Of a stretch of 64,000 nt of DNA, positions 1-64,000 are shown piece by piece. The DNA is from Thiocystis violascens (lineage in GTDB: Bacteria; Pseudomonadota; Gammaproteobacteria; Chromatiales; Chromatiaceae): NCBI GenBank assembly GCA_020721065.1, contig DYNM01000012.1, positions 15,842 to 79,841 of the forward strand. The letters are read 5' to 3'. The notes under the pieces are model-generated. The model worked only from the letters and a program-made list of their open reading frames with translations, made no database searches and was not told where the DNA came from. The position numbers and the translations under genes were made by a program. How positions within the stretch are numbered: the first letter of the stretch is position 1; every line of letters begins with the position of its first letter.

Positions 1-1
1 C

Positions 2-139
2 ATGCTTCACATTCATACACGAGGCGTTGGTGTCTGCGGCGTATTTCCCAAAGACATTGCCGAAACCAAGGTCGCCCGTGTCAACGATTATGCCCGCAGC
101 CACCACCATCCGCTGCTGTGTACGATGGAAGAAATGTGA
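2..139 (+). CDS. clpS: ClpS adaptor, C-terminal part (truncated by window start)
   Basis: Frame 2 reads [45 protein letters not shown], the typical ClpS C-terminus; directly upstream of clpA. Not in the ORF track. Confidence 0.93.
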
Positions 140-192
140 GCGCATTTAACCGCCACTCGTGATTTTTTTAACTCTTCGCCGGGGACAGGCTG

Positions 193-2457
193 ATGTTGAA
201 CAAAGAACTTGAGCTATCGCTCAATAACACTTTCAAAGAGGCTCGCGCCAAACATTATGAATACATCACTGTTGAGCACATGTTGTTATCGTTGCTCGAC
301 AATCCCAGTGCATTCAAAGTGCTTCGCGCTTGCGGCGTTGATGCTGACCGGCTACGCCGCGAAGTCACCACTTTTATTGATGAAACCACCCCACGCTTAA
401 CGCCCAGCGACGAACGCGAAACCCAGCCCACGCTCGGTTTTCAACGCGTGCTGCAACGCGCCGTCTTTCATGTGCAATCCGCCGGGCGCAAAGAAGTCAG
501 CGGTGCCAACGTATTGGTTGCGTTATTTAGCGAACAAGATTCGCAAGCAGTGTTTTTATTAAATCAACAAAATATCACCCGGCTAGATGTCATTAACTAC
601 ATGTCGCACGGTATTTCTAAAGTGCCCGGCGAAACGTTAGATGATGAAACGCAGGGTGATGGCGACGAAGCACATGCTGAAGAAAAAGATGGCGCAACGC
701 CCAGTCCGCTGGATCGTTTTGCTTCCAATCTCAACGAATTAGCGCGACAAGGACGCATTGATCCGTTGATTGGACGTGCGGCCGAAGTGGAGCGCACTCT
801 GCAAATTTTGTGTCGCCGTCGTAAAAATAACCCGCTATATGTTGGCGAGGCTGGCGTTGGTAAAACCGCAATTGCAGAAGGTTTAGCGCGGATGATCGTC
901 GCTGGACAAGTTCCAGAAGTATTGAGCGATGCCGTGATTTACGCACTTGATCTCGGTGGTTTAGTGGCTGGCACCAAATATCGTGGCGATTTTGAAAAGC
1001 GCCTAAAAATGGTTTTAGCGCAATTAAAACGCCAACCACACGCGATTTTATTTATTGATGAAATCCACACGATTATTGGCGCAGGTTCAGCATCTGGTGG
1101 CGTCATGGATGCGTCCAATTTAATTAAGCCTGTATTAGCGTCGGGTGATTTACGCTGTATTGGTTCCACCACTTATCAGGAATATCGCGGCATTTTCGAG
1201 AAAGACCGGGCGCTGGCACGGCGCTTCCAAAAAATCGACGTGGAAGCGCCATCAGTAGAGGAAACGGTTGAGATTCTCAAAGGCTTGAAATCGCGCTTTG
1301 AACAGCATCATCAAGTCAGTTACACCAATCCAGCACTTCGCGCTGCTGCCGAATTATCCAACCGTTATATCAATGATCGTCATTTGCCCGATAAAGCCAT
1401 TGATGTAATTGATGAAGCTGGGGCGCATGTGCAATTAAAAAGTGCGTCGAAACGTAAAAAGCGGATTGATGTCGCCGATGTGGAAGCAATTGTAGCGAAG
1501 ATGGCGCGGATTCCATCCAAGCGCGTCTCCGTTTCAGATACCGAATCACTCAAAAATTTGGATCGTGATCTCAAATTAGTGGTTTATGGACAAGATACCG
1601 CAATTGATGCGCTCACTGCCGCAATTCGGATGAATCGCTCTGGGCTGGGCAATGACGGTAAACCGATTGGCTCCTTTTTATTTACAGGCCCGACCGGCGT
1701 GGGTAAAACCGAAGTCACGCGCCAACTCGCCCGCATTCTCGGCATGGAATTACTGCGCTTTGATATGTCCGAATATATGGAACGCCACACCGTCTCGCGG
1801 TTAATTGGTGCGCCGCCCGGATATGTTGGTTTTGACCAAGGCGGATTATTGACCGAACAAATCAATAAACATCCGCACTCGGTGTTATTGCTGGACGAGA
1901 TTGAAAAAGCGCATCCCGATGTCTTTAATTTGCTCTTGCAAGTGATGGATCACGGCACGCTGACGGATAACAACGGGCGCAAAGCGGATTTTCGCAGCGT
2001 GGTTTTAGTGATGACGACGAATGCAGGCGCAGAAGAAACGGCGCGGCGTTCCATTGGATTTACAGAACAGGATCACGCGACTGATGGTTTAGAGGCGCTG
2101 AAGCGTTATTTTTCGCCGGAATTCCGCAATCGTTTAGATGTGGTGGTGCAATTCGGGGCGCTTGATGCCGATACGATTCGCAGCGTGGTGGATAAATTCG
2201 TCTTTGAATTGGAACAGCAATTGGAGGAGAAAAAGGTCAGCTTGAGTATTGATGCCGCAGTGCGAGAATGGCTGGCGCTGAAAGGCTACGATCCCAAAAT
2301 GGGTGCGCGTCCGATGGCGCGGGTGATTCAGAATCACATTAAAAAGCCGCTGGCAAATGAATTGCTGTTTGGTGAATTAGTTGGCGGCGGCTCGGTGCAA
2401 ATCACGGTTGAAAATGATGCGCTGGCGTTTGCAATTAACGGGCAACCGTTGGTTTAA
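193..2457 (+). CDS. clpA: ATP-dependent Clp protease ATP-binding subunit ClpA
   Basis: Two AAA+ modules (GEAGVGKT/FIDEIH; GPTGVGKT/LLDEIEKAHPDV), Clp-N domain, follows clpS. Confidence 0.97.
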   Translation: MLNKELELSLNNTFKEARAKHYEYITVEHMLLSLLDNPSAFKVLRACGVDADRLRREVTTFIDETTPRLTPSDERETQPTLGFQRVLQRAVFHVQSAGRKEVSGANVLVALFSEQDSQAVFLLNQQNITRLDVINYMSHGISKVPGETLDDETQGDGDEAHAEEKDGATPSPLDRFASNLNELARQGRIDPLIGRAAEVERTLQILCRRRKNNPLYVGEAGVGKTAIAEGLARMIVAGQVPEVLSDAVIYALDLGGLVAGTKYRGDFEKRLKMVLAQLKRQPHAILFIDEIHTIIGAGSASGGVMDASNLIKPVLASGDLRCIGSTTYQEYRGIFEKDRALARRFQKIDVEAPSVEETVEILKGLKSRFEQHHQVSYTNPALRAAAELSNRYINDRHLPDKAIDVIDEAGAHVQLKSASKRKKRIDVADVEAIVAKMARIPSKRVSVSDTESLKNLDRDLKLVVYGQDTAIDALTAAIRMNRSGLGNDGKPIGSFLFTGPTGVGKTEVTRQLARILGMELLRFDMSEYMERHTVSRLIGAPPGYVGFDQGGLLTEQINKHPHSVLLLDEIEKAHPDVFNLLLQVMDHGTLTDNNGRKADFRSVVLVMTTNAGAEETARRSIGFTEQDHATDGLEALKRYFSPEFRNRLDVVVQFGALDADTIRSVVDKFVFELEQQLEEKKVSLSIDAAVREWLALKGYDPKMGARPMARVIQNHIKKPLANELLFGELVGGGSVQITVENDALAFAINGQPLV

Positions 2458-2469
2458 TCCCTGATGTCG

Positions 2470-2532
2470 TAAATCCCCCCAACCCTTCCTGATTTCATAA
2501 ATCCCCCCAACCCCCCTTTTGCAAAGGGGGGC
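2470..2532. repeat. C6/G6 palindromic repeat element (partial copy plus full copy)
   Basis: AAATCCCCCCAACCCCCCTTTTGCAAAGGGGGGC at 2499-2532, preceded by a partial copy; 33/34 identical to the reverse complement of 37265-37298. Confidence 0.85.
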
Positions 2533-2549
2533 TTTTGAATGAGATTGTT

Positions 2550-3407
2550 ATGACCGCACAACTTCTTGATGGCAAAACGATTGCCGCAACGATTCGTCTC
2601 GATATTAAAGAAAAGATCGCCAATCGCCGCGCTGCCGGTGAACGTGCGCCGGGTTTGGCGGTGATTATGGTTGGCGATAATCCCGCCTCAGAGGTTTATG
2701 TGCGTAATAAACAAATGGCTTGCGCGGAAGTCGGTTTTCATTCCGAGTTATATGCGCTGCCGGCTACCACTGCGCAAAGCGATTTATTGGCGTTGATTGA
2801 TCATCTCAATACTGATCCATTGCTAGACGGGATTTTGGTGCAATTGCCGCTGCCGCCGCAGATGGATGAAGAAGCGGTGATTGAACGCATCGCGCCCACC
2901 AAAGATGTCGATGGGTTTCATCCGTATAACGTGGGGCGGCTGGTGCTGCGGATGCCGCTGCTGCGCCCGTGTACGCCGAAAGGGGTGATGACGCTGCTGG
3001 CGCACACCGGGCGCGATCTGAGCGGTTTGGATGCGGTGGTGATTGGCCAATCCAACATCGTCGGGCGTCCGATGGCGCTGGAATTGCTGGCGGCGCGTTG
3101 CACCGTGACCATTTGCCACAGCCGCACCACAGATTTAGCGGCAAAGGTGCAAGCGGCAGATGTGCTGGTGGCAGCGGTGGGGCGAGCGCAATTTGTGCCG
3201 GGCGCGTGGATCAAACCCGGGGCGCTGGTGATTGACGTTGGTATCAATCGTGGCGCGGACGGCAAGTTGGTTGGTGATGTCGATTTTGCAAGCTGCGCGG
3301 AGCGGGCAGCGTGGATCACGCCGGTGCCGGGTGGGGTTGGGCCGATGACGATTGCGAGTTTATTGGAAAATACGTTGCAAGCCGCAGAATTACACGCGCA
3401 GCAATAA
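2550..3407 (+). CDS. folD: Bifunctional methylene-THF dehydrogenase/cyclohydrolase
   Basis: [20 protein letters not shown] and [11 protein letters not shown] motifs. ATG at 2550 preferred over the ORF-track TTG at 2535, which begins just after the repeat. Confidence 0.96.
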
Positions 3408-3431
3408 TTAACGAGTGTGTGAATGCGCAAT

Positions 3432-3459
3432 AAAAAAGCGGCTGATAAGCCGCTTTTTT
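3432..3459. terminator. Bidirectional intrinsic terminator between folD and ilvE
   Basis: AAAAAAGCGGCT-GATA-AGCCGCTTTTTT perfect hairpin with A/T tracts on both sides, between convergent genes. Confidence 0.9.
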
Positions 3460-3533
3460 AGTTCATTAAAAAATACAGTTGACGGTCAACCGTTTAACGA
3501 CTTTGAATTAAACTGACAAGTAACAACTGATAT

Positions 3534-4457
3534 TCAAACCACCGTCAGCCATTCTGGATGCGTGTCCCGCCGCCCGTGTACCTGATCGAAATACAGCGTT
3601 TGTAATCGTTCAGTAATTGGACCGCGAGTGCCGCTGCCAATAGCGCGTCCGTCCACCTCACGAATCGGCGTGACCTCCGCCGCCGTGCCGGTGAAAAACG
3701 CCTCGTCTGCAATGTAAACCTCATCGCGGGTGATGCGCTTCTCCACTACCGTCAAACCCAATTCCGCGCATAAGCCAATCACGGTGCGGCGCGTGATGCC
3801 GTCAAGCGCCGAGGTTAAATCAGGCGTGTATAAAACGCCGTCGCGGACGATGAAGATATTTTCGCCGCTGCCTTCCATGACATAACCGGACGCATCCAAC
3901 AGCAGCGCCTCGTCATACCCATCGCGCAGCGCCTCTTGCAGCGCCAGCATCGAATTCATGTAGTTACCGTTCGCCTTAGCGCGGCACATGGTGATGTTGA
4001 CGTGATGACGGGTGAACGAGGAGACGCGGATGCGAATCCCGTTGCGCATATTCTCCTCACCGAGATACGCGCCCCACGCCCACGCCGCCACCATGCAATG
4101 CACCTGCAAATTGTCGGCTCGCAGCCCCATGCCTTCCGCGCCGTAAAAACACATCGGGCGGATATAAGCGGAATCCAGCTTGTTCTCGCGCACCACGTCA
4201 CGCTGTGCCTGATTGATGGTGGCGCGATCCCACGGGATATTCATGTTGAGAATGTGCGCAGAATTGAAAAGGCGATTGGTGTGTTCTTCCAAACGGAAAA
4301 TCGCCGCACCTTGCGCCGTCTGATATGCCCGCACCCCTTCAAACACGCCCATACCGTAATGCAGCGTGTGGGTGAGGACGTGCGTTTTCGCCTCGCGCCA
4401 AGGCACCATCTCGCCGTCCAGCCAAATCAGACCATCGCGGTCTTCCATCGTCGCCAT
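3534..4457 (-). CDS. ilvE: Branched-chain amino acid aminotransferase
   Basis: HYGMGVFEG, AKANGNY (PLP Lys), EGSGENIF, FFTGTAAEVTP. ATG at 4457 preferred (ORF track starts at a TTG at 4472). Confidence 0.96.
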   Translation of the reverse strand: MATMEDRDGLIWLDGEMVPWREAKTHVLTHTLHYGMGVFEGVRAYQTAQGAAIFRLEEHTNRLFNSAHILNMNIPWDRATINQAQRDVVRENKLDSAYIRPMCFYGAEGMGLRADNLQVHCMVAAWAWGAYLGEENMRNGIRIRVSSFTRHHVNITMCRAKANGNYMNSMLALQEALRDGYDEALLLDASGYVMEGSGENIFIVRDGVLYTPDLTSALDGITRRTVIGLCAELGLTVVEKRITRDEVYIADEAFFTGTAAEVTPIREVDGRAIGSGTRGPITERLQTLYFDQVHGRRDTHPEWLTVV

Positions 4458-4494
4458 GAGATCACTCCGCAAGTTCCATAATTAAATCAATAGG

Positions 4495-7371
4495 TTAATC
4501 TGCATTTCCCAGCACCATCTGCCATGCTGTTTGCACCTGTTCACGTTCGACCAGCAGTTGCTCGGCAGCAATCAGTTGTGGCTGTTGCGCCAGCGTGTGG
4601 CGATGGTAAACCGCTCGCAATGTTCGATACGCCTCAGCGAGCTGATGCGCCGTCTGCTCCGGCAACAGCGCCAACGTCGCCAACGTGTCCAGCAGCCGAA
4701 TGTTGTCCGTCCACCGCGTCAATTCGGGATAATCCGCCGCCCAGCGCAAGACCGCGTATTGAACCATGAACTCAATATCGGCAATACCGCCCGCGCCTTG
4801 CTTGAGATCAAAGTGATGCGCGGTGGTTTTATCCAGATTGCTGCGCATTTTCTCGCGCATTTCGCGCACCGCTCGCCGCAATTGCTCAGGATCGCGCCGT
4901 CGCTGTAACACCGTTTGGCGAATCGCCGCGAACTGCTGCGCCAGCACCGGATCACCCGCCACCGGACGCGCTCGCACCAGCGCCTGATGTTCCCAAGTCC
5001 ACGCCTCCTGCGCCTGATAGTCAGCAAACGCTGTCAGTGAACGCACCAACGCGCCCTTATTCCCATCTGGGCGCAGCCGCGTGTCGATGTCATACAGTGC
5101 TCCCGACAAGGTGCGCGTGGTCAGCATGTGAATCAGGCGCTGCGCCAAACGAGCATAAAACTGCACATTGCTCACCGGTTTAATGCCATCCGTCATCGCG
5201 CTGATCTGCTCGCTGCCGTGAACAAACACCAAGTCCAAATCCGAGCCATAGCCCAATTCAATCCCGCCGAGCTTGCCGTAACCGATCACCAAAAACCCGC
5301 TATCCGCGCCGCTGATCGCCGTCGGTCGCCCGTGTTGCTGATACAGATGCGCGGCTGCCACCCGCAGCACTCGCGCCAGCGCCACCTCCGCAATCTCAGT
5401 CAGATAATCGCTGACCACCATCAGCGGAATCACCGCCGTCAAATCCGCCGCCGCCACCCGCAGCACATTGCCCTGCACGAATTGATGCAGCCGCGCCATC
5501 TGCTGCTCCAAATCCTCCACCGCCACCGGCTGCAACAGCGCGTCCAATTCCGCGTCCAACTCCTCCCGTCGCAGCGGCGCATACAACCGACGCGGATCAA
5601 GCAGTTCATCCAACAACAGCGGCTGCCGCCCAATTTGATCGGTAAACCACGCGCTCATCGCCGCCAGCCGCACCAACTGCGCCACAATCTCCGGCGCTTC
5701 CAGCAGCATCGCCAGATACGCCGTGCGCTGCGCGATGGTTTCCAACACCCGCAACACCCGCGTCAACGTCAGCACCGGCGCAGCAGTGCTGGCGCTCAGG
5801 CGCACCGCCAGCGGCAACACCTGCGCCAAACGGTCGCGCCCTTTCTCACTCAAACCTTTACGCGCCGTCGCCTCGCGGAATTGCGCCAACACCGTGCGCA
5901 CCGCCTCCGCCTCGGCAAAACCGAGTTGCGCCAGCGTCGCCACTTCCTGCGCGACATCCGCAGCGCCCATTCCCAGCAACTGCGTCCCGTCATCGCCTGC
6001 TGCTGGCGCTTCAGACACAGCAAACACCTGATCAAAATGCTGCTGCACGCGCTGACGATGCGCCGCCAACTCAGCAGCAAAACTGTCCCAATCAGCGAAG
6101 TTCATCGCACCAGCGAGCCGCTCACGCCCGGCATCATCATCTGGCAACACATGCGTTTGTTTATCGCGGTAAGCCTGCAAACGGTTTTCCACCAAACGCA
6201 AAAACTCATACGCCGCATCCAATTCCGCCACCGCCGCCGCTGGCAACAATTGTTTCCGCGCCAACTGCGCCAATACCTGCCGAATCGGGCGCACCTGCAA
6301 TTCAGGATCACGCCCACCGCGTACCAATTGAAAAGCCTGCCCAATGAATTCAATTTCACGAATACCACCGGGACCTAATTTGATATTGGCATCCATGCCG
6401 CGTCGATATAATTCTTTGGCAATCATCCGTTTTAATTCACGCAATGAATCAAATGCGCCAAAGTCCAAATAACGCCGATATACAAATGGGCGCAGCATCG
6501 TCATCAATTGCGCGATGTCAGCGGGATCACCCGTAAGCGGACGCGCTTTAATCATCGCGTAGCGTTCCCACTCCCGCGCTTGAGACTGGTAATACTCCTC
6601 AAGTGCTTGAAAACTCATCGCTAATGGACCGACTTCACCAAACGGACGCAGCCGCGTATCGACCCGAAACACAAAGCCGTCGGCGGTTTGATTGGCGAGC
6701 GTTTGCACCAGCCGCCGCGCCAGCCGCACAAAAAATTGCTCATGCGTCAACGAACGACTGCCGCCCATCACCTCGCCGGCCTGCGGAAAGGCAAAAATCA
6801 AATCAATATCGGAGCTGAGATTGAGTTCCCGCGCCCCCAATTTGCCCATCGCCAGCACGATCATCTGCATCTCGCGCTCGGCGCTGGCGCGAGGCGTACC
6901 GCATTCGGCACACGTCCAAAGGTGAAGTAAATCAAGGGCTTGGCGAATGCAGACATCCGCCAGCTCCGACAACTCCTCCAGCGTTTCTGGCAACGACGCC
7001 CAACCCGCCAGATCGCGCCAAATGATCCGCACCATTTCGCGGCGGCGGAACTGGCGCAGCGCCCGCTGCAAACTCGCGTCATCGCTGACGTTGGCGAGCG
7101 CCGCAGCGAGTCGCTGCGCCAGTTCAGCGGCTTGATACGGGCGCGTCAGCACTGCGTCGGCGACTAATTCAGCAAATTCAAGCGGATGCCGCGCTACCGA
7201 GGTGGCGACGAATTCACTTGCCGCCCACACTCGCGCCCGCGCTGCCGCAAAGGCGGTGGTTGTCGGCACGGTCACTGCGTGTGCCGCCGCCCATTGCAAC
7301 CACTCATCCCACAACACTTCATGCAGATGTGAAATTTGCGCGGATTGACCACCGCCATTTGCTGAATTCAT
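4495..7371 (-). CDS. glnE: Glutamine synthetase adenylyltransferase/adenylyl-removing enzyme
   Basis: Two nucleotidyltransferase halves (MGKLGARELNLSSDIDL; YGKLGGIELGYGSDLDL), RVDTRLRP/DIDTRLRPDG; glnE-ilvE adjacency is common. Confidence 0.96.
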   Translation of the reverse strand: MNSANGGGQSAQISHLHEVLWDEWLQWAAAHAVTVPTTTAFAAARARVWAASEFVATSVARHPLEFAELVADAVLTRPYQAAELAQRLAAALANVSDDASLQRALRQFRRREMVRIIWRDLAGWASLPETLEELSELADVCIRQALDLLHLWTCAECGTPRASAEREMQMIVLAMGKLGARELNLSSDIDLIFAFPQAGEVMGGSRSLTHEQFFVRLARRLVQTLANQTADGFVFRVDTRLRPFGEVGPLAMSFQALEEYYQSQAREWERYAMIKARPLTGDPADIAQLMTMLRPFVYRRYLDFGAFDSLRELKRMIAKELYRRGMDANIKLGPGGIREIEFIGQAFQLVRGGRDPELQVRPIRQVLAQLARKQLLPAAAVAELDAAYEFLRLVENRLQAYRDKQTHVLPDDDAGRERLAGAMNFADWDSFAAELAAHRQRVQQHFDQVFAVSEAPAAGDDGTQLLGMGAADVAQEVATLAQLGFAEAEAVRTVLAQFREATARKGLSEKGRDRLAQVLPLAVRLSASTAAPVLTLTRVLRVLETIAQRTAYLAMLLEAPEIVAQLVRLAAMSAWFTDQIGRQPLLLDELLDPRRLYAPLRREELDAELDALLQPVAVEDLEQQMARLHQFVQGNVLRVAAADLTAVIPLMVVSDYLTEIAEVALARVLRVAAAHLYQQHGRPTAISGADSGFLVIGYGKLGGIELGYGSDLDLVFVHGSEQISAMTDGIKPVSNVQFYARLAQRLIHMLTTRTLSGALYDIDTRLRPDGNKGALVRSLTAFADYQAQEAWTWEHQALVRARPVAGDPVLAQQFAAIRQTVLQRRRDPEQLRRAVREMREKMRSNLDKTTAHHFDLKQGAGGIADIEFMVQYAVLRWAADYPELTRWTDNIRLLDTLATLALLPEQTAHQLAEAYRTLRAVYHRHTLAQQPQLIAAEQLLVEREQVQTAWQMVLGNAD

Positions 7372-8285
7372 GGCGCGAGCAACTCAATACGATATTCCGC
7401 ACCAATGTGCGCTTCTGCTTGCGGTAAAATCTCAATCACTTCCGACGCAGTGTTGACCGTTTCGACACAAATAAAGCGCAAATAATCACGATCATCTAAA
7501 TCATCCATCGCGTGCGCTGTCTCTACCCAAGGATTCCAAACGACGCAAGTGGCGCTGTGCGCACTATCAATAATAATGCGGCGATTTAATACTGGGTCTT
7601 CAAGCTGCAATTGCGCTGGCACCTGCTCATAAATGCGATTGACTTCACTGGCAACCGTTACTGCGCCCTGTTGCAGAATTGGTGCCTCTTTTGCGCCCAC
7701 CGCTTTATCAAGATAATGACAGCCATCTAATCCCACAACGCGCACCTGCGTTGCATCACCGACTTTGAAATAAGTATGCAATCCTTGGGTGATTTGCAGC
7801 GGTTCGGTACTCAAATTGCGCGTGGTGAGCATCACTGCTAACGTTGCGCCAATTGTGATCTCCAACGTCAAATCAAATGCCGCTGGCCAAATTTCACGGC
7901 TCTCATCATCATCCGTTAAGCCAAGCGTGATGTGTGAAGCGCCATTTGGCAGCGCCGCACAATTGCGCACCGTCCACGCCCAAGCGCGAACAAAACCATG
8001 CCCACCGCGCCCTTTTTTCTCTGGATCAGCACCAAACCACGGCCAACAAATTGGAATTCCGCCTTTAATTGCTTTGCCTGCTGCGTAATACGCCCGCTCA
8101 CTCACAAATAGCAATTCATCTGGAGCATTGTGAGGACGATACGCCAATACTTGTCCGGCATACGGCGAAATAGTCGCTGTTGCCAACTCATTATGAATTT
8201 CAATCATCGCCAGCCCGCCGCGTCCCTCGCTGAATTGCACACTGCCGGGGACGCCAAACCGAGCGTTAATCGCTGCAATATCCAT
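7368..8285 (-). CDS. D-hexose-6-phosphate mutarotase (aldose 1-epimerase family, YeaD-like)
   Basis: AIKGGIPICWPWFG, HGFVR, LHTYF, VVWNPW, FICVET motifs; 4-bp overlap with glnE start. Confidence 0.88.
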   Translation of the reverse strand: MDIAAINARFGVPGSVQFSEGRGGLAMIEIHNELATATISPYAGQVLAYRPHNAPDELLFVSERAYYAAGKAIKGGIPICWPWFGADPEKKGRGGHGFVRAWAWTVRNCAALPNGASHITLGLTDDDESREIWPAAFDLTLEITIGATLAVMLTTRNLSTEPLQITQGLHTYFKVGDATQVRVVGLDGCHYLDKAVGAKEAPILQQGAVTVASEVNRIYEQVPAQLQLEDPVLNRRIIIDSAHSATCVVWNPWVETAHAMDDLDDRDYLRFICVETVNTASEVIEILPQAEAHIGAEYRIELLAP

Positions 8286-8325
8286 ACTTCATTCCTCTTT
8301 ATTGGTGGTTAAATTGCGGTGAAAA

Positions 8326-8958
8326 TTAAGGAATTCCCAATAATTGATGCGTTTGTAGACTTAAGCGCCATTGCGGATGTAATTTGCAATATGCAATTGC
8401 TTCTGTGGTGTGATCAATACCATTGACATCAGCTAAGGGTTGCAATGAAAAATGTTGAAACGGTAAATGAGCAAACTGTTCTGGCAGTGCGCCGCATTGT
8501 GGATACACTAATTTCAATTCATTGCCGCTGGTTTGGCGCAGCGGTGCGCCAGCTTTGGGGCTGACGCAAATCCAATCCAATCCCGCCGGCGCGGGCAAGG
8601 TGCCGTTGGTTTCGATGGCGACGGCGCAGCCGCGTTGCTGCAATGCCGCAATCAGTGCGGCGTCCAGTTGCAGCAAGGGTTCGCCGCCGGTGCAGACGAC
8701 CCAAGGTTGCACTGCCGCTGCTGGCCATAACGCACTGATTTGGTTCGCTAATGCGCTGGCGCTGGAGTAACGACCACCGCCGCTGCCGTCGGTGCCGCGA
8801 AAATCGGTGTCGCAAAACCGGCAGCGGGCGCTGGCGCGATCTGTTTCGCGCCCTGACCATAAATTGCAGCCCGTAAAGCGGCAAAAGATCGCGGGGCGAC
8901 CGGTATGAACGCCTTCACCTTGTAAGCTATAAAAGAGTTCTTTAATGTAATAAGTCAT
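8326..8958 (-). CDS. queE: 7-carboxy-7-deazaguanine synthase (radical SAM, Cx14Cx2C type)
   Basis: ELFYSLQGEG, CNLWSGRETDRASARCRFCDT, CTGGEPLLQ, ETNGT, WRLSLQTH. Confidence 0.93.
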   Translation of the reverse strand: MTYYIKELFYSLQGEGVHTGRPAIFCRFTGCNLWSGRETDRASARCRFCDTDFRGTDGSGGGRYSSASALANQISALWPAAAVQPWVVCTGGEPLLQLDAALIAALQQRGCAVAIETNGTLPAPAGLDWICVSPKAGAPLRQTSGNELKLVYPQCGALPEQFAHLPFQHFSLQPLADVNGIDHTTEAIAYCKLHPQWRLSLQTHQLLGIP

Positions 8959-9083
8959 TGCTGATTGTGCGCTAGGTGAATCGCATCTGGCTGTATTAAA
9001 TACGCGCTTGAACTTGGAGTAAATGCTCTATTCTAACATCATTGCGATGTTGTCATTTTATCGGTTCAATGTGGAATTCAAAC

Positions 9084-10091
9084 TCAGTTGGTGAGTTGGC
9101 GTATTGCGTTCTGCCAAGCGGAATTGTCGTGCAATTGTTGCCAGTTCAAAGCGCCAGCGCGTCCGTGCAACGCGACGGTGCGGGGTGCGACGGGATGCGC
9201 CTGAAATGCTGCCACGATCTGCGCCGCTGCGGGACGATTGTTGCAAATTAAGAGCAGATCGCAACCAGCCGCCGCTGCTGCTTGTGCCCGTGCGACATAA
9301 TCACCGCCGGCGTTGGCGGCCGCCATGTTGAGATCATCGCTGAAAATGATCCCTTGAAAATTCAATTGCTTGCGTAAAATCTGGCGCAGCCACACTGCCG
9401 AAAAACCAGCAGGTTGCGCGTCAATTTGCGGGTACACGACGTGCGCTGGCATCACCGCTTCCAGCCCGTGCGCGATCAGGTGTTGAAACGGGAGCAGATC
9501 GTGCTGTGCGAGCGCCTCCAGCGGGCGGTCGTCAATGGGTAGCGCGAGATGCGAATCGGCGGCGACGCTGCCATGTCCGGGAAAATGTTTGCCCACTGCG
9601 ATCATGCCGGCTCGCTGCACGCCGCGCTGCCATGCTGTTGCTAACGCGCTCACTGCCGCTGGCGTGGTCGCAAAACCGCGATCACCGATCACTTGGCTGA
9701 TGCCGCATTCGATGTCGAGCACCGGCGCAAAGCTGAAATCAACGCCAACTGCGCGTAATTCGGCTGCCATCACCCAGCCAGCAATCTCGCACTGCGCCAG
9801 CGCGGTTTGCGGATCGTGGGCGTAAAGCTGACCGAAGTGGGCGGCGGCAGGCAGGCGGGTGAAGCCGTCACGGAAGCGTTGCACCCGTCCGCCTTCTTGA
9901 TCGACTGCGATCAATAACGCTGGCTCGCGCAGCGCGGCTATCTCGGCGGTGAGGGCGGCGAGTTGCGCGGGATCGCGGTAATTACGGGCAAATAAAATCA
10001 CTCCGGCGACGGCGGGTTGGCGCAGCAAGTCGCGGTCTTCAGCGGTCAACGCCGTTCCCGCACAATCAACCATGATGGAACCGAGAGACAT
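9084..10091 (-). CDS. nagZ: Beta-N-acetylhexosaminidase (GH3)
   Basis: VDQEGGRVQRF, FAPVLD, KHFPGHGSVAADSH, FSDDL. Confidence 0.95.
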   Translation of the reverse strand: MSLGSIMVDCAGTALTAEDRDLLRQPAVAGVILFARNYRDPAQLAALTAEIAALREPALLIAVDQEGGRVQRFRDGFTRLPAAAHFGQLYAHDPQTALAQCEIAGWVMAAELRAVGVDFSFAPVLDIECGISQVIGDRGFATTPAAVSALATAWQRGVQRAGMIAVGKHFPGHGSVAADSHLALPIDDRPLEALAQHDLLPFQHLIAHGLEAVMPAHVVYPQIDAQPAGFSAVWLRQILRKQLNFQGIIFSDDLNMAAANAGGDYVARAQAAAAAGCDLLLICNNRPAAAQIVAAFQAHPVAPRTVALHGRAGALNWQQLHDNSAWQNAIRQLTN

Positions 10092-10293
10092 CAGTAGGTG
10101 CCGTTCAATTGAGGTTCAAAACAGGCGCAAGGATAACGGGTTTGCTGCAATCAGCGCGGCGCTATTGCACTGACCGCCCGTAATGCCAATCTCCGGTACA
10201 CTCAACCCGGTAAGCCAAATTCTTGGCTGTTTGCTTGGTTCTGACGCGCTTCCGCGTCGTTTCAATTGATGAGTCACGAGGCCCGTTTGCAGT

Positions 10294-12195
10294 ATGAATT
10301 CTAAAATTTTGCAAGTTTTTCTGTGGGTTGGCGTCAGCATCTGGCTGGCGATGACGGTCAATAATTTATTTTTCGCCAACAAGCTCGACATCCGTCCGCT
10401 GAGTTACAGCCAGTTTCTGCGCGAAATCAACGACGGCGCGATTCAGGAGGTGACGATTCAGGATCAAACCGTGCTGGGTGTGCGCAGCGACGGCTCGCGC
10501 TTTGAAACTTACGATCCGGGCGATCCCGGCTTGGTCAGCGACCTGCTCAAACACGGCGTCACCATTCGCGCCGAGCCACCTGCCGAGCCGGGCGTGATCA
10601 TGCAGCTGCTCGCAGCGTGGCTGCCGTTCATCGTGCTGGCGGGAGTGTGGATTTGGCTACTGCGGCGCGGTGGCGCGGGTGGCGGCGGCGGACTGTTTAA
10701 TTTCGGCAAAAGTCGCGCCCGTCAACACGCGGAAGGTGATGTCAAGGTGACGCTGCGCGATGTCGCCGGTGTGGATGAGGCGAAGGAGGAAGTCGGCGAA
10801 TTGGTTGATTTTCTGCGCAGCCCGCAAAAATTCACCAATCTCGGCGGACGCATTCCGCGTGGCGTGTTGATGGTCGGGCCGCCTGGCACGGGTAAAACGC
10901 TGCTGGCGCGAGCAATTGCGGGTGAGGCGAAGGTGCCGTTTTTCAGCATTTCCGGCTCCGATTTCGTGGAAATGTTTGTCGGCGTGGGCGCGTCACGGGT
11001 GCGCGATCTGTTTGAACAAGCCAAGAAAAGTGCGCCGTGCATCATTTTTATTGATGAGATCGACGCAGTTGGGCGCAAACGCGGTGCTGGTCTCGGCGGC
11101 GGTCACGATGAACGCGAGCAGACCTTGAATCAGTTGCTGGTGGAAATGGACGGCTTTACCGGCAACGAGGGCGTGATCGTGATTGCGGCGACCAATCGCT
11201 CCGATGTGCTTGATCCGGCGCTGCTGCGCCCGGGACGCTTTGATCGGCAGGTGGTGGTGGGCTTGCCGGATTTGGCGGGACGGGCGGCAATTCTGGAGGT
11301 TCACATGCGCAAGGTGCCGCTGGCAGCGGATGTGGATGCCAAAACGATTGCGCGGGGAACGCCGGGCTTTTCGGGCGCTGATCTCGCCAATTTAGTCAAT
11401 GAAGCGGCGTTATTTGCGGCGCGAAGTGATGAGTCAGAAGTGTCGATGGCATTGTTTGAAAAGGCAAAAGACAAAATTATGATGGGCGCGGAGCGGCGCA
11501 GTCTGGTGATGTCGGAAGCGGAGCGCAAGCTGACTGCGTATCACGAGGCGGGGCATGTGATCGTCGGGCGCTCGGTGCCAGAACACGATCCGGTGCATAA
11601 AGTCAGCATTATTCCGCGTGGGCGGGCGCTGGGCGTGACGTTGTTTTTGCCGGAGCGCGACCGTTACAGCATGAGCAAGCGCCAGCTCGAAAGTCAGATT
11701 TCCAGCTTATTTGGCGGGCGGTTGGCGGAAGAGATGATTTTTGGGGTGGAGCAGGTCACGACCGGCGCATCCAACGACATCGAGCGAGCAACGGAAATTG
11801 CTCGCAACATGGTGACGCGCTTTGGTTTGTCGGACGGGCTGGGACCGTTGGCGTATGCCGAGGATGAAGGCGAGGTGTTTTTGGGACGCTCGGTGACGCA
11901 GCATCGGCATGTGTCGCCAGAAACGGCGCTGACGATAGACAAGGAAGTGCGAATCATCATTGACCGTAACTATCAGCGGGCACAGCAGATTTTGACTGAA
12001 CATCTCGACAAGCTGCACGTCATGGCTGAGGCGCTGCTGCGATTTGAGACCATCGCCCGCGATCAAATCGACGACATCATGGCGGGACGACCGATGCGTG
12101 AGCCAGAAGATGCGTTTGGCGTGGTGCCGCCGAAGTCGGGGAGTGCAGCGCGAGTGGATGGCGCGGCGGTGGCGGCAGATGGAATCACGACATGA
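10294..12195 (+). CDS. ftsH: ATP-dependent zinc metalloprotease FtsH
   Basis: Two N-terminal TM segments, [46 protein letters not shown] zinc motif. Confidence 0.96.
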
Positions 12196-12947
12196 CCAAA
12201 CGGGTGCTGATTTTGGGGGGCACAACTGAAGCCTACGCGCTGGCAGCGGCACTTGTGCCGCGTGTTGGTTTGCAGGTGATCACGTCGTTGGCGGGTCGCA
12301 CTGTTGCGCCGCGCCAGCCAGCGGGAGAGCTGCGGGTAGGCGGCTTTGGTGGCGTGCCGGGATTGGTCAGTTATTTGATTGAACAGCGCATTGACGCGGT
12401 GATTGATGCGACCCATCCATTCGCAGCAGGCATGGCGTGGAATGCAGAGGCGGCATGTCGGGAGACGATGTTGCCGCTGCTGCGCTTGGAGCGCCCGGCG
12501 TGGGTGCCGGAGCCAGAAGATCGTTGGGAATTGGTGGAGCATTGGGAACAGGCGTTGGCGGCGTTGGTGCGCGATGGAGCGCAGCGCGTGTTTCTCGCCG
12601 TTGGACGGCAGGAGTTGGCACCTTTTGCGGGAATCGAGCGGCTATGGTTTTTGATTCGCACCGTCACTGCGCCGGAGCCGACGCTGCATTTTCCAGCATC
12701 ACAACTGCTGCTGGCGCGGGGACCGTTTGATCTTGCCAGTGAGCGGGCGCTGCTGGCGGAACATGCGATTGACACCATCGTCTGTAAAAACAGCGGCGGG
12801 ACGGCAACGGCAGCAAAGTTGCTCGCAGCGCGTGAGCGCGGGATGCGCGTCATTTTGCGCCAGCGCCCGTTGCGACCGACGGTGCCGCTGGCAATTACGC
12901 TGGCGGAAGCTGGCGCGTGGTTGGATGAGTTGCTGGCTGATGCGTGA
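12192..12947 (+). CDS. cobK: Precorrin-6A/cobalt-precorrin-6A reductase (CobK/CbiJ)
   Basis: [37 protein letters not shown] motifs; ATGA overlap with ftsH stop. Confidence 0.93.
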
Positions 12948-13620
12948 CGACTTACGTCAAGGCACCTTGTTTTCACGGCTGGAGCCGGCGCAATTGACGC
13001 GCATCAGTCGCCATGCCAGCCGCGTGACGTTGGCTGCCGAGCAGTTGTTATTCAGTCAGGGCGAGGCGGCGACGCGGTTTTATTTGCTGCTGGATGGACA
13101 AATGCGGCTCTTTCGTCTGTCTGCCGATGGCGCAGAAAAGGTGATTGAAATCGTCAATCCGGGGCAAACGTTCGCCGAGGCGCTGGTATTTCTCAACGCG
13201 CCGCGCTATCCGGTCTGCGCCGCTGCGTTGCTGCCATCGCGGTTGATCGCCATTGACGGCGCGGATTTTGCGCAGATGCTGCGCGAATCGGTCGACACCT
13301 GTTTTCAACTGCTCGGCGTACTCAGTCAACGCCTGCGCGGGTTGATTGGCGAGATTGACGAGCTGACGCTGCACACCGCCACCAGCCGCGTGGCGCGGTA
13401 TCTGGTCAGCAAACGGACGCCGCCGCAGATGGTGATTGATTTGGACGTGCGGAAAGCGGTACTGGCCTCGCGGCTGTCGGTGCAGCCGGAGACGCTGTCA
13501 CGCGTGATGAAGGCATTGAGTGCGCAGGGCGTGATTCAAGTGCAGGGAACGCAGGTGCAGGTGCTTGATATAAAACAGTTATTGGAACTTGCAGAATTAG
13601 ACCCACCGCTAATCACTTAA
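12940..13620 (+). CDS. Crp/Fnr-family transcription regulator (Dnr/NnrR-like, no FNR Cys cluster)
   Basis: cNMP-binding barrel (LFSQGEAATRFYLLLDGQMRL; PGQTFAEA) plus HTH (LASRLSVQPETLSR). Start moved to ATG 12940, overlapping the cobK stop; the ORF-track extension is spurious. Confidence 0.88.
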   Translation: MRDDLRQGTLFSRLEPAQLTRISRHASRVTLAAEQLLFSQGEAATRFYLLLDGQMRLFRLSADGAEKVIEIVNPGQTFAEALVFLNAPRYPVCAAALLPSRLIAIDGADFAQMLRESVDTCFQLLGVLSQRLRGLIGEIDELTLHTATSRVARYLVSKRTPPQMVIDLDVRKAVLASRLSVQPETLSRVMKALSAQGVIQVQGTQVQVLDIKQLLELAELDPPLIT

Positions 13621-14834
13621 ATCGCTCGTCCCCACACCGCATAAATTGGATCAGATAACGCCATTTGCCCCGCATATTTATCATCATCTGGACGCAACAA
13701 CCCGCGCAAACTGTAGGTTTCCAATTCAGTAAAACCACCAGCGGCAATAAAATACTCCAGCACCAAACCCGGGCGCTCAAACTCGTGAATACCCTCCCAC
13801 AATTGAATCGTTTTGGTGGGAAACCAGCGATTAGAAAATCCAATCACGCATAACCCGCCGGGTTTCAAAACCCGCGCCACTTCGCGCAATATCGCAACGG
13901 GTTCAATTAGATATTCAATTGACAAACTACACATCACCGCATCAAATTGTCCATCTGCAAATGGCAATTGCGGCACCGCATTAAGATCATGTACCACGCG
14001 CTCGGTCAAACGCGAATTAGCGTCCAATTCGACCTGATTTAATCCTAACCCCACCAGCGCCGCCACTTCCAATTCATTCGGCAAATGCGTCTGCCAACTG
14101 CTCATCAAATCAAGCACTTGGCTATTTGGCGCGAGCAATTGCCCATGCAGCGCCGCCAACTCGTTCTGCGCTATTTGATCGAGATGCGCGATCAAGCGTG
14201 GCTGCTCATAAAACGCCAGATCAGGGCGACCATCGCGGCGCACAAACGGCATATCTGACCAAAAATCAGTCGGTTGCTCGCGCCAGCGCGTCTGCATTCC
14301 AGGTCCGTTGTCAGTCAACAACGCAGCAACATCCTGACTGCGACCACCGCGCTGCTCGCCTTGCTCCCACAAGCCAGTAATGGTCACTTGTAAATCAAGC
14401 GGATAACTCGCCAGCGGATGATTCAAGTCGGCATAAAAATCTGTTGGCGTATTCGCATCTGCAATTAAACGAAACGGATGGCGATCTTCCGCAAATAGCG
14501 TAGAAATTTGCTGCAACATGCCGCGTGGATAAAAACGTCCATTGCGTTTTTCAATCCGATTTTTATTACCAAAACGGTGATTAAACTGATTGGGTTTGAG
14601 CTGAAAAAATTGGCGCAAATTTGTCGGTTCAACCAACTCACCGGGCGCAAATGAATAGCAGCGTTGTTCGCCGAGCGCCCGCCCCATTAAATCCTGTTCC
14701 AATTGCGGCGGAAAGAAATCGCGCCACAAATTTAATCGCGCCGTACTAAAACAATCACAGTGTTTTGCAATAGCACTCTGCCAACGTAATTCACAACGCA
14801 GACGCGCTAACGTTTTTTTATCCATTTGCAACAT
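13617..14834 (-). CDS. Class I SAM-dependent methyltransferase with N-terminal FKBP/SlyD-like domain
   Basis: C-terminal VLDLMSSW, LPFADGQFDAV, EVARVLKPGG; N-terminal PPQLEQDLMG and DLNHPLA resemble SlyD-type FKBPs. Confidence 0.75.
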   Translation of the reverse strand: MLQMDKKTLARLRCELRWQSAIAKHCDCFSTARLNLWRDFFPPQLEQDLMGRALGEQRCYSFAPGELVEPTNLRQFFQLKPNQFNHRFGNKNRIEKRNGRFYPRGMLQQISTLFAEDRHPFRLIADANTPTDFYADLNHPLASYPLDLQVTITGLWEQGEQRGGRSQDVAALLTDNGPGMQTRWREQPTDFWSDMPFVRRDGRPDLAFYEQPRLIAHLDQIAQNELAALHGQLLAPNSQVLDLMSSWQTHLPNELEVAALVGLGLNQVELDANSRLTERVVHDLNAVPQLPFADGQFDAVMCSLSIEYLIEPVAILREVARVLKPGGLCVIGFSNRWFPTKTIQLWEGIHEFERPGLVLEYFIAAGGFTELETYSLRGLLRPDDDKYAGQMALSDPIYAVWGRAI

Positions 14835-14835
14835 A

Positions 14836-15117
14836 TTAAAGACTCTCGCTCTCTGTCCACAGCGGATTAGCCTGCACTTCTATTGCTTTTCCTTTTAGGA
14901 TGCGTTCAACGGTTGACGCATTGCGCACTAAATAAAAAGTGAGTTCATCCATGCCGGTCTCAGACAACTCTTGCCCAATTCCTTCAGCGCGGAGCAATTG
15001 TGCCAAGCGTTCGGCATTGTCTAACATGCGATCAAATGCGTCAGCCGCTTTTTTATCTTGAGTGCGCAAGCGTTCAGCTCCGTGATGATCTTTCACAATA
15101 TATTCAATTTCAATCAT
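14836..15117 (-). CDS. YebG-family protein
   Basis: IEYIV...DKKAADAFDRMLDNAERL matches the YebG pattern (VxYVV...KKEADAYDKMLD). Confidence 0.7.
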   Translation of the reverse strand: MIEIEYIVKDHHGAERLRTQDKKAADAFDRMLDNAERLAQLLRAEGIGQELSETGMDELTFYLVRNASTVERILKGKAIEVQANPLWTESESL

Positions 15118-15562
15118 GTGATGCGTCTTTTAAGTGGTCAGTTGACAATGGCGCTGCGGGCGTTAATAACGCCAGATCGCGGACATTTTTTTGTACCGCA
15201 ACCGCAGCAAATAGGCTTAATACAAACGACATGGCATAAAAGCCTTTTTCACTCGGTGCCAGCGTTGCATTCCATAACCCAACGGCTAATAACAAAATCG
15301 ACATTCCCAATGATAGCCAACATAAACCGAAATATAAGCCGGTGACAGGAATGCCTTCGAGCCGGTCGCGTACTGATTTTTGTAAAGAAACAGCGGCAAA
15401 TAAACCATATAACAATAACGTGAGATAATAGCCTTTTTCATTCAGCGGCATTGCCGCATTCCATAATCCCGCCAAATAAGTCAATGCGCCAATGAATAGC
15501 GCCAGCCACGATGCGCCAATAAAAGCGCCAGTCGGTCGTGCAGTTGCTGTGGGTAGGTTCAT
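15110..15562 (-). CDS. yiaA: Inner membrane protein YiaA (two YiaAB repeats)
   Basis: GLWNAAMPLNEKGYY...SLQKSVRD and GLWNATLAPSEKGFY...AVQKNVRD. Confidence 0.88.
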   Translation of the reverse strand: MNLPTATARPTGAFIGASWLALFIGALTYLAGLWNAAMPLNEKGYYLTLLLYGLFAAVSLQKSVRDRLEGIPVTGLYFGLCWLSLGMSILLLAVGLWNATLAPSEKGFYAMSFVLSLFAAVAVQKNVRDLALLTPAAPLSTDHLKDASHD

Positions 15563-15573
15563 TGCTGGTGCTC
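15529..15573. repeat. 45-bp direct repeat, copy 1 (yiaA start region)
   Basis: CAGTCGGTCGTGCAGTTGCTGTGGGTAGGTTCATTGC-TGGT-GCTC; the first 37 bp are identical to 16157-16193. Confidence 0.95.
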
Positions 15574-15594
15574 TTGTGATAAATAGCAGTCAGT

Positions 15595-15825
15595 TTAGCG
15601 ACTGGTAAGGCGAGTTGACACCTCGGCTATTTCTAGCAGATAGCGAAGGGCTTTATTGACCGCTTCATCGGTTGGAAATGCCCGCGCAATATCTGGTTCA
15701 AGTAAAACAACATTAGATTCATTTTTAACACGATCTGCATATTTACCGCGAACAAGCTCACCAAAATCAGATCGTTTATACTCAGGTCGAAGCTCATCTG
15801 CTATTTCTGCGTTAACCTTCTTCAT
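15595..15825 (-). CDS. Putative antitoxin paired with BrnT
   Basis: DELRPEY...RGKY...VLLEPDIARAFPTDEAVNKALR, a pattern typical of BrnT partners; overlaps the brnT stop. Confidence 0.78.
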   Translation of the reverse strand: MKKVNAEIADELRPEYKRSDFGELVRGKYADRVKNESNVVLLEPDIARAFPTDEAVNKALRYLLEIAEVSTRLTSR

Positions 15826-16084
15826 AAATTCGCCTTTCAATGTGTGTGGCTATTCGTGCGGATATAATACGAATGGCATTTTCTCGATCTGTGTGCGACA
15901 CAGCAAGCAAGCGACCTTTAGAAGAAAAGCCAAAGGTTACAAACCGATCCTCTTCTTCCGAATGGTCTGGATCACGACCAGTCATTGAAAGCCGATCACG
16001 CAAAGCACTGGATGCTTCCTCGAAGGTCACTCCGTGTTTGCGCTGATTGACTTTCGCCTTTTTTGGATCCCATTCAAAGCTCAT
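15812..16084 (-). CDS. brnT: BrnT-family ribonuclease toxin (DUF497)
   Basis: FEWDPKKAKVNQRKHGVTFEEA...DHSEEEDRF...IRIISAR. Confidence 0.92.
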   Translation of the reverse strand: MSFEWDPKKAKVNQRKHGVTFEEASSALRDRLSMTGRDPDHSEEEDRFVTFGFSSKGRLLAVSHTDRENAIRIISARIATHIERRIYEEG

Positions 16085-16156
16085 AAATTCATCAGATGCG
16101 ATTACTTTATTAAGACAAAATATAAATCTACAATCCAGTCAATAATCAAGTTTTTT

Positions 16157-16201
16157 CAGTCGGTCGTGCAGTTGCTGTGGGTAGGTTCATTGCACCAGCT
16201 C
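16157..16201. repeat. 45-bp direct repeat, copy 2 (truncated yiaA 5' end, 14-codon mini-ORF 16190->16146)
   Basis: Same sequence as 15529-15573 except ACCA for TGGT; the minus strand reads MNLPTATARPTEKT*. Confidence 0.93.
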
Positions 16202-16202
16202 C

Positions 16203-16231
16203 GCGTCACACTGCAATTGACAGTGTGACGC
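16203..16231. terminator. Perfect 11-bp hairpin after cydX (possible terminator or processing site)
   Basis: GCGTCACACTG-CAATTGA-CAGTGTGACGC; no U-tract on the minus strand, so the function is uncertain. Confidence 0.5.
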
Positions 16232-16244
16232 TTAATAATTGCTG

Positions 16245-16370
16245 TTAATGCGGGGTTTGATCGTCGTTGGCAGCGCCATTAGCACATTGTTCTGATTCGT
16301 ACCACATGACGTTAATGATGCCGAATGCCAGCGCCAATAACACACCTAATAACCAAGCGAAATACCACAT
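16245..16370 (-). CDS. cydX: Cytochrome bd-I small subunit CydX (41 aa)
   Basis: Hand translation MWYFAWLLGVLLALAFGIINVMWYESEQCANGAANDDQTPH*; canonical MWYFAW start directly after cydB. Below the ORF-track cutoff. Confidence 0.92.
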   Translation of the reverse strand: MWYFAWLLGVLLALAFGIINVMWYESEQCANGAANDDQTPH

Positions 16371-16450
16371 TGTTTGCTTCCTCTGTGTTGTGCAGAATGC
16401 GTTTTGACGCTAAAACGCAATTGATGCCTTGCAGCACCAATTGCGCTGTT

Positions 16451-17593
16451 TTAATACGCGAGATGATCCTGCGCTTGGATTTCTTCCACCGTGACGCGCC
16501 GCCACATCATCACATAAGTCCAAGTGGTATACAGTAAAATCAATGGAATAAAGATCACCGCTGCCCAAAACATCACGCTTAGGGTTAAATGACTCGATAC
16601 CGCATCCCATGCAATTAAACTGCTATTCGGATGTGTCGTTGAAGGCATAATGAATGGGAACATCGCTGCACCCGCTGTCATAATAATCCCAGTTAATCCC
16701 AAACTACTGGCAACTAACCCCCAACCCGGGCGGTTATTTAATGAACCGACAATGCTTAATCCTAAACCCGCAAATCCCAATAATGGGAATAGCAGCGTTA
16801 ATGGATAAGTGCCGTAGTTTGATAACCACGCATGAGCTTCTTGTATCACTTCTTTGGTTAAAGGATTGGGCGTGGCATTCGGAATGTGCTCGGATACGAC
16901 GCGGAATCCGTCAATGCCGGTTGCTAACCAGATGCCAGCCAATGCGAAGGCAGCGATGGTGGCTAATCCAATCTGTTTGGTGACGGCTTTTGCGCGTTCG
17001 GCAATTGGTTCAGCGGTGCGTAATTGCAGCCAAATTGCGCCGTGCAAAGTTAGCATTCCCAAGCTAATAAAACCGGCCAAAAGTGCGAATGGATTGAGTA
17101 AGCCTAAAAAGCTGCCGCTGTAATACGGACGTAGGAAATCATCGAGATGAAACGGGACGCCTTGCAATAAATTACCGAATGCAATCCCGAATACCAGCGC
17201 AGGAACTGCGCCACCAATGAATAAGCCCCAATCCCACGCATTGCGCCAAGTTTTGTTGGCGATTTTGCTGCGATAATCAAATCCGACCGGGCGGAAAAAT
17301 AACCCGAATAACGCCAATAACATGGCGAAATAAAAGCCAGAAAATGCTGCGGCATACACCAGCGGCCACGCTGCGAAAATCGCGCCGCCAGCGGTAATTA
17401 ACCACACCTGATTGCCGTCCCAATGCGGGCCGATGGTGTTAATGATGACGCGGCGTTCGTCGTCGGTTTTGCCCAAAAATGGCAGCAAGGTGCCGACGCC
17501 CATGTCCATGCCGTCGGTGACGGCAAAACCAATTAGCAGAATGCCGACTAAAAGCCACCACACTACTTTCAGCGTTTCATAATCGAGAATCAT
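16451..17593 (-). CDS. cydB: Cytochrome bd ubiquinol oxidase subunit II
   Basis: DGMDMGVG, GPHWDGNQVWLI, RPVGFDYRSK, FPFIMPS. Confidence 0.97.
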   Translation of the reverse strand: MILDYETLKVVWWLLVGILLIGFAVTDGMDMGVGTLLPFLGKTDDERRVIINTIGPHWDGNQVWLITAGGAIFAAWPLVYAAAFSGFYFAMLLALFGLFFRPVGFDYRSKIANKTWRNAWDWGLFIGGAVPALVFGIAFGNLLQGVPFHLDDFLRPYYSGSFLGLLNPFALLAGFISLGMLTLHGAIWLQLRTAEPIAERAKAVTKQIGLATIAAFALAGIWLATGIDGFRVVSEHIPNATPNPLTKEVIQEAHAWLSNYGTYPLTLLFPLLGFAGLGLSIVGSLNNRPGWGLVASSLGLTGIIMTAGAAMFPFIMPSTTHPNSSLIAWDAVSSHLTLSVMFWAAVIFIPLILLYTTWTYVMMWRRVTVEEIQAQDHLAY

Positions 17594-17607
17594 CGTTGGT
17601 ACTCCGG

Positions 17608-19209
17608 CTATTCAACTGGTTTCTGCGGCGCAGTCGCTGGCGTCATCCCGCCGGCGTGACCGCTCTGTTCGTGGTGATAGCGCCCGGTGTGGAGCGAACT
17701 TGGCCCCAGCCGCGCAAACTTCACCATCAGGAACATTTCGATGATAAACAACGTGGTATAGAAGATGAGGAACCCGGACATGCTGATGATGAGGTCGTTC
17801 GCAGTCAGGCTAGAAGCGGCGATGCTGGTCGGCAGCACCTCACCAATCGCCCACGGTTGGCGGCCGAATTCGGCGACAAACCAGCCAGTTTCCACCGCGA
17901 TCCACGGCATCGGAATACTGAATAAAAACAGCCACAGCAGCCAGCGTTGCTGTTGAATCACGCGCTTGGCGTTGAAATAAAATCCCAACACCAGCAGCAG
18001 CAACATCCACACGCCCGCGCCCACCATCACGCGAAATGCCCAGAAAATCGGCGCGACTTCGGGAATCGAATCTTTGACCGCCAGTTGGATTTGCTCCTCG
18101 CTGGCCTGCGCCGGATTCTCGACATAGGTTTTGAGCAGCAGCCCGTAGCCCAAATCCGCCTTGTGCTGTTCAAACGCGGTGCGATTCTCCGGCGTGTCTG
18201 CGCCGCCGCGCAGCAGTTCCAAATACTCGTACGCAATCATGCCGTTACGAATCCGCACCTCGTGCTCCGCCATCAAATCCTTCAAACCTTTGACTTCGGT
18301 GTCGAGCGAGCGCGTGGCGATCAAACCCAGCAGCCACGGGATTTTGATCGCGTCGTGGGTTTCTTGATCGGTGTTATTGGGATTGCCGTACACGGTGAAC
18401 GCCGCTGGCGCGGGTTCGGTTTCCCATTCCGCTTCAATCGCCGCCAATTTCACCCGTTGAATGTCGCCGACCTCATAACCGGACTCATCGCCGAGCAAAA
18501 TCACCGACAAAATCGACGCCATGCCAAAGCCAACGGCGACGGAAAACGAGCGTTTGGCAAACGCCAAATCACGCCCTTTCAACATGTACCACGCGCTGAT
18601 GCCGAGCACGAACATTGACGCAGTGACATAACCGGCAGCGACGGTGTGGACGAATTTGACCTGCGCGACCGGATTGGTGACCAATTCGGCAAAGCTGGTC
18701 ATTTCCATACGCATGGTTTCAAAGCTGAATTCTGCGCCGACCGGATTTTGCATCCAGCCGTTGGCGATCAAAATCCACAGCGCCGACAGGTTGGAGCCGA
18801 ACGCCATTAAAAAGGTGACGCCCAGATGCTGGCGCTTGCTCAGGCGTTCCCAGCCGAGGAAAAACAAGCCGATGAAGGTCGATTCCAAAAAGAACGCCAT
18901 CAAGCCCTCAATTGCCAGCGGAGCGCCAAACACGTCGCCAACATAATGGCTGTAATACGCCCAATTGGTGCCGAATTGGAATTCCATCGTTAAGCCGGTG
19001 GTGACACCGAGCGCGAAGTTAATTCCGAATAATTTGCCCCAAAACTTGACCATATCGCGGTAAATCTCGCGCCCAGTCATCACATACACGCTTTCCATGA
19101 TGACCAAAATCCACGACAAACCGAGCGTCAGCGGAACAAACAAAAAGTGATACAACGCAGTGCTGGCGAACTGCCAGCGTGCGAGTTCAACCATGGAGCT
19201 ATCGAGCAT
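17608..19209 (-). CDS. cydA: Cytochrome bd ubiquinol oxidase subunit I (long Q-loop)
   Basis: RWQF...[35 protein letters not shown] upstream. Confidence 0.97.
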
Positions 19210-19701
19210 GAGCCAGTCTCCTTATTTACAATGAAATCAAGCAATAAACGCACTTCTGAGCTGACGGCAGCGCACGCGCTAGAGTCGGAACGCTCGTCAC
19301 CCGTAACGCATATTGGTACGACAGATCAGCGGTGAAAGGGATTGCGCTGCTGTCTGGCGCAATCATATCAGGAAGGGCTGCGTCCCCCCGATTTTAAGCG
19401 ACAAATAGCGAATAAACTACTGATTTTTATAAAATAGTTGGCGCTTATTGATGACTGATGGGCAAGTGACTGTAAGCAAATCAGGTGTTTAGAAAAAAAC
19501 AAGGACACGCGGAACGCCGGGAATAAAATTAACATCAAGCAGCGCCCGTTGTTTTAGCAAAAACTGATAAACTAATGCAGTGTACGATCACCGCTAACCG
19601 CCCGTGCTGACAGTGCTTTTTTTAATGTTAAGCCTCATTAAAATTCACCGCTTGATCATGCTTAAATCCACTGCACTTGCTTTTTAACAGCAAGGTTTTA
19701 T

Positions 19702-21387
19702 ATGGAGTATTACATGAAGACCATGAGTTTAAGTGTTAAGTTAATTATCAGTTTTTTATCAGTTGCCATGATTGTATTGGTTGTTGGTTTAATTGGAATA
19801 AAAGGCGAAATAGATATGCGAGATCATATCGAAATGATTGGACAAACGCGCTTACCCGCAATTATTGAATTAGATCGGATGAACATCGAACGCTTACAGA
19901 TTCACGCCCAAACCCGTACCATCATGGCGCATGTGAACTGGACGACCGAAACAGCGGCGGCGCTCGAATTGATTTCGCGGCAACGCTTGGCATCGTGGAA
20001 AGTCGTTGAAACCGCTATTATGGAATATGAAAAATTACCAAAAAGTAGTGATGAAAAAGCGGTCAATCAGGTGTTTAAGACCGAATACGCAGCATGGCGA
20101 GCAAACTATATTCCAGCCGATCAACTACTCACAAAGATGGCGCAAGCCTCAACTGCGGAAGCCTACGCACCGTTATATGAAGAATTTATTAGCTTAGTGA
20201 AAAAAATGACGCAGGTGTCTGACCGCGTCGGGGTGTTGATTGATACGATGGTCGCATTTAATAACCAAAGCACTCACGCTGCTGTTGAATTAGCACTAAA
20301 AGAATCGGGACAAATGTTTCAATGGATGAGTGTTGGTATTGTATTCGCATTAAGTTTAGCGGTTGGTTTAGGATTGTTTATCACGCGGGACACCTTGCGA
20401 CATATTGGCGGCGAGCCAGCAGTGGTGGTGAATATCGTCAATCGCGTTGCTGCTGGAGATTTCACCACACCAATTGCATTACGCGCGGATGATACCGATA
20501 GTTTATTAGCTGCATTTGCGCAAATGGTGATAAACATGCGCCGCGTATTAAATGAAGTCACAACTGCCAGTGTGCAGGTTGCCGCAGCAGCAGAACAATT
20601 ATCAGCAACCAGTGAACAAATGCGTGAACAAGTGCGTTTAGAACAATCTGAAACCGATCAAGTTGTCACTGCCATGAATGAAATGAGCACGACGGTAGAA
20701 GAAGTTGCGCGTCATGCTGCTGCTGCCGCTAACGCTGCGCGTGAAACGGATCAAGAAACCGAAGCCGGTAGTAAAGTTGTGATGCGAACAGTTGCCGCTA
20801 TTGAAGCATTAGCGCAAGAAGTGGAAACCGCCGGGGCAGTGATTGCGCAATTGTCGGTTGATAGTACTGAAATTGGCGCGGTATTAGATGTTATTCGTGG
20901 TGTAGCAGAACAAACTAATTTATTAGCACTGAATGCTGCAATTGAAGCGGCGCGAGCCGGTGAACAAGGTCGCGGTTTTGCAGTGGTCGCAGCAGAAGTA
21001 CGCACGCTGGCAAGCCGCACACAATCATCAATTTTAGATATTCAAGCGAAAATTGAACGGGTGCAAAATAGTTCAGCCGGTGCTGTACAGGTAATGGAAA
21101 AAGGACAAGCGAAGGCGCGAGAAAGTGTTGCACAAGCGCGACAAGCTGGTGAATCGTTACATGTGATTAGCGTATCGATCACGAGTATTAATGATATGAA
21201 TCGCCAAATTGCTAGTGCGGCAGAAGAACAAAGCGCCGTTGCTGAAGAAATCAATCGTAATATCCATACGATTTCAGGTACGGTAGATCAAACGGCTACG
21301 GGTTCCGCGCATATTGCAACGGCAAGTGAAGAATTGGCACGCTTGGCGGCGCAATTACAAGAGCGGCTGGCGCAATTTAATATCTAA
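19702..21387 (+). CDS. Methyl-accepting chemotaxis protein (periplasmic four-helix-bundle sensor)
   Basis: Two TM segments, HAMP-like linker, [34 protein letters not shown] signalling tip. Confidence 0.93.
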
Positions 21388-21420
21388 ATAATCGCTCACG
21401 ATCTGATATAGAGATTTCCA

Positions 21421-22635
21421 ATGCGTGTCATTGTGATTGAAGATGATGCCTCAACGGGGGCGCTTTTGGTGCAATTGGTAAAACGATTATGGACAACTGC
21501 GAGCGTTTATTTAGCGTCTGATGCTGCTTCTGGTTTAGATCAATGGTATGGGAATGGTGCTGATCTCATTCTGTTAGATTGGGCATTGCCGGGTATGAGC
21601 GGCATTGATATTTTGAAGCAAATTAGACGCGCTGACACCACAGTAAAATGCGTGATGATTTCTGGTCATGCCGAGCGCGATGTCATTCTATCGGCGCGTG
21701 CTTATCAAGTGGATGCGTTTATTGTGAAGCCTTTTAATGCCAAGCAAGTGATGACGCGACTTGGTGAAATAATGGCGTTACCTGAATCGTCTTCATCAAG
21801 CACTGACCACTTTGACAGTTTTGAGGATTTTATTCACTTTCAAATGAATAAAGGTACGTTAGGATTGCCAATTGATCCCGCATTGGTGAATTTGATTGAA
21901 GGAATGCGCAGTGCTACGGCGGGAGAACGAGTGAGGGTTTTGCGGCGTTGCCAATTTCATCCGGCGTTGGTATTTCGGTTATTGAGTTTGGCAAATAGTG
22001 GTCAGTATATTCAAGGTATGGAATCAGTTGAAACGTTTGAAAATGCAATTCAAGCGGTGGGTTTGGATGGGTTTATCAATTTAGCAGTAGAGATGTCGTT
22101 GCATCCCGGTAGTCATTTGCGCCAAGATTTTCTTGTTGTGCGTCAAAATGCTTATCAACGTGATGGTTTGGCATTAGCTGAAGTGACGATGAAATTGTCG
22201 GCAACGTTAAGTTTTAGTTTTAATGCGGCACGTTCGGCATGTATGTTGTATCGCGTGGGTGAACTCTCATTATTACAAGTGATGCAGGCGTGGCTTGATT
22301 TGGGATATTCGTTGACGGAAGAAGATTGCACTGCAACGCTTAAATCCTATTCTGCTGCTACTGGGAATCGGATTAAAACGCAGTGGAATATCCCTAATAC
22401 TATTCGCAGTCGTATCGGTGCCGCTTATTTGTTGCCGTCGGGTACAGTAAAAATTGATGCGTTAGTGATGCGTATTGCGCATTTGTTGTTAACCAATGAT
22501 ACTCAACACGAATTGCCGCGTTTAGTAGCGCGGGTCGGTTTAACTGAAACGCAATTGGATCAGTTCCGCCCCAACGCTATTAAAGATGAACGCCTCAATG
22601 AAGCGGTTGTGGATGATGAATCAAGCGCGGAGTGA
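21421..22635 (+). CDS. Response regulator with C-terminal HDOD-like domain
   Basis: REC (IEDD, ILLDWALP, VKPF), then PALVFRLLSLANS...AIQAVG, HDOD-like. Confidence 0.78.
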   Translation: MRVIVIEDDASTGALLVQLVKRLWTTASVYLASDAASGLDQWYGNGADLILLDWALPGMSGIDILKQIRRADTTVKCVMISGHAERDVILSARAYQVDAFIVKPFNAKQVMTRLGEIMALPESSSSSTDHFDSFEDFIHFQMNKGTLGLPIDPALVNLIEGMRSATAGERVRVLRRCQFHPALVFRLLSLANSGQYIQGMESVETFENAIQAVGLDGFINLAVEMSLHPGSHLRQDFLVVRQNAYQRDGLALAEVTMKLSATLSFSFNAARSACMLYRVGELSLLQVMQAWLDLGYSLTEEDCTATLKSYSAATGNRIKTQWNIPNTIRSRIGAAYLLPSGTVKIDALVMRIAHLLLTNDTQHELPRLVARVGLTETQLDQFRPNAIKDERLNEAVVDDESSAE

Positions 22636-22642
22636 TGACGCG

Positions 22643-24796
22643 CTAATCGCTCAATGCGAGGTCTGCACCGGGGCGGACAAATTCAGCAATCAATGTTTCT
22701 AGTTGTGCCGCTGCCATTGGTTTGCCAATTAAATACCCTTGAATTTCATGGACACCTAATGCTTCAATGAAATCACATTGTCGCAGTGTTTCAACGCCTT
22801 CTGCAATCACACTTAATCCCATTGTTTGCCCAATTGCAGTCACGGCACGAACGATGACGCGGTCAGCTTGCGCGTGTGTGATATTGGTGACAAAGGTGCG
22901 ATCAATTTTGATGGTGTCAATAGGAAAGCGCAGTAAGTATTCCAGTGAGGAGTGACCAATGCCAAAATCATCAATAGCGATTTTTAATCCGATAGCGCGG
23001 AGGCGTCCTAATAATGTAATGGCGCTGGTGGGGTCTTGCATTGCTAAACTTTCAGTAATTTCTAGTTCTAAATGCGCTGGTTGTACTCCAGTTTCAGCAA
23101 TGACCTGTTGAATGGTGGCGAATAAATTAGGCTCTAAAAACTGGCGCGGTGATAAGTTAATTCCGACGCGCAAATTCAATCCAACGCTTTCCCAGCGTTG
23201 CGCTTGCCGACAGGCTTCTTCTAAAACCCATTGCCCAACTTCGGAAATCAAGCCTAAGTTTTCCAATAATGGAATAAACCGCACCGGCGGCACCACTCCT
23301 AACGTGGGATGTTGCCAGCGCAGCAGTGCTTCCACGCCGACGATGGTGCCGGTGCGCAGTTCCATTTGTGGTTGATATACGAGAAAAAATTCGCCGCGTT
23401 CGAGCGCCGTGTGCAGCGCCCGTTCCACTGCCAAGGTTTCGGTGAAGCGTGATTGCGAGGGTGGCAGTGGTATGGCAACCAATACGGCACGCGCTTGACT
23501 CCGCGCCAGCCGTTGCGCGTCCTGCGCGAGCATGAGCAGTTGATTGGGGTCGGTGCCGTGTTCGGGTGCGACTGCGACGCCAACGCTGAACGTCAAAATG
23601 GTTTCGTCAGCGGCGAGATGAAAACGCCGCCGCAGTTGCACCAAAATTGATTCGAGTCGATCTAAACCGGCGGCGAGCGTGGCGGCGCGGATCAAGAGGG
23701 CAAATTCATCGCCGCCGACTCGTGCTAAGGCGTCCTGCACCACCACTAAACGGCGCAGACGTCGTGCCAGTCGTGTCAACAGCAGATCGCCGCCAGCTTC
23801 GCCGAGGGCTTCGTTGTGGCGATGAAAGCGGGCGATGTCGAGCCAGATAATCAGCAGCACTTCGCCATCATCCAGATCAAGCGTGCTCAACACTTCGGCG
23901 CTGCGGCGCAGGAAGAGCCGCCGATTGGGGAGGTCGGTGAGATCGTCGTGCAGCGCGAGATAATCGACCAGCGCCTCGGTTTGGCGCAGCGCGGTGACAT
24001 CTTGCACGGCACCAAACACGACGGCTTGATCTGCGCCTTGCACGCCGCGCTCTCCGACCAAACGCACTAAGCGTTCTTCGCCAGCAGTGCGTACCCGCAG
24101 CTCCAGTTCCAGCGGTGTATTGGCTTGGCGGGTCAAGGTCAACAGCCGTTGGACGCGGGTACGATCATCGGGATGAACCAGTGCGAGCAGTTCTCCCAAC
24201 CAAGCGACCGCCGGGCTGGCCACGCCGAGCACGGCGTACAGATCATCTGACCAATGGAGGGAATCGTCGCTCAAGCGCCATTCCCAAAAAGCCAGTTTAG
24301 CGATGCGACAAGCCGACAATTGCCGCAGGTGGCTGCGCCGCACTTCGCGCCCCAATTGCCCACTGCGCAGGGCGTAGCGCACCCGCTGCGTCAATAACGT
24401 CCAATTGATTGGCTTGGTAATAAAATCAGTTGCACCGGCGCTAAACGCATGATCAATCGCTTTCAAATCGTTGGCACCGGTCAACATGATCAGCGGGGTG
24501 CCGGCATCTTGATCAAGCGCACGCATTTGTACGCAGGTGGCAAAACCATCGAGCACTGGCATCATCACGTCCAATAACACCAGCGCCGGATGATGCTGCG
24601 TAAATAGCGCCAACGCTTCCATTCCATCGCTGGCTTCAATCACCACAAAACCTTGGCGACTCAACACGCCGCGTAACAACAACCGCGTCGGTGTGTCATC
24701 ATCAACAATCAACAACACTTCACCGGTTGGTAATAATGCGGCTGGCGCAGATGAAGCTGGGGGCATGGTATTTCGTAGCGGCAGATCAGATTGCAC
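22643..24796 (-). CDS. REC-PAS-GGDEF-EAL c-di-GMP protein
   Basis: LLDVMMP, PAS_3-like VHPDDR, ARVGGDEF, GVEALLRW, DDFGIGHSSL, AEGVET. Confidence 0.92.
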   Translation of the reverse strand: MQSDLPLRNTMPPASSAPAALLPTGEVLLIVDDDTPTRLLLRGVLSRQGFVVIEASDGMEALALFTQHHPALVLLDVMMPVLDGFATCVQMRALDQDAGTPLIMLTGANDLKAIDHAFSAGATDFITKPINWTLLTQRVRYALRSGQLGREVRRSHLRQLSACRIAKLAFWEWRLSDDSLHWSDDLYAVLGVASPAVAWLGELLALVHPDDRTRVQRLLTLTRQANTPLELELRVRTAGEERLVRLVGERGVQGADQAVVFGAVQDVTALRQTEALVDYLALHDDLTDLPNRRLFLRRSAEVLSTLDLDDGEVLLIIWLDIARFHRHNEALGEAGGDLLLTRLARRLRRLVVVQDALARVGGDEFALLIRAATLAAGLDRLESILVQLRRRFHLAADETILTFSVGVAVAPEHGTDPNQLLMLAQDAQRLARSQARAVLVAIPLPPSQSRFTETLAVERALHTALERGEFFLVYQPQMELRTGTIVGVEALLRWQHPTLGVVPPVRFIPLLENLGLISEVGQWVLEEACRQAQRWESVGLNLRVGINLSPRQFLEPNLFATIQQVIAETGVQPAHLELEITESLAMQDPTSAITLLGRLRAIGLKIAIDDFGIGHSSLEYLLRFPIDTIKIDRTFVTNITHAQADRVIVRAVTAIGQTMGLSVIAEGVETLRQCDFIEALGVHEIQGYLIGKPMAAAQLETLIAEFVRPGADLALSD

Positions 24797-24885
24797 AGTT
24801 ATGACTCACTATTATTCGAGACCGCAGTGGACAATGGTGACCACTGTATTAAAAAGAAACACGAGATATAAAGAAGGTACACGGC

Positions 24886-25245
24886 ATGATGTATTTAGAT
24901 GATGAAGTACTCAATGAATTGTTAGAAATTTTAGGTGAAGAAGATTTATGTGCGATTACCACCAGTTTTGTTGAACAATTGACGCAACAATTGACCGATT
25001 TGGCGACATATTGTACGCAAGCCGAACTCGCGGAAACTGCTCGCATTGCTCATTCTCTCAAAGGTGGAGCGGGTAATCTGGGAGCCAATGCGCTTTCTGA
25101 TGCGGCAGCAGCTTTGGAGCGTTATGCGCGGGCGGGTGAGGCTGAACAAGTGAATGTCGCAATGACCACACTGCCCGAGGTTGCTAACCAAACAGTCGCG
25201 GCATTGCGTGAGCGCGGTTATTTGCCGCCGACTGCTCTTGTTTAA
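24886..25245 (+). CDS. Stand-alone Hpt phosphotransfer protein
   Basis: AHSLKGGAGNLGA Hpt motif in a 119-aa helical protein. Confidence 0.9.
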   Translation: MMYLDDEVLNELLEILGEEDLCAITTSFVEQLTQQLTDLATYCTQAELAETARIAHSLKGGAGNLGANALSDAAAALERYARAGEAEQVNVAMTTLPEVANQTVAALRERGYLPPTALV

Positions 25246-25265
25246 TGTCAGTTCGATTGAAGATG

Positions 25266-25342
25266 TCGGTTGTCATTGAGTGATCAGTTGTCAGTGACAA
25301 CGCTGTGTTTGATTGACGACCGCTAACTGACCAGTGATCACT
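25266..25342. repeat. Heptamer (TCAGTTG-type) repeats in inverted arrangement
   Basis: AGTGATCAGTTGTCAGT (25279-25295) pairs 15/17 with ACTGACCAGTGATCACT (25326-25342). Confidence 0.65.
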
Positions 25343-25422
25343 TTATTTCAACTGCGTCATTCTTAAACTTTCGATTCAGTTGGATTCACTCCTCAGTGCC
25401 AACTGACCACTCATAGCAGCAC

Positions 25423-26643
25423 ATGACTCACACAACTCCCCATGACCGTTCCCACATTGTGCTTGGCATCGGCGGCGGCATCTCTGCGTATAAATCCGTT
25501 GATCTCGTGCGGCGTTTGAAAGAACGCGGCTTTGATGTGCGCGTCGTGATGACGCAAGCCGCCACTGCGTTGGTCACTCCGTTGACGTTTCAAGCCGTGT
25601 CCGGGCATCCGGTGCGCACAAGTTTGTTAGACCCCGGCGCGGAGGCGGGTATGAATCACATCGAGCTGGCGCGGTGGGCAGATTGGCTGCTGATTGCGCC
25701 GGCGACGGCGGATTTGATGGCGCGTCTTGCCGCTGGTATTGCCGATGATTTGTTGACGACGCTGGCGCTGGCGACTAATGCGCCGCTATGTCTCGCGCCG
25801 GCGATGAACCAACACATGTGGCGACATCCGGCGACGCAGGAAAATCTGCAAACGTTGCGCGAGCGCGGAGCGCGGATTCTCGGTCCGGCGGAAGGTGATC
25901 AAGCCTGCGGGGACAGCGGACCGGGGCGGATGCTGGAGCCAGCCGAGCTGGCGGAAGCGATGCGTCCACAAGCGGAACGGCGTTTGATCGGAGTGCGGAC
26001 GGTGCTCACTGCCGGCCCGACGCGAGAACCGTTGGACCCGGTGCGTTATCTCAGCAATCGCAGTTCGGGGCGGATGGGTTATGCGCTGGCGGCGGCGCTG
26101 ACGCATCGTGGGGCGCAGGTGACACTCATCACCGGACCGTCGGCGCTGCCGGTGCCGATGGTGGCGGAAGTGGTGCAGGTGGAAACGGCGCTGGAGATGC
26201 ACGCTGCGGTGCTGGCGCGAATGGCTGACTGTGAGTTGTTTGTGGCAACGGCAGCAGTAGCGGATTATCGCCCAGTGGAATATGCGCCACAAAAACGCAA
26301 AAAGGATGCGGAAACGTTGACGCTGCACTTGGTGCGTAATCCTGACATTCTGGCGGAGGTGGCAGCGCGGGAGTCGCCACCGTTTACGGTTGGGTTTGCG
26401 GCGGAAACGGAGCAGATGGAAACGTATGCGCGAGCGAAGTTATTGAATAAAAAGGTTAATCTGATTGCAGCCAATCAGGTTGGTGGGGCAGTGGGTGGTT
26501 TTGAGCGCGAAGACAACGCGCTGACGGTGTTTTGGGAGGGCGGCAGCCGGGCGTTGCCGTTGATGTCAAAAACCAATTTAGCGCGAGAACTGGCTGATTT
26601 CATTGCAGAACATTATCGAGGTGCGGATGCTACAGCAACTTGA
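25423..26643 (+). CDS. coaBC: Phosphopantothenoylcysteine decarboxylase/ligase
   Basis: [53 protein letters not shown]. Confidence 0.96.
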
Positions 26644-27100
26644 GGTCAAAATTCTCGATGCCCGTTTGGGTTGTGATTTTCCGTTGCCGCATTACGCGAC
26701 CACCGGATCAGCGGGGCTGGATTTGCGGGCGATGTTGGATGCGCCGTTGGATTTACAGCCCGGCGAGTGTGAGCTGGTGCCGACGGGGTTGGCGATTCAT
26801 ATTGGCACGCAGGGCGTCGCGGGATTGGTGATGCCGCGCTCCGGGCTGGGGCACCGTCACGGCATCGTGCTCGGCAATCTCGTGGGATTGATTGACTCTG
26901 ACTATCAGGGGCCGTTGCTGGTGTCGTGTTGGAACCGCAGCGACACGCCATTTCGGATCACGGTGGGCGAGTGGATTGCGCAATTGGTGCTGGTGCCGGT
27001 GCTGGCGGCGAAACTGGTGGTGGTTGATGCGTTTCCACCGTCGGAGCGCGGCGCGGGTGGCTTTGGACATACGGGGCTGGGATTGCCGCCGCAGCGTTGA
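26627..27100 (+). CDS. dut: dUTP diphosphatase (trimeric dUTPase), with motif-IV Arg replaced by Trp
   Basis: [38 protein letters not shown]; follows coaBC. ATG 26627 preferred. Confidence 0.95.
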
Positions 27101-27102
27101 TG

Positions 27103-27238
27103 CTGTCAGTTGTCAGTAAAAAACTGAAAAAGTTGGTTATTCGTTGTCAACCTTTTTTAAGCAATGAATTAAAAAATAACCACTCATCGTTAACAAACCT
27201 TACTGACAACTGAAAACCGACAACTGACAACTTTTTCA
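27103..27238. repeat. Heptamer (TCAGTTG/CAACTGA) arrays in inverted orientation
   Basis: TCAGTTGTCAGTAA (27106-27119) is the exact reverse complement of TTACTGACAACTGA (27200-27213); the right arm continues as 7-bp units. Confidence 0.8.
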
Positions 27239-27283
27239 ACCAATAACTCAATTAAAAAACCGCTCGCAACAGTGGCTTTTCTC

Positions 27284-28408
27284 ATGTCAATTCCATCGCT
27301 TGCCGTATTCCGTGATCCCACATTAGCGCGGCGTTTAGCTGCCACAATTGCTGCCACCATTGATCCTGCCCGCAAATATCGGTTTATGGAATTCTGTGGC
27401 GGTCACACCCATGCCATTTTTCGCTATGGTCTCGCGCAACTCCTGCCGCCACAGGTGCAATTCATTCACGGCCCCGGCTGTCCAATTTGCGTATTACCAA
27501 TCAACCGTTTAGATCATGCCATCGCTTTAGCAACGCAACACGAGATCACGCTGTGCAGCTATGGCGACGCGCTGCGCGTGCCCGCCAGTCACCGCCGCAG
27601 TCTGCTGACCGCCAAAGCCGCCGGTGCCGACATCCGCGTCATCTATTCCACACAAGATGCTGTGCAACTGGCGCGAACTCAGCCAGAACGTCATATCGTA
27701 TTGTTTGCAATCGGTTTTGAGACCACCACGCCCCCGACAGCAGTTGCGCTACATCTCGCTCGCGCCGAGCGTTTACACAACTTTTCTGTCTTCTGCAATC
27801 ACGTTCTCACTCCGGCGGCGCTGCGCTGCATTCTCAGTGCTCCTACACCGCAACGCCTTGAATTAGATGGCATTCTTGCGCCTTCGCACGTCAGTACCAT
27901 CATTGGCACCCAACCCTATAACTTTGTGACTGAAGAATTCCAAATACCAATTATTGTTACTGGCTTTGAACCATTAGACGTATTGCAATCAGTTTTAAGT
28001 TTAGTACAACAATGCAATCGCGGAATATGTAGGGTTGATAACCAATACACCCGCGCCGTGACCGCAGCGGGTAATCGTAAAGCACAAGCATTGATGGCGA
28101 GTGCATTTGCGATTCGCCCTTTTGAATGGCGCGGGCTGGGGCAATTACCACAGAGTGGATTAACACTGGCAACTGAATTTGCCAATTTTGATGCAGAATT
28201 GCGTTTTTCAGTCACACTGACCACCACCAAAGAAGTCAGCGGTTGTGCATGTCCAGACATTTTGCGCGGCATAAAACAACCGCCAGAATGCCAACTATTT
28301 GGTAAACCCTGCTGCCCAGAAAATCCTTTAGGAGCCTGCATGGTCTCTGCCGAAGGTGCTTGCGCTGCGTATTGGCAATACCGCACAAATACTATTATTA
28401 AAACCTAA
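27284..28408 (+). CDS. hypD: [NiFe]-hydrogenase maturation protein HypD
   Basis: EFCGGHTH, HGPGCPICV, GFETT, PSHVS, GFEP, C-terminal Cys cluster and GACMVSAEGACAAY. Confidence 0.95.
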   Translation: MSIPSLAVFRDPTLARRLAATIAATIDPARKYRFMEFCGGHTHAIFRYGLAQLLPPQVQFIHGPGCPICVLPINRLDHAIALATQHEITLCSYGDALRVPASHRRSLLTAKAAGADIRVIYSTQDAVQLARTQPERHIVLFAIGFETTTPPTAVALHLARAERLHNFSVFCNHVLTPAALRCILSAPTPQRLELDGILAPSHVSTIIGTQPYNFVTEEFQIPIIVTGFEPLDVLQSVLSLVQQCNRGICRVDNQYTRAVTAAGNRKAQALMASAFAIRPFEWRGLGQLPQSGLTLATEFANFDAELRFSVTLTTTKEVSGCACPDILRGIKQPPECQLFGKPCCPENPLGACMVSAEGACAAYWQYRTNTIIKT

Positions 28409-28438
28409 TTTTTTAACCAGAATAGTTAGAGTAAAATT

Positions 28439-29539
28439 ATGTTAGTAAAGCGCATATTCCGACTTCAATACTGGATCAGTTGCGTAGTATGTTTCACTAA
28501 TTTATCCATTGGTTCTGCATATAGCCAAACAACTGATATGATCCAGAATACGCCCACCGACATCGTGACTGATTTTGATACCACCGCTTCTGAAAACATA
28601 TTACCAACGGGCAATGATGATTCTGTATTAAACCGCTGTTGGACGCCAAAACAATTACAGAACACCGCCAAAGAGCGTGTTATTCATCTGCAAAAACCAG
28701 CCGATCACAGTCCGCCCCAAGGAAGTAGTAACGTTGATTTAGATAACACACACAACCGCGCTTTTTCCACCTCAATTGCTGCGCGTTCTATTCGCTCAGT
28801 CATTCCCGCGCATGGTGAAAAAATCATTGCACTCACCTTTGATTTATGTGAACAAGCAGATGAAATCGCTGGTTATGATGGCGCAATTGTTGATTTATTA
28901 CGCGCTGAAAAAGTCCATGCAACCTTTTATGCTGGCGGTAAATGGATGCGCTCACATCCCGAACGCACCTTACAATTGATGGCAGACCCATTATTTGAAG
29001 TGGGCAATCATGCGTGGACACATGGCAATTTGCGCGTTTTGCGCGGCGCAGAGTTAAACGCACAAATTCTCTGGCCGCAAATACAGTATCAAACATTAAA
29101 ACAACAGTTAATCACGCGCTCATGTGCCGCATCAATACCGGATTCTATTCCAGATCAACCCACAACTTTTCGTTTTCCGTATGGCACCTGCGACGCAGTT
29201 GCATTACAAGAAGTTGCTGCTGCCGGTTTATATCCGGTGCAATGGGATATTGTCACTGGTGATCCAAGTAAACAACAAACTGCGCAACACATCATTGATA
29301 CGGTATTAAAACAAATTCATCCCGGCGCAATTATCATTGCACACGGCAACGGACGCGGTTGGCATACCCATGAAGCCTTAAAAACACTGATTCCTGCATT
29401 AAAAAAACAGGGCTATCAATTCGTCACCGTCACCAGATTACTTCAATCAGGACAACATGTTACTGCGGTAAATTGCTATGAAACAAAACCAAATGACAAT
29501 CTCCGTTATGACAAATTATTTGGACGCGGAACCGAATGA
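28439..29539 (+). CDS. Exported polysaccharide deacetylase-family (NodB/CE4) protein
   Basis: N-terminal signal-like segment; LTFDLC, ATFY, GNHAWTH, FRFPYG, WDIVTGD, IIIAHG. Confidence 0.85.
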   Translation: MLVKRIFRLQYWISCVVCFTNLSIGSAYSQTTDMIQNTPTDIVTDFDTTASENILPTGNDDSVLNRCWTPKQLQNTAKERVIHLQKPADHSPPQGSSNVDLDNTHNRAFSTSIAARSIRSVIPAHGEKIIALTFDLCEQADEIAGYDGAIVDLLRAEKVHATFYAGGKWMRSHPERTLQLMADPLFEVGNHAWTHGNLRVLRGAELNAQILWPQIQYQTLKQQLITRSCAASIPDSIPDQPTTFRFPYGTCDAVALQEVAAAGLYPVQWDIVTGDPSKQQTAQHIIDTVLKQIHPGAIIIAHGNGRGWHTHEALKTLIPALKKQGYQFVTVTRLLQSGQHVTAVNCYETKPNDNLRYDKLFGRGTE

Positions 29540-30039
29540 GCAACCACCAGCCACCATTGACGCAGACGCATTATCAATTAACGCCAACACTCAGTTTACA
29601 ATTATTGTTGCCAGAAGCTGCACCACCGCTTGCAGCGCAATTGATAATGATGGAGCCTTGGCAATCATTAGGGTTTACGCTGCCGCAACTCATCAATTAT
29701 CTCACTCGTGCCGATCCTTGCCTGCATCGCTTTCAGTGCTGTTATCAACAGCAGAGTGTTGGCGTTATTGCGGTGCGTGAACCGTGGCTGCGCGGGGTTT
29801 TTTTGGAATTATTCGCGGTGTTTACATCTCAACAACGGCAAGGCATTGGTGAGCATATCATGTGCTGGTTAATTCAAGAAACAACGTTGTATAGCAATAA
29901 TTTGTGGACAACGGTATCTGATTTTAATACCAGCGCCCAACACTTTTATGCTCGCCATGAATTCACACCAATTGGCAGAATTCCTGATCTGATTCAAGTG
30001 GGACATGAAGAAATTTTGTTGCGCCGCCATCTCAAGTAA
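29536..30039 (+). CDS. GNAT-family N-acetyltransferase
   Basis: Acetyl-CoA motif QRQGIGEHIM, FNTSAQHFYARHEF; 4-bp overlap with the deacetylase. Confidence 0.85.
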   Translation: MSNHQPPLTQTHYQLTPTLSLQLLLPEAAPPLAAQLIMMEPWQSLGFTLPQLINYLTRADPCLHRFQCCYQQQSVGVIAVREPWLRGVFLELFAVFTSQQRQGIGEHIMCWLIQETTLYSNNLWTTVSDFNTSAQHFYARHEFTPIGRIPDLIQVGHEEILLRRHLK

Positions 30040-30112
30040 AGAATGCTTTTTTCGCAATAATAGCCGTCTGGAATCAATTCTTTTTTTCAACTGCAACTAG
30101 AGCGCATCTGTG

Positions 30113-31054
30113 ATGAGTGAAAATGAAAAGTGGTATAGCGATGAAATACGGAAAACCTTTTACAAAGAGCGTTATTCCACCACCAGTCATCACTATTTCT
30201 TTGAACTGAAAGAAGCAAAAAATGGCTCAAAATACATCGTTATTTCACAACGTAAAAAAGTCGGTGATGAATTTGTTGGCGTTAAGATGCGGATTTTTGC
30301 GGATGAAATGCTAGAATTTCAACGGATTCTTGATAAGTTTATTCAATCGACATTACCGCCGCACCGCGACACGCCAGACCCATTCAATCAACCACCAATC
30401 ATTACGCCATTTCCACAACCGCCGCCAATTTCAATGCCCGCACCCGCGCCAGTGTCAATACCAAACGTTGCCAGTGCAGGTGCATTCAATCCAGCTTTAT
30501 CGCAGCAAGGTTTGTTTGAAAAAGCGAAATCGCGTTTGCAACAATTGTGGGGGCGGACGCAGTCCAAAATGGCACCACAGGAATTACAACCGGTGTTTTT
30601 TGAAAAGCTCCTCGCTACCAACAATTGGCAGGAATTTGAGGAATATAGTTATTATTTGCTCAAGCTGTTAGGGATTCAGAATGTGCATCACTTTTTAGGA
30701 GAACGGCAGGCGGGACGTGCTGATGGTTTTTTGAAAACCGGGAATTTAGCGATTTTGTATGATTGCACTTTGCGTGCCGGGCTGGTGGAAGTGGATAAAC
30801 AGGAACAAATCAATAATTATTGTGCGCAGTTGCAGCGCGGAGTAATTGATCTGGCTGAGAATATCAAAGAGGAGTTTTATCAACATAAAAAACAGGTGTG
30901 GATTATTAGCAAAGGCTCCACGCGGTTAATTAAAATCGTCAATACAATTACTGTTAAAGAGGTTCACGTTGCTGATATTATTGCGCTTTATCAGGAACGC
31001 TTGTTGGGCAATATGAGCCAGCAGTTGTTAGAGACGCGCTTGGAGAATTTGTGA
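30113..31054 (+). CDS. PUR/DUF3276-like domain fused via a Pro-rich linker to a PD-(D/E)XK-like nuclease domain
   Basis: N-terminal YFFELKEAKNGSKYIVISQRKK...MRIFADEMLEF is PUR-repeat-like; C-terminal FEEYSYYLLKLLG...ADG...YDCT...QINNY is restriction-endonuclease-like. Assigned by eye. Confidence 0.62.
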   Translation: MSENEKWYSDEIRKTFYKERYSTTSHHYFFELKEAKNGSKYIVISQRKKVGDEFVGVKMRIFADEMLEFQRILDKFIQSTLPPHRDTPDPFNQPPIITPFPQPPPISMPAPAPVSIPNVASAGAFNPALSQQGLFEKAKSRLQQLWGRTQSKMAPQELQPVFFEKLLATNNWQEFEEYSYYLLKLLGIQNVHHFLGERQAGRADGFLKTGNLAILYDCTLRAGLVEVDKQEQINNYCAQLQRGVIDLAENIKEEFYQHKKQVWIISKGSTRLIKIVNTITVKEVHVADIIALYQERLLGNMSQQLLETRLENL

Positions 31055-31058
31055 GTAT

Positions 31059-31084
31059 TGCTGAGACGTATTGCCGTCTCAGCA
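31059..31084. terminator. Hairpin between convergent genes
   Basis: TGCTGAGACG-TATTGC-CGTCTCAGCA perfect 10-bp stem. Confidence 0.7.
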
Positions 31085-31097
31085 GGAATCACGAGAA

Positions 31098-32339
31098 TTA
31101 CACTTGCAATAACAAGCGCGCTGGGTCTTCTAACACATCTTTAATCGCCACTAAAAACTGCACTGCGTCGCGCCCGTCAATAATGCGATGATCGTAAGTC
31201 AGGGCTAAATACATCATCGGTGCAATCACGATCTCACCGTTTTCTACAATTGGGCGCTCTTGGATTTTGTGCATTCCTAAAATGGCGCTTTGCGGTGGAT
31301 TGAGAATTGGCGTGGATAAGAGTGAGCCAAAAACGCCGCCGTTGGTGATTGAAAAGGTGCCGCCCGTGAGTTCTTCAAAACTCAAACTGCCGTCTTTTGC
31401 TTTCTGACCAAATTGTGCAATACCGCGCTCAATATCTGCCATGTTTAATTGCTGGCAATTGCGCAAAATCGGCACCACTAATCCGCGTTCTGAACTCACG
31501 GCAATACCAAGATCGCAATAGTCGTGATAAATGATGTCATCGCCATCGACGCTGGCATTGAGAATTGGAAACTGCTGTAACGCGGCAACCGCTGCGGTCA
31601 CAAAAAACGACATAAATCCTAAACGCGCTCCATGTCGCGCTTCAAATTGCGTTTTATAGCGGTCGCGCAATCTGATTACCGCCCGTAAATTCACTTCATT
31701 AAACGTCGTTAATAATGCGGCTTGCTGTTGCGCCGTCACCATCCGCTCGGCAATTCGCGCTCGCAGCCGCGTCATTGGCACCCGTCGCTCAGGACGATCC
31801 GCCTCGCCACTGCGCTCCGGCGCAGCCATCTCCGGCAGCGGCTCCGTCAAGGTCAGCGCGTCAGGATCGCGTTCCGGCGCGGCGCGTTCGCGTTGATCCA
31901 GCCACGCGACAACATCCGCTTTGTGAATCCGCCCATCTTTGCCGCTGCCGCGAATGTGCTGCGGATCAAGGTTCATTTCTGCGATGAGGCGGCGGGCGGC
32001 GGGGGCGATCAAGTTGGCAGGCGAGTTGTCAGTTGGCGGTTGAGTGGTTGGCGACGCAGCGGCAGTTGTTTCACTGCTAACTGCCAACTTTTCCCCCTCC
32101 GCCAACTCCTCAATCCGCGCCAGCACCGCCTCCGCCTGCACCACGTCGCCAATCTGGGCGAGCTGCGCTGCGAGAACACCAGCCGCTGGTGCGGGCACCT
32201 CTAAAATGACTTTATCTGTTTCTAAATCAACAAGATTGTCGCCTTTGTGTACCATCTCGCCGGGCTGTTTGTGCCATGCCGCGACGGTGGCGTCAGCAAC
32301 CGATTCGGGCAAAATGGGAACGCGGACATCGTGACTCAT
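31098..32339 (-). CDS. sucB: 2-oxoglutarate dehydrogenase E2 (dihydrolipoamide succinyltransferase)
   Basis: Lipoyl [10 protein letters not shown]3-binding GSGKDGRI, catalytic DHRIIDG. Confidence 0.97.
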
Positions 32340-35221
32340 TGCGGTGGAATCCTTTTATTCATCATAGGGTTAAAGTGACCGGTCAGCGCCTCGGCGAGCA
32401 GACGCTCCTGTTGTTCAAGATGGGTGCTGCGATGCCCAACCGCTGGCGCAGCGGCCGCAGGGCGTCCGACATAATGCGGGCGCTTGCCAGCTTGGATGAG
32501 ATGGTGAAGGCGATGTTTGATCTGATCCCAAGCGCCTTGATTTTGCGCCTCTTCTTGGCACCAGATCACGTCGTGGGTCGCAGCGTATTGGTCAATCTGG
32601 TCAGCAAATGCCGCTTTTGGGAACGGATATAACTGCTCAATGCGCACGATGGCAACGTTGGTCAGACCTTGCGCCCGTCGCGCTTCCAGCAACTCGAAAT
32701 AGACCTTGCCGGAACAAAAAATCAGCCGCTCAATGCCCGCCGGATCAAGCGCATCCACTTCTGGCAGCACGGGTTGAAATTGCCCCTGCGCCAGCTCATC
32801 TAGCGCCGACACCGCCAATGGATGCCGCAGCAAACTTTTAGGCGTCATTACAATCAACGGCTTGCGATAATTGCGCAGCACTTGTCGGCGCAGCAGGTGG
32901 AATAGTTGCGCAGGCGTGGTCGGCGCACAGACTTGAATGTTGTGCTCGGCGCACAGTTGCAGAAATCGCTCCAGCCGCGCCGATGAATGCTCCGCGCCCT
33001 GTCCTTCCAAACCGTGCGGCAACAGCAGCACCAGCCCGCAATCCAAGCCCCATTTGCTGCCGCCGGAGGTGATGAATTGGTCAATCACCACCTGCGCTCC
33101 GTTGGCAAAATCACCAAATTGCGCTTCCCACAACGTCAGCGCGTGCGGCTCGGCAGTGGCAAATCCGTACTCATAACCGAGCACTGCCTCCTCCGACAAA
33201 ATTGAATCAATGGCGATAAACGCGCCCTGTTGCGGATGTAACCATTGCAGGGGCGTGAGCGCAGTGCCGGAGCGTTGATCGTGAAGGTTGGCATGGCGAT
33301 GGGAAAAGGTGCCGCGCCCTGCATCTTGCCCTGACAGCCGCACTGCGATTCCGTCATCCAACAAACTGGCATAGGCAAGCGTTTCCGCCATGCCCCAATT
33401 GAGCGGAATCTCACCCCGCCCCATGCGTCGCCGTTCGTGCCAGAGCGAGTCAACCAAAGGGTGCAGCACAAACGCCGGTGGCAGCCGCAGCAGCGCCTCG
33501 GTCAACTGGTGCAACTTGGTGAGCGGCACACCGGTGGGCACGTCTTGATCCCAATGCGTCCCCCGACAAAAGTCCCAACTGGCGCGATGCGGTTGATTCA
33601 ATCCACACAGCACCGGTCGCGCCATTACCACACCTTGGGCGATAGCGTCGCGGTAAGCCGTCACCAGCGCGTCTGCTGCCTCGCGTTCGATCACACCAGC
33701 AGCAATCAGGCGCTCGGCGTACACGGAGCGCGGCGTCGGATGTTGGCGGATTTTTTGATACATCAACGGCTGCGTCACCGCCGGTTCATCGGCTTCGTTG
33801 TGACCACGGCGGCGATAACAGACCAGATCAATCACCACGTCTTTATGAAACTGATTGCGGAAATCCAACGCCATCCGCGTCACAAAGATCACCGCTTCGG
33901 GATCATCGCCGTTGACGTGAAACACTGGCGCAGCCACCAATTTGCCCACATCGCTGCAATAGGCGCTGGAGCGTGCATCCAGCGGATGGCTGGTGGTGAA
34001 GCCGATTTGATTGTTGATGATGATGTGAACGGTGCCGCCGGTGTTGTAACTGCGCGTTTGTGACAGTTGCAGCGTTTCCATCACCACGCCCTGACCGGCA
34101 AACGCTGCATCGCCGTGAATCAACACCGGCAGCACCTGCTCACCGTTGCGATCACCGCGCCGCCGCTGCCGCGCCCGCACCGAGCCTTCAATCACCGGAT
34201 TGATGATTTCGAGATGGGACGGATTGAAGCCGAGCGCCAGATGCACTGCGCCGCCGGGCGTGTCTAAATCGGTGGCAAAACCCATGTGATATTTCACATC
34301 GCCTGCCAAGGTTTGACAGGCGCTGGCGCGAGTCACGCGCCCCTCAAATTCATCAAATATCTCCTGCGGTGGTTTGCCGAAGATGTTGGTGAGCACGTTG
34401 AGACGGCCGCGATGCGCCATGCCGATGACGATTTCCTGCTGACCGTTGCGCCCGGCGCGTTGGATCAGCTCGTCAAGCAACGGAATCAACGCATCGCCGC
34501 CTTCCAGCGAAAAGCGTTTTTGCCCGACAAAACGCTGGTGAAGATAGGTTTCAAAGCCTTCGGCAGCACTCAACAGTTTCAGCAGCCAGTGCCGATCAGC
34601 GGTGTCCAGCTCCGGCGTGGCGCGATAGCCCTCCAGCCGCTTCTGAATCCAGCGCCGTTCCAGCGTGGTGGTGATGTGGAGATATTCGGAGCCGACGGTG
34701 CCGCAATAGGTTTGCGCGACGATGGCGATGATCTCGCGCAGCGGCAGGCGGTCGGGCGCATACAGCGAGCCGGTATGAAACACGCGGTCAAGATCAGCGG
34801 GTTCTAAACCGTGATAAGCGGGATCGAGATCGACGATGTCTGGGGTGTCGCGCAATTTGATCGGATCAAGATTAGCGACCTGATGTCCGCGATAGCGATA
34901 GCCGGTAATCAGCGCGAGCACGGCAGATTGTTTTTCGGCGGCGCGAGCGGCAGCAGACGAGTTGGCAGTTGTCAGTTGGCGATTGTCAGTTGGCGGTTGC
35001 GACGCGAGACGGGCAGTCACTGCTGGCGCGGGGCGCAGCGCGTGAGTTGACGCGCCAGCACCACCTGCCAACTGCTCACTCAACGCATCAAACCGCTCCC
35101 GCCACAGCGGCTCAACGCTCGCCGGATCAGCGCGATAACGTTCATAAATGTCTTCAATAAATGCGGCGTTGTCGCCGTGCAGCGCCCCGGAAGCAGTGAA
35201 AAATTGCAGCATCGCAGTCAT
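32336..35221 (-). CDS. sucA: 2-oxoglutarate dehydrogenase E1
   Basis: [39 protein letters not shown]...EHSSAR. Confidence 0.97.
34958..34999. repeat. Six tandem heptamers in frame in sucA
   Basis: CGAGTTG GCAGTTG TCAGTTG GCGATTG TCAGTTG GCGGTTG = 42 bp, encoding [14 protein letters not shown]. Confidence 0.8.
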
Positions 35222-35299
35222 GGTTTTGAGTTGGCAGGTGAGTGGTTAGATTTGTTCGTTTGTTTATTCGTTTCAATCCTTGTTGTATTGAACCAAGTT

Positions 35300-38200
35300 T
35301 TAATCCTTGTTGTATTGGATTTGGATTAATAATTGCTGCGCCGTATTCAGAGCCGGCACATAATCATAATTGTGCAGTTGTTGCTCCAGCCGCCGCGCTA
35401 GATCACCAAACGCCGCGATAAAAAGATCGTGCTCATTCTCAAACACCGTATTGGCATCGGTGTCGTCGCGGGCGAGTAACTGCACCAATTCCAGCACCAC
35501 CGCCCGTACCCGTTCCCAATCAATCTGCGGCGTGACAAGCGGCGCATCGGCAAGCATCAAGAGCGGCGTGGCGACGTGCGCAAACTCCGCCAGCGCGGCT
35601 GCTAATTCATTGATGCGGGAAGTTAAATTGTCGCCCGCGCCCTTGTGGGCAAACGGCAAATCAGGGGCATTGAGATGTTTTGCGCCGCGCTCCACCGCCG
35701 CCGCTAATTCCGCCAAGCGCGTCAAGCCCAGCGTTGCTGCCGCACCTTTCAACGCATGAGCCGTGTGGCGCACCGCGTCCAGCTCGTGCGCCGCCAACGC
35801 TGCCGCGAGTTGTTGACCATCAGCGGCGTGATTGTCGATAAATTGCCGCAGCAACCGCCGTAAACGCGGCACATCACCGCGCACACTGCGCAGTCCTTGC
35901 GCCACACTCAGCCCCGCGATGTCTTCTAACTCCGGCACTCGCGGCACCGGCACTGGCTGCGGCGCAATGGTGCTGACGATTGGCAAAAATTCTGGCTCAA
36001 ACTGCTGCACCGCCGCCGTCGGATCAGTCCGCGTCGGCGCCAGCCAACGCACCAAACTTTGATACAAGCGCGTCGGCTCCAACGGTTTGGCGACGTGATC
36101 GTTCATCCCCACCTGTAAACAACGCTGGCGATCTTCATCAAACGCATTGGCCGTCATCGCCAAAATCGGCACCTCGCTGTACGCGGGCAATTGTCGAATC
36201 GCCTGCGTTGCTGCCAGCCCGTCCAGCACCGGCATCTGAATATCCATTAAAATCAAATCGTAGCGCGTCACCTGCGCCATGTTCAGCGCCATCAAACCGT
36301 TATCCGCCAAACTCACCTGCATCCCCACCGCCTCCAGCAATTGACAGGTCACTTCTTGATTGATCGCGTTGTCTTCAACCAACAGCAACTGTGCGCCTTG
36401 TCGCCGTTCCAACTCGCGTGCGAGCGTGATCGGCATCTCCTGCGGTTCGCCGCTCGTGTGACGCTGCAACGCCGCCGCCAGCGCATCGTGCAGCACTGAC
36501 GGGGTGACGGGTTTGGTGAGAATGTGGGAGATGCCAGCGCGGGCGGCTTCATCTTGTGGCAGATGATCGCCGTAAGCCGTAACCATCAAGAACTCCGGCG
36601 GCGCAGTCAGCGCCAAGGCTTGCAGCTTGAGCGCGGTGTCGATGCCGTCCACGCTCGGCATCTTCCAGTCAATCATCAACAGTCGGAACGGATCACCAGC
36701 GCGGTCGGCCGCCAACACCGTTGCCAGTCCCGCCTCGCCAGATGCGGCGGTCTCCACTCGCATTCCCAACTCCTGCAACAAGCCAGCGAGGATGTCGCGG
36801 GCATCGGCGTGGTCATCAATCACCAACACGCGCATTCCGCGCCAAGGTGCGAGGGTCTGCTGACGTTCGGCGACGGTGGTGGCGGCGATGACAAGGGGAA
36901 TTTCTAACCAAAACAGGCTGCCATGTCCGGGTTGACTGGTCGCGCCGAGCTGGCCGCCCATCAATTCGGTCAAGCGTTTGCTGATCGCCAAGCCCAAGCC
37001 AGTGCCACCGAAACGGCGGGTGGTGGATTCATCGGCTTGTTCAAAGGCGCGAAAGAGGCGCTGCATCTGCGCGTCAGTGATGCCGATGCCGGAGTCTTGG
37101 ACTTCAAGGCGGAGGGTGACGGCAGACAAGTTGTCAGTTGGGGAATTTGAGGCAATAAGCCCGATCTCACTAATCCCCCCCTGCCCCCCTTTTCCAAAGG
37201 GGGGAGATGCTTCTGAGCCCCCCTTTTCCAAAGGTGGGTTGGGTGGATTTGGAGATGCTTCTGAGCCCCCCTTTGAAAAAGGGGGGTTGGGGGGATTTGA
37301 GATCAGCGGGTTGGGGGGATTTACCGCCCGCGCCCGAATCGCAATCCGCCCTCCCGTCTCCGTAAATTTCACTGCGTTGCTGACCAGATTGAGCAAAATC
37401 TGCCCCAGCCGCTTGCCATCGCCCCGCAGCAGCAGCGGCACCTGTTCCAAATCCACCACCACATCTAAATTCTTGTTGGCAATCTGATCTGCCAGCAGTT
37501 GGCACACATGATCAATCACCCGCGCCAGCTCAAAATCCTGCGCTTCCAGCGTCATCTTGCTGGCTTCGATTTTCGATAAGTCCAGAATATCGTTGATAAT
37601 TTGCAGCAGATGCCGCGCTGAAGTGGTGAGTTTATCGAGCTGATCGTGCTGGCGCGGCGTCAACGGATCGCGCCGCAGCAAATGCGCATAACCAATCACC
37701 GCATTCATCGGCGTGCGAATTTCGTGGCTCATGTTCGACAAGAAGGCGCTTTTTGCCTGATTTGCCGCTTCCGCCGCCGCCTTCGCCGTTTCCAATTCAG
37801 CCGTGCGCGACGCCACCACATCCTCCAAATGCAGCCGATAGTCTTCCAACTCATGGGCTGTGGCCACCCGCTCAGTGATGTCCTGCACAATGCCCATCCC
37901 AAACAGCCCACGACCGCTGGCATCAAATTCAACTTCCGCCCGCTCCTCAACCCAGCGCACGCGCTCACCCACCACAATCCGATGTGTCAGCCGATACGGT
38001 TTACCCAGCAACGCCTGATCCCAAGCCACCAGCACTGCCGGTCGATCATCGGGATGGACGCAGTTGATGAACACCTCCAGCGTCAACGGCGTTGCCCGCG
38101 TTAAGCCAAAGATGCGATAGGTTTCATCCGACCATTGCAGCCGATCCTGCACAATGTCGAGCCGCCAATGTCCGGTCTGCGACACCGCCTGCGCTCGATT

Positions 38201-39964
38201 CAAAAACAGCTCGCTCTCACGCAGCGCCCGCACCACCTCCAGCCGTTCCCGATGCAGCAACGCCATGCCCACTTGATCGGCAATCTGGCACCCAAACACC
38301 ACCTCATCCTCACACCAATGATGCGCCTGCCCCACTTGCTCAAAACACACCACTCCGCGTGGCAACCCGCCCGACATCACGCAGCAATCCAACATCGACA
38401 CGATGCCTAGCGGCTGCAAATACGTCTCTGCATAACCGGTGGTGCGCGGATCAGTCAGCGCGTCGCTGGCGTCCACATAACGATGTGCAATCAACCAGTC
38501 CAGCTCAACGCGATACGCAGCAAACGCCATCTGCATTCCTGCCGTGTGGCTTCCGCTTGTTAATTCATATAAATCAATGCACTCCAACTGCGTCAGCGCC
38601 GCATCAAACAACCACACCGACACCCGCGCCACCCGCAGCATTCGGCTTAAACACGCCGTGATCTCACGCGCAAATCCCACCACATCGCCGTTGATGCCCG
38701 ACTCAAAGTGGCTGATCTCATGGATTAAATGGGTGTGCAGTTCCAACCGCGCCGTTCGCGCCAGATGTTCGCGCTCGCGCTGCTTTTGCTCATCAATGTT
38801 GCGCCACACCGCCGACACCATCGGCTGCCCATCGTGATAGAGCGTGCGAAATGTGATCGCAACTTCTTGAATGGTGCCGTTTTTTGCGCGATGGCGGGTT
38901 TCAAAACCCGTGATCGTGCCGGCAAAAATCGCGTTGGTATTGCTGGCAATTTGTTCTGACGAGTGCTCGGCTTGAATATCTGGCACCGCCAGCGCCGCAA
39001 ATTCCTCGCGGCTATATCCCAAGCCTTCGTGTGCCGCCGTGTTGAATTGAATGAAGCGCTGCGTGTGCGGATTCAATAACACAATTGCATCCGTCGTCTG
39101 GCTAAACATCGTCTCCACCAATGTTTCATGTTCATGCAGCACTCGCGCTGCTTGGCGCCGATTGAGCACCTCCACGAGGCGAGACAACACCGCCTGCACC
39201 AAGCGCACCTTTTCGGGGACAAAACTCGGCATCCCCGGTGGACGCGGCGGCGCGTGGCGATACGCCAACGTCAAGCGCAACGGCTCGCCCAACTGGGTGT
39301 AATCCTCCATCGCCAACACCCAATCCGTCAGCGCAAAGCCGGGCGTGAGAGAATGATTGCCACCCCAATCCAGTCGCGCCGTCGCCAACTCCGGGTCTTG
39401 CAACCCGCCGCGCACCAACTCCAACACTTGCGGTAACAGCGTCGTGAGCGGCTGCGTCAACTCTTCTGACACGCGAAAGACTTCGTATAAACACCGCTGT
39501 TCTTTCACCCGCTCCGCGAGCAGTTGCTGCTCACAACGCAGCTGCGTTTCCGCCTGTTTCCGCGCCGTGATGTCCCGCACGATGACGATGCAGCCTTGCC
39601 CCGCCGGGAGTCGCCGCAGCCGCGCATCGAAATACCCCACGCCCTGCGGCAACGGCAGGCTGTACTCAAACACCACCAACTCATCCCGACTGAGTGCGTG
39701 CATCAGGTGCTGCTTGAATTGCGCGGCAATGTCGGGCGGCAACACTTCATCAAACCGGCGTCCGAGAAAAAATGCTGGCGGCACATACAGCGTTGACTGC
39801 TCGCGAGCGCGGTAATCCAACAGAGTGCCGTCGGCATCCACCAAAAAATACAGATCGGGAATCGTCAGGCTGACGTCCATCACCAGCGCCTGCAACGCCG
39901 CACGCCGACGAGCGATCTGCGCCAAATCAACGTCCGATAACATGGCAAGATCAGTCATTGACAC
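35300..39964 (-). CDS. Cytoplasmic hybrid histidine kinase (PAS/GAF-HisKA-HATPase-REC-REC-Hpt)
   Basis: Several PAS and GAF segments, [56 protein letters not shown]. Confidence 0.93.
37129..37323. repeat. In-frame cluster of C6/G6 palindromic repeats plus a heptamer copy inside the HATPase domain
   Basis: Encodes [49 protein letters not shown]...SPTDNL; 48-bp internal periodicity. Confidence 0.88.
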
Positions 39965-39967
39965 CGC

Positions 39968-41113
39968 TCACACCGGGTCGCTGAACCGCTGCGCGACGTC
40001 TGCAAATTCGGCTTCAATGGCACTAAACGCCGTCACCAGCACCGGATCAAAATGACGTCCGGCTTGTTCACGGATGTAATGCGCCGCCGCCGCCGGTGTC
40101 CACGGTTCCTTGTAAACCCGTCGCATCGTCAGCGCGTCATACACATCCGCCAGTGCCATCAACCGCGCTGCTAATGGAATTGCCTCACCCGCCAAACCTT
40201 GCGGATAACCGCTGCCATCCCATTTTTCGTGATGACTCGCCGCTATCGCCTGCGCGACCTCCAAAATCGCCAACGCTTCCGGGCAAGCATCCGCTGCACT
40301 GCGTTGATTGAATTGCAATGATTTTTCAATCGCCCGTCGCAGCGCGTCCGCACCAAGCTGGCTGTGGGTCTGCATAATCGACCACTCCGAAGCATCGAGC
40401 TTGCCGGGTTTGAGCAAAATGCAGTCGGGAATCCCGATCTTGCCGATGTCATGCAGCGGTGCCGCTTTCACGATCCGCGCTAAGCGCGGTTCCGCCAACT
40501 GCGTCGCCAATTGCGGTTGATGCTGCTGCAACTGCCGTCCGAGCAGCTCAACATAAGTTTGGGTACGCAAAATGTGATTGCCTGTTTCATTGTCACGGGT
40601 TTCCGCCAACTCCAGCACCACGCTAAGGCTCACATCCTGAATCAACAGTGTTTCACGGGTACGCCGCGCCACTTCTAATTCCAGCCAATCGTTTTGCTGC
40701 GCCAGCCGATCTCGTGCCTGCTTGATTTCTAAATGACTGCGCACTCGCGCCAACATGATCGCCGGTCGCACCGGCTTGACCAGATAATCCACTGCGCCAA
40801 GCGCCAGCCCCTTTTCTTCATCAAGATCGTCACTCAACGCCGTGACAAAAATCACCGGAATATCCTGCGTTGCCACATCTTCACGCAGCCGACTCAACAC
40901 CTCATAACCGTCCATGCCCGGCATCATCACATCCAATAAAATCAAATCCGGGCGCGGGGCGGAATGCGCCGCCAGCAAGGCTTGCGCTCCTGTTTTGCAG
41001 GCGCGTACTTGATAGTTCGGACTGAGCAATTTGACAAAAATCGACAGATTGCTTGGCTCGTCATCAACGATTAGCAAGGTAAACGTTCGCATCGTAGGTT
41101 CAGCAAGTCTCAT
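39968..41113 (-). CDS. Response regulator with HD-GYP c-di-GMP phosphodiesterase domain (RpfG-like)
   Basis: [37 protein letters not shown]. Confidence 0.93.
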
Positions 41114-41161
41114 CGCAGCACAAATTGTCTTAGCATAGGATTGGCGGGACGGCGCTGGACG

Positions 41162-41452
41162 TCAAACTGGATACTGGCGCTGCCACGCCGCCTGAGCTGC
41201 GCGAGCCGTCCGTACCAATTGCGACAACTCCGCCAAAGTGGGGCGTTCATGTTGCGCCAATCGTTGCTCCCAACTCTGGAGTTCCAACGCCAAAAACTCC
41301 AACAACTTTACCGCGCACTGCTGACAATCGCCGCTGCATTCCAGCGTCTGCGGTGCATCCAATGGAATGGCAGCACGAATCTCTGCAATCAATAACCGCA
41401 TCGCAGTGACACTATCGGGCTGACGCGATGACAAATGCGCTTGTGTCACCAT
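41162..41452 (-). CDS. Small Cys-motif hypothetical protein
   Basis: AMRLLIAEIRAAIP...CSGDCQQCAVKLLEFL...WEQRL; plausible codon usage and a CxxxCxxC motif. Confidence 0.6.
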   Translation of the reverse strand: MVTQAHLSSRQPDSVTAMRLLIAEIRAAIPLDAPQTLECSGDCQQCAVKLLEFLALELQSWEQRLAQHERPTLAELSQLVRTARAAQAAWQRQYPV

Positions 41453-41569
41453 GTGATGCGCTCCGAACTCAATAACCAATACAGCGGTTTTGACCAAAAA
41501 CCCTGTAATGTCGTCGAATCAAAAACGCAATTAGTTTCATAAACATTCCAATTTTGTTGACAAGCGATC

Positions 41570-44179
41570 ATGTTAAATAAACTCAATATCAAAACAAAAC
41601 TATTTCTATTGGTGGGCATTCCCAGCTTGGCACTCGTCTGTATGATGTTATTTTTAATTCTGCAAATGGTGCGGGATTTATACACCATTCAACACGGGCA
41701 AGCACTGGGACAATTAGTCGTCACGCTGGGCGAAGTCGCCCACGAATTGCAAAAAGAGCGTGGCATGAGTGCCGGCTTTCTATCGAGTAAAGGGAGCAAA
41801 TTTGCAGATCGCCTGCCGCCGCAACGTGAAGCCAGCGACATTGCCATTGCCCAATTAGAACACGCCATCACACAAGTTGACCTCAATACATTAGAACCAG
41901 ATTATCGACAACGGCTGGTTGAATTACCACATTCATTGCTCACATTACGCAATTGGCGCACGATTGTCAGCGACTTAAAAGCCAATCCACCCAGCTCCTT
42001 TCGGATGTATAGCGACCTAATTGGCAATTTATTAGAAGTTGCCGCTCGCACCAGCAATCAATTACACGATGCGCAACTGTCACGCCTCACCAACACCAAA
42101 AGCGCATTATTATTTCTAAAAGAACGCAACGGACAAGAACGTGCTTTATTGTCCGGTGCATTCAGTGCCGGACGCATCACCGCTGCTGACTACGATGTCT
42201 TTCAAGGCTTGTTAATTGACCAATCCAATTATTTGCGCACAACAAGTTCTTTTGCTACCGCCACGCAAATGGCGCTGCTGAACGACAAACTCAACCAGCC
42301 GATTAACCAAGATATTTCCACTATTGAAAGTATGGTGAAAACAAAGGGCGTAGGTGCAGAATTAAATTATCCACCCGTCACTTGGTTCGATCAAATCACT
42401 GCCAAAATTGATTTATTGCGCGAAGTCGAACAGCAATTTTCCGCCGATATTATTGCCGCAAATCACGCCCAATTGAATACTGCGCAAACTGCGTTGCTAT
42501 TGTATTCAATTGTGCTCGGAATCACACTATTTTTAACGCTATGGTTAGCATTAGCGATTGTGCGCAGTGTGGTCAGTCAAATTGGTGGTGAACCCGCCTT
42601 CGCCGCTAAAATTGCTCATGCCATTGCAGGTGGCAAATTAGACAATGTCATTTCATTACGCACTGGCGATCAAACCAGTTTATTGGCATCAATGCTCAAT
42701 ATGCAACATCAGCTACGAGAACAGATTACTGCTGATCGCCACATTGCAACTGAAAGTTTACGCATTAAAAACGCACTTGATAAAGCCTCTACAAATGTCA
42801 TGGTTGCTGACAATGACGGCAACATCATTTATATGAACGTGGCAATGACCAAAATGATGCACGCCTGCGAATCCGCATTACAGCGCGTGTTACCAGACTT
42901 TAATGCCGATTATTTAATTGGCAAAAATTTTGATGATTTTCACCGAAATCCTATACGGCAGCGCAACTTTTTAGCGGAAATGAACGCTGAGTATATTTCA
43001 GAATTAACGGTTGCTGGATATACCTTTCGCCTGATTTTTAATCCGGTGATTAACGCCCAAGGTGAGCGTGTTGGTTCCGTCGTAGAGTGGACAGATCGCA
43101 CCAATGAAGCCAGCGTGCAAGGTGAATTATCAACGCTGTTAGATGCAGCAGTGCATGGTGATTTTTCCCAACGATTAGATTTAACTGGCAAAGATGGTTT
43201 CTTAAAACAAATGAGCCAAGGCATGAATCAATTAGTAGAGATTGTGTCCACCGGACTTGCCGATATTGCTCATGTTTTAAATAGTATTGCGCAAGGCGAT
43301 TTAACCCAACAAATTACAGCGGATTACAGCGGCACCTTTGGGCAATTGAAACTGGACACCAATACCACCGTTGCACAATTACGCGAAGTGGTTGGACGCA
43401 TTCAAGCAGTGACGCTGGCAATCAATGATACTGTAGATGAAATTGCCGCTGGCAACATTGATTTATCCAGCCGCACAAAAGCACAAGCTAATGCACTTGA
43501 AAAAACTGCCGGTACAATGGAAGAACTTAATGCTACGGTACAAAAAAATGCGCACAATGCGAGCCAAGCTAACCAATTAGCAAGCACTGCTCATATCACT
43601 ATTCAACATGGCGGTGATACCGTCAAAGCAGTCACTACCACCATGAGTGCAATTCAAACTGCGAGTAGTAAAATTGCAGATATTATTAGCGTGATTGATG
43701 GAATTGCATTTCAAACAAATATCTTGGCACTCAATGCGGCAGTGGAGGCAGCGCGGGCGGGTGAGCAAGGGCGCGGCTTTGCGGTGGTTGCTGCTGAGGT
43801 GCGGACGTTGGCGCAGCGCAGTGCGCAAGCAGCTAAAGAAATCAAAGGGTTAATCGCTGATTCGATGACGACAGTGGACCGTGGCGCTGCCCTTGCGCAG
43901 CAGGCTGGCGCGGCGATGACGGAGGTGGTGGTGAGTTTTCAGCAGGTGGCGACGTTGGTGGCGGATATTGCTGACGCCAGTCGGGAGCAATCATTGGGAA
44001 TTGCGCAAGTTGCACGCGCTGTCACTGAGATTGATACCATGACGCAACAGAATGCGGCATTAGTTGATGCAGCAACGATTGCGACTGATAGTTTAGAAAA
44101 TCAGGCGCGGGATTTGGTGCAAGCCGTTTCTGTATTCAGCAATACAGGTGATGTTTTTGTATTCAATAGCGAGAGTTAA
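41570..44179 (+). CDS. Chemoreceptor with periplasmic NIT domain and cytoplasmic Aer2-like PAS domain
   Basis: [13 protein letters not shown] and KERNGQERA (NIT); [17 protein letters not shown]...FHRNP...VVEW (PAS); MCP tip [30 protein letters not shown]. Confidence 0.9.
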
Positions 44180-44184
44180 TTCTG

Positions 44185-44616
44185 ATGACACAATTAAATT
44201 TGCGTGGGTTATTGTGGGTAATAATGGCACTGTTGCCATTGATGTGGTGGTCGCCGGCGCAGGCAAGCAGTGGCGGAAGTAAAGATGATGCCGCTGCTTA
44301 TCCGGGCTATATGGCATTGGAACCGGCATTGGTGGTGAATTTAGCGAGTGATCGGCGAACGCGCTATTTGAAATTAGATATTCAGTTTTATTTGAATAGC
44401 AGCCATGATGCCGAATTGGTGAAAACGCACATGCCGCTGATTCGAGATCGGATGATTACCTTGCTGGGTGGACGGCAACCTGAGCAAGTCAGTTCTATGG
44501 AAGCACGGGAACAATTGCGGGTGGAGTTATTAGAACAACTGCGGGAAACAATGACGCATCAAACTGGCGAACCTGCTATTCATGCGATTTATTTTACCGG
44601 CTTTATTGTGCAATAA
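44185..44616 (+). CDS. fliL: FliL-family protein
   Basis: VVNLA...YLKLDIQF...PLIRDRMITLL...IYFTGFIVQ. Confidence 0.82.
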   Translation: MTQLNLRGLLWVIMALLPLMWWSPAQASSGGSKDDAAAYPGYMALEPALVVNLASDRRTRYLKLDIQFYLNSSHDAELVKTHMPLIRDRMITLLGGRQPEQVSSMEAREQLRVELLEQLRETMTHQTGEPAIHAIYFTGFIVQ

Positions 44617-44642
44617 CTGATATTGGTTAATACAGATGTAAT

Positions 44643-44677
44643 CCCCTCGTTGCTATGCGGCGAGGGGTATTTTATTT
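44643..44677 (+). terminator. Intrinsic terminator after fliL
   Basis: CCCCTCG...CGAGGGG stem followed by TATTTTATTT; between convergent fliL and gspG. Confidence 0.65.
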
Positions 44678-44681
44678 AGTG

Positions 44682-45095
44682 CTATTCCCAACTGCGAATA
44701 TCAGTATTTTCACCTTCTCCGCCATCACGATGATCGGCACCAAGTGACCACAAATCAACGCTGCCATGTTCACCGGGTACACGATATTCGTATTCAAAGC
44801 CCCAAGGGTCTTTGGGAACATCGCCCTTTTTAAGATAGGGACCATTCCAATTCGGGGCATTGCCGGGTTTTTCTACCAAGGCGCGTAATTCAGCCGGATA
44901 TTGTCCCAACTCCAGCCGATATAAATCCAGCGTTGCGCTTAATTCTTCGATTTGTAGTTTTGCGGTTTTGGTTTTGGAACTGCCCAAAAATTTCATTACC
45001 TGTGGCCCGACTAAACCCGCTAATAACCCTAAAATTGCGAGCACGACTAACAATTCAACTAGCGTAAAACCACGCATCAGTTTGATAGAACGCAT
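44682..45095 (-). CDS. gspG: Type II secretion major pseudopilin GspG
   Basis: Prepilin cleavage site G/FTLVE, LDLYRLE, WNGPYL, DPWG, GADHRDGGEG..DI. Confidence 0.93.
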   Translation of the reverse strand: MRSIKLMRGFTLVELLVVLAILGLLAGLVGPQVMKFLGSSKTKTAKLQIEELSATLDLYRLELGQYPAELRALVEKPGNAPNWNGPYLKKGDVPKDPWGFEYEYRVPGEHGSVDLWSLGADHRDGGEGENTDIRSWE

Positions 45096-45133
45096 TTCAA
45101 CACTCTCCGCAATGACACTGCATGTTAGTTTGA

Positions 45134-46336
45134 TTAAAAAACCAATTCGTTGGCACCCAAAATTGCCATTAAAATGGACATGATGATGCCAGCAACGATG
45201 ACGCCTAAACCCACAATTAAAATGGGTTCTAATAACGTCAGCAACCGTTGAACGCTGGTGCGCGTTTCCCGATCATAAATGGTGGCGATCTTCGTCAACA
45301 TGGCGTCTAAACTGCCGGATTCTTCGCCGACGCGGATCATTTGCAGCGCCAACTCCGGCAGCGCCTGCACTCGCACCAGCGGTTCCGCCAGCCCGCGCCC
45401 GTGTTTGAGATCGTCGCCCACTTCGCGCAGCAAGATGGCGAGGTGGTGGTTGCTGACCACTTCTCGCGCCAGCGTCAGCGCCGTCAACAGCGGCAGCCCG
45501 TTGGTCAACAGCGTGGCGAGGGTGTGACACAGCCGCGCTGTTTCCAATTTCCACAGCAAATCGCCGAGCAGCGGCACGGTCAACACGCGCCGATCAACGG
45601 ACATCCGCACCGCCGGACGTTGCAGGCTATGTTCAATCAACACGGCAGCGAGCGCGATGCCGCACAGCAGCGCCCACCAATAATTGCGAAACAACTCGCC
45701 AGCGGCAACGACGATCTGAGTCGGCAGCGGCAGTGCGGCACCCATGTCGGCAAATAAAACCGTGAATTGTGGCACCACGAACACCAGCAACAAGATGACC
45801 GATAAGGCGGCAACAACCAGCAAAATCAAAGGATAAACCAGCGCGGAGGTGACGGTTTGGCGCAGTTCGGCGACGCGCTCCAAATAATCGGCCAGGCGGT
45901 TGAGCACCTGATCCAACGCCCCGCCTGCTTCACCGGCCTTGATCATATTGATGTAAAGACGCGGAAATTGTCCCTCTTGCGCTTCCAACGCCCGCGAAAA
46001 AGTCGCCCCACCGCGCACCTGTTGCTGCACAGCGGTCAACACCCGCACGAGCTGTTCAGCACTACTGAGATCAAGCAGGATGTGCAGCGAGCGATCCAGC
46101 GTCATGCCCGCTTCCAACAGCGTCGCCAATTCACGAGTCAAGAGATTGATTTCTTTCGGTGTCAAACGGCGCTGCCGCCCTAACCTCCCGCGCAACGTTT
46201 TTGACGTGCGGGCTTCAATCAGAATCACGCCCTCGCGCTGTAATTGCCGGCGCAGCGTGTCTTCATCGACCGCCTCAATGTCACCCGCAACGGTTTCGCC
46301 GTCGAGCTTGACTGCTTGATAGAAAAATTTAGGCAC
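45134..46336 (-). CDS. gspF: Type II secretion inner-membrane platform protein GspF
   Basis: RELATLLEAG, GEAGGAL, ALVYP, VGEESGSL, LLEP; adjacent to gspG. Confidence 0.9.
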   Translation of the reverse strand: MPKFFYQAVKLDGETVAGDIEAVDEDTLRRQLQREGVILIEARTSKTLRGRLGRQRRLTPKEINLLTRELATLLEAGMTLDRSLHILLDLSSAEQLVRVLTAVQQQVRGGATFSRALEAQEGQFPRLYINMIKAGEAGGALDQVLNRLADYLERVAELRQTVTSALVYPLILLVVAALSVILLLVFVVPQFTVLFADMGAALPLPTQIVVAAGELFRNYWWALLCGIALAAVLIEHSLQRPAVRMSVDRRVLTVPLLGDLLWKLETARLCHTLATLLTNGLPLLTALTLAREVVSNHHLAILLREVGDDLKHGRGLAEPLVRVQALPELALQMIRVGEESGSLDAMLTKIATIYDRETRTSVQRLLTLLEPILIVGLGVIVAGIIMSILMAILGANELVF

Positions 46337-46453
46337 ACGCGCTGTCCTCGAGAAAATGATCGTTGCTGGCGCAAAAGATCGCGGATTAACAGAGGTTGGC
46401 GTGGGAAATTGCGGTGGTGGGACTAACGACTGCTTGCGGAAATGAGAGGGTGG

Positions 46454-46530
46454 TGGCGCGCCCGACAGGATTCGAACCTGTGACCCCAGCCTTCGGAGGG
46501 CTGTACTCTATCCATCTGAGCTACGGGCGC
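46454..46530 (-). tRNA. tRNA-Arg (anticodon CCG)
   Basis: Minus strand GCGCCCGTAGCTCAGATGGATAGAGTACAGCCCTCCGAAGGCTGGGGTCACAGGTTCGAATCCTGTCGGGCGCGCCA; cloverleaf with TTCGAATC T-loop and encoded CCA; 77 nt. Confidence 0.96.
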
Positions 46531-46610
46531 AAGCCGCACATTATGGCGAGTGCCGCCCCTCACGTCAAAGCCGATTCATCATCCGCCGGTGCAGGTGACG
46601 ACCGCCACAG

Positions 46611-48593
46611 CTAACTGTTTACTTTACGCTGCCGCTTTTTCTTAACCGGTTTTTTAATAATTTCAGCGGACGCATTGAATTCAACTGCATCAAAAAATGT
46701 TTTCACATCTTCAATCACTCGCGTTCGCGCCATCGGCGGTAAACTCGCTAAAAACGTGTGACCATACGATTTCGCTAATAAACGCGGATCGCACACCACC
46801 AACACCCCGCGATCATGTTGATCTCGAATTAACCGTCCCGCGCCTTGTTTTAAGGCAATCACCGCCTGCGGCAATTGATAGTCTTGAAAAGGATTGCCAC
46901 CGCGCTGCCGCAACGCATCAATACGCGCAGCTAAAACCGGATCACCCGGTGAAGCAAATGGTAAACGATCAATCAATACGCACGACAGCGCCTCACCGCG
47001 CACATCAACGCCTTCCCAAAAACTCGCCGTCCCCAATAACACTGCATTGCCCAATTCACGAAATCGCGCTAATAATTCTGCTCGCGGTGCCGTGCCTTGA
47101 ATTAACAATGGATAATCTAATTGACCGTTTAATCCCGCCGCAGTTTCATGCAATGCGCGATAACTGGTGAATAATAAAAACGCACGACCGCGACTATATC
47201 CAATCACTTCTCGCGCCAGCGCAATCACATGTTGATTGTATTCCGGTGCCGAGGGCTGCGGTAAACCACGCGGCACAAACCATAAGGCTTGTTTGGCATA
47301 ATCAAATGGACTTTCCCACCGCGCAGTTTGTGCATTTTCAATGCCGAGTTGTTGCGCAAAATGTTCAAAACGTTCACCAACTGCCAGCGTCGCCGAAGTG
47401 AAAATCCACGCCGTTCCCGCTTGCCCAACGTGTTTTTGAAACACGTCCGCCACCGACAGCGGCGTCTGATGTAGCCGAAAACCGCGTCCGTTGGTTTCAA
47501 ACCAGCGCACCGCCTCCGGTGGTTCCGGTGCCAGCAACGTGTGCAGCCGCGCCAGCAACGTCGCCGCTCGCACCTGACAGGCATCCAGATTTTTCCCGTG
47601 TCCCTGCAACGCTTTGAGCGCCAGCGCCAACGCCTGCAGTTTGTGCTCCAGCTCCGCCAGCGTCCGCTGCACCTCCGCGTTGTCCGCCAATTCTCGCCAC
47701 GGTGCGCGGCGATCCGCTTCACCACCCAAACTGATGCGCACATCAGCAGTGGCACGTTGCATCATCTTGATCCGGCGCGGCAACTCCACCACCCCGCGTG
47801 CCTCGCTGTAGGCGGCAACTTCAGTATCTGTTGCTAAATCATGCAGTTGCCGACTACTGAGCGTCACGCCAAAAAAGCTCGACGCCGTGTCAGGAAGCTG
47901 GTGCGCCTCATCAATCACAAAACAATCCGCGCCCGGCAACAGCTCGCCCAAACCCTCATCGCGCAGCGCCAAGTCCGCGCAGAGGAGGTGGTGATTCACC
48001 ACCACCACTTCCGCTGCTTGCGCCTCGCGCCGCGCTGTCACCAAATGGCAGCGTTGAAATTCCGCGCAGTCCTGACCAAGACAGTTATCCACCGTTGAGG
48101 TGACTTCCGCCCAAATCGGCGCATCTTCCGGCAGCGGCACCTCCGAGATGTCACCGGCTTGCGTGGTCTGCGCCCAATCGCGCACCAGCGCCAACTGCTG
48201 TTGCAGCTCAGGTGCTAAATGCACCACTTCCTCTTGCACCAGCGCCAGCCGCTGCCGACACAAATAATTGGCGCGACCTTTGAGCAACGCGCTGGAGACC
48301 GGAATCTTCAGCGCCGTGCGCATCAGCGGTAAATCGCGGTGAAAGAGTTGATCTTGCAAATTGCGGGTGCCGGTCGAAATCAAGACTTTGCGCCGCGATA
48401 ACAGCGCCGGCACCAGATACGCAAAGGTTTTGCCGGTGCCCGTGCCCGCCTCACAAATCAGCACTCCGCCAGTGCGCATCACTGCTGCGATGCGTTCCGC
48501 CATCGCCTGCTGCTGCTCGCGGTGCTGAAAATGGGGCAATCGCGCTGCCAGTCGCCCGCTTTTACCAAAAATTGCTGCTAAATCAGTCGTCAT
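46611..48593 (-). CDS. DinG/YoaA-family ATP-dependent DNA helicase (Fe-S)
   Basis: [23 protein letters not shown]...[30 protein letters not shown] 48593 or TTG 48611. Confidence 0.93.
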
Positions 48594-48607
48594 CTTCTGA
48601 AGTGCCG

Positions 48608-49558
48608 TCAATGGCTACCAGCGCGACGTTCGGCCGCCTCAGCCGCGTCTTCATCGCCAGCGGAGCGTTTGGAGTGCGCGATGATCCGCCAGTTGTCCTG
48701 CTTCACAGCGGCATTTTGATTGGATAAATCATTGGCACGCGATGCCAGATTGCCAGCTTGATGCACCTGTCCCTGTTCCATCCGCACTCGCGCCAGCCGA
48801 TTCCACAAATACGGCTCTCGCGGCGCGATCCGCAGCGAGCGTTCCAATGACGCCGCAGCGCCGGTGTAATCACCAGCTTTGCGTTGCTGTTCGGCTTGAC
48901 TGGCGAGCGATTGCGCCGCTGGCGGTAATGGCGGAGCTGCCAATGGCGGTGCCGGAGGTGGCGCAGGTTTGGGTTTCGGTTTGGGGGGTGGCGGCGGCGG
49001 AGGTGGCTCCACCTTGGCAACAGTCACTGGCGCAGCCGGAGCTGGCGCTGGTGCCGGAGCGGAGGGCGTGATTTGAAGTGCTGGCGCGACAACTGCGGCG
49101 GGTGCAGCAGCAACCGGCGGTGGTGCTGGCTTTTTCTTGGGCAAGACCACTGACGGAGTGCGGGTTTGCGCCATCGCTACCGTCTCCGTCTCTGGCGCAG
49201 TTGCCTGCGGCGCGGCAACCGGCGGTGGCAGCGGAAGCGCGGCAGTGTCAGCGCCAGCATCGAATTCAGTTTCGGCGGCAGCGACGGGTTCTGATGCAGG
49301 TGCGGGCGCGGGATCGCGGTAGGTGTAAACCTTGGCTTTGGGTGCCGCAGCGGTCGCAGAACGCGCCGCTGCACTGCGAGCAGCGGCAGTGGTTTTAGCA
49401 GCGGTGGATCGCTGCCGCGTTGCTGCTTGTTGGCGCGATGGTGTCAATTGCACCACCGGCGCTGGTGGTCCGTCGCGGGGTGCGAGGGCGACGCAGGCGT
49501 TCAGACTGATGATGGCGATCACGCTCATCGATACACGAAAGGGGAACAGTGGGGACAT
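48608..49558 (-). CDS. Lipoprotein with Pro/Ala-rich linker and C-terminal TPR (LpoP-like PBP1b activator)
   Basis: Lipobox-like SLNAC, long low-complexity linker, TPR (AAASLERSLRIAPREPYLWNRLA); immediately downstream of mrcB. Confidence 0.75.
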   Translation of the reverse strand: MSPLFPFRVSMSVIAIISLNACVALAPRDGPPAPVVQLTPSRQQAATRQRSTAAKTTAAARSAAARSATAAAPKAKVYTYRDPAPAPASEPVAAAETEFDAGADTAALPLPPPVAAPQATAPETETVAMAQTRTPSVVLPKKKPAPPPVAAAPAAVVAPALQITPSAPAPAPAPAAPVTVAKVEPPPPPPPPKPKPKPAPPPAPPLAAPPLPPAAQSLASQAEQQRKAGDYTGAAASLERSLRIAPREPYLWNRLARVRMEQGQVHQAGNLASRANDLSNQNAAVKQDNWRIIAHSKRSAGDEDAAEAAERRAGSH

Positions 49559-49568
49559 GGGGATGTGC

Positions 49569-52013
49569 CTAAAAATCACTCATAAACGTGTTGTTCTCAT
49601 CCGCCGGTTGCGGCTTCGGTTTGGGTTTTGATGCTGGTGGAGATGGCGCAGCCGGTTCTGGCTCCGCTGCCACTTCATCGTCCGCTGCCGGACGTTCAAA
49701 ACGCGGCGCAGCACGATCACCGTCATCACGTGGTGGCGAGCGTTTTTTGGCTGGCGCATCGTCATCACGATCATCACCGCCACAATTTTGCGCTCGCGGA
49801 GCACTGCCAATATACGGCGTGCGCCCCCGTCCGCAGGCATCGGCGATCACCACGCCTTCTGGCGGCAATTCCAAAATCGGCTCATTGGCCAGCGCCAGCA
49901 TGAATGCTGCCCACACCCGCAACGCGCCGGTGCCGCCAGTCAATCCCATCGGGAGATAATCGTCGCGCCCCAGCCACACCACCGCGACCTTGTCGCCGCT
50001 AAAACCGGCAAACCAACTGTCGCGCATGTCATCGGTGGTGCCGGTTTTACCAGCCATCGTCATCCCTTCTGGCAACTGTTCGCCGAGCCATTTAGCGGTG
50101 CCGTGCGTCACCACCCGCTGCAGCGCCCACGCCGTGAGATATGCCGCTTTGGTGTCCACCACCGCCTCAATAGCCAGCGGATAGCGATTGAGCGGTTGCC
50201 CCTGCGCGTCCACCACTTCCCGAATTGCTCGCAGCGGGGCGCGATACCCGTTGGCGGCGATGGCTTGATACATCTGCGCCACCTCCAGCGGCGACATCGC
50301 CACCGAACCCAGCAACAGCGAGGGCACCACGCGCATTTTGCGTTGCACTCCGAGCTGGCGCAGGGTTTCAGCCACGTTCTTGATGCCGATGCTCAGACCA
50401 ATGTTGACCGTCGCCAAATTCAGCGACCGCGCCAGCGCCTCACTCAAACGCACGGTGCCATGCACGCGGCGGTCGTAATTCTTTGGCTCCCAGCGTTGAT
50501 CGCCATCCGGCAGGCTGACGGGCGTATCGGGAATGCCGCTGGTGAGGGTGTAACGCTGCGGCTGCGCCAGCGCGGTGAGATATACCGCTGGTTTCACCAG
50601 TGAGCCGATGGAGCGCACGCTGTCGAGCGCCCGATTAAAACCGGCATAACCCGATTTGCGTCCGCCTGCCAGCGCCAGCACTTCGCCCTGATCAATGGAC
50701 GTGACGACGGCGGCAGTTTCGAGCGTGCCGCGTTTCATGTGATGGTTTTTTTCCAAGGTCGCCAATTGCTTCGGCAGCGTCTGCTCCACCGTCGCCTGCA
50801 CCAGCGGATCGAGCGTGGTGAAGATGTTTAAGCCTTCCGAGCGCAAATCCTCGTCGCGGTAATCGCGCTGCAATTGGCGGCGCACCAGCGAGATGAAATC
50901 GGGATAACTGCCAACTGGTCGCCCGCCGCCATCTGCGACGCCGAGCGGAGCGGTTTTGGCTTTCGCCGCCGCTGCAGCGGAGATCACGCCGTCGCGCACC
51001 ATCAAATCCAAAACGAGATTGCGGCGAGTCGTGGCGGCTTCGGGGTGACGACGCGGGTCAAGATTGGACGGCGCTTGCACCATGCCAATCAGCAGCGCGG
51101 TTTCAGGAATGCCGATTTCGCTCAATGATTTATTGAAGAAGAAGCTGCTGGCGAGCGCGAAGCCGTGAATGGCACGGCGTCCGTCTTGACCGAGGTAAAT
51201 CTCGTTGGCGTAGGCTTCGAGAATTTCATCTTTGCTGTAGCGCAGTTCCAACAGCAGCGACATATAGGCTTCTTTCAATTTGCGTTGAAAGGTGCGGTCG
51301 GCGTTGAGATAAAAATTCTTGACCAACTGTTGCGTGAGAGTGCTGGCACCTTCAACAACGGCTCCCGCTTGAAAATTGCTGTACGCAGCGCGGGCGATGC
51401 CACGCGGATCAACGCCCAGATGATTCTGAAAATTGCGATCTTCGACTGCGATCAAGGTTTTCACTAATAAATCAGGCAGTTCGTCGCGCCGCACCAGCAG
51501 CCGATCTTCGTTGTGGGTGGGATAAATGCTGGCAATCAGCATCGGATCAAACCGCACCAGCGCCGGATCAGTACCGCCGTCGGCTGCGGTGAGACTGGCG
51601 ACGTGGTGATCGGTGATGTCGAGTGCGAGATGATGTCCGGGTTCCTGTCCGTCCCAAAAGCGAAACGGGCGCGTTTTGATGACGAAATGATCGCCAACGC
51701 GCTGATAAGTGCCGGAACTGCTCAACTCGGCGGTCGCGGCTTGGCGGTAATTGAGGCGATCTAATTCGGCTTGCAATTGATCGGGATCAATCACGCGATT
51801 GGCGTACAACTCCAGCGGGCGGGCATAGACGCGAGCCGGCAGCGCCCAGCGTTGTCCTTCAAACTTGCCTTGCACGACGCGATCTAAATGAGCGCCATAA
51901 AACGCGCCAGCGACGCCTACTCCGGCGCTGAGGATGAGCAGGCTGCGCATGATAAAGCCGCCCATCTGCACGGCGGGGCGCTGGCGCTGGGCGAGGCTTG
52001 TCATTGTGGTCAT
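49569..52013 (-). CDS. mrcB: Penicillin-binding protein 1B
   Basis: UB2H region, EDRNF, GASTLTQQLVKN, SLVK, SLN, KTG. Start reassigned to ATG 52013. Confidence 0.95.
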   Translation of the reverse strand: MTTMTSLAQRQRPAVQMGGFIMRSLLILSAGVGVAGAFYGAHLDRVVQGKFEGQRWALPARVYARPLELYANRVIDPDQLQAELDRLNYRQAATAELSSSGTYQRVGDHFVIKTRPFRFWDGQEPGHHLALDITDHHVASLTAADGGTDPALVRFDPMLIASIYPTHNEDRLLVRRDELPDLLVKTLIAVEDRNFQNHLGVDPRGIARAAYSNFQAGAVVEGASTLTQQLVKNFYLNADRTFQRKLKEAYMSLLLELRYSKDEILEAYANEIYLGQDGRRAIHGFALASSFFFNKSLSEIGIPETALLIGMVQAPSNLDPRRHPEAATTRRNLVLDLMVRDGVISAAAAAKAKTAPLGVADGGGRPVGSYPDFISLVRRQLQRDYRDEDLRSEGLNIFTTLDPLVQATVEQTLPKQLATLEKNHHMKRGTLETAAVVTSIDQGEVLALAGGRKSGYAGFNRALDSVRSIGSLVKPAVYLTALAQPQRYTLTSGIPDTPVSLPDGDQRWEPKNYDRRVHGTVRLSEALARSLNLATVNIGLSIGIKNVAETLRQLGVQRKMRVVPSLLLGSVAMSPLEVAQMYQAIAANGYRAPLRAIREVVDAQGQPLNRYPLAIEAVVDTKAAYLTAWALQRVVTHGTAKWLGEQLPEGMTMAGKTGTTDDMRDSWFAGFSGDKVAVVWLGRDDYLPMGLTGGTGALRVWAAFMLALANEPILELPPEGVVIADACGRGRTPYIGSAPRAQNCGGDDRDDDAPAKKRSPPRDDGDRAAPRFERPAADDEVAAEPEPAAPSPPASKPKPKPQPADENNTFMSDF

Positions 52014-52134
52014 GTACGAATACCGGAAGGAGCGCGAGAGCGCATCACTGTGGGGGCAAGGTTGTCTTAAATCTTCACATTTACAGCGGGTTGAAACAAC
52101 CAATCGCCACAAGGTGCGCCATTATCGGTGAGGT

Positions 52135-52521
52135 TTAAGCGTTGTGCGGGAAATCTTCAATAAATTCCAACGCATTTCCGTCTGGATCGCGGCAAAACAG
52201 CGCCGCTCGCCCGGAGCGGCTGAAGGTGTAGAGCACTTCAGCGGCATCTAAACGCACAATTAAATCCCGCAGTGAGGAAACACGCAGGGCGAGATGACGA
52301 TCACGTCCGCCGTGTGCGGGACGATTGCTCGTCGGATCGGGATTGGGTAATTCCAATAAATGAATTTGTAAAGCGCCGACAGCGAGCCACGCGCCAGCAA
52401 ATCCCAGTGCGGGGCGATTGGTGAGCACTTTTAAGCCCAACACTCCGGCGTAGAATTCCAAAGCAATAGCGGTATCGGCGACGATTAAACTGACGTGATG
52501 AATGTCACGAATAAGAGGCAT
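52135..52521 (-). CDS. VOC/glyoxalase-family protein
   Basis: IHHVSLIV, FYAGVLGL, QIHL, HLAL, DPDGNALEF. Confidence 0.9.
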   Translation of the reverse strand: MPLIRDIHHVSLIVADTAIALEFYAGVLGLKVLTNRPALGFAGAWLAVGALQIHLLELPNPDPTSNRPAHGGRDRHLALRVSSLRDLIVRLDAAEVLYTFSRSGRAALFCRDPDGNALEFIEDFPHNA

Positions 52522-53074
52522 CGTTGTGTTCCAAAATGATGTTGAGATGAAAATCAGTTTACTGTCATGCAGCCGTTATGTTCAGCATGAGCAGTTACTG
52601 TCATTAATTTGATAGCATTAGTATACAGTATCAGTGCGTCACGGTGTTTTTAGTTAGCGTTATCATCCCAAGCGTTGGGATTATTTTTGAGGAGAAAATT
52701 GATCATGGCAGTTAAAAAAGCAACGTCGAATGCCGATAAAATCAACGGCACCAATGGCAACGATACCATCAATGGATTGGGTGGTAACGATACCCTGAGT
52801 GGTGCAGTTGGCAATGATTCATTGTTGGGCGGAATTGGTAAAGATAAACTCGATGGTGGAACGGGCAATGACACGCTGCTCGGTGGCATTGGCAATGACA
52901 ATCTGCTGGGCGGTTCTGGTGATGATAAATTAAATGGTGAGGCGGGTAACGATACGCTGGAAGGGAACACTGGCAAAGATATTTTAGATGGTGGCAGCGG
53001 TGATGATCGTTTAGTCGGTGGTGCAGGCAATGATATTTACAAAGTGGATAGCATCCGCGATAAAGTTGTTGAAA

Positions 53075-53193
53075 CTAGGAGTTACGCAGTTGGATTCCCA
53101 AGCTCCTGATTTTATTGAAACTTGGCTCATGCGGCGCACAAGCGCATTTTCATAAAATTCAGAGAGTTGCAGTTTCAACTGCGTAACTCCTAG
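53075..53193. mobile_element. 119-bp MITE with 18-bp perfect terminal inverted repeats and a 3-bp AAA target duplication
   Basis: CTAGGAGTTACGCAGTTG (53075-53092) and CAACTGCGTAACTCCTAG (53176-53193); AAA on both flanks; no coding capacity. Confidence 0.92.
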
Positions 53194-54572
53194 AAACTGA
53201 TAAAAGCAACAGCGTTGATACGGTGCAAAGTGCGGTGAATTATACGCTGCCGTTGTTAGTGGAACATCTTGAATTATTAAGCATGAGCAATATTAAAGGC
53301 GCAGGCAATGCGTTGAATAATCGCATCACCGGCAATGCTGGTGATAACGCGCTTGATGGTCTCGCTGGACAAGATACGCTTAACGGTGGCGATGGTGCCG
53401 ATACTTTGAATGGCGGCGCGGGTAATGATTCGCTCAGTGGTGGTGCGGGCGATGATATTTATATCGTGGGCAGCAGCGGTGATCGCGTGATTGAAAAAGA
53501 TGATGAAGGTGAGGATGAGATTCAAAGCAGCGTGAGTTTTACACTCGCAGATGCAGTGGAAATGTTGACGCTAACTGGCAGTAAAGCCGTAAATGGAATT
53601 GGTAACGAACTGGATAATTTGCTCAACGGTAATGCGTTGGCAAATCAACTCAGCGGTGAAGAAGGAAATGATACGTTGGTTGGCAATGCTGGCAATGATA
53701 CGCTGACTGGCGGGGCTGGCGATGATCAATTAGACGGCGGCGCTGGAAATGATACGGTTGTTTATGCCGGTAATTATGCGGATTATCAATTTACGCGTGA
53801 TGAAGAAGGCGATAGCTGGACGATTCAAGCGATTGATAATGATGAGGGCAGTGATAGTTTAACGGCGGTGGAGTTAGTTAAATTCGCAGACATTACAAAA
53901 AATGCGAATGAATTGGATATTGAGGACGGCGCAGAACATGACGCTCCCGTATTTATTTCTGCCAGTGTGAATGCCAATACGTTGCTGCTGAATTATGTCG
54001 ATGAGGATGTGCTTGATGTAGAACATTTACCCGCTATTGGCGCATTTCAGGTGATGACAAACGGAGTGGCAAATGCGGTGACGGCAGTTGCGATTAACGC
54101 CAATACCGTTGCGCTTACGTTGGCAAAATCGGTTACTGCCGAGCAAGTGGTGACGTTCACTTATAACGATCCAACGGTGGCTGATGATGTCAACGCGGTT
54201 CAAAATGAATTCGGCAATGACGCGGTGAGTTTGGCTGCCGTCGCCGCCGTTAATGAGACTGCGCCAATTGCGCCGACCATTCCAACTTATTCAATCACCG
54301 CTCCAGCAACGGCAGCAGAAGGTGCGACGGCGAATTTCACCGTTGCCACAACGAACGTCGCCAACGGCACTGCGCTGGCTTACACCTTAAGCGGTGTTGA
54401 TGCAGCGGATGTTGTTGGTGGTTTGACTGGTTTTGCGGTGGTTAATGGCAACGCAGCGACAATTCCGGTGGCGCTGGTAAATGATGTGCTCTTTAGCGAG
54501 AGCGACGTTTTGAATGTGACGCTCGCTATTGATCCAACGAAAACGGCGAGCGTTGCTGTTGTTGATACCACG

Positions 54573-54700
54573 CTGCCAGTTCCGACAATGCCCGAACCGT
54601 TGCCAGTTCCGACAATGCCCGAACCGCTGCCAGTTCCGACAATGCCCGAACCGTTGCCAGTTCCGACAATGCCCGAACCGTTGCCAGTTCCGACAATGCC
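54573..54700 (+). repeat. 27-bp coding tandem repeat (LPVPTMPEP) x4.7
   Basis: YTGCCAGTTCCGACAATGCCCGAACCG repeated four times plus a 20-bp partial copy, with no spacers. Confidence 0.95.
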
Positions 54701-55046
54701 GTCACCAATGCTGTTTGCTTATAGTCTAAGCAGTAGCGATGGTGTGATCAATTTAACTGGTCTTGCAGATGCTGCTGAGGTTAATACTGTGTTCGGTTCT
54801 GGAACGCTGATTTGGTTTTAATCATCAGCAATTGACTAACGTTACACAGATAGTTGTTAATACATTTGCGCGACGTTAGTCACTCAAAACATCAAAAGTA
54901 ATCATCGCTTTTTTAACCCCACTTGCGACGGTTTAGTTTTATTCCTTTGAAAATCTCGCCGCAATCAACTCGAACGCAGGTACCAGTTGACGGCTCTATC
55001 GCCGCTGCCTAAATTCCGTTCCTCACCGATCCTCGGAGCATTGCTC

Positions 55047-55520
55047 ATGTTGCACGCAGGCGATCTTGCCCCCCGCTTTTCACTTCCGACCGCTGATATG
55101 GCGCAATGCTCTTTGGAAGAATTCATCGGACGCAGTTACGTCATCATTTATTTTTATCCCAAAGATGACACGCCCGGCTGCACCCTGGAGGCGCTGGAAT
55201 TCACTGATTTACAAGATGAATTTGCACAAGCCCGCACCGAAGTGATCGCCATCAACCGCGATTCCTGCGCCAGCCACGGCGCATTCCGCGACAAATACGG
55301 TTTGAGCGTTCACCTGCTGTCTGATGCCGATGGCGAGGTGTGCGCCGCGTATGACGTGATTCACGAGAAATTGCTTTACGGCGTCCCCCGTCAAGGCATC
55401 GTCCGCGCCACCTTTATCATTGATTTACAAGGCATTATCCGCTACGCCTGTTATGACGTGAAACCGAAAGGACACGCCGCCGCCATGCTCAATTTGGTGC
55501 GGGAATTGGCGGCAACCTAG
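55047..55520 (+). CDS. bcp: Peroxiredoxin, Bcp/PrxQ type
   Basis: YFYPKDDTPGCTLEA, LLSDADG, RATFIID. Confidence 0.88.
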   Translation: MLHAGDLAPRFSLPTADMAQCSLEEFIGRSYVIIYFYPKDDTPGCTLEALEFTDLQDEFAQARTEVIAINRDSCASHGAFRDKYGLSVHLLSDADGEVCAAYDVIHEKLLYGVPRQGIVRATFIIDLQGIIRYACYDVKPKGHAAAMLNLVRELAAT

Positions 55521-55530
55521 CCAGCCTGTC

Positions 55531-57873
55531 GTGAAACTCCGCGTTTATATCCTGCTGTTTTTACTCGTTTTTGGCTTGACGCCATTACTGCTGGCGCTCC
55601 TGATTAACCTCCCGCTGGTGCTGGAGCGCACCACCCTGTTTTATCAACGCGCTTATCTGCAAAACCTCCGCGCTGATTTCCGCGATCTTGATCAACATCT
55701 CGCCAGTCGCCACGAAATGATCCGACTGCTGTCGAAATTGCCAGAACTGGGTTTGATTCTGGGCGCACCGGGCAACGCAGCTGACCAAATCAGCGCCGCT
55801 CGCGCTCGCTACACCACTTGGATTAACCAAATTCTCGACGACCAGCGTGATGTGATTCAGATTTTGTTTATTGGCGATGACGGCGCAGCGCGGTTCTGGC
55901 TGGCGCGAGATGAGCGCACGCAGGACTGGCAAACGCCGGAATCCACGCCGCCGCTGCCGAATCGGCAATTTGTCGCCGCTGGCTTGGCGCTTCAGCCCGG
56001 CGTCGTCTTGGTCAGCCGCATCCGCATTGATCCGCTGGCGGGAGCTGCCGATCCGCACCAATTGATGACGCTCAATCTGGTCACGCCCATTGGCGGCAAG
56101 CCGACGGATGAGGCGCGAGGCGTGGTGGTGCTCACCATCGACATCGGCGGGCTGGCGCAGTTTTATCAAGACACGCTGTGGGTGAATCAGGACGGCAGCT
56201 ATCTCCACGCCAATCAAGCTGCGCCCACTCAAGCGGATGCGTTTACGACGTTTCCGGGGCTGGCGGAGATTTTCGCGGAAGGCAAGCTGGCGCTGTGGAA
56301 AGATGCGCACGGACGGCAATTGCTGTGGCTGCCGATGTTTTTGACGGAAGACAGCGTGCCGCTGTGGGTCGGGCGAGCGGTGGATTCGTCGCCAATTGAC
56401 GCCTTCCGCAATGAATTGATGCTGCGCGTGCTGTCGATCATCTTTTTATTGGTGATTGTGGTGCTGGCGCTGGCGCGGTGGATTGCAGCGCGGGCGGAAC
56501 AGTTTGGGCAAGCGTTGACCGGCGGCATCAGCCACATTTTGCACGACGACCAACCGCTGCAATTTCGCTGGCGCGGTCCGCGAGAAATTCACCAACTTGG
56601 TGATCAACTCACTGCGCTGGCCGCCACTCATGCCGAACATCTCCGCGCTGCTCGCGCTCATGCCCGCGAATTGGAAACCTCTAATCGCTATAAATCGCAA
56701 TTTTTAGCCAATGTCAGCCATGAATTGCGCACGCCGCTCAATTCCATTTTGCTGCTGTCAAAAATGCTCGGCGCAGATAACAATGGTTTGAATGCCAGCC
56801 AACGTCGTCAAGCGCAAGTCATTCACGAAGCTGGGCGCGATTTGCGGACGTTAATTGATGACATTTTGGATATTTCACGCATTGAAGCCGGCCACGTCAG
56901 CATTACGTTGGAATGGATAGAAGTGCGCCCGTTATTGGAAGATTTAATTGAATTGGTCACGCCGCAATTAGCAGAGAAACCGGTGACGCTGTGGCTCAAT
57001 TTTGATCCCGCAGCGCCAGCATGGATTTGCACTGACCGCGATAAATTGCGGCAAATTCTGAAAAACTTTCTCGCCAACGCAGTTAAATTCACTGCCAGCG
57101 GCGAGATCATTTTGAGCGTGATCAGCCGCAATGATCCGGTGCGTCCGGTGGCATTTAGCGTCACCGATACTGGCATCGGGATTCCGCTGGATAAACAGGC
57201 GATTATTTTTGAGGCATTTCAACAAGCTGATGGTTCGACGCGACGGCGTTACGGCGGCACCGGGCTGGGTTTGTCAATCAGCCGCGAGCTGGCGACGCTG
57301 TTGGACGGCTGCATTGAGGTTGACAGTGCTGCGCAAGCGGGCGCGTGTTTCACGTTGTTATTGCCGCTGACGCCACTCACCGATCATCCCGCTGGCGCAG
57401 TGCCGCCGCCGTGTCCAGAAGAGCTGCCGTTTACCGCAATCGCTACCACCGTGCTGCCGGAGGTGGCGCTGGACATGCAGCCTGCGCCAATCACGAGTGC
57501 GGGCTGGGTTTTGGTGTTAGAGCGGGAAGTGAAAACGTTGATGGCGGTGGCGGCAGTGTTGGCGCAACACGGGCTGCGGGTGCAAACCGCCGCTGATGTG
57601 GATGAGGCGCTCGAAACGTTGCAAGACGAGGGTGCGGGCTGTGCGCTGATGCTGGTAGCCGCGCAGCCGTCGGCACGAATAACCTGTGATACGATCCGCC
57701 GCTTATTACAACACGGTGTCAGTGCGCCGCCGGTGGTGGTGATATTAGGAGTGCCGGAGGAAGGCAATTGGGCGGAGATGCAATGTGTGGGCGCTGAAAC
57801 GGTTGAGGTATTTCCGAAACCGCTTGATCTTAACCAATTACAATTGTTATTAGCTGAGATGTTGCTGAAGTGA
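55531..57873 (+). CDS. Membrane hybrid histidine kinase with a degenerate C-terminal receiver
   Basis: Two TM segments, NVSHELRTPLN, NFLANAVKFT, DTGIGI, GGTGLGL; REC-like tail lacks the phospho-Asp. Confidence 0.88.
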   Translation: MKLRVYILLFLLVFGLTPLLLALLINLPLVLERTTLFYQRAYLQNLRADFRDLDQHLASRHEMIRLLSKLPELGLILGAPGNAADQISAARARYTTWINQILDDQRDVIQILFIGDDGAARFWLARDERTQDWQTPESTPPLPNRQFVAAGLALQPGVVLVSRIRIDPLAGAADPHQLMTLNLVTPIGGKPTDEARGVVVLTIDIGGLAQFYQDTLWVNQDGSYLHANQAAPTQADAFTTFPGLAEIFAEGKLALWKDAHGRQLLWLPMFLTEDSVPLWVGRAVDSSPIDAFRNELMLRVLSIIFLLVIVVLALARWIAARAEQFGQALTGGISHILHDDQPLQFRWRGPREIHQLGDQLTALAATHAEHLRAARAHARELETSNRYKSQFLANVSHELRTPLNSILLLSKMLGADNNGLNASQRRQAQVIHEAGRDLRTLIDDILDISRIEAGHVSITLEWIEVRPLLEDLIELVTPQLAEKPVTLWLNFDPAAPAWICTDRDKLRQILKNFLANAVKFTASGEIILSVISRNDPVRPVAFSVTDTGIGIPLDKQAIIFEAFQQADGSTRRRYGGTGLGLSISRELATLLDGCIEVDSAAQAGACFTLLLPLTPLTDHPAGAVPPPCPEELPFTAIATTVLPEVALDMQPAPITSAGWVLVLEREVKTLMAVAAVLAQHGLRVQTAADVDEALETLQDEGAGCALMLVAAQPSARITCDTIRRLLQHGVSAPPVVVILGVPEEGNWAEMQCVGAETVEVFPKPLDLNQLQLLLAEMLLK

Positions 57874-57882
57874 GGGGGATCA

Positions 57883-58734
57883 ATGCGTCGTTATGTCGGA
57901 TTTAAGCTCCTGATTGTTGATGACCATGCACACAATCTATTTACGCTGCGCACACTGATTCAAACCCATTTAGCGGTAACGGTATTAGAAGCGGCATCAG
58001 GACAGGAAGCGATTGATTTAACGCATCAACATACAGACATTGATTTAATTATTCTCGATGTGCAAATGCCGGAGATGGACGGTTTTGAAACTGCCTCGTT
58101 ATTAAAATTGCGCAAACGCTCGCGGGATATTCCCATTATTTTTCTCACGGCAGCATTTAAATCTGAAGAATTTCAACGGCGCGGATTTGCAGTTGGCGCG
58201 GCAGATTATTTACTCAAACCGATTGAAGATCACCAGCTCATTAACAAAATCAGCACCTATTTCCGCTTGATTGAAAAAGAGCGCGAACTAAATCGGATTT
58301 TAGAGAGTCGCGTAGCGGAACGAACGCTGGAATTAGCGGAAGCGCGGCAATATCTCGAAAACATTTTGACTCACATGGGTGAGGCGTTATTGGTATTGGG
58401 GGCGGATGGACTAATTAAAATGACAAATCCCGCTGCCTGTCAGATGTTGGGCTATAGCCATGATAATTTATTGGGCATGGCGATTGGCGATGTATTTGAA
58501 GAAGATGGTGATGAACAAGCTGGCGCATTTATGGGATTATGGTTGGAGGCGTTGATTCGCACTGGTGCGTTAAATAAAATTGAAGCACGATTTGTTGCCA
58601 GCAATGGACGGCGTGTACCAATTCTGTTTTCGCGCACCGCTATTAAAACTGCGAGTGGCACAATCAGCGATATTATTTGTATTGCTAAAGATATGACTGG
58701 CTATGTGCGGTTAGATGCAACAGAACCGAATTGA
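57883..58734 (+). CDS. REC-PAS response regulator without a recognisable output domain
   Basis: IVDD, ILDVQMP, LKP; PAS (TNPAACQMLGY...IICIAKDMT) ending at the C-terminus. Confidence 0.85.
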   Translation: MRRYVGFKLLIVDDHAHNLFTLRTLIQTHLAVTVLEAASGQEAIDLTHQHTDIDLIILDVQMPEMDGFETASLLKLRKRSRDIPIIFLTAAFKSEEFQRRGFAVGAADYLLKPIEDHQLINKISTYFRLIEKERELNRILESRVAERTLELAEARQYLENILTHMGEALLVLGADGLIKMTNPAACQMLGYSHDNLLGMAIGDVFEEDGDEQAGAFMGLWLEALIRTGALNKIEARFVASNGRRVPILFSRTAIKTASGTISDIICIAKDMTGYVRLDATEPN

Positions 58735-58743
58735 GATGTTGAC

Positions 58744-59079
58744 ATGATGACTGACTCTACTCTCACCGATGGGTTTGAGGATCACGACCACACGACCTTG
58801 ACCGCCAATGCCTTAAAAGCGATGGCACATCCGCTGCGCTGGAAAATTCTGTGTTCACTCGGTGCGCATGAATTATCAGTGGGAGAAATTGTGGAACGTA
58901 CCGGCACTTCACAAAGCAATATCTCACAACATTTGGAACAACTGCGTAATAAAAATATCGTGGTTTCGCGTAAAGAAGCCAATCGTATTTATTATCGAAT
59001 TCGCAATAACCAATTATTGGATTTAATTGGCATCATGCGCGAAGTGTTGTGTCCAGTAAATCTTGATGATCGCGCTTAA
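58744..59079 (+). CDS. ArsR/SmtB-family regulator, BigR/SqrR-like
   Basis: KAMAHPLRWKILCSL, SQSNISQHL, YYRI; Cys37 and Cys103. Confidence 0.88.
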   Translation: MMTDSTLTDGFEDHDHTTLTANALKAMAHPLRWKILCSLGAHELSVGEIVERTGTSQSNISQHLEQLRNKNIVVSRKEANRIYYRIRNNQLLDLIGIMREVLCPVNLDDRA

Positions 59080-59111
59080 TTCACTCAGGCAGTGAATCAT
59101 TCCAACGGTCA

Positions 59112-59750
59112 ATGGCACGAAATCCAATGTCGATATTTGAAGTCAACACGCTGGACTGTCGGCGCGGCGACCGGCGTTTGTTTGCCGATCTGAGTTTTCG
59201 TCTTGACGCCGGCACCTTGCTGCATGTGCGCGGACGCAACGGCAGCGGCAAAACCACCTTGTTACGCGCCCTGTGTGGGCTGTTTACCCCAGAAACGGGC
59301 GAGATTCGCTGGCGCGGCAGCTCGATTCGGGACTTGGGCGACGATTATCGGCGCGAATTGCGCTATTTCGGTCATCTCAACGGCATCAAAGGTGATCTCA
59401 CCGGCATCGAAAATCTCCGCATCGCCGCAGCGTTAGCGGGACTGCGGGTGACGACGAGCGCACTGTGGGCGGCATTGGCGCGGAGCGGGCTTGATGGATT
59501 TGAGGACATACCGACGCGGATGCTGTCACAAGGTCAGAAGAAACGTGTAGCGTTGGCGCGACTGTTAGTGGCACCTGCGCCACTGTGGATTTTAGACGAG
59601 CCATTTACGGCGTTGGATGTCGATGCAGTCGCGTTATTACAACAGTTGCTAACCGACCATCTTGCGGCAGACGGATTGGTTATTTTGACCACGCATCAAG
59701 AAGTTGCGTTGACCTCCGGTCACATCGCGCAGCTCGAACTGGGAGTTTGA
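59112..59750 (+). CDS. ccmA: Heme exporter ATP-binding protein CcmA
   Basis: GRNGSGKTT, LSQGQKKRVALARL, WILDEPFTALD. Confidence 0.96.
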   Translation: MARNPMSIFEVNTLDCRRGDRRLFADLSFRLDAGTLLHVRGRNGSGKTTLLRALCGLFTPETGEIRWRGSSIRDLGDDYRRELRYFGHLNGIKGDLTGIENLRIAAALAGLRVTTSALWAALARSGLDGFEDIPTRMLSQGQKKRVALARLLVAPAPLWILDEPFTALDVDAVALLQQLLTDHLAADGLVILTTHQEVALTSGHIAQLELGV

Positions 59751-59756
59751 GGCGTC

Positions 59757-60428
59757 ATGTTGCGTATTTTCTGGAGTATTTTGATCCGCGATTTGACGCT
59801 GGCGCTGCGCCGCCGCACCGACGTATTAACCACCTTGTTTTTCTTCGTCATTGTCATCAGCCTATTCCCGCTGGGCGTCAGCACCGAACGCCACATCTTG
59901 CAAATTTTAGGACCCGGCGTCGTTTGGGTAGCGGCATTGCTGGCATCAATGCTGGCGCTGGAACGACTATTTGCTGCCGATTATGAAGACGGCACCTTGG
60001 AACAATTATTATTGGCTGCGCAACCGCTGGCGCTAATCACATTAGCAAAAATAACTGCACATTGGTTATTAACGGGATTGCCGCTGGTATTGATCGCGCC
60101 ATTAGTTGGAATGCAATATCACCTCAGCGCAACTGCAATTCAAGTGATGATGGTGTCATTATTGATTGGCACCCCTATTTTAAGTTTAATTGGTGCAATT
60201 GGCGCGGCATTAACGCTCGGTTTGCGCGGTGGCGGCATTCTGTTATCACTCCTCATTTTACCGCTGTATATTCCGGTTTTAATTTATGGCGCTGGCGCAA
60301 TTGAAGTGAGTACTATCAATTTGTCAGAAACGCAGCCGTATTTGACATTGCTGGGCGCTTTTCTAATGGTGACATTGATTTTTGCTCCGGTGGCTTCGGC
60401 AGCAGCCCTGCGGATTTCGATTGAGTAG
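59757..60428 (+). CDS. ccmB: Heme exporter protein CcmB
   Basis: FFVIVISLFPLG, DYEDGTLEQ, KITAHW, LPLYIPVLI. Confidence 0.96.
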   Translation: MLRIFWSILIRDLTLALRRRTDVLTTLFFFVIVISLFPLGVSTERHILQILGPGVVWVAALLASMLALERLFAADYEDGTLEQLLLAAQPLALITLAKITAHWLLTGLPLVLIAPLVGMQYHLSATAIQVMMVSLLIGTPILSLIGAIGAALTLGLRGGGILLSLLILPLYIPVLIYGAGAIEVSTINLSETQPYLTLLGAFLMVTLIFAPVASAAALRISIE

Positions 60429-60445
60429 TAAAAGTGTGCTGAAAA

Positions 60446-60940
60446 ATGACAAACAGCGTAAAACATTCAGTTTATATTGAAACATCCGTCGTCAGCTATT
60501 TAACAGCACGTCCAAGCACAACAATTCTTGGTGCGGCACATCAACAAATTACTTGCGCTTGGTGGGAAAGACAGGCTGAGTATGATCTTTTTATTTCTGA
60601 ATTAGTATTGCGCGAATGCGAAGCGGGTGATCCTGATGCTGCAAAAAAGCGTTTAACCAGTGTTGCTAATTTACCGTTGCTACTCATTACAGAAGATGCG
60701 CTACAGATAGCAGAAGCACTTGTGGAACAACAGATTGTTCCAGTTAAAGCCGCTGAAGATGCACTCCATATCGCGCTTGCAACTGTGTACAACATTGACT
60801 ATTTGCTAACATGGAATTGTCGGCATATTGCGAATCCAAAAATACAACGGAATATCGCAAACTATCTTGAAAGTATTGGTTTATTTTTACCATTTATCTG
60901 TACACCGGAAGAACTTTTGGGGGAAGCAGATGCTGAATGA
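60446..60940 (+). CDS. PIN-domain (VapC-like) ribonuclease toxin
   Basis: VYIETSVV, ECEAG, DALHIALA, DYLLTWNCRHIAN. Confidence 0.85.
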   Translation: MTNSVKHSVYIETSVVSYLTARPSTTILGAAHQQITCAWWERQAEYDLFISELVLRECEAGDPDAAKKRLTSVANLPLLLITEDALQIAEALVEQQIVPVKAAEDALHIALATVYNIDYLLTWNCRHIANPKIQRNIANYLESIGLFLPFICTPEELLGEADAE

Positions 60941-61154
60941 TGACATCGTTGATGAAATTAGGGTGATTCGAGAAAATCACGCCGCGCAATTTAATTTTAA
61001 CTTACGCGCAATTTTTGAAGATTTAAAGAAATTAGAAGCCAAACGGCTTGCAGATGGGCGTATTTTTATCACACCATCAACAACATTTAACCCATCTCAT
61101 TCTAAACTACAGCACTCTCGTTTTTCATCATCACGACGCAGAACAACTCCATGA
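60930..61154 (+). CDS. Small partner protein of the PIN toxin (putative antitoxin)
   Basis: MLNDDIVDEIRVIRENHAAQFNFNLRAIFEDLKK...; overlaps the PIN stop and the ccmC start. Confidence 0.65.
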   Translation: MLNDDIVDEIRVIRENHAAQFNFNLRAIFEDLKKLEAKRLADGRIFITPSTTFNPSHSKLQHSRFSSSRRRTTP

Positions 61155-61906
61155 ATTTCAACTGGTTCAAACTCGCATCTCCCCCAGCATTTTATACCCT
61201 TGCTGGACGTTTAATACCAATTTTATGGGGCTTAACCATCATCTTATTGGTGACGGGTCTTTATTGGGGATTTTTTGAAACCGTCAGTCAATTAGGTGGC
61301 AACAATCCGCAGAAAGAATACTACCGCATCATTTTTATTCATGTCCCATCCGCATGGATGTCGATGTGGCTTTATTTTGTAATGGTGGTATGGGCAGCCA
61401 TTGGCTTGATTTTTAACACGCGCCTCTCTTTTATGATGGCAAATGCAATTGCACCGACTGGCGCAATTTTCACCTTTTTAGCGTTATGGACTGGCGCATT
61501 TTGGGGACGACCGAGCTGGGGTACCTATTGGGATTGGGACCCGCGATTGACTTCAGAATTGGTGTTATTTTTCATGTATATCGGCTACATGGCGCTACAT
61601 TCTGCAATTGATGATGTGCGCCGCGCTGATCGTGCTTCGGCATTATTAGCAATTGTCGGTTTAGTCATGGTGCCCGTGATTTTCTGGTCAATCAATTGCC
61701 CTGATCCCAATCAATGCGCGGCATTACATCAACGCTCCAATCTCACTAAAATTGATAGTGATATTTTGTTTGCAATGTTGACGATGACGTTTGCTTTTTG
61801 GGCATATTCATTTGCTGCGACATTTATACGGTTGCGTACTATTATTTTGCACCGTGATGCAGACAGTGTGTGGGTGCGCGAATTATTTACGAATGGAGGG
61901 CGATAA
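61151..61906 (+). CDS. ccmC: Heme exporter/chaperone loader CcmC
   Basis: IHVP, WWD motif WGRPSWGTYWDWDPRLT, LHQ. Confidence 0.95.
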   Translation: MNFNWFKLASPPAFYTLAGRLIPILWGLTIILLVTGLYWGFFETVSQLGGNNPQKEYYRIIFIHVPSAWMSMWLYFVMVVWAAIGLIFNTRLSFMMANAIAPTGAIFTFLALWTGAFWGRPSWGTYWDWDPRLTSELVLFFMYIGYMALHSAIDDVRRADRASALLAIVGLVMVPVIFWSINCPDPNQCAALHQRSNLTKIDSDILFAMLTMTFAFWAYSFAATFIRLRTIILHRDADSVWVRELFTNGGR

Positions 61907-62067
61907 TGAGCGAGTTTTTAGCGCAGGGTGGTTATGCGTTCTTTATTTGGAGTGCTTATGGCATGGCAGCACTGTTATTAGTGATTGAAGTGGTACAGTT
62001 GCGCACTCAATATAAAGCTATTGTTGCCAGAGTGATTCGCGCTGCGCGGTTACGCCAGCAATTTTAA
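61906..62067 (+). CDS. ccmD: Heme exporter protein CcmD
   Basis: FLAQGGYAFFIWSAYG plus a basic tail; positioned between ccmC and ccmE. Confidence 0.9.
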   Translation: MSEFLAQGGYAFFIWSAYGMAALLLVIEVVQLRTQYKAIVARVIRAARLRQQF

Positions 62068-62138
62068 TCGGCAAGCAATTGAACAACGTTTTTATAACAA
62101 CTCCTCACTGACTACATCACAGCATTGATGATTCAACT

Positions 62139-62615
62139 ATGAAGCCAAGACAGCAACGATTGATCTTTATTGGATTAGCCATCATTGGTATTGGCGCAGC
62201 ATCGACGTTAGCGATTACGGCACTAAACAGTAATATCTCTTACTTTTTTAGTCCCTCGCAGGTGTTAGCGAATGAAGCACCGCAAGATCATGTTTTTCGC
62301 TTGGGCGGTTTAGTCACCACAGGCACGTTAATTCGGCAACCAGAGAGTTTAACGGTGCATTTTGATGTGACTGATAATGCTAAAACCGTAAAGGTTGTGT
62401 ATACCGGCATCTTGCCTGATTTATTTAGTGAAGGAAAAGGCGTGGTGACCAAAGGCAAATTAGGTGCAGATGGCGTGTTTTATGCCGAAGAAGTATTGGC
62501 AAAACACGATGAAGAATACGTTCCGCCAGAGGTTGCTAGTACGCTTAAAACTGCTCATGCAGAAGGCGTCACTCATTCCAATCCTCCATCCCCGCCTGCT
62601 GGAGCAAACAACTAA
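62139..62615 (+). CDS. ccmE: Heme chaperone CcmE
   Basis: RLGGLV, YTGILPDLFSEGKGVV, LAKHDEEY (HxxxY). Confidence 0.96.
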   Translation: MKPRQQRLIFIGLAIIGIGAASTLAITALNSNISYFFSPSQVLANEAPQDHVFRLGGLVTTGTLIRQPESLTVHFDVTDNAKTVKVVYTGILPDLFSEGKGVVTKGKLGADGVFYAEEVLAKHDEEYVPPEVASTLKTAHAEGVTHSNPPSPPAGANN

Positions 62616-64000
62616 TGGTGCCAGAACTCGGTCATTTCGCATTGATTTTGGCGTTAGTGTTTGCGGTATTGCAAGCAACGATGCCACTCATTGGTTCATT
62701 GCAGAGCAATCAAACGTTAATTGCATTAGCGCGTCCGTTGGCGTGGGGACAATTCACCTTCATCAGTATTAGTTTTTTGGCGCTGCTCTTTGCGTTTTTA
62801 GCTGATGATTTTTCGGTGGTTTATGTCGCCACTAATTCTAATACTTTGATGCCAACGCTATACAAAATCTCAGCAGTTTGGGGAGCACACGAAGGTTCAC
62901 TATTATTGTGGGTATTGATGTTAGCTGGTTGGGGCGCAGCAGTTGCGTTATTTAGTCGCAATTTACCATCACCAATGATTGCCCGCGTCATTGCCGTACA
63001 GGGAATGGTCGCAATTGGCTTTTTGTTATTCATGTTGCTCACTTCCAATCCGTTTGATCGCATCTTTCCGATGCCCATAGAAGGACGCGATTTGAATCCG
63101 TTGTTACAAGACCCCGGTTTAGCAATTCATCCGCCACTATTGTATATGGGCTATGTTGGCTTTTCAGTTGCTTTTGCGTTTGCAATTGCCGCGTTAATTG
63201 GTGGCAAATTAGATTCCGCATGGGCACGCTGGTCACGTTCGTGGACAACAGCGGCATGGATTTTTTTAACTTTAGGTATTGCGCTGGGTTCGTGGTGGTC
63301 TTATTACGAATTAGGTTGGGGTGGCTGGTGGTTTTGGGACCCGGTTGAAAACGCCTCATTTATGCCTTGGTTAGCAGGAACAGCGTTAATTCATTCGTTA
63401 GCCGTCACTGAAAAACGCGCTGCATTCAAAACCTGGACGGTATTGCTTGCCATTTCAGCATTTTCACTTTCGCTGCTTGGCACCTTTTTAGTACGTTCTG
63501 GAGTATTAACGTCGGTTCATGCCTTCGCAACTGATCCCACTCGCGGCGCATTTATCTTGATTTTTTTGTGCATTGTCATTGGTGGTTCACTCGCATTATA
63601 TGCTTGGCGAGCATCTAGTATCTTTGATGGTGGGCGCTTTGATTTGTTCTCACGCGAGAGCTTTTTATTGATCAATAACCTGTTACTCGTGACTTTAACT
63701 GTATTGGTGTTATTCGGCACGCTTGCGCCGTTAATTTACGATGCAGCCGGTTGGGGTAAAATTTCGGTCGGGTTTCCTTGGTTCAATACCATGTTCATCT
63801 ATTTATCGCCGCTGTTAATTGCGGCAATGGGGATTGGACCTTTATTGCACTGGAAGCGCGATCAATTTCGACGTTTAGCGCCACAAATCGGCTTGGCACT
63901 CGCCTTGACAGTGCTGGTTGTTGTATTAGCAGCAACGCTATTAGAACCCGCGATTGGCTTTGGTTTAGGACTGGCAGCATGGTTATTGGCAACGCATGTA
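62615..64000 (+). CDS. ccmF: Holocytochrome c synthase CcmF (runs off the window end)
   Basis: ATG overlapping the ccmE stop: MVPELGHFAL..., WGAHEGSLLLW, LNPLLQDPGLAIHPP, WGGWWFWDPVENAS, LGTFLVRSG. Absent from the ORF track because there is no stop in the window. Confidence 0.96.
   Translation, partial: MVPELGHFALILALVFAVLQATMPLIGSLQSNQTLIALARPLAWGQFTFISISFLALLFAFLADDFSVVYVATNSNTLMPTLYKISAVWGAHEGSLLLWVLMLAGWGAAVALFSRNLPSPMIARVIAVQGMVAIGFLLFMLLTSNPFDRIFPMPIEGRDLNPLLQDPGLAIHPPLLYMGYVGFSVAFAFAIAALIGGKLDSAWARWSRSWTTAAWIFLTLGIALGSWWSYYELGWGGWWFWDPVENASFMPWLAGTALIHSLAVTEKRAAFKTWTVLLAISAFSLSLLGTFLVRSGVLTSVHAFATDPTRGAFILIFLCIVIGGSLALYAWRASSIFDGGRFDLFSRESFLLINNLLLVTLTVLVLFGTLAPLIYDAAGWGKISVGFPWFNTMFIYLSPLLIAAMGIGPLLHWKRDQFRRLAPQIGLALALTVLVVVLAATLLEPAIGFGLGLAAWLLATHV

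Follow-up and report, generated by a model that had tools for sequence, protein, structure and literature searches.

A PUR repeat joined to a nuclease-fold domain in Thiocystis violascens: a probable single-chain reader-tethered nuclease

We describe a gene of Thiocystis violascens that has three parts, a PUR repeat, a disordered linker and a C-terminal domain of PD-(D/E)XK fold, a division that our analysis confirmed. On balance we think it probable that the gene encodes a modular single-chain nuclease, tethered to a reader domain, that acts on single-stranded or unwound nucleic acid and is most likely restriction-like. The nuclease half of this reading is better supported than the defence half, and a defence role is unproven. 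The gene lies in a stretch of 64,000 nucleotides (contig DYNM01000012.1, positions 15,842 to 79,841, forward strand), here called the window. Its parts are as follows, with residues numbered from the GTG at 30110 (numbers from the ATG are lower by 1).

30110..31054, + strand: whole gene including the stop codon; 314 aa from GTG 30110, or 313 aa from the probable start, ATG 30113
30143..30355, + strand: PUR repeat (aa 12-82), four beta strands and a helix, with the signature HHYFFELKEAKNGSKYIVISQRKK
30356..30580, + strand: flexible Pro-rich linker (aa 83-157, 23% Pro), from composition and a pLDDT of 39-66
30581..31051, + strand: C-terminal PD-(D/E)XK-fold domain (aa 158-314) of an uncharacterised family, from AF2 and Foldseek

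The ATG at 30113 is a likelier start than the GTG at 30110 because the N termini of homologues read MNENDKWY; nucleotide homology to the closest relative also starts at 30113. Compared with the orthologue in C. okenii, the PUR repeat had a pN of 0.09 and a pS of 0.76, and the C-terminal domain a dN/dS of about 0.10. Purifying selection is thus strong on both, and this is a constrained coding gene, far beyond chance. The linker evolved faster, with a dN/dS of 0.32-0.73 (0.32 against the C. okenii orthologue) versus about 0.1 in the domains, and its length and sequence differ among homologues.

The original prediction had placed a PUR repeat at about residues 15-80, and a family profile, an AF2 model and Foldseek all bore this out. 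For the window protein alone, Pfam PurA (PF04845) covered aa 17-80 below threshold (E 0.066; 13 bits, where the cutoff is 25). A profile built from 44 family members matched 3nm7/3n8b, chains of Borrelia Pur-alpha, at E 5e-6, and four relatives matched DUF3276 (PF11680) in a Pfam search (best 2.7e-5). The modelled repeat consists of strands at 15-23, 28-35, 41-51 and 54-63 and a helix at 64-81, with pLDDT >90. This sheet-plus-helix fold superposed on the solved PUR repeats 3nm7/3n8b with a TM(target) of 0.74-0.83 and an rmsd of 0.9-1.8 Å, and Foldseek also matched it to human and Drosophila Pur-alpha. Relatives P0009, P0016, P0061 and P0107 carry two PUR repeats in tandem.

The C-terminal domain had been predicted to resemble PD-(D/E)XK nucleases, and two independent models now agree on this. 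In the AF2 model of the window protein (pLDDT >90) its topology is alpha-beta-beta-beta-alpha-beta, the core fold of solved PD-(D/E)XK nucleases. Foldseek gave the small subunit of R.BspD6I (2p14, E 1.7e-4) as the best match in the PDB, along with 5lhc, Hjc and cap-snatching endonucleases. The domain of a distant relative, modelled independently, matched McrC (E 3.7e-4), 2p14 (E 4.7e-3) and DdmD. The top matches in both models were exclusively PD-(D/E)XK nucleases, and those found across the two also included Nt.BspD6I, DdmD, Hjc and, weakly, arenavirus endonucleases. By sequence, the C-terminal domain matched no Pfam, NCBIfam, PADLOC or PHROG model, and a PDB sequence search with a profile of the diverse C-domain alignment (A3) returned no match; a search of a viral structure library gave nothing interpretable. 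Weak sequence echoes of Mrr_cat (best 6.8e-4) and Cas4 (best 3.6e-3) appeared in two members each. The cleavage-domain family of FokI (PF09254) was rejected as a sequence relative, with no Pfam match among 31 C-domains even at E up to 5, and hhalign aligned nothing to a FokI cleavage-domain query sequence. As far as the models go, kinship with FokI and BspD6I is a resemblance of fold only.

Conservation in the family, quoted here from alignments A2 and A3 (a further alignment, A1, is tighter), follows the pattern E-(A/P)D-DxT-K-QxxxY. The motifs on which the original prediction was built are all present: WQEFEEYSYYLLKLLG at aa 173-188, ADG at 204-206, YDCT at 217-220 and QINNY at 233-237. The putative active-site residues are the following.

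30638..30640, + strand: E177, next to F176 in the first core helix; at least 90% of members have E here, a presumed metal ligand or auxiliary acidic residue
30722..30724, + strand: D205, the 'PD' aspartate of (A/P)DG, where core strand 2 begins; found in every sequence of A3 and in at least 90% of A2
30761..30769, + strand: D218-C219-T220 in core strand 3, where the '(D/E)xK' position reads DxT; D218 invariant, T220 found in every sequence of A3 and in at least 90% of A2
30797..30820, + strand: K230-x2-Q233-x2-N236-Y237, conserved K, Q and N plus a QxxxY-like motif where the second core helix begins; K, Q and N found in every sequence of A3 and in at least 90% of A2

The acidic residues expected of a PD-(D/E)XK site, D205, D218 and E177 of helix 1, all fall on the predicted structural elements. 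The canonical Lys is missing: Thr220 occupies its position, and this substitution, already remarked on in the original prediction, proved genuine and runs through the whole family (invariant in A3, in A2 at least 90%). K230 may be a relocated catalytic Lys that replaces it. From conservation and the predicted secondary structure, in which the second core helix spans aa 231-243, we infer that K230 is placed in the active site; relocation of the Lys into this helix has a precedent in Pa4535 (PMC3424549).

The missing Lys also bears on whether the domain cuts at all. The C-terminal domain could be a catalytically dead nuclease fold that only binds nucleic acid or oligomerises, which would make the protein a BpuR-like ssDNA/RNA-binding regulator of transcription or translation. 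Replacement of the canonical Lys by Thr in essentially all members fits this account, as do the housekeeping-like genomic contexts; bacterial PUR proteins that stand alone, BpuR among them, act as regulators (PMC6736767), and inactivated PD-(D/E)XK domains are common, for instance in the CnuC proteins of CoCoNuT systems (PMC11090510). Yet two acidic residues and the Lys, Gln and Asn are invariant (A3), and the third acidic residue is present in at least 90% of members, exactly at the positions of a PD-(D/E)XK active site; such invariance is hard to explain without catalysis. The invariant Thr itself argues for a functional variant over decay, and a module that stays constant behind many different binding domains looks like an effector and not like one more binding domain. 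We consider a dead fold unlikely. The lack of the canonical Lys at T220, the lack of a sequence link to FokI or BspD6I, and the modest Foldseek scores of the C-terminal domain (E 1.7e-4 to 5e-3, TM(target) about 0.5) nevertheless count against the reader-tethered nuclease.

Clustered at 50% identity, the C-terminal domain is found in about 250 clusters, behind N-terminal partners that include one or two PUR repeats, one to three cold-shock domains (CSD), DCD, MrcB_N, the RNase H1 hybrid-binding domain (HBD) and an unannotated ASCH/PUA-like domain. The commonest partner is ASCH/Lon-N-like (fold match 3iuw, TM 0.59); annotated partners among 60 members were CSD (8), DUF3276 (4), DCD (2), Cauli_VI (1) and MrcB_N (1). 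Loci of the non-PUR types were recovered with alignment A1 and are biased to those matching QAG[KR]ADGF[FL]. The C-terminal domain is a shuffled effector module behind many alternative readers, which strengthens the idea of a targeted nuclease. Neither this shuffling nor the candidate substitute Lys on the next helix had been foreseen by the original prediction. That the architecture might be undescribed had been suggested there, and we found no published description of a PUR repeat joined to a PD-(D/E)XK domain; we also found nothing on sll1439, the family member in Synechocystis, and the DUF3276 literature was unrelated. A broader interpretation, which we hold tentatively as a possibility, is that the C-terminal domain represents a previously unnamed family of restriction-fold nucleases with a non-canonical E-(A/P)D-DxT-K-QxxxY site, and that this family acts as a universal effector whose interchangeable partner domains sense the state of the nucleic acid. 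Single strands would be recognised by PUR and CSD, RNA:DNA hybrids by HBD, and modified bases by DCD, MrcB_N and ASCH-like domains. Members with PUR or CSD would then amount to 'strandedness-dependent' restriction enzymes; in cyanobacteria and purple sulfur bacteria their targets would be R-loops, or the ssDNA or RNA intermediates that arise from phages, plasmids or transforming DNA.

The gene is AT-rich, as predicted, with a GC content of 0.426 and a GC3 of 0.435 versus 0.55-0.61 in the flanking genes, and at all 18 family loci checked the GC content was 4-15 points lower in the gene than in its flanks. It was present in 2 of 121 Chromatiaceae genomes and absent from G081, a genome of the same genus, which is too diverged and rearranged to serve as an empty site (sucB at 69% nucleotide identity, unrelated genes downstream). 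Several family copies carry stops, frameshifts or deletions. The gene is solitary, and the neighbourhoods are mostly housekeeping. Foreign composition and patchiness agree with the accessory position next to sucB that had been proposed; against it, the closest relative shares the sucB junction, and in three Chromatiaceae lineages the gene is linked to mfd. As a solitary accessory gene, AT-rich relative to its host, patchy and occasionally decayed, it most likely has a restriction-like role.

The same neighbourhoods raise the prospect of a nuclease that serves cellular maintenance, not defence, one that is structure-specific for host single strands, R-loops or RNAs, is recruited by PUR, CSD or hybrid-binding domains and works in repair, resolution of transcription conflicts or RNA turnover. 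In C. okenii and two further Chromatiaceae lineages the gene sits immediately downstream of mfd on the same strand, and its neighbours at other loci include ruvB, scpA and nucleotide-metabolism genes. The PUR, CSD and RNase H1 HBD partners recognise ssDNA, RNA and hybrids, not modified bases, and carriage on mobile elements was not seen in the plasmid, phage and IMG/VR collections. A maintenance role sits poorly with a distribution as extremely patchy as 2 of 121 genomes of one family, with foreign composition at every locus checked and with recurrent decay of copies. The mfd linkage, moreover, is limited to one clade and is broken in the genome of the window itself, where mfd lies on another contig, and other members carry the DCD and MrcB_N readers typical of type IV restriction. 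We rate this account as rather doubtful. The mfd linkage in three Chromatiaceae lineages and the housekeeping genes that surround sll1439 in Synechocystis also fit a cellular role.

Defence, which the original prediction had put forward as a possible function, was not borne out by the genomic searches. The window protein matched 0 families of PADLOC-DB 2.0 at E up to 1. At 32 loci, with about 180 neighbour ORFs, there was no recurrent partner family, no recurring methyltransferase and no clear defence enrichment. The 16 PUR-type loci (3 crude ORFs to each side, no matched background) held one Septu PtuA/PtuB pair and one DndC-like match, and at the 16 loci of other types (again 3 crude ORFs to each side, no matched background) defence matches were scattered only. 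The gene was not found in 72,556 plasmids, 50,697 phage genomes or IMG/VR, and had no PHROG match. The lack of a PADLOC match, of a recurrent neighbour and of phage or plasmid copies counts against defence.

The start of sll1439 in Synechocystis shares 8 nt with an overlapping ORF of 82 aa. This overlap, and the AT-richness and patchiness of the family, shared with many toxin-antitoxin loci, would fit the toxin of a toxin-antitoxin or abortive-infection module, a nuclease restrained by a small neighbouring antitoxin. We rejected the ORF as a conserved operon partner or antitoxin: upstream of the other PUR-type loci it has no homologues, and many loci lack any small ORF there. With no recurrent neighbour family and no PADLOC match besides, a toxin seems highly improbable.

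We therefore return to the reader-tethered nuclease and the way in which it might work. One PUR domain would arise from two chains that pair, each contributing its single repeat, as in Borrelia BpuR; relatives with tandem repeats would form the domain within one chain. The PUR domain would bind single-stranded or locally unwound, purine-rich DNA or RNA, and the pairing would bring two C-terminal domains onto the bound nucleic acid. These would cut by means of a metal-dependent site formed by E177, D205 and D218, with K230 on the next helix in place of the canonical strand-3 Lys (Thr220) and Q233, N236 and Y237 assisting. The role would be to eliminate, in the manner of restriction, single-stranded nucleic acid that is foreign or aberrant. 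If this is true, it would be relevant to restriction of ssDNA or RNA phages, conjugative transfer, natural transformation or the control of R-loops. Bacterial PUR repeats would gain a first effector context beyond small regulators, and sll1439, an uncharacterised gene of a model organism, a concrete hypothesis. The conserved DxT...K variant of the active site is offered as testable, and a compact C-terminal domain that proved active and non-specific could become a FokI-like tool module.

With BpuR and other bacterial PUR proteins (3nm7, 3n8b) the window protein shares the beta-beta-beta-beta-alpha repeat, the YFF(E/D)(V/L)K..(K/R).G signature and 27-28% identity. BpuR, at about 120 aa, stands alone and acts as a regulator, whereas the repeat in the window forms the N-terminal part of a protein whose second domain, at the C terminus, has a nuclease fold. 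The small subunit of R.BspD6I (2p14) and Nt.BspD6I were the best or near-best structural matches in two independent models, and FokI-type modules share the concept of a non-specific cleavage module that is delivered by a separate recognition module and probably needs two catalytic units. BspD6I and FokI differ in having no detectable sequence relation to the window protein, whose strand 3 reads DxT instead of (D/E)xK, and in recognising specific sequences in dsDNA, whereas the recognition module here is a predicted single-strand binder.

A relocated Lys is also found in the cap-snatching endonucleases influenza PA and arenavirus L. In Pa4535 (1y0k, motif PD-EXX-K), the Lys comes from the helix after strand 3 and not from the strand (PMC3424549). 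All three belong to families, and act on substrates, unrelated to those of the window protein. CoCoNuTs, type IV-like systems that possibly target RNA (PMC11090510), are an earlier case in which predicted restriction systems attach single-strand binders of the CSD type to PD-(D/E)xK nucleases. They derive from McrBC and comprise several genes, with coiled coils and GTPases, whereas the window gene encodes one small protein that has no partner.

The logic of type IV restriction is the fusion of a reader to a nuclease, and its known readers recognise modified bases in duplex DNA. The window protein likewise joins a reader to a nuclease fold with no cognate methyltransferase, a likeness to single-chain type IV enzymes in structure only. 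Further points of likeness are the match of a relative's C-terminal domain to McrC, its best, the DCD and MrcB_N readers of some members, and the solitary family genes with no recurring methyltransferase. Fusions of DCD to PD-(D/E)XK have already been interpreted as restriction enzymes, among a set of EVE/DCD/YTH-PD(D/E)XK fusions (Bell et al. 2020, PMC7641849). The window family differs in having no GTPase partner and in that PUR, CSD and HBD readers recognise strandedness or hybrids, not modified bases; if our reading is true, PUR, cold-shock and hybrid-binding readers would extend type IV logic to strandedness or hybrids.

The PUR-nuclease gene occupies the following part of the window, and residues of its protein are numbered from the GTG at 30110.

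30110..31054, + strand: PUR-nuclease open reading frame, 314 aa counted from the GTG

The gene probably starts at the second codon, an ATG at 30113, because the N termini of homologues read MNENDKWY and because this is exactly where nucleotide homology with the nearest relative sets in. Around the gene, neither a sigma-70-like promoter nor an intrinsic terminator stood out. All motifs cited in the original prediction are found in the protein at the expected positions. Its N-terminal domain had been proposed to be a PUR repeat, and several lines of evidence make this assignment sound. The window protein alone gave a sub-threshold match to Pfam PurA (E 0.066) that spans exactly aa 17–80, and a profile of 44 full-length homologues matched two crystal-structure sequences of Borrelia burgdorferi Pur-alpha (BpuR; E about 5e-6). 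In an AlphaFold2 model built from the alignment of 44 homologues, aa 15–81 form four strands and a helix with pLDDT above 90. Foldseek placed this part on 3nm7/3n8b (TM(target) 0.74–0.83, rmsd 0.9–1.8 Å, 27–28% identity) and more weakly on human and Drosophila Pur-alpha, and four relatives reach Pfam DUF3276. A PUR domain needs two repeats, and the PUR versions of the family, which carry one repeat or two in tandem (tandem in homologues P0009, P0016, P0061 and P0107), agree with this requirement. We also observed a metagenomic protein of 163 aa (P0237) in which an RNase H1 N-terminal hybrid-binding domain (HBD; Cauli_VI) is joined to a PUR repeat; this short protein is possibly a piece of a longer HBD–PUR–nuclease protein.

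Strong purifying selection acts on both domains, as measured against C. okenii (pN 0.09 and pS 0.76 for the PUR repeat; dN/dS 0.10 for the C-domain). The linker between them (aa 83–157) is 23% Pro, was modelled by AlphaFold2 with low confidence and evolves much faster, with a dN/dS of 0.32–0.73 compared with about 0.1 for both domains; in the cyanobacterial homologues (~260 aa) it is down to about 25 residues.

The C-domain (aa 158–314) was likewise modelled with pLDDT above 90, in an alpha-beta-beta-beta-alpha-beta topology. The best PDB fold match of the whole model was 2p14 (E 1.7e-4, TM(target) 0.52), which is the catalytic small subunit of R.BspD6I, a type IIS enzyme; next came Nt.BspD6I, arenavirus cap-snatching endonucleases, Hjc and DdmD. 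As a replicate we modelled a distantly related protein whose N terminus differs (from locus L026; pLDDT 91.5); its C-domain matched McrC (E 3.7e-4 to 2.4e-3), 2p14 (4.7e-3), DdmD, Nt.BspD6I, Hjc and Can2. Every interpretable C-domain match of the two models is a PD-(D/E)XK nuclease, as had been predicted, and the modelled domain has a restriction-endonuclease fold that resembles FokI/BspD6I/McrC modules. At the sequence level, the C-domain of the window protein had no match in Pfam, NCBIfam, PADLOC or PHROGs, and its profile had none among PDB sequences. Among 31 C-domains, weak Pfam echoes were sporadic only (Mrr_cat in 2, best 6.8e-4; Cas4 in 2, best 3.6e-3). Using hhalign, nothing aligned with an approximate FokI cleavage-domain query. 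The domain thus has the right fold, yet membership of a named family such as FokI is not demonstrable by sequence in profile libraries, PDB or hhalign.

The C-domain alignment does not vary at F176, G188, G202, D205, G206, D218, T220, K230, Q233, N236 or W264, and E177 reaches at least 90% conservation in it; in the broader alignment D218 is the sole strictly invariant residue, and the remaining conserved residues reach at least 90%. Predicted secondary structure places the candidate active-site residues as follows.

E177: core helix 1
D205, the 'PD' Asp: start of strand 2
D218-x-T220, the '(D/E)xK' position: strand 3
K230/Q233/N236/Y237: one face of the helix that follows strand 3

Q233-x3-Y237 is a QxxxY-like motif. 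The canonical catalytic Lys is missing, because the (D/E)xK position reads D218-x-T220; the Thr that the original prediction noted here is conserved across the family in both alignments. This substitution could mean that the C-domain is dead and that the protein is a regulator, a reading that we consider improbable: the slot holds a conserved Thr, not random residues, and a conserved Lys follows 12 residues further on. Influenza PA and arenavirus L endonucleases likewise carry the Lys on a helix. The same kind of relocation is described for Pa4535, in which the Lys has come to lie on the second core helix (PD-EXX-K motif; superfamily review, PMC3424549). We infer that the site is active and non-canonical, with K230 in a predicted placement.

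An exhaustive phmmer search (E up to 1e-3) returned 248 clusters at 50% identity, most of which match aa ~155–314 only. When 60 diverse members were scanned with Pfam, cold-shock domains (CSDs; 8), DUF3276/PUR (4), DCD (2), the RNase H1 hybrid-binding domain (1) and MrcB_N (1) emerged as N-terminal partners, and further DCD-like N termini were apparent by eye. The commonest partner is an unannotated domain of ~110 aa (YIMVT.W..HW...PTLFIK...W.G.V...YFKV...GWY) that has no Pfam match and is duplicated in P0158, P0182 and P0195. Its fusions to the C-domain are located as follows.

L026, 9692–10516
L028, 9662–10477
L027, 6793–7734
Proteins P0110–P0205

In the L026 model this domain forms a beta-barrel weakly like ASCH and Lon-N (PUA-like; 3iuw, TM 0.59, E 0.12), which makes it a candidate for a new reader domain. 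Such a pattern, in which the C-domain stays constant and the nucleic-acid readers in front of it are exchanged, is the hallmark of an effector nuclease. Among the CSD fusions (loci L031–L035, L037–L052 and L054–L061), those with two or three CSDs are widespread, and they are conserved within both Microcoleus/Tychonema and Nostoc/Nodularia; shorter CSD versions occur in the bee-gut symbionts Gilliamella/Orbaceae and in Gallionellaceae/Sideroxydans.

The folds, conservation pattern and module shuffling that we observed agree with the predicted targeted nuclease, which is the best-supported mechanism overall and the one we lean towards. These features and the evolutionary behaviour of the gene are shown here, whereas what the protein binds, whether it dimerises and cuts and which role it has in the cell are inferred. 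PUR repeats would dimerise, or pair within a single chain in tandem forms, and the pair would bind purine-rich DNA or RNA that is single-stranded or unwound; the linker, being flexible, would allow the PD-(D/E)XK domain or domains to cut close by, with metal bound by E177/D205/D218 and K230 standing in for the canonical Lys.

Genes of the PUR type are present in Chromatiaceae, a Desulfococcaceae MAG and many cyanobacteria (among them Synechocystis, where the gene is sll1439, Crocosphaera, Spirulina and Geminocystis), as well as in Chloroflexota, Deferribacteres, Kapaibacteria, Cloacimonetes, Saprospiraceae, Phycisphaerae and a Hodarchaeales MAG. The C-domain was found in 2 of 121 genomes of the window's own family and was absent from a same-genus genome. 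The predicted AT-richness held: GC3 is 0.435, compared with 0.56–0.72 in sucB, sucA, dut and coaBC, and gene GC was 4–15 points below the flanks in 18/18 loci checked. Several copies are decayed: those of a Crocosphaera MAG and a Deferribacteres MAG are interrupted by in-frame stops, that of a Saprospiraceae MAG is frameshifted, and that of a Cloacimonetes MAG has lost the D218–T220–K230 core through an internal deletion.

L011, ~10200: decayed copy
L016, ~10370: decayed copy
L025, 9945–10040: decayed copy
L024, 10004–10642: decayed copy (P0083)

The copy of Crocosphaera watsonii WH 8501 (L015) may be N-truncated, since roughly the first 15 residues are absent from the match, which is longer than the largest ORF. 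Given its patchy distribution, low GC relative to flanks and decayed copies, the gene behaves as an accessory gene.

Within the window, the gene and sucB–sucA converge, and upstream of the gene lies a low-GC block (27272–30109) of a solitary hypD (0.51) and a 4-nt-overlapping pair of polysaccharide deacetylase (0.44) and GNAT acetyltransferase (0.46). The closest homologue (78% aa, 80.5% nt) is arranged mfd -> gene <- sucB <- sucA (L080/L081), with mfd (L080 1–2189) in place of that block; in C. okenii (L004/L006) and another MAG (L082/L083), at 70–71%, mfd is directly upstream and the downstream genes differ. mfd–gene is therefore the ancestral order in this Chromatiaceae clade. In the window genome mfd is on a different contig (C5, L084) and homology starts exactly at ATG 30113, which places a rearrangement or insertion breakpoint directly at the start codon. 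Across these three lineages (proteins 70–78% identical) mfd lies on the same strand as the gene, an adjacency that may reflect either inherited synteny or some functional tie to transcription-coupled repair or R-loops. Elsewhere in the window (35300–39964, – strand) a 1554-aa hybrid histidine kinase has a repetitive NPPNPP.../KGGSEAS insert within its ATPase region.

Outside this clade there was no recurrent neighbour, the commonest Pfam family appearing 3 times among 86 ORFs at 16 PUR-type loci; 92 ORFs around 16 other-type loci gave a similar picture (Uma2 x5, assorted housekeeping genes). These censuses used crude greedy longest-ORF calls without background control and represent absence of evidence, not a formal negative. 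That the protein is the toxin of a toxin–antitoxin pair seems very improbable. The sll1439 locus of Synechocystis PCC 6803 is housekeeping (ffh, scpA, pdxH-like, desaturase). There, an 82-aa ORF (L001/L003, 7760–8008; MDNKTLVEKRVNYTLSLNGRLIIIENVPARVNEETGEQFFS...) overlaps the sll1439 start by 8 nt; upstream of the other members of the family it has no homologue. Restriction-like defence could be the role of the targeted nuclease, a reading favoured by the patchy, AT-rich, decaying and solitary character of the gene and by its DCD/MrcB_N relatives. The role could instead be cellular maintenance of R-loops or ssDNA, for which the linkage to mfd, the housekeeping surroundings and the readers of PUR, CSD and HBD type speak. 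Defence is the weaker half of the targeted-nuclease model. PADLOC matches at the 16 PUR-type loci were mostly generic ATPase-type or isolated, and a Septu pair and a DndC-like protein were the only strong system-specific defence neighbours. The Septu pair (PtuA, E 4e-97; PtuB, E 4e-74) lies within three genes of one PUR-nuclease gene, and the DndC-like protein (E 1e-106) is at another PUR-type locus (both among L006–L025). No homologues were found on plasmids, phages or IMG/VR contigs.

The literature searched made no mention of sll1439 and one passing mention of DUF3276, and curated profile libraries do not cover the C-domain. DCD–PD(D/E)XK and McrB-type fusions have been read as modification-dependent restriction (PMC7641849), and CSDs are present in CoCoNuT systems, which are predicted to target RNA (PMC11090510); neither paper mentions PUR fusions. 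A reader joined to a PD-(D/E)XK nuclease is already known as a general design, and what is new here is the PUR reader, the wider set of single-strand and hybrid readers and the DxT...K site.

Follow-up and report, generated by a model that had tools for sequence, protein, structure and literature searches.

Bacterial MITEs such as Correia of Neisseria, RUP of Streptococcus pneumoniae and Nezha of cyanobacteria are elements of about 100-150 bp that possess TIRs and are bordered by a target duplication. They form hairpins, occur in many copies, contain no open reading frame of their own and are mobilised in trans, and they can interrupt or modulate genes. Among insertion sequences (IS), the classical IS701 type is 1.4-1.55 kb long and duplicates 4 bp of its target (De Palmenaer et al. 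2008, PMC2266710). The genome paper of Chromatium okenii LaCa describes an S-layer, putative S-layer proteins exported by a T1SS and an enrichment of S-layer functions, and makes no mention of IS elements (PMC6374484). A literature search for Chromatium yielded no publication that deals with IS elements or with MITEs, nor one on the particular IS/MITE pair that is the subject of this report, and the pair is apparently undescribed for this genus.

The DNA analysed here (the window, a stretch of 64 kb that corresponds to positions 15842-79841 of contig C83) is part of a 3.06-Mb genome assembled in 113 contigs. The host is a species of Chromatium, a free-living, phototrophic purple sulfur bacterium that is a sister to C. 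okenii DSM 169, and the genome of the latter (NZ_NRRQ01) was used as the relative for comparison. It is very probable that a MITE with the ends of an IS701-family insertion sequence, mobilised in trans, has recently broken a gene for an RTX/SWM surface protein in this window. With its empty site, duplication, partner IS and sibling copies all documented, the case is a textbook-quality natural example of the probable knock-out of a surface-protein gene by a MITE, in a purple sulfur bacterium of ecological importance.

An RTX/SWM-repeat gene interrupted by a 117-bp element

The features of the locus, in window coordinates, are the following:

52675-53109, plus strand: upstream ORF, with 133 native codons from TTG 52675 and an 11-codon tail (RSYAVGFPSS) encoded by the MITE
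52705-53075, plus strand: 5' part of the gene, from the ATG through the first GAAAC, with a HemolysinCabind match of 90 bits; aligns collinearly with the N-terminal part of the orthologue in DSM 169
53071-53075, no strand: left target duplication GAAAC, 5 bp, present as a single GAAAC at the orthologous site of C. okenii DSM 169
53076-53192, plus strand: the MITE, 117 bp, non-coding, a long imperfect palindrome
53076-53092, plus strand: left TIR, TAGGAGTTACGCAGTTG, 17 bp, identical to each end of the IS701-family IS of Chromatium and to the left end of ISMesi2
53107-53109, plus strand: TGA within the MITE, a premature stop in frame with the upstream half of the gene
53176-53192, minus strand: right TIR, the perfect complement of the left TIR, which supplies a TAA that is in frame with the downstream half
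53193-53197, no strand: right target duplication GAAAC, 5 bp
53198-54821, plus strand: 3' part of the gene, in a frame different from that of the 5' part, with RTX and SWM repeats and a conserved C-terminus
53223-54821, plus strand: downstream ORF, with GTG 53223 as its earliest possible start and no obvious ribosome-binding site

When the flanks of the element are joined by script, they read ...GTTGTTGAAACTGATAAAAGC... and yield a single ORF of 664 aa from ATG 52705, with no further stop or frameshift. The C-terminus of the joined protein, ...VFGSGTLIWF, compares with ...VFGAESLIWF in the DSM 169 orthologue. A single RTX-repeat gene is thus both interrupted and frameshifted by the MITE, as an earlier note on this DNA had proposed. 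The junctions of the occupied site are GTTGTTGAAAC against TAGGAGTTACGC on the left and GCGTAACTCCTA against GAAACTGATAAA on the right.

Besides its HemolysinCabind repeats, the 664-aa protein contains a single SWM repeat and five repeats of MPEPLPVPT. The RTX nonapeptide repeats (PF00353) score 90 bits in the 5' half of the gene and 86.9 bits in the 3' half. With the RTX-toxin model NF033943, the cut-off of which is 1000, the scores are 80.7 and 56.7 bits and the matches are confined to the nonapeptide repeats; a pore-forming RTX toxin of the HlyA/LtxA/CyaA type was rejected, the score being far below the cut-off of this full-length model. This calcium-binding protein is presumably secreted or located at the surface. 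Signals for T1SS export are located at the C-terminus of the exported protein. Secretion by a T1SS and a role as an adhesin or S-layer protein are plausible, and the secretion system may be one encoded elsewhere in the genome: contig C76, unlinked to the interrupted gene, carries T1SS genes for a PrtD-type ABC protein (760.8 bits, cut-off 510) and an adjoining HlyD-family protein (394.2 bits, cut-off 208.65). The interrupted allele is most likely null, because it leaves an N-terminal fragment without a C-terminus and 532 C-terminal codons without the start region or a ribosome-binding site; loss of the protein would follow.

The five MPEPLPVPT repeats are encoded by tandem 27-bp repeats at window positions 54526-54729, in the 3' part of the gene. 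There are about 12 such repeats in the C. okenii orthologue P0001 and none in DSM 169, and both of these proteins have extra copies of a module of about 100 aa (PTYSITAPATAAEGATANF...) instead. The repeat content of this surface-protein gene differs strongly between strains.

The ends of the element were defined from all of its genomic copies. The 18-mer CTAGGAGTTACGCAGTTG has two sites in the 64-kb window, 53075-53092 on the plus strand and 53176-53193 on the minus strand, in mutually inverted orientation, versus an expectation of 0.03 matches in shuffled sequence. The earlier note had described these sites as perfect 18-bp TIRs. The repeat is indeed perfect and inverted, but the base that precedes TAGGAG differs among copies (C, T, A or G), and therefore the true TIR is the conserved 17-mer TAGGAGTTACGCAGTTG, the 18th base being part of GAAAC. 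Likewise, the duplicated AAA reported previously is only a portion of the 5-bp GAAAC, and the copies elsewhere that have perfect ends follow a 5-bp rule; the element itself is 117 bp (53076-53192) rather than 119 bp. The net insertion is 117 + 5 = 122 bp, and the previous calculation that removal of 122 bp restores one 664-aa frame was accurate. Duplication of TA or CTAG in the manner of IS630/IS5-like elements was considered and rejected: it would add 115 bp, would leave the frame unrestored, and conflicts with the flanks of other copies, which vary.

The element forms an imperfect palindrome with arms of 59 nt that are 71% complementary; the folding energy of its single strand (RNA) is -53 kcal/mol (z = -8.4). 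There are stop codons in all three forward frames and no transposase gene within its 117 bp. A search of Rfam with the element identified no family (the top match, E = 0.47, lies outside it), and a scan for promoters and terminators picked up none inside it.

Copies of the element and a partner insertion sequence

Eight copies of the MITE are present in the genome, dispersed over seven to eight contigs. Four copies (on C83, C53, C69 and C75) are 100% identical across all 117 bp, and four diverged copies (on C71, C77, C29 and C86) have 72-76% identity to these. The C71 and C77 copies are identical to each other and the C29 copy is 95% identical to both; the C86 copy is further removed, its left end being degenerate and its flanks lacking a duplication. 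Six of the eight copies, including all four identical ones, are bordered by an exact 5-bp duplication of their own: GAAAC (C83), AAGAC (C53), TGTTT (C69), AACCG (C75), GTTTG (C71) and GAGCC (C77). The flanks of the C29 copy, AAAAC and ACAAC, are not an exact 5-bp duplication. The family is genus-wide, with further copies in DSM 169 and in two more Chromatium genomes. In DSM 169, the ends are within three mismatches in total at 12 of the 13 loci fetched, and exact 5-bp duplications are found at eight of the 13. The C29 copy is orthologous to a copy in DSM 169 (189 of 190 positions identical, flanks included), and therefore the MITE family is older than the insertion at 53076-53192. The hairpin is retained across subfamilies, with changes on both sides in 8 of 38 predicted pairs.

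Two copies outside the window are located in or near other genes. The 115-bp copy at G000:C77:37562-37676, which belongs to a sister subfamily and has the duplication GAGCC, is at codon 194 of a 581-codon stop-to-stop ORF with a P-loop GTPase motif (LEKAGKSTFVNAWLG) that was judged by eye to be dynamin-like; here the MITE family would have broken a second gene. One of the four identical copies, G000:C69:34986-35102, with the duplication TGTTT, is about 30 nt upstream of the start codon of hfq, in the leader or promoter region, and could alter expression of Hfq.

The 17-mer TAGGAGTTACGCAGTTG is also found at 39 contig termini of this genome, 35-40 nt from the contig ends and reading outward, with two types of interior sequence (18 of End A and 21 of End B). 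This is the pattern of a multi-copy IS that breaks the assembly, and it amounts to about 20 IS copies. The genome-wide search for the TIR that had been suggested as a check thus found both other copies of the MITE and an IS with matching ends. The assembled portion of the IS consists of its outer 50-55 nt at contig ends, and up to 125 nt at C49. One of the 39 contig ends that stop inside the IS is C83:1-53, 15.8 kb upstream of the start of the window.

Pairing of the sequences that flank End A and End B gave 14 pairs that are equal at exactly k = 5, versus 0-4 matches in controls at 20 offsets; three pairs were equal at k = 4, but there were no matches for k = 6 and k = 7. Therefore, the IS and the MITE make a duplication of equal length, 5 bp. 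The same pairing of IS ends gives 13-14 contig joins (for example C5-C112, C19-C97, C23-C57 and C64-C39), by which the assembly would be scaffolded.

A search of the assembled genome and the window for IS701 transposases found no transposase gene. Because this gene is absent from the assembly (collapsed or missing), the IS was rebuilt from overlapping contigs of DSM 169, which were joined. The rebuilt IS is 1,137 bp long, with perfect 17-bp TIRs and one ORF of 331 aa, the stop codon of which is within the right TIR. The 331-aa transposase scores 400.8 bits with NCBIfam NF049921 (IS701 family, cut-off 250). The closest annotated relative is an 'IS701-like element ISMesi2 family transposase' with 57.7% identity, and the Chromatium IS is probably unnamed, since the best matches to its transposase in a plasmid collection reach no more than about 59% identity. 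The only sequence that the MITE and the IS have in common is the 17-bp ends. Derivation of the MITE from the IS by internal deletion was considered and is not demonstrable, the similarity being confined to these ends.

A nested arrangement is found in DSM 169 at NZ_NRRQ01000035.1 4897-6117, where a second, oppositely oriented copy cuts an IS701-family copy at codon 104 and is itself interrupted by an IS630-like transposase gene. The single complete IS copy observed in a relative (G003:C38) has mismatched flanks and an internal TAG, and was of no help in confirming the duplication.

The earlier note had argued that the transposase must act in trans. This agrees with the absence of a transposase gene from the window and the assembly and with the presence in the genome of an IS with identical 17-bp ends, and the Chromatium IS701-family IS is the likely source of mobilisation. 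In the proposed course of events, an intact and active transposase in this strain, which would be the DDE transposase of the 1.1-kb IS701-family (ISMesi2-group) IS with its approximately 20 copies, would recognise in trans the exact 17-bp ends of the gene-less MITE. Cutting of the target with a 5-bp stagger and joining of the MITE would duplicate GAAAC. The 122 added bases shift the frame, so that translation from the N-terminus would halt at the TGA inside the MITE, and the 532 C-terminal codons lack a promoter-proximal start and ribosome-binding site.

A second and more abundant MITE family was observed, with elements of about 100-136 bp at about 25 sites genome-wide. It has a related end, TAGGAGTGACGCAGTTG, and an interior composed of runs of TCAGTTG/GTCAGTTG heptamers, and the flanks of seven copies point to a duplication of 4 bp that is shifted by one base. 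A decayed copy is located at window positions 25250-25366, with its right end, CAACTGCGTCATTCTTAA, at 25349-25366. This Chromatium lineage hosts a presumably active and expanding IS of the IS701/ISMesi2 type (about 20 copies) and at least two MITE families, which fragment its assemblies and create pseudogenes.

Empty sites, age of the insertion and alternative explanations

At the orthologous site of DSM 169, the two flanks abut with an overlap of five bases (...GATAAAGTTGTTGAAACCGATAAAAGC...), with a single GAAAC and a continuous ORF of 1,038 aa. Two other orthologues, P0001 and P0011, run through the site as VVETDK(S/T)(N/K)SVDT; one is a C. okenii protein (NCBI 'SwmB domain-containing protein') and one is from an ENA metagenome contig. 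Comparison with sister strains, another check that had been proposed, therefore shows orthologues without the 122 bp that are one gene and not two separate genes. A second public assembly, GCA_973788825.1, has the occupied site and is identical across 7.6 kb including the MITE.

A recent date for the insertion in this lineage, as first suggested from the sequence of the window, is supported because the four MITE copies are 100% identical, the TIRs and duplication are perfect, the gene is otherwise intact to its conserved C-terminus, and the site is empty in three orthologues. The identification of the element as a MITE likewise agrees with every defining feature that could be tested: its size, its TIRs, its duplication, its multiple copies, an IS with matching ends, and the empty site.

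There is a small likelihood that the insertion is a polymorphism of the population that is under selection, in which cells with the SWM/RTX protein off would evade a phage or predator for which this protein is the receptor, and hairpin-aided slippage between the 5-bp repeats would occasionally cause reversion. If so, MITE/IS701 activity would be a mechanism of surface variation in bloom-forming Chromatium. The fragmented genome, if it is a metagenome bin, could have a consensus sequence that hides an empty-site subpopulation.

A reversible on/off switch, as raised in the earlier note, would go further: precise excision by the transposase, or slippage at GAAAC, would restore the gene in part of the population. 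The element is a long hairpin of 117 nt between 5-bp direct repeats, and in precise excision of Tn5 and Tn10 a geometry of hairpin and direct repeats favours slippage that is independent of RecA. Both halves of the gene are intact, and reversion would regain function; this is equally explained by recent insertion, however. Possible phage protection by S-layer proteins, which is discussed in the C. okenii genome paper (PMC6374484), would also favour a switch. Against it, no empty allele with the flanks of this strain was found in the second assembly (occupied, and identical over the 7.6 kb), the genome collection or the JGI metagenome contigs; the exact empty junction GTTGTTGAAACTGATAAAAGC has no match in the JGI metagenome contigs, and among genome contigs it is found in DSM 169 only. 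The remaining copies of the family are in unrelated genes and intergenic sites, with no dedicated switch loci apparent. For DDE elements, precise excision is rare and not programmed, and cut-and-paste transposition normally leaves the target unrestored, which also counts against a switch. Taken together, these observations make a switch very unlikely.

It is extremely unlikely that the interruption is an assembly artefact or a minority variant, with a multi-copy 117-bp repeat threaded into an RTX gene that is really intact in the population. The genome is rich in repeats, and its 113 contigs break at every IS copy, but an artefact would not duplicate precisely the five bases, GAAAC, of which DSM 169 has one copy at its orthologous site. 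The same junctions are present in an independently assembled contig of 107 kb, and all other perfect copies obey the 5-bp duplication rule. The probability is negligible that the repeat is instead a REP/REPIN- or ERIC-like palindrome, dispersed through recombination or a RAYT-type enzyme, with ends that match those of an IS by coincidence. In favour of this, the interior forms a long hairpin that is conserved, including some compensatory changes (8/38 pairs), and is dissimilar to the interior of the IS. However, REP/REPIN elements are not known to make target duplications, whereas the copies with perfect ends carry exact 5-bp duplications equal in length to that of the IS, and the 17-bp end recurs unchanged at both IS ends and at the left end of ISMesi2 from a different phylum.

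Comparison with known systems

The IS and the MITE could both be registered as new; the mechanism by which the gene was broken is not new, and is an ordinary kind of mutation. Compared with Correia, RUP and Nezha, the Chromatium MITE has a different transposase family and different ends, with no regulatory role evident.

The nearest described relative of the IS is ISMesi2, for which plasmid pMESIL01 of Allomeiothermus silvanus (NC_014213.1) was the reference. The left end of ISMesi2 is the same as the 17-mer of the MITE, TAGGAGTTACGCAGTTG, and the right end differs from it by one base. The Chromatium IS is of the same size class as the ISMesi2 group (about 1.1 kb) and likewise has a single transposase ORF that ends in the right TIR, whereas the MITE has no transposase and has only the ends in common with these IS. 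Both the size of the Chromatium IS (1.1 kb) and its 5-bp duplication distinguish it from classical IS701, which is larger. A short target duplication, of 4-5 bp, is typical of the IS701 family.

The interrupted gene, like those for SwmA/SwmB of marine Synechococcus (PF13753, SWM_repeat), joins HemolysinCabind repeats with an SWM repeat. The Chromatium protein is much smaller than SwmB, the name of which is nonetheless carried by the C. okenii orthologue in its NCBI designation, 'SwmB domain-containing protein'.
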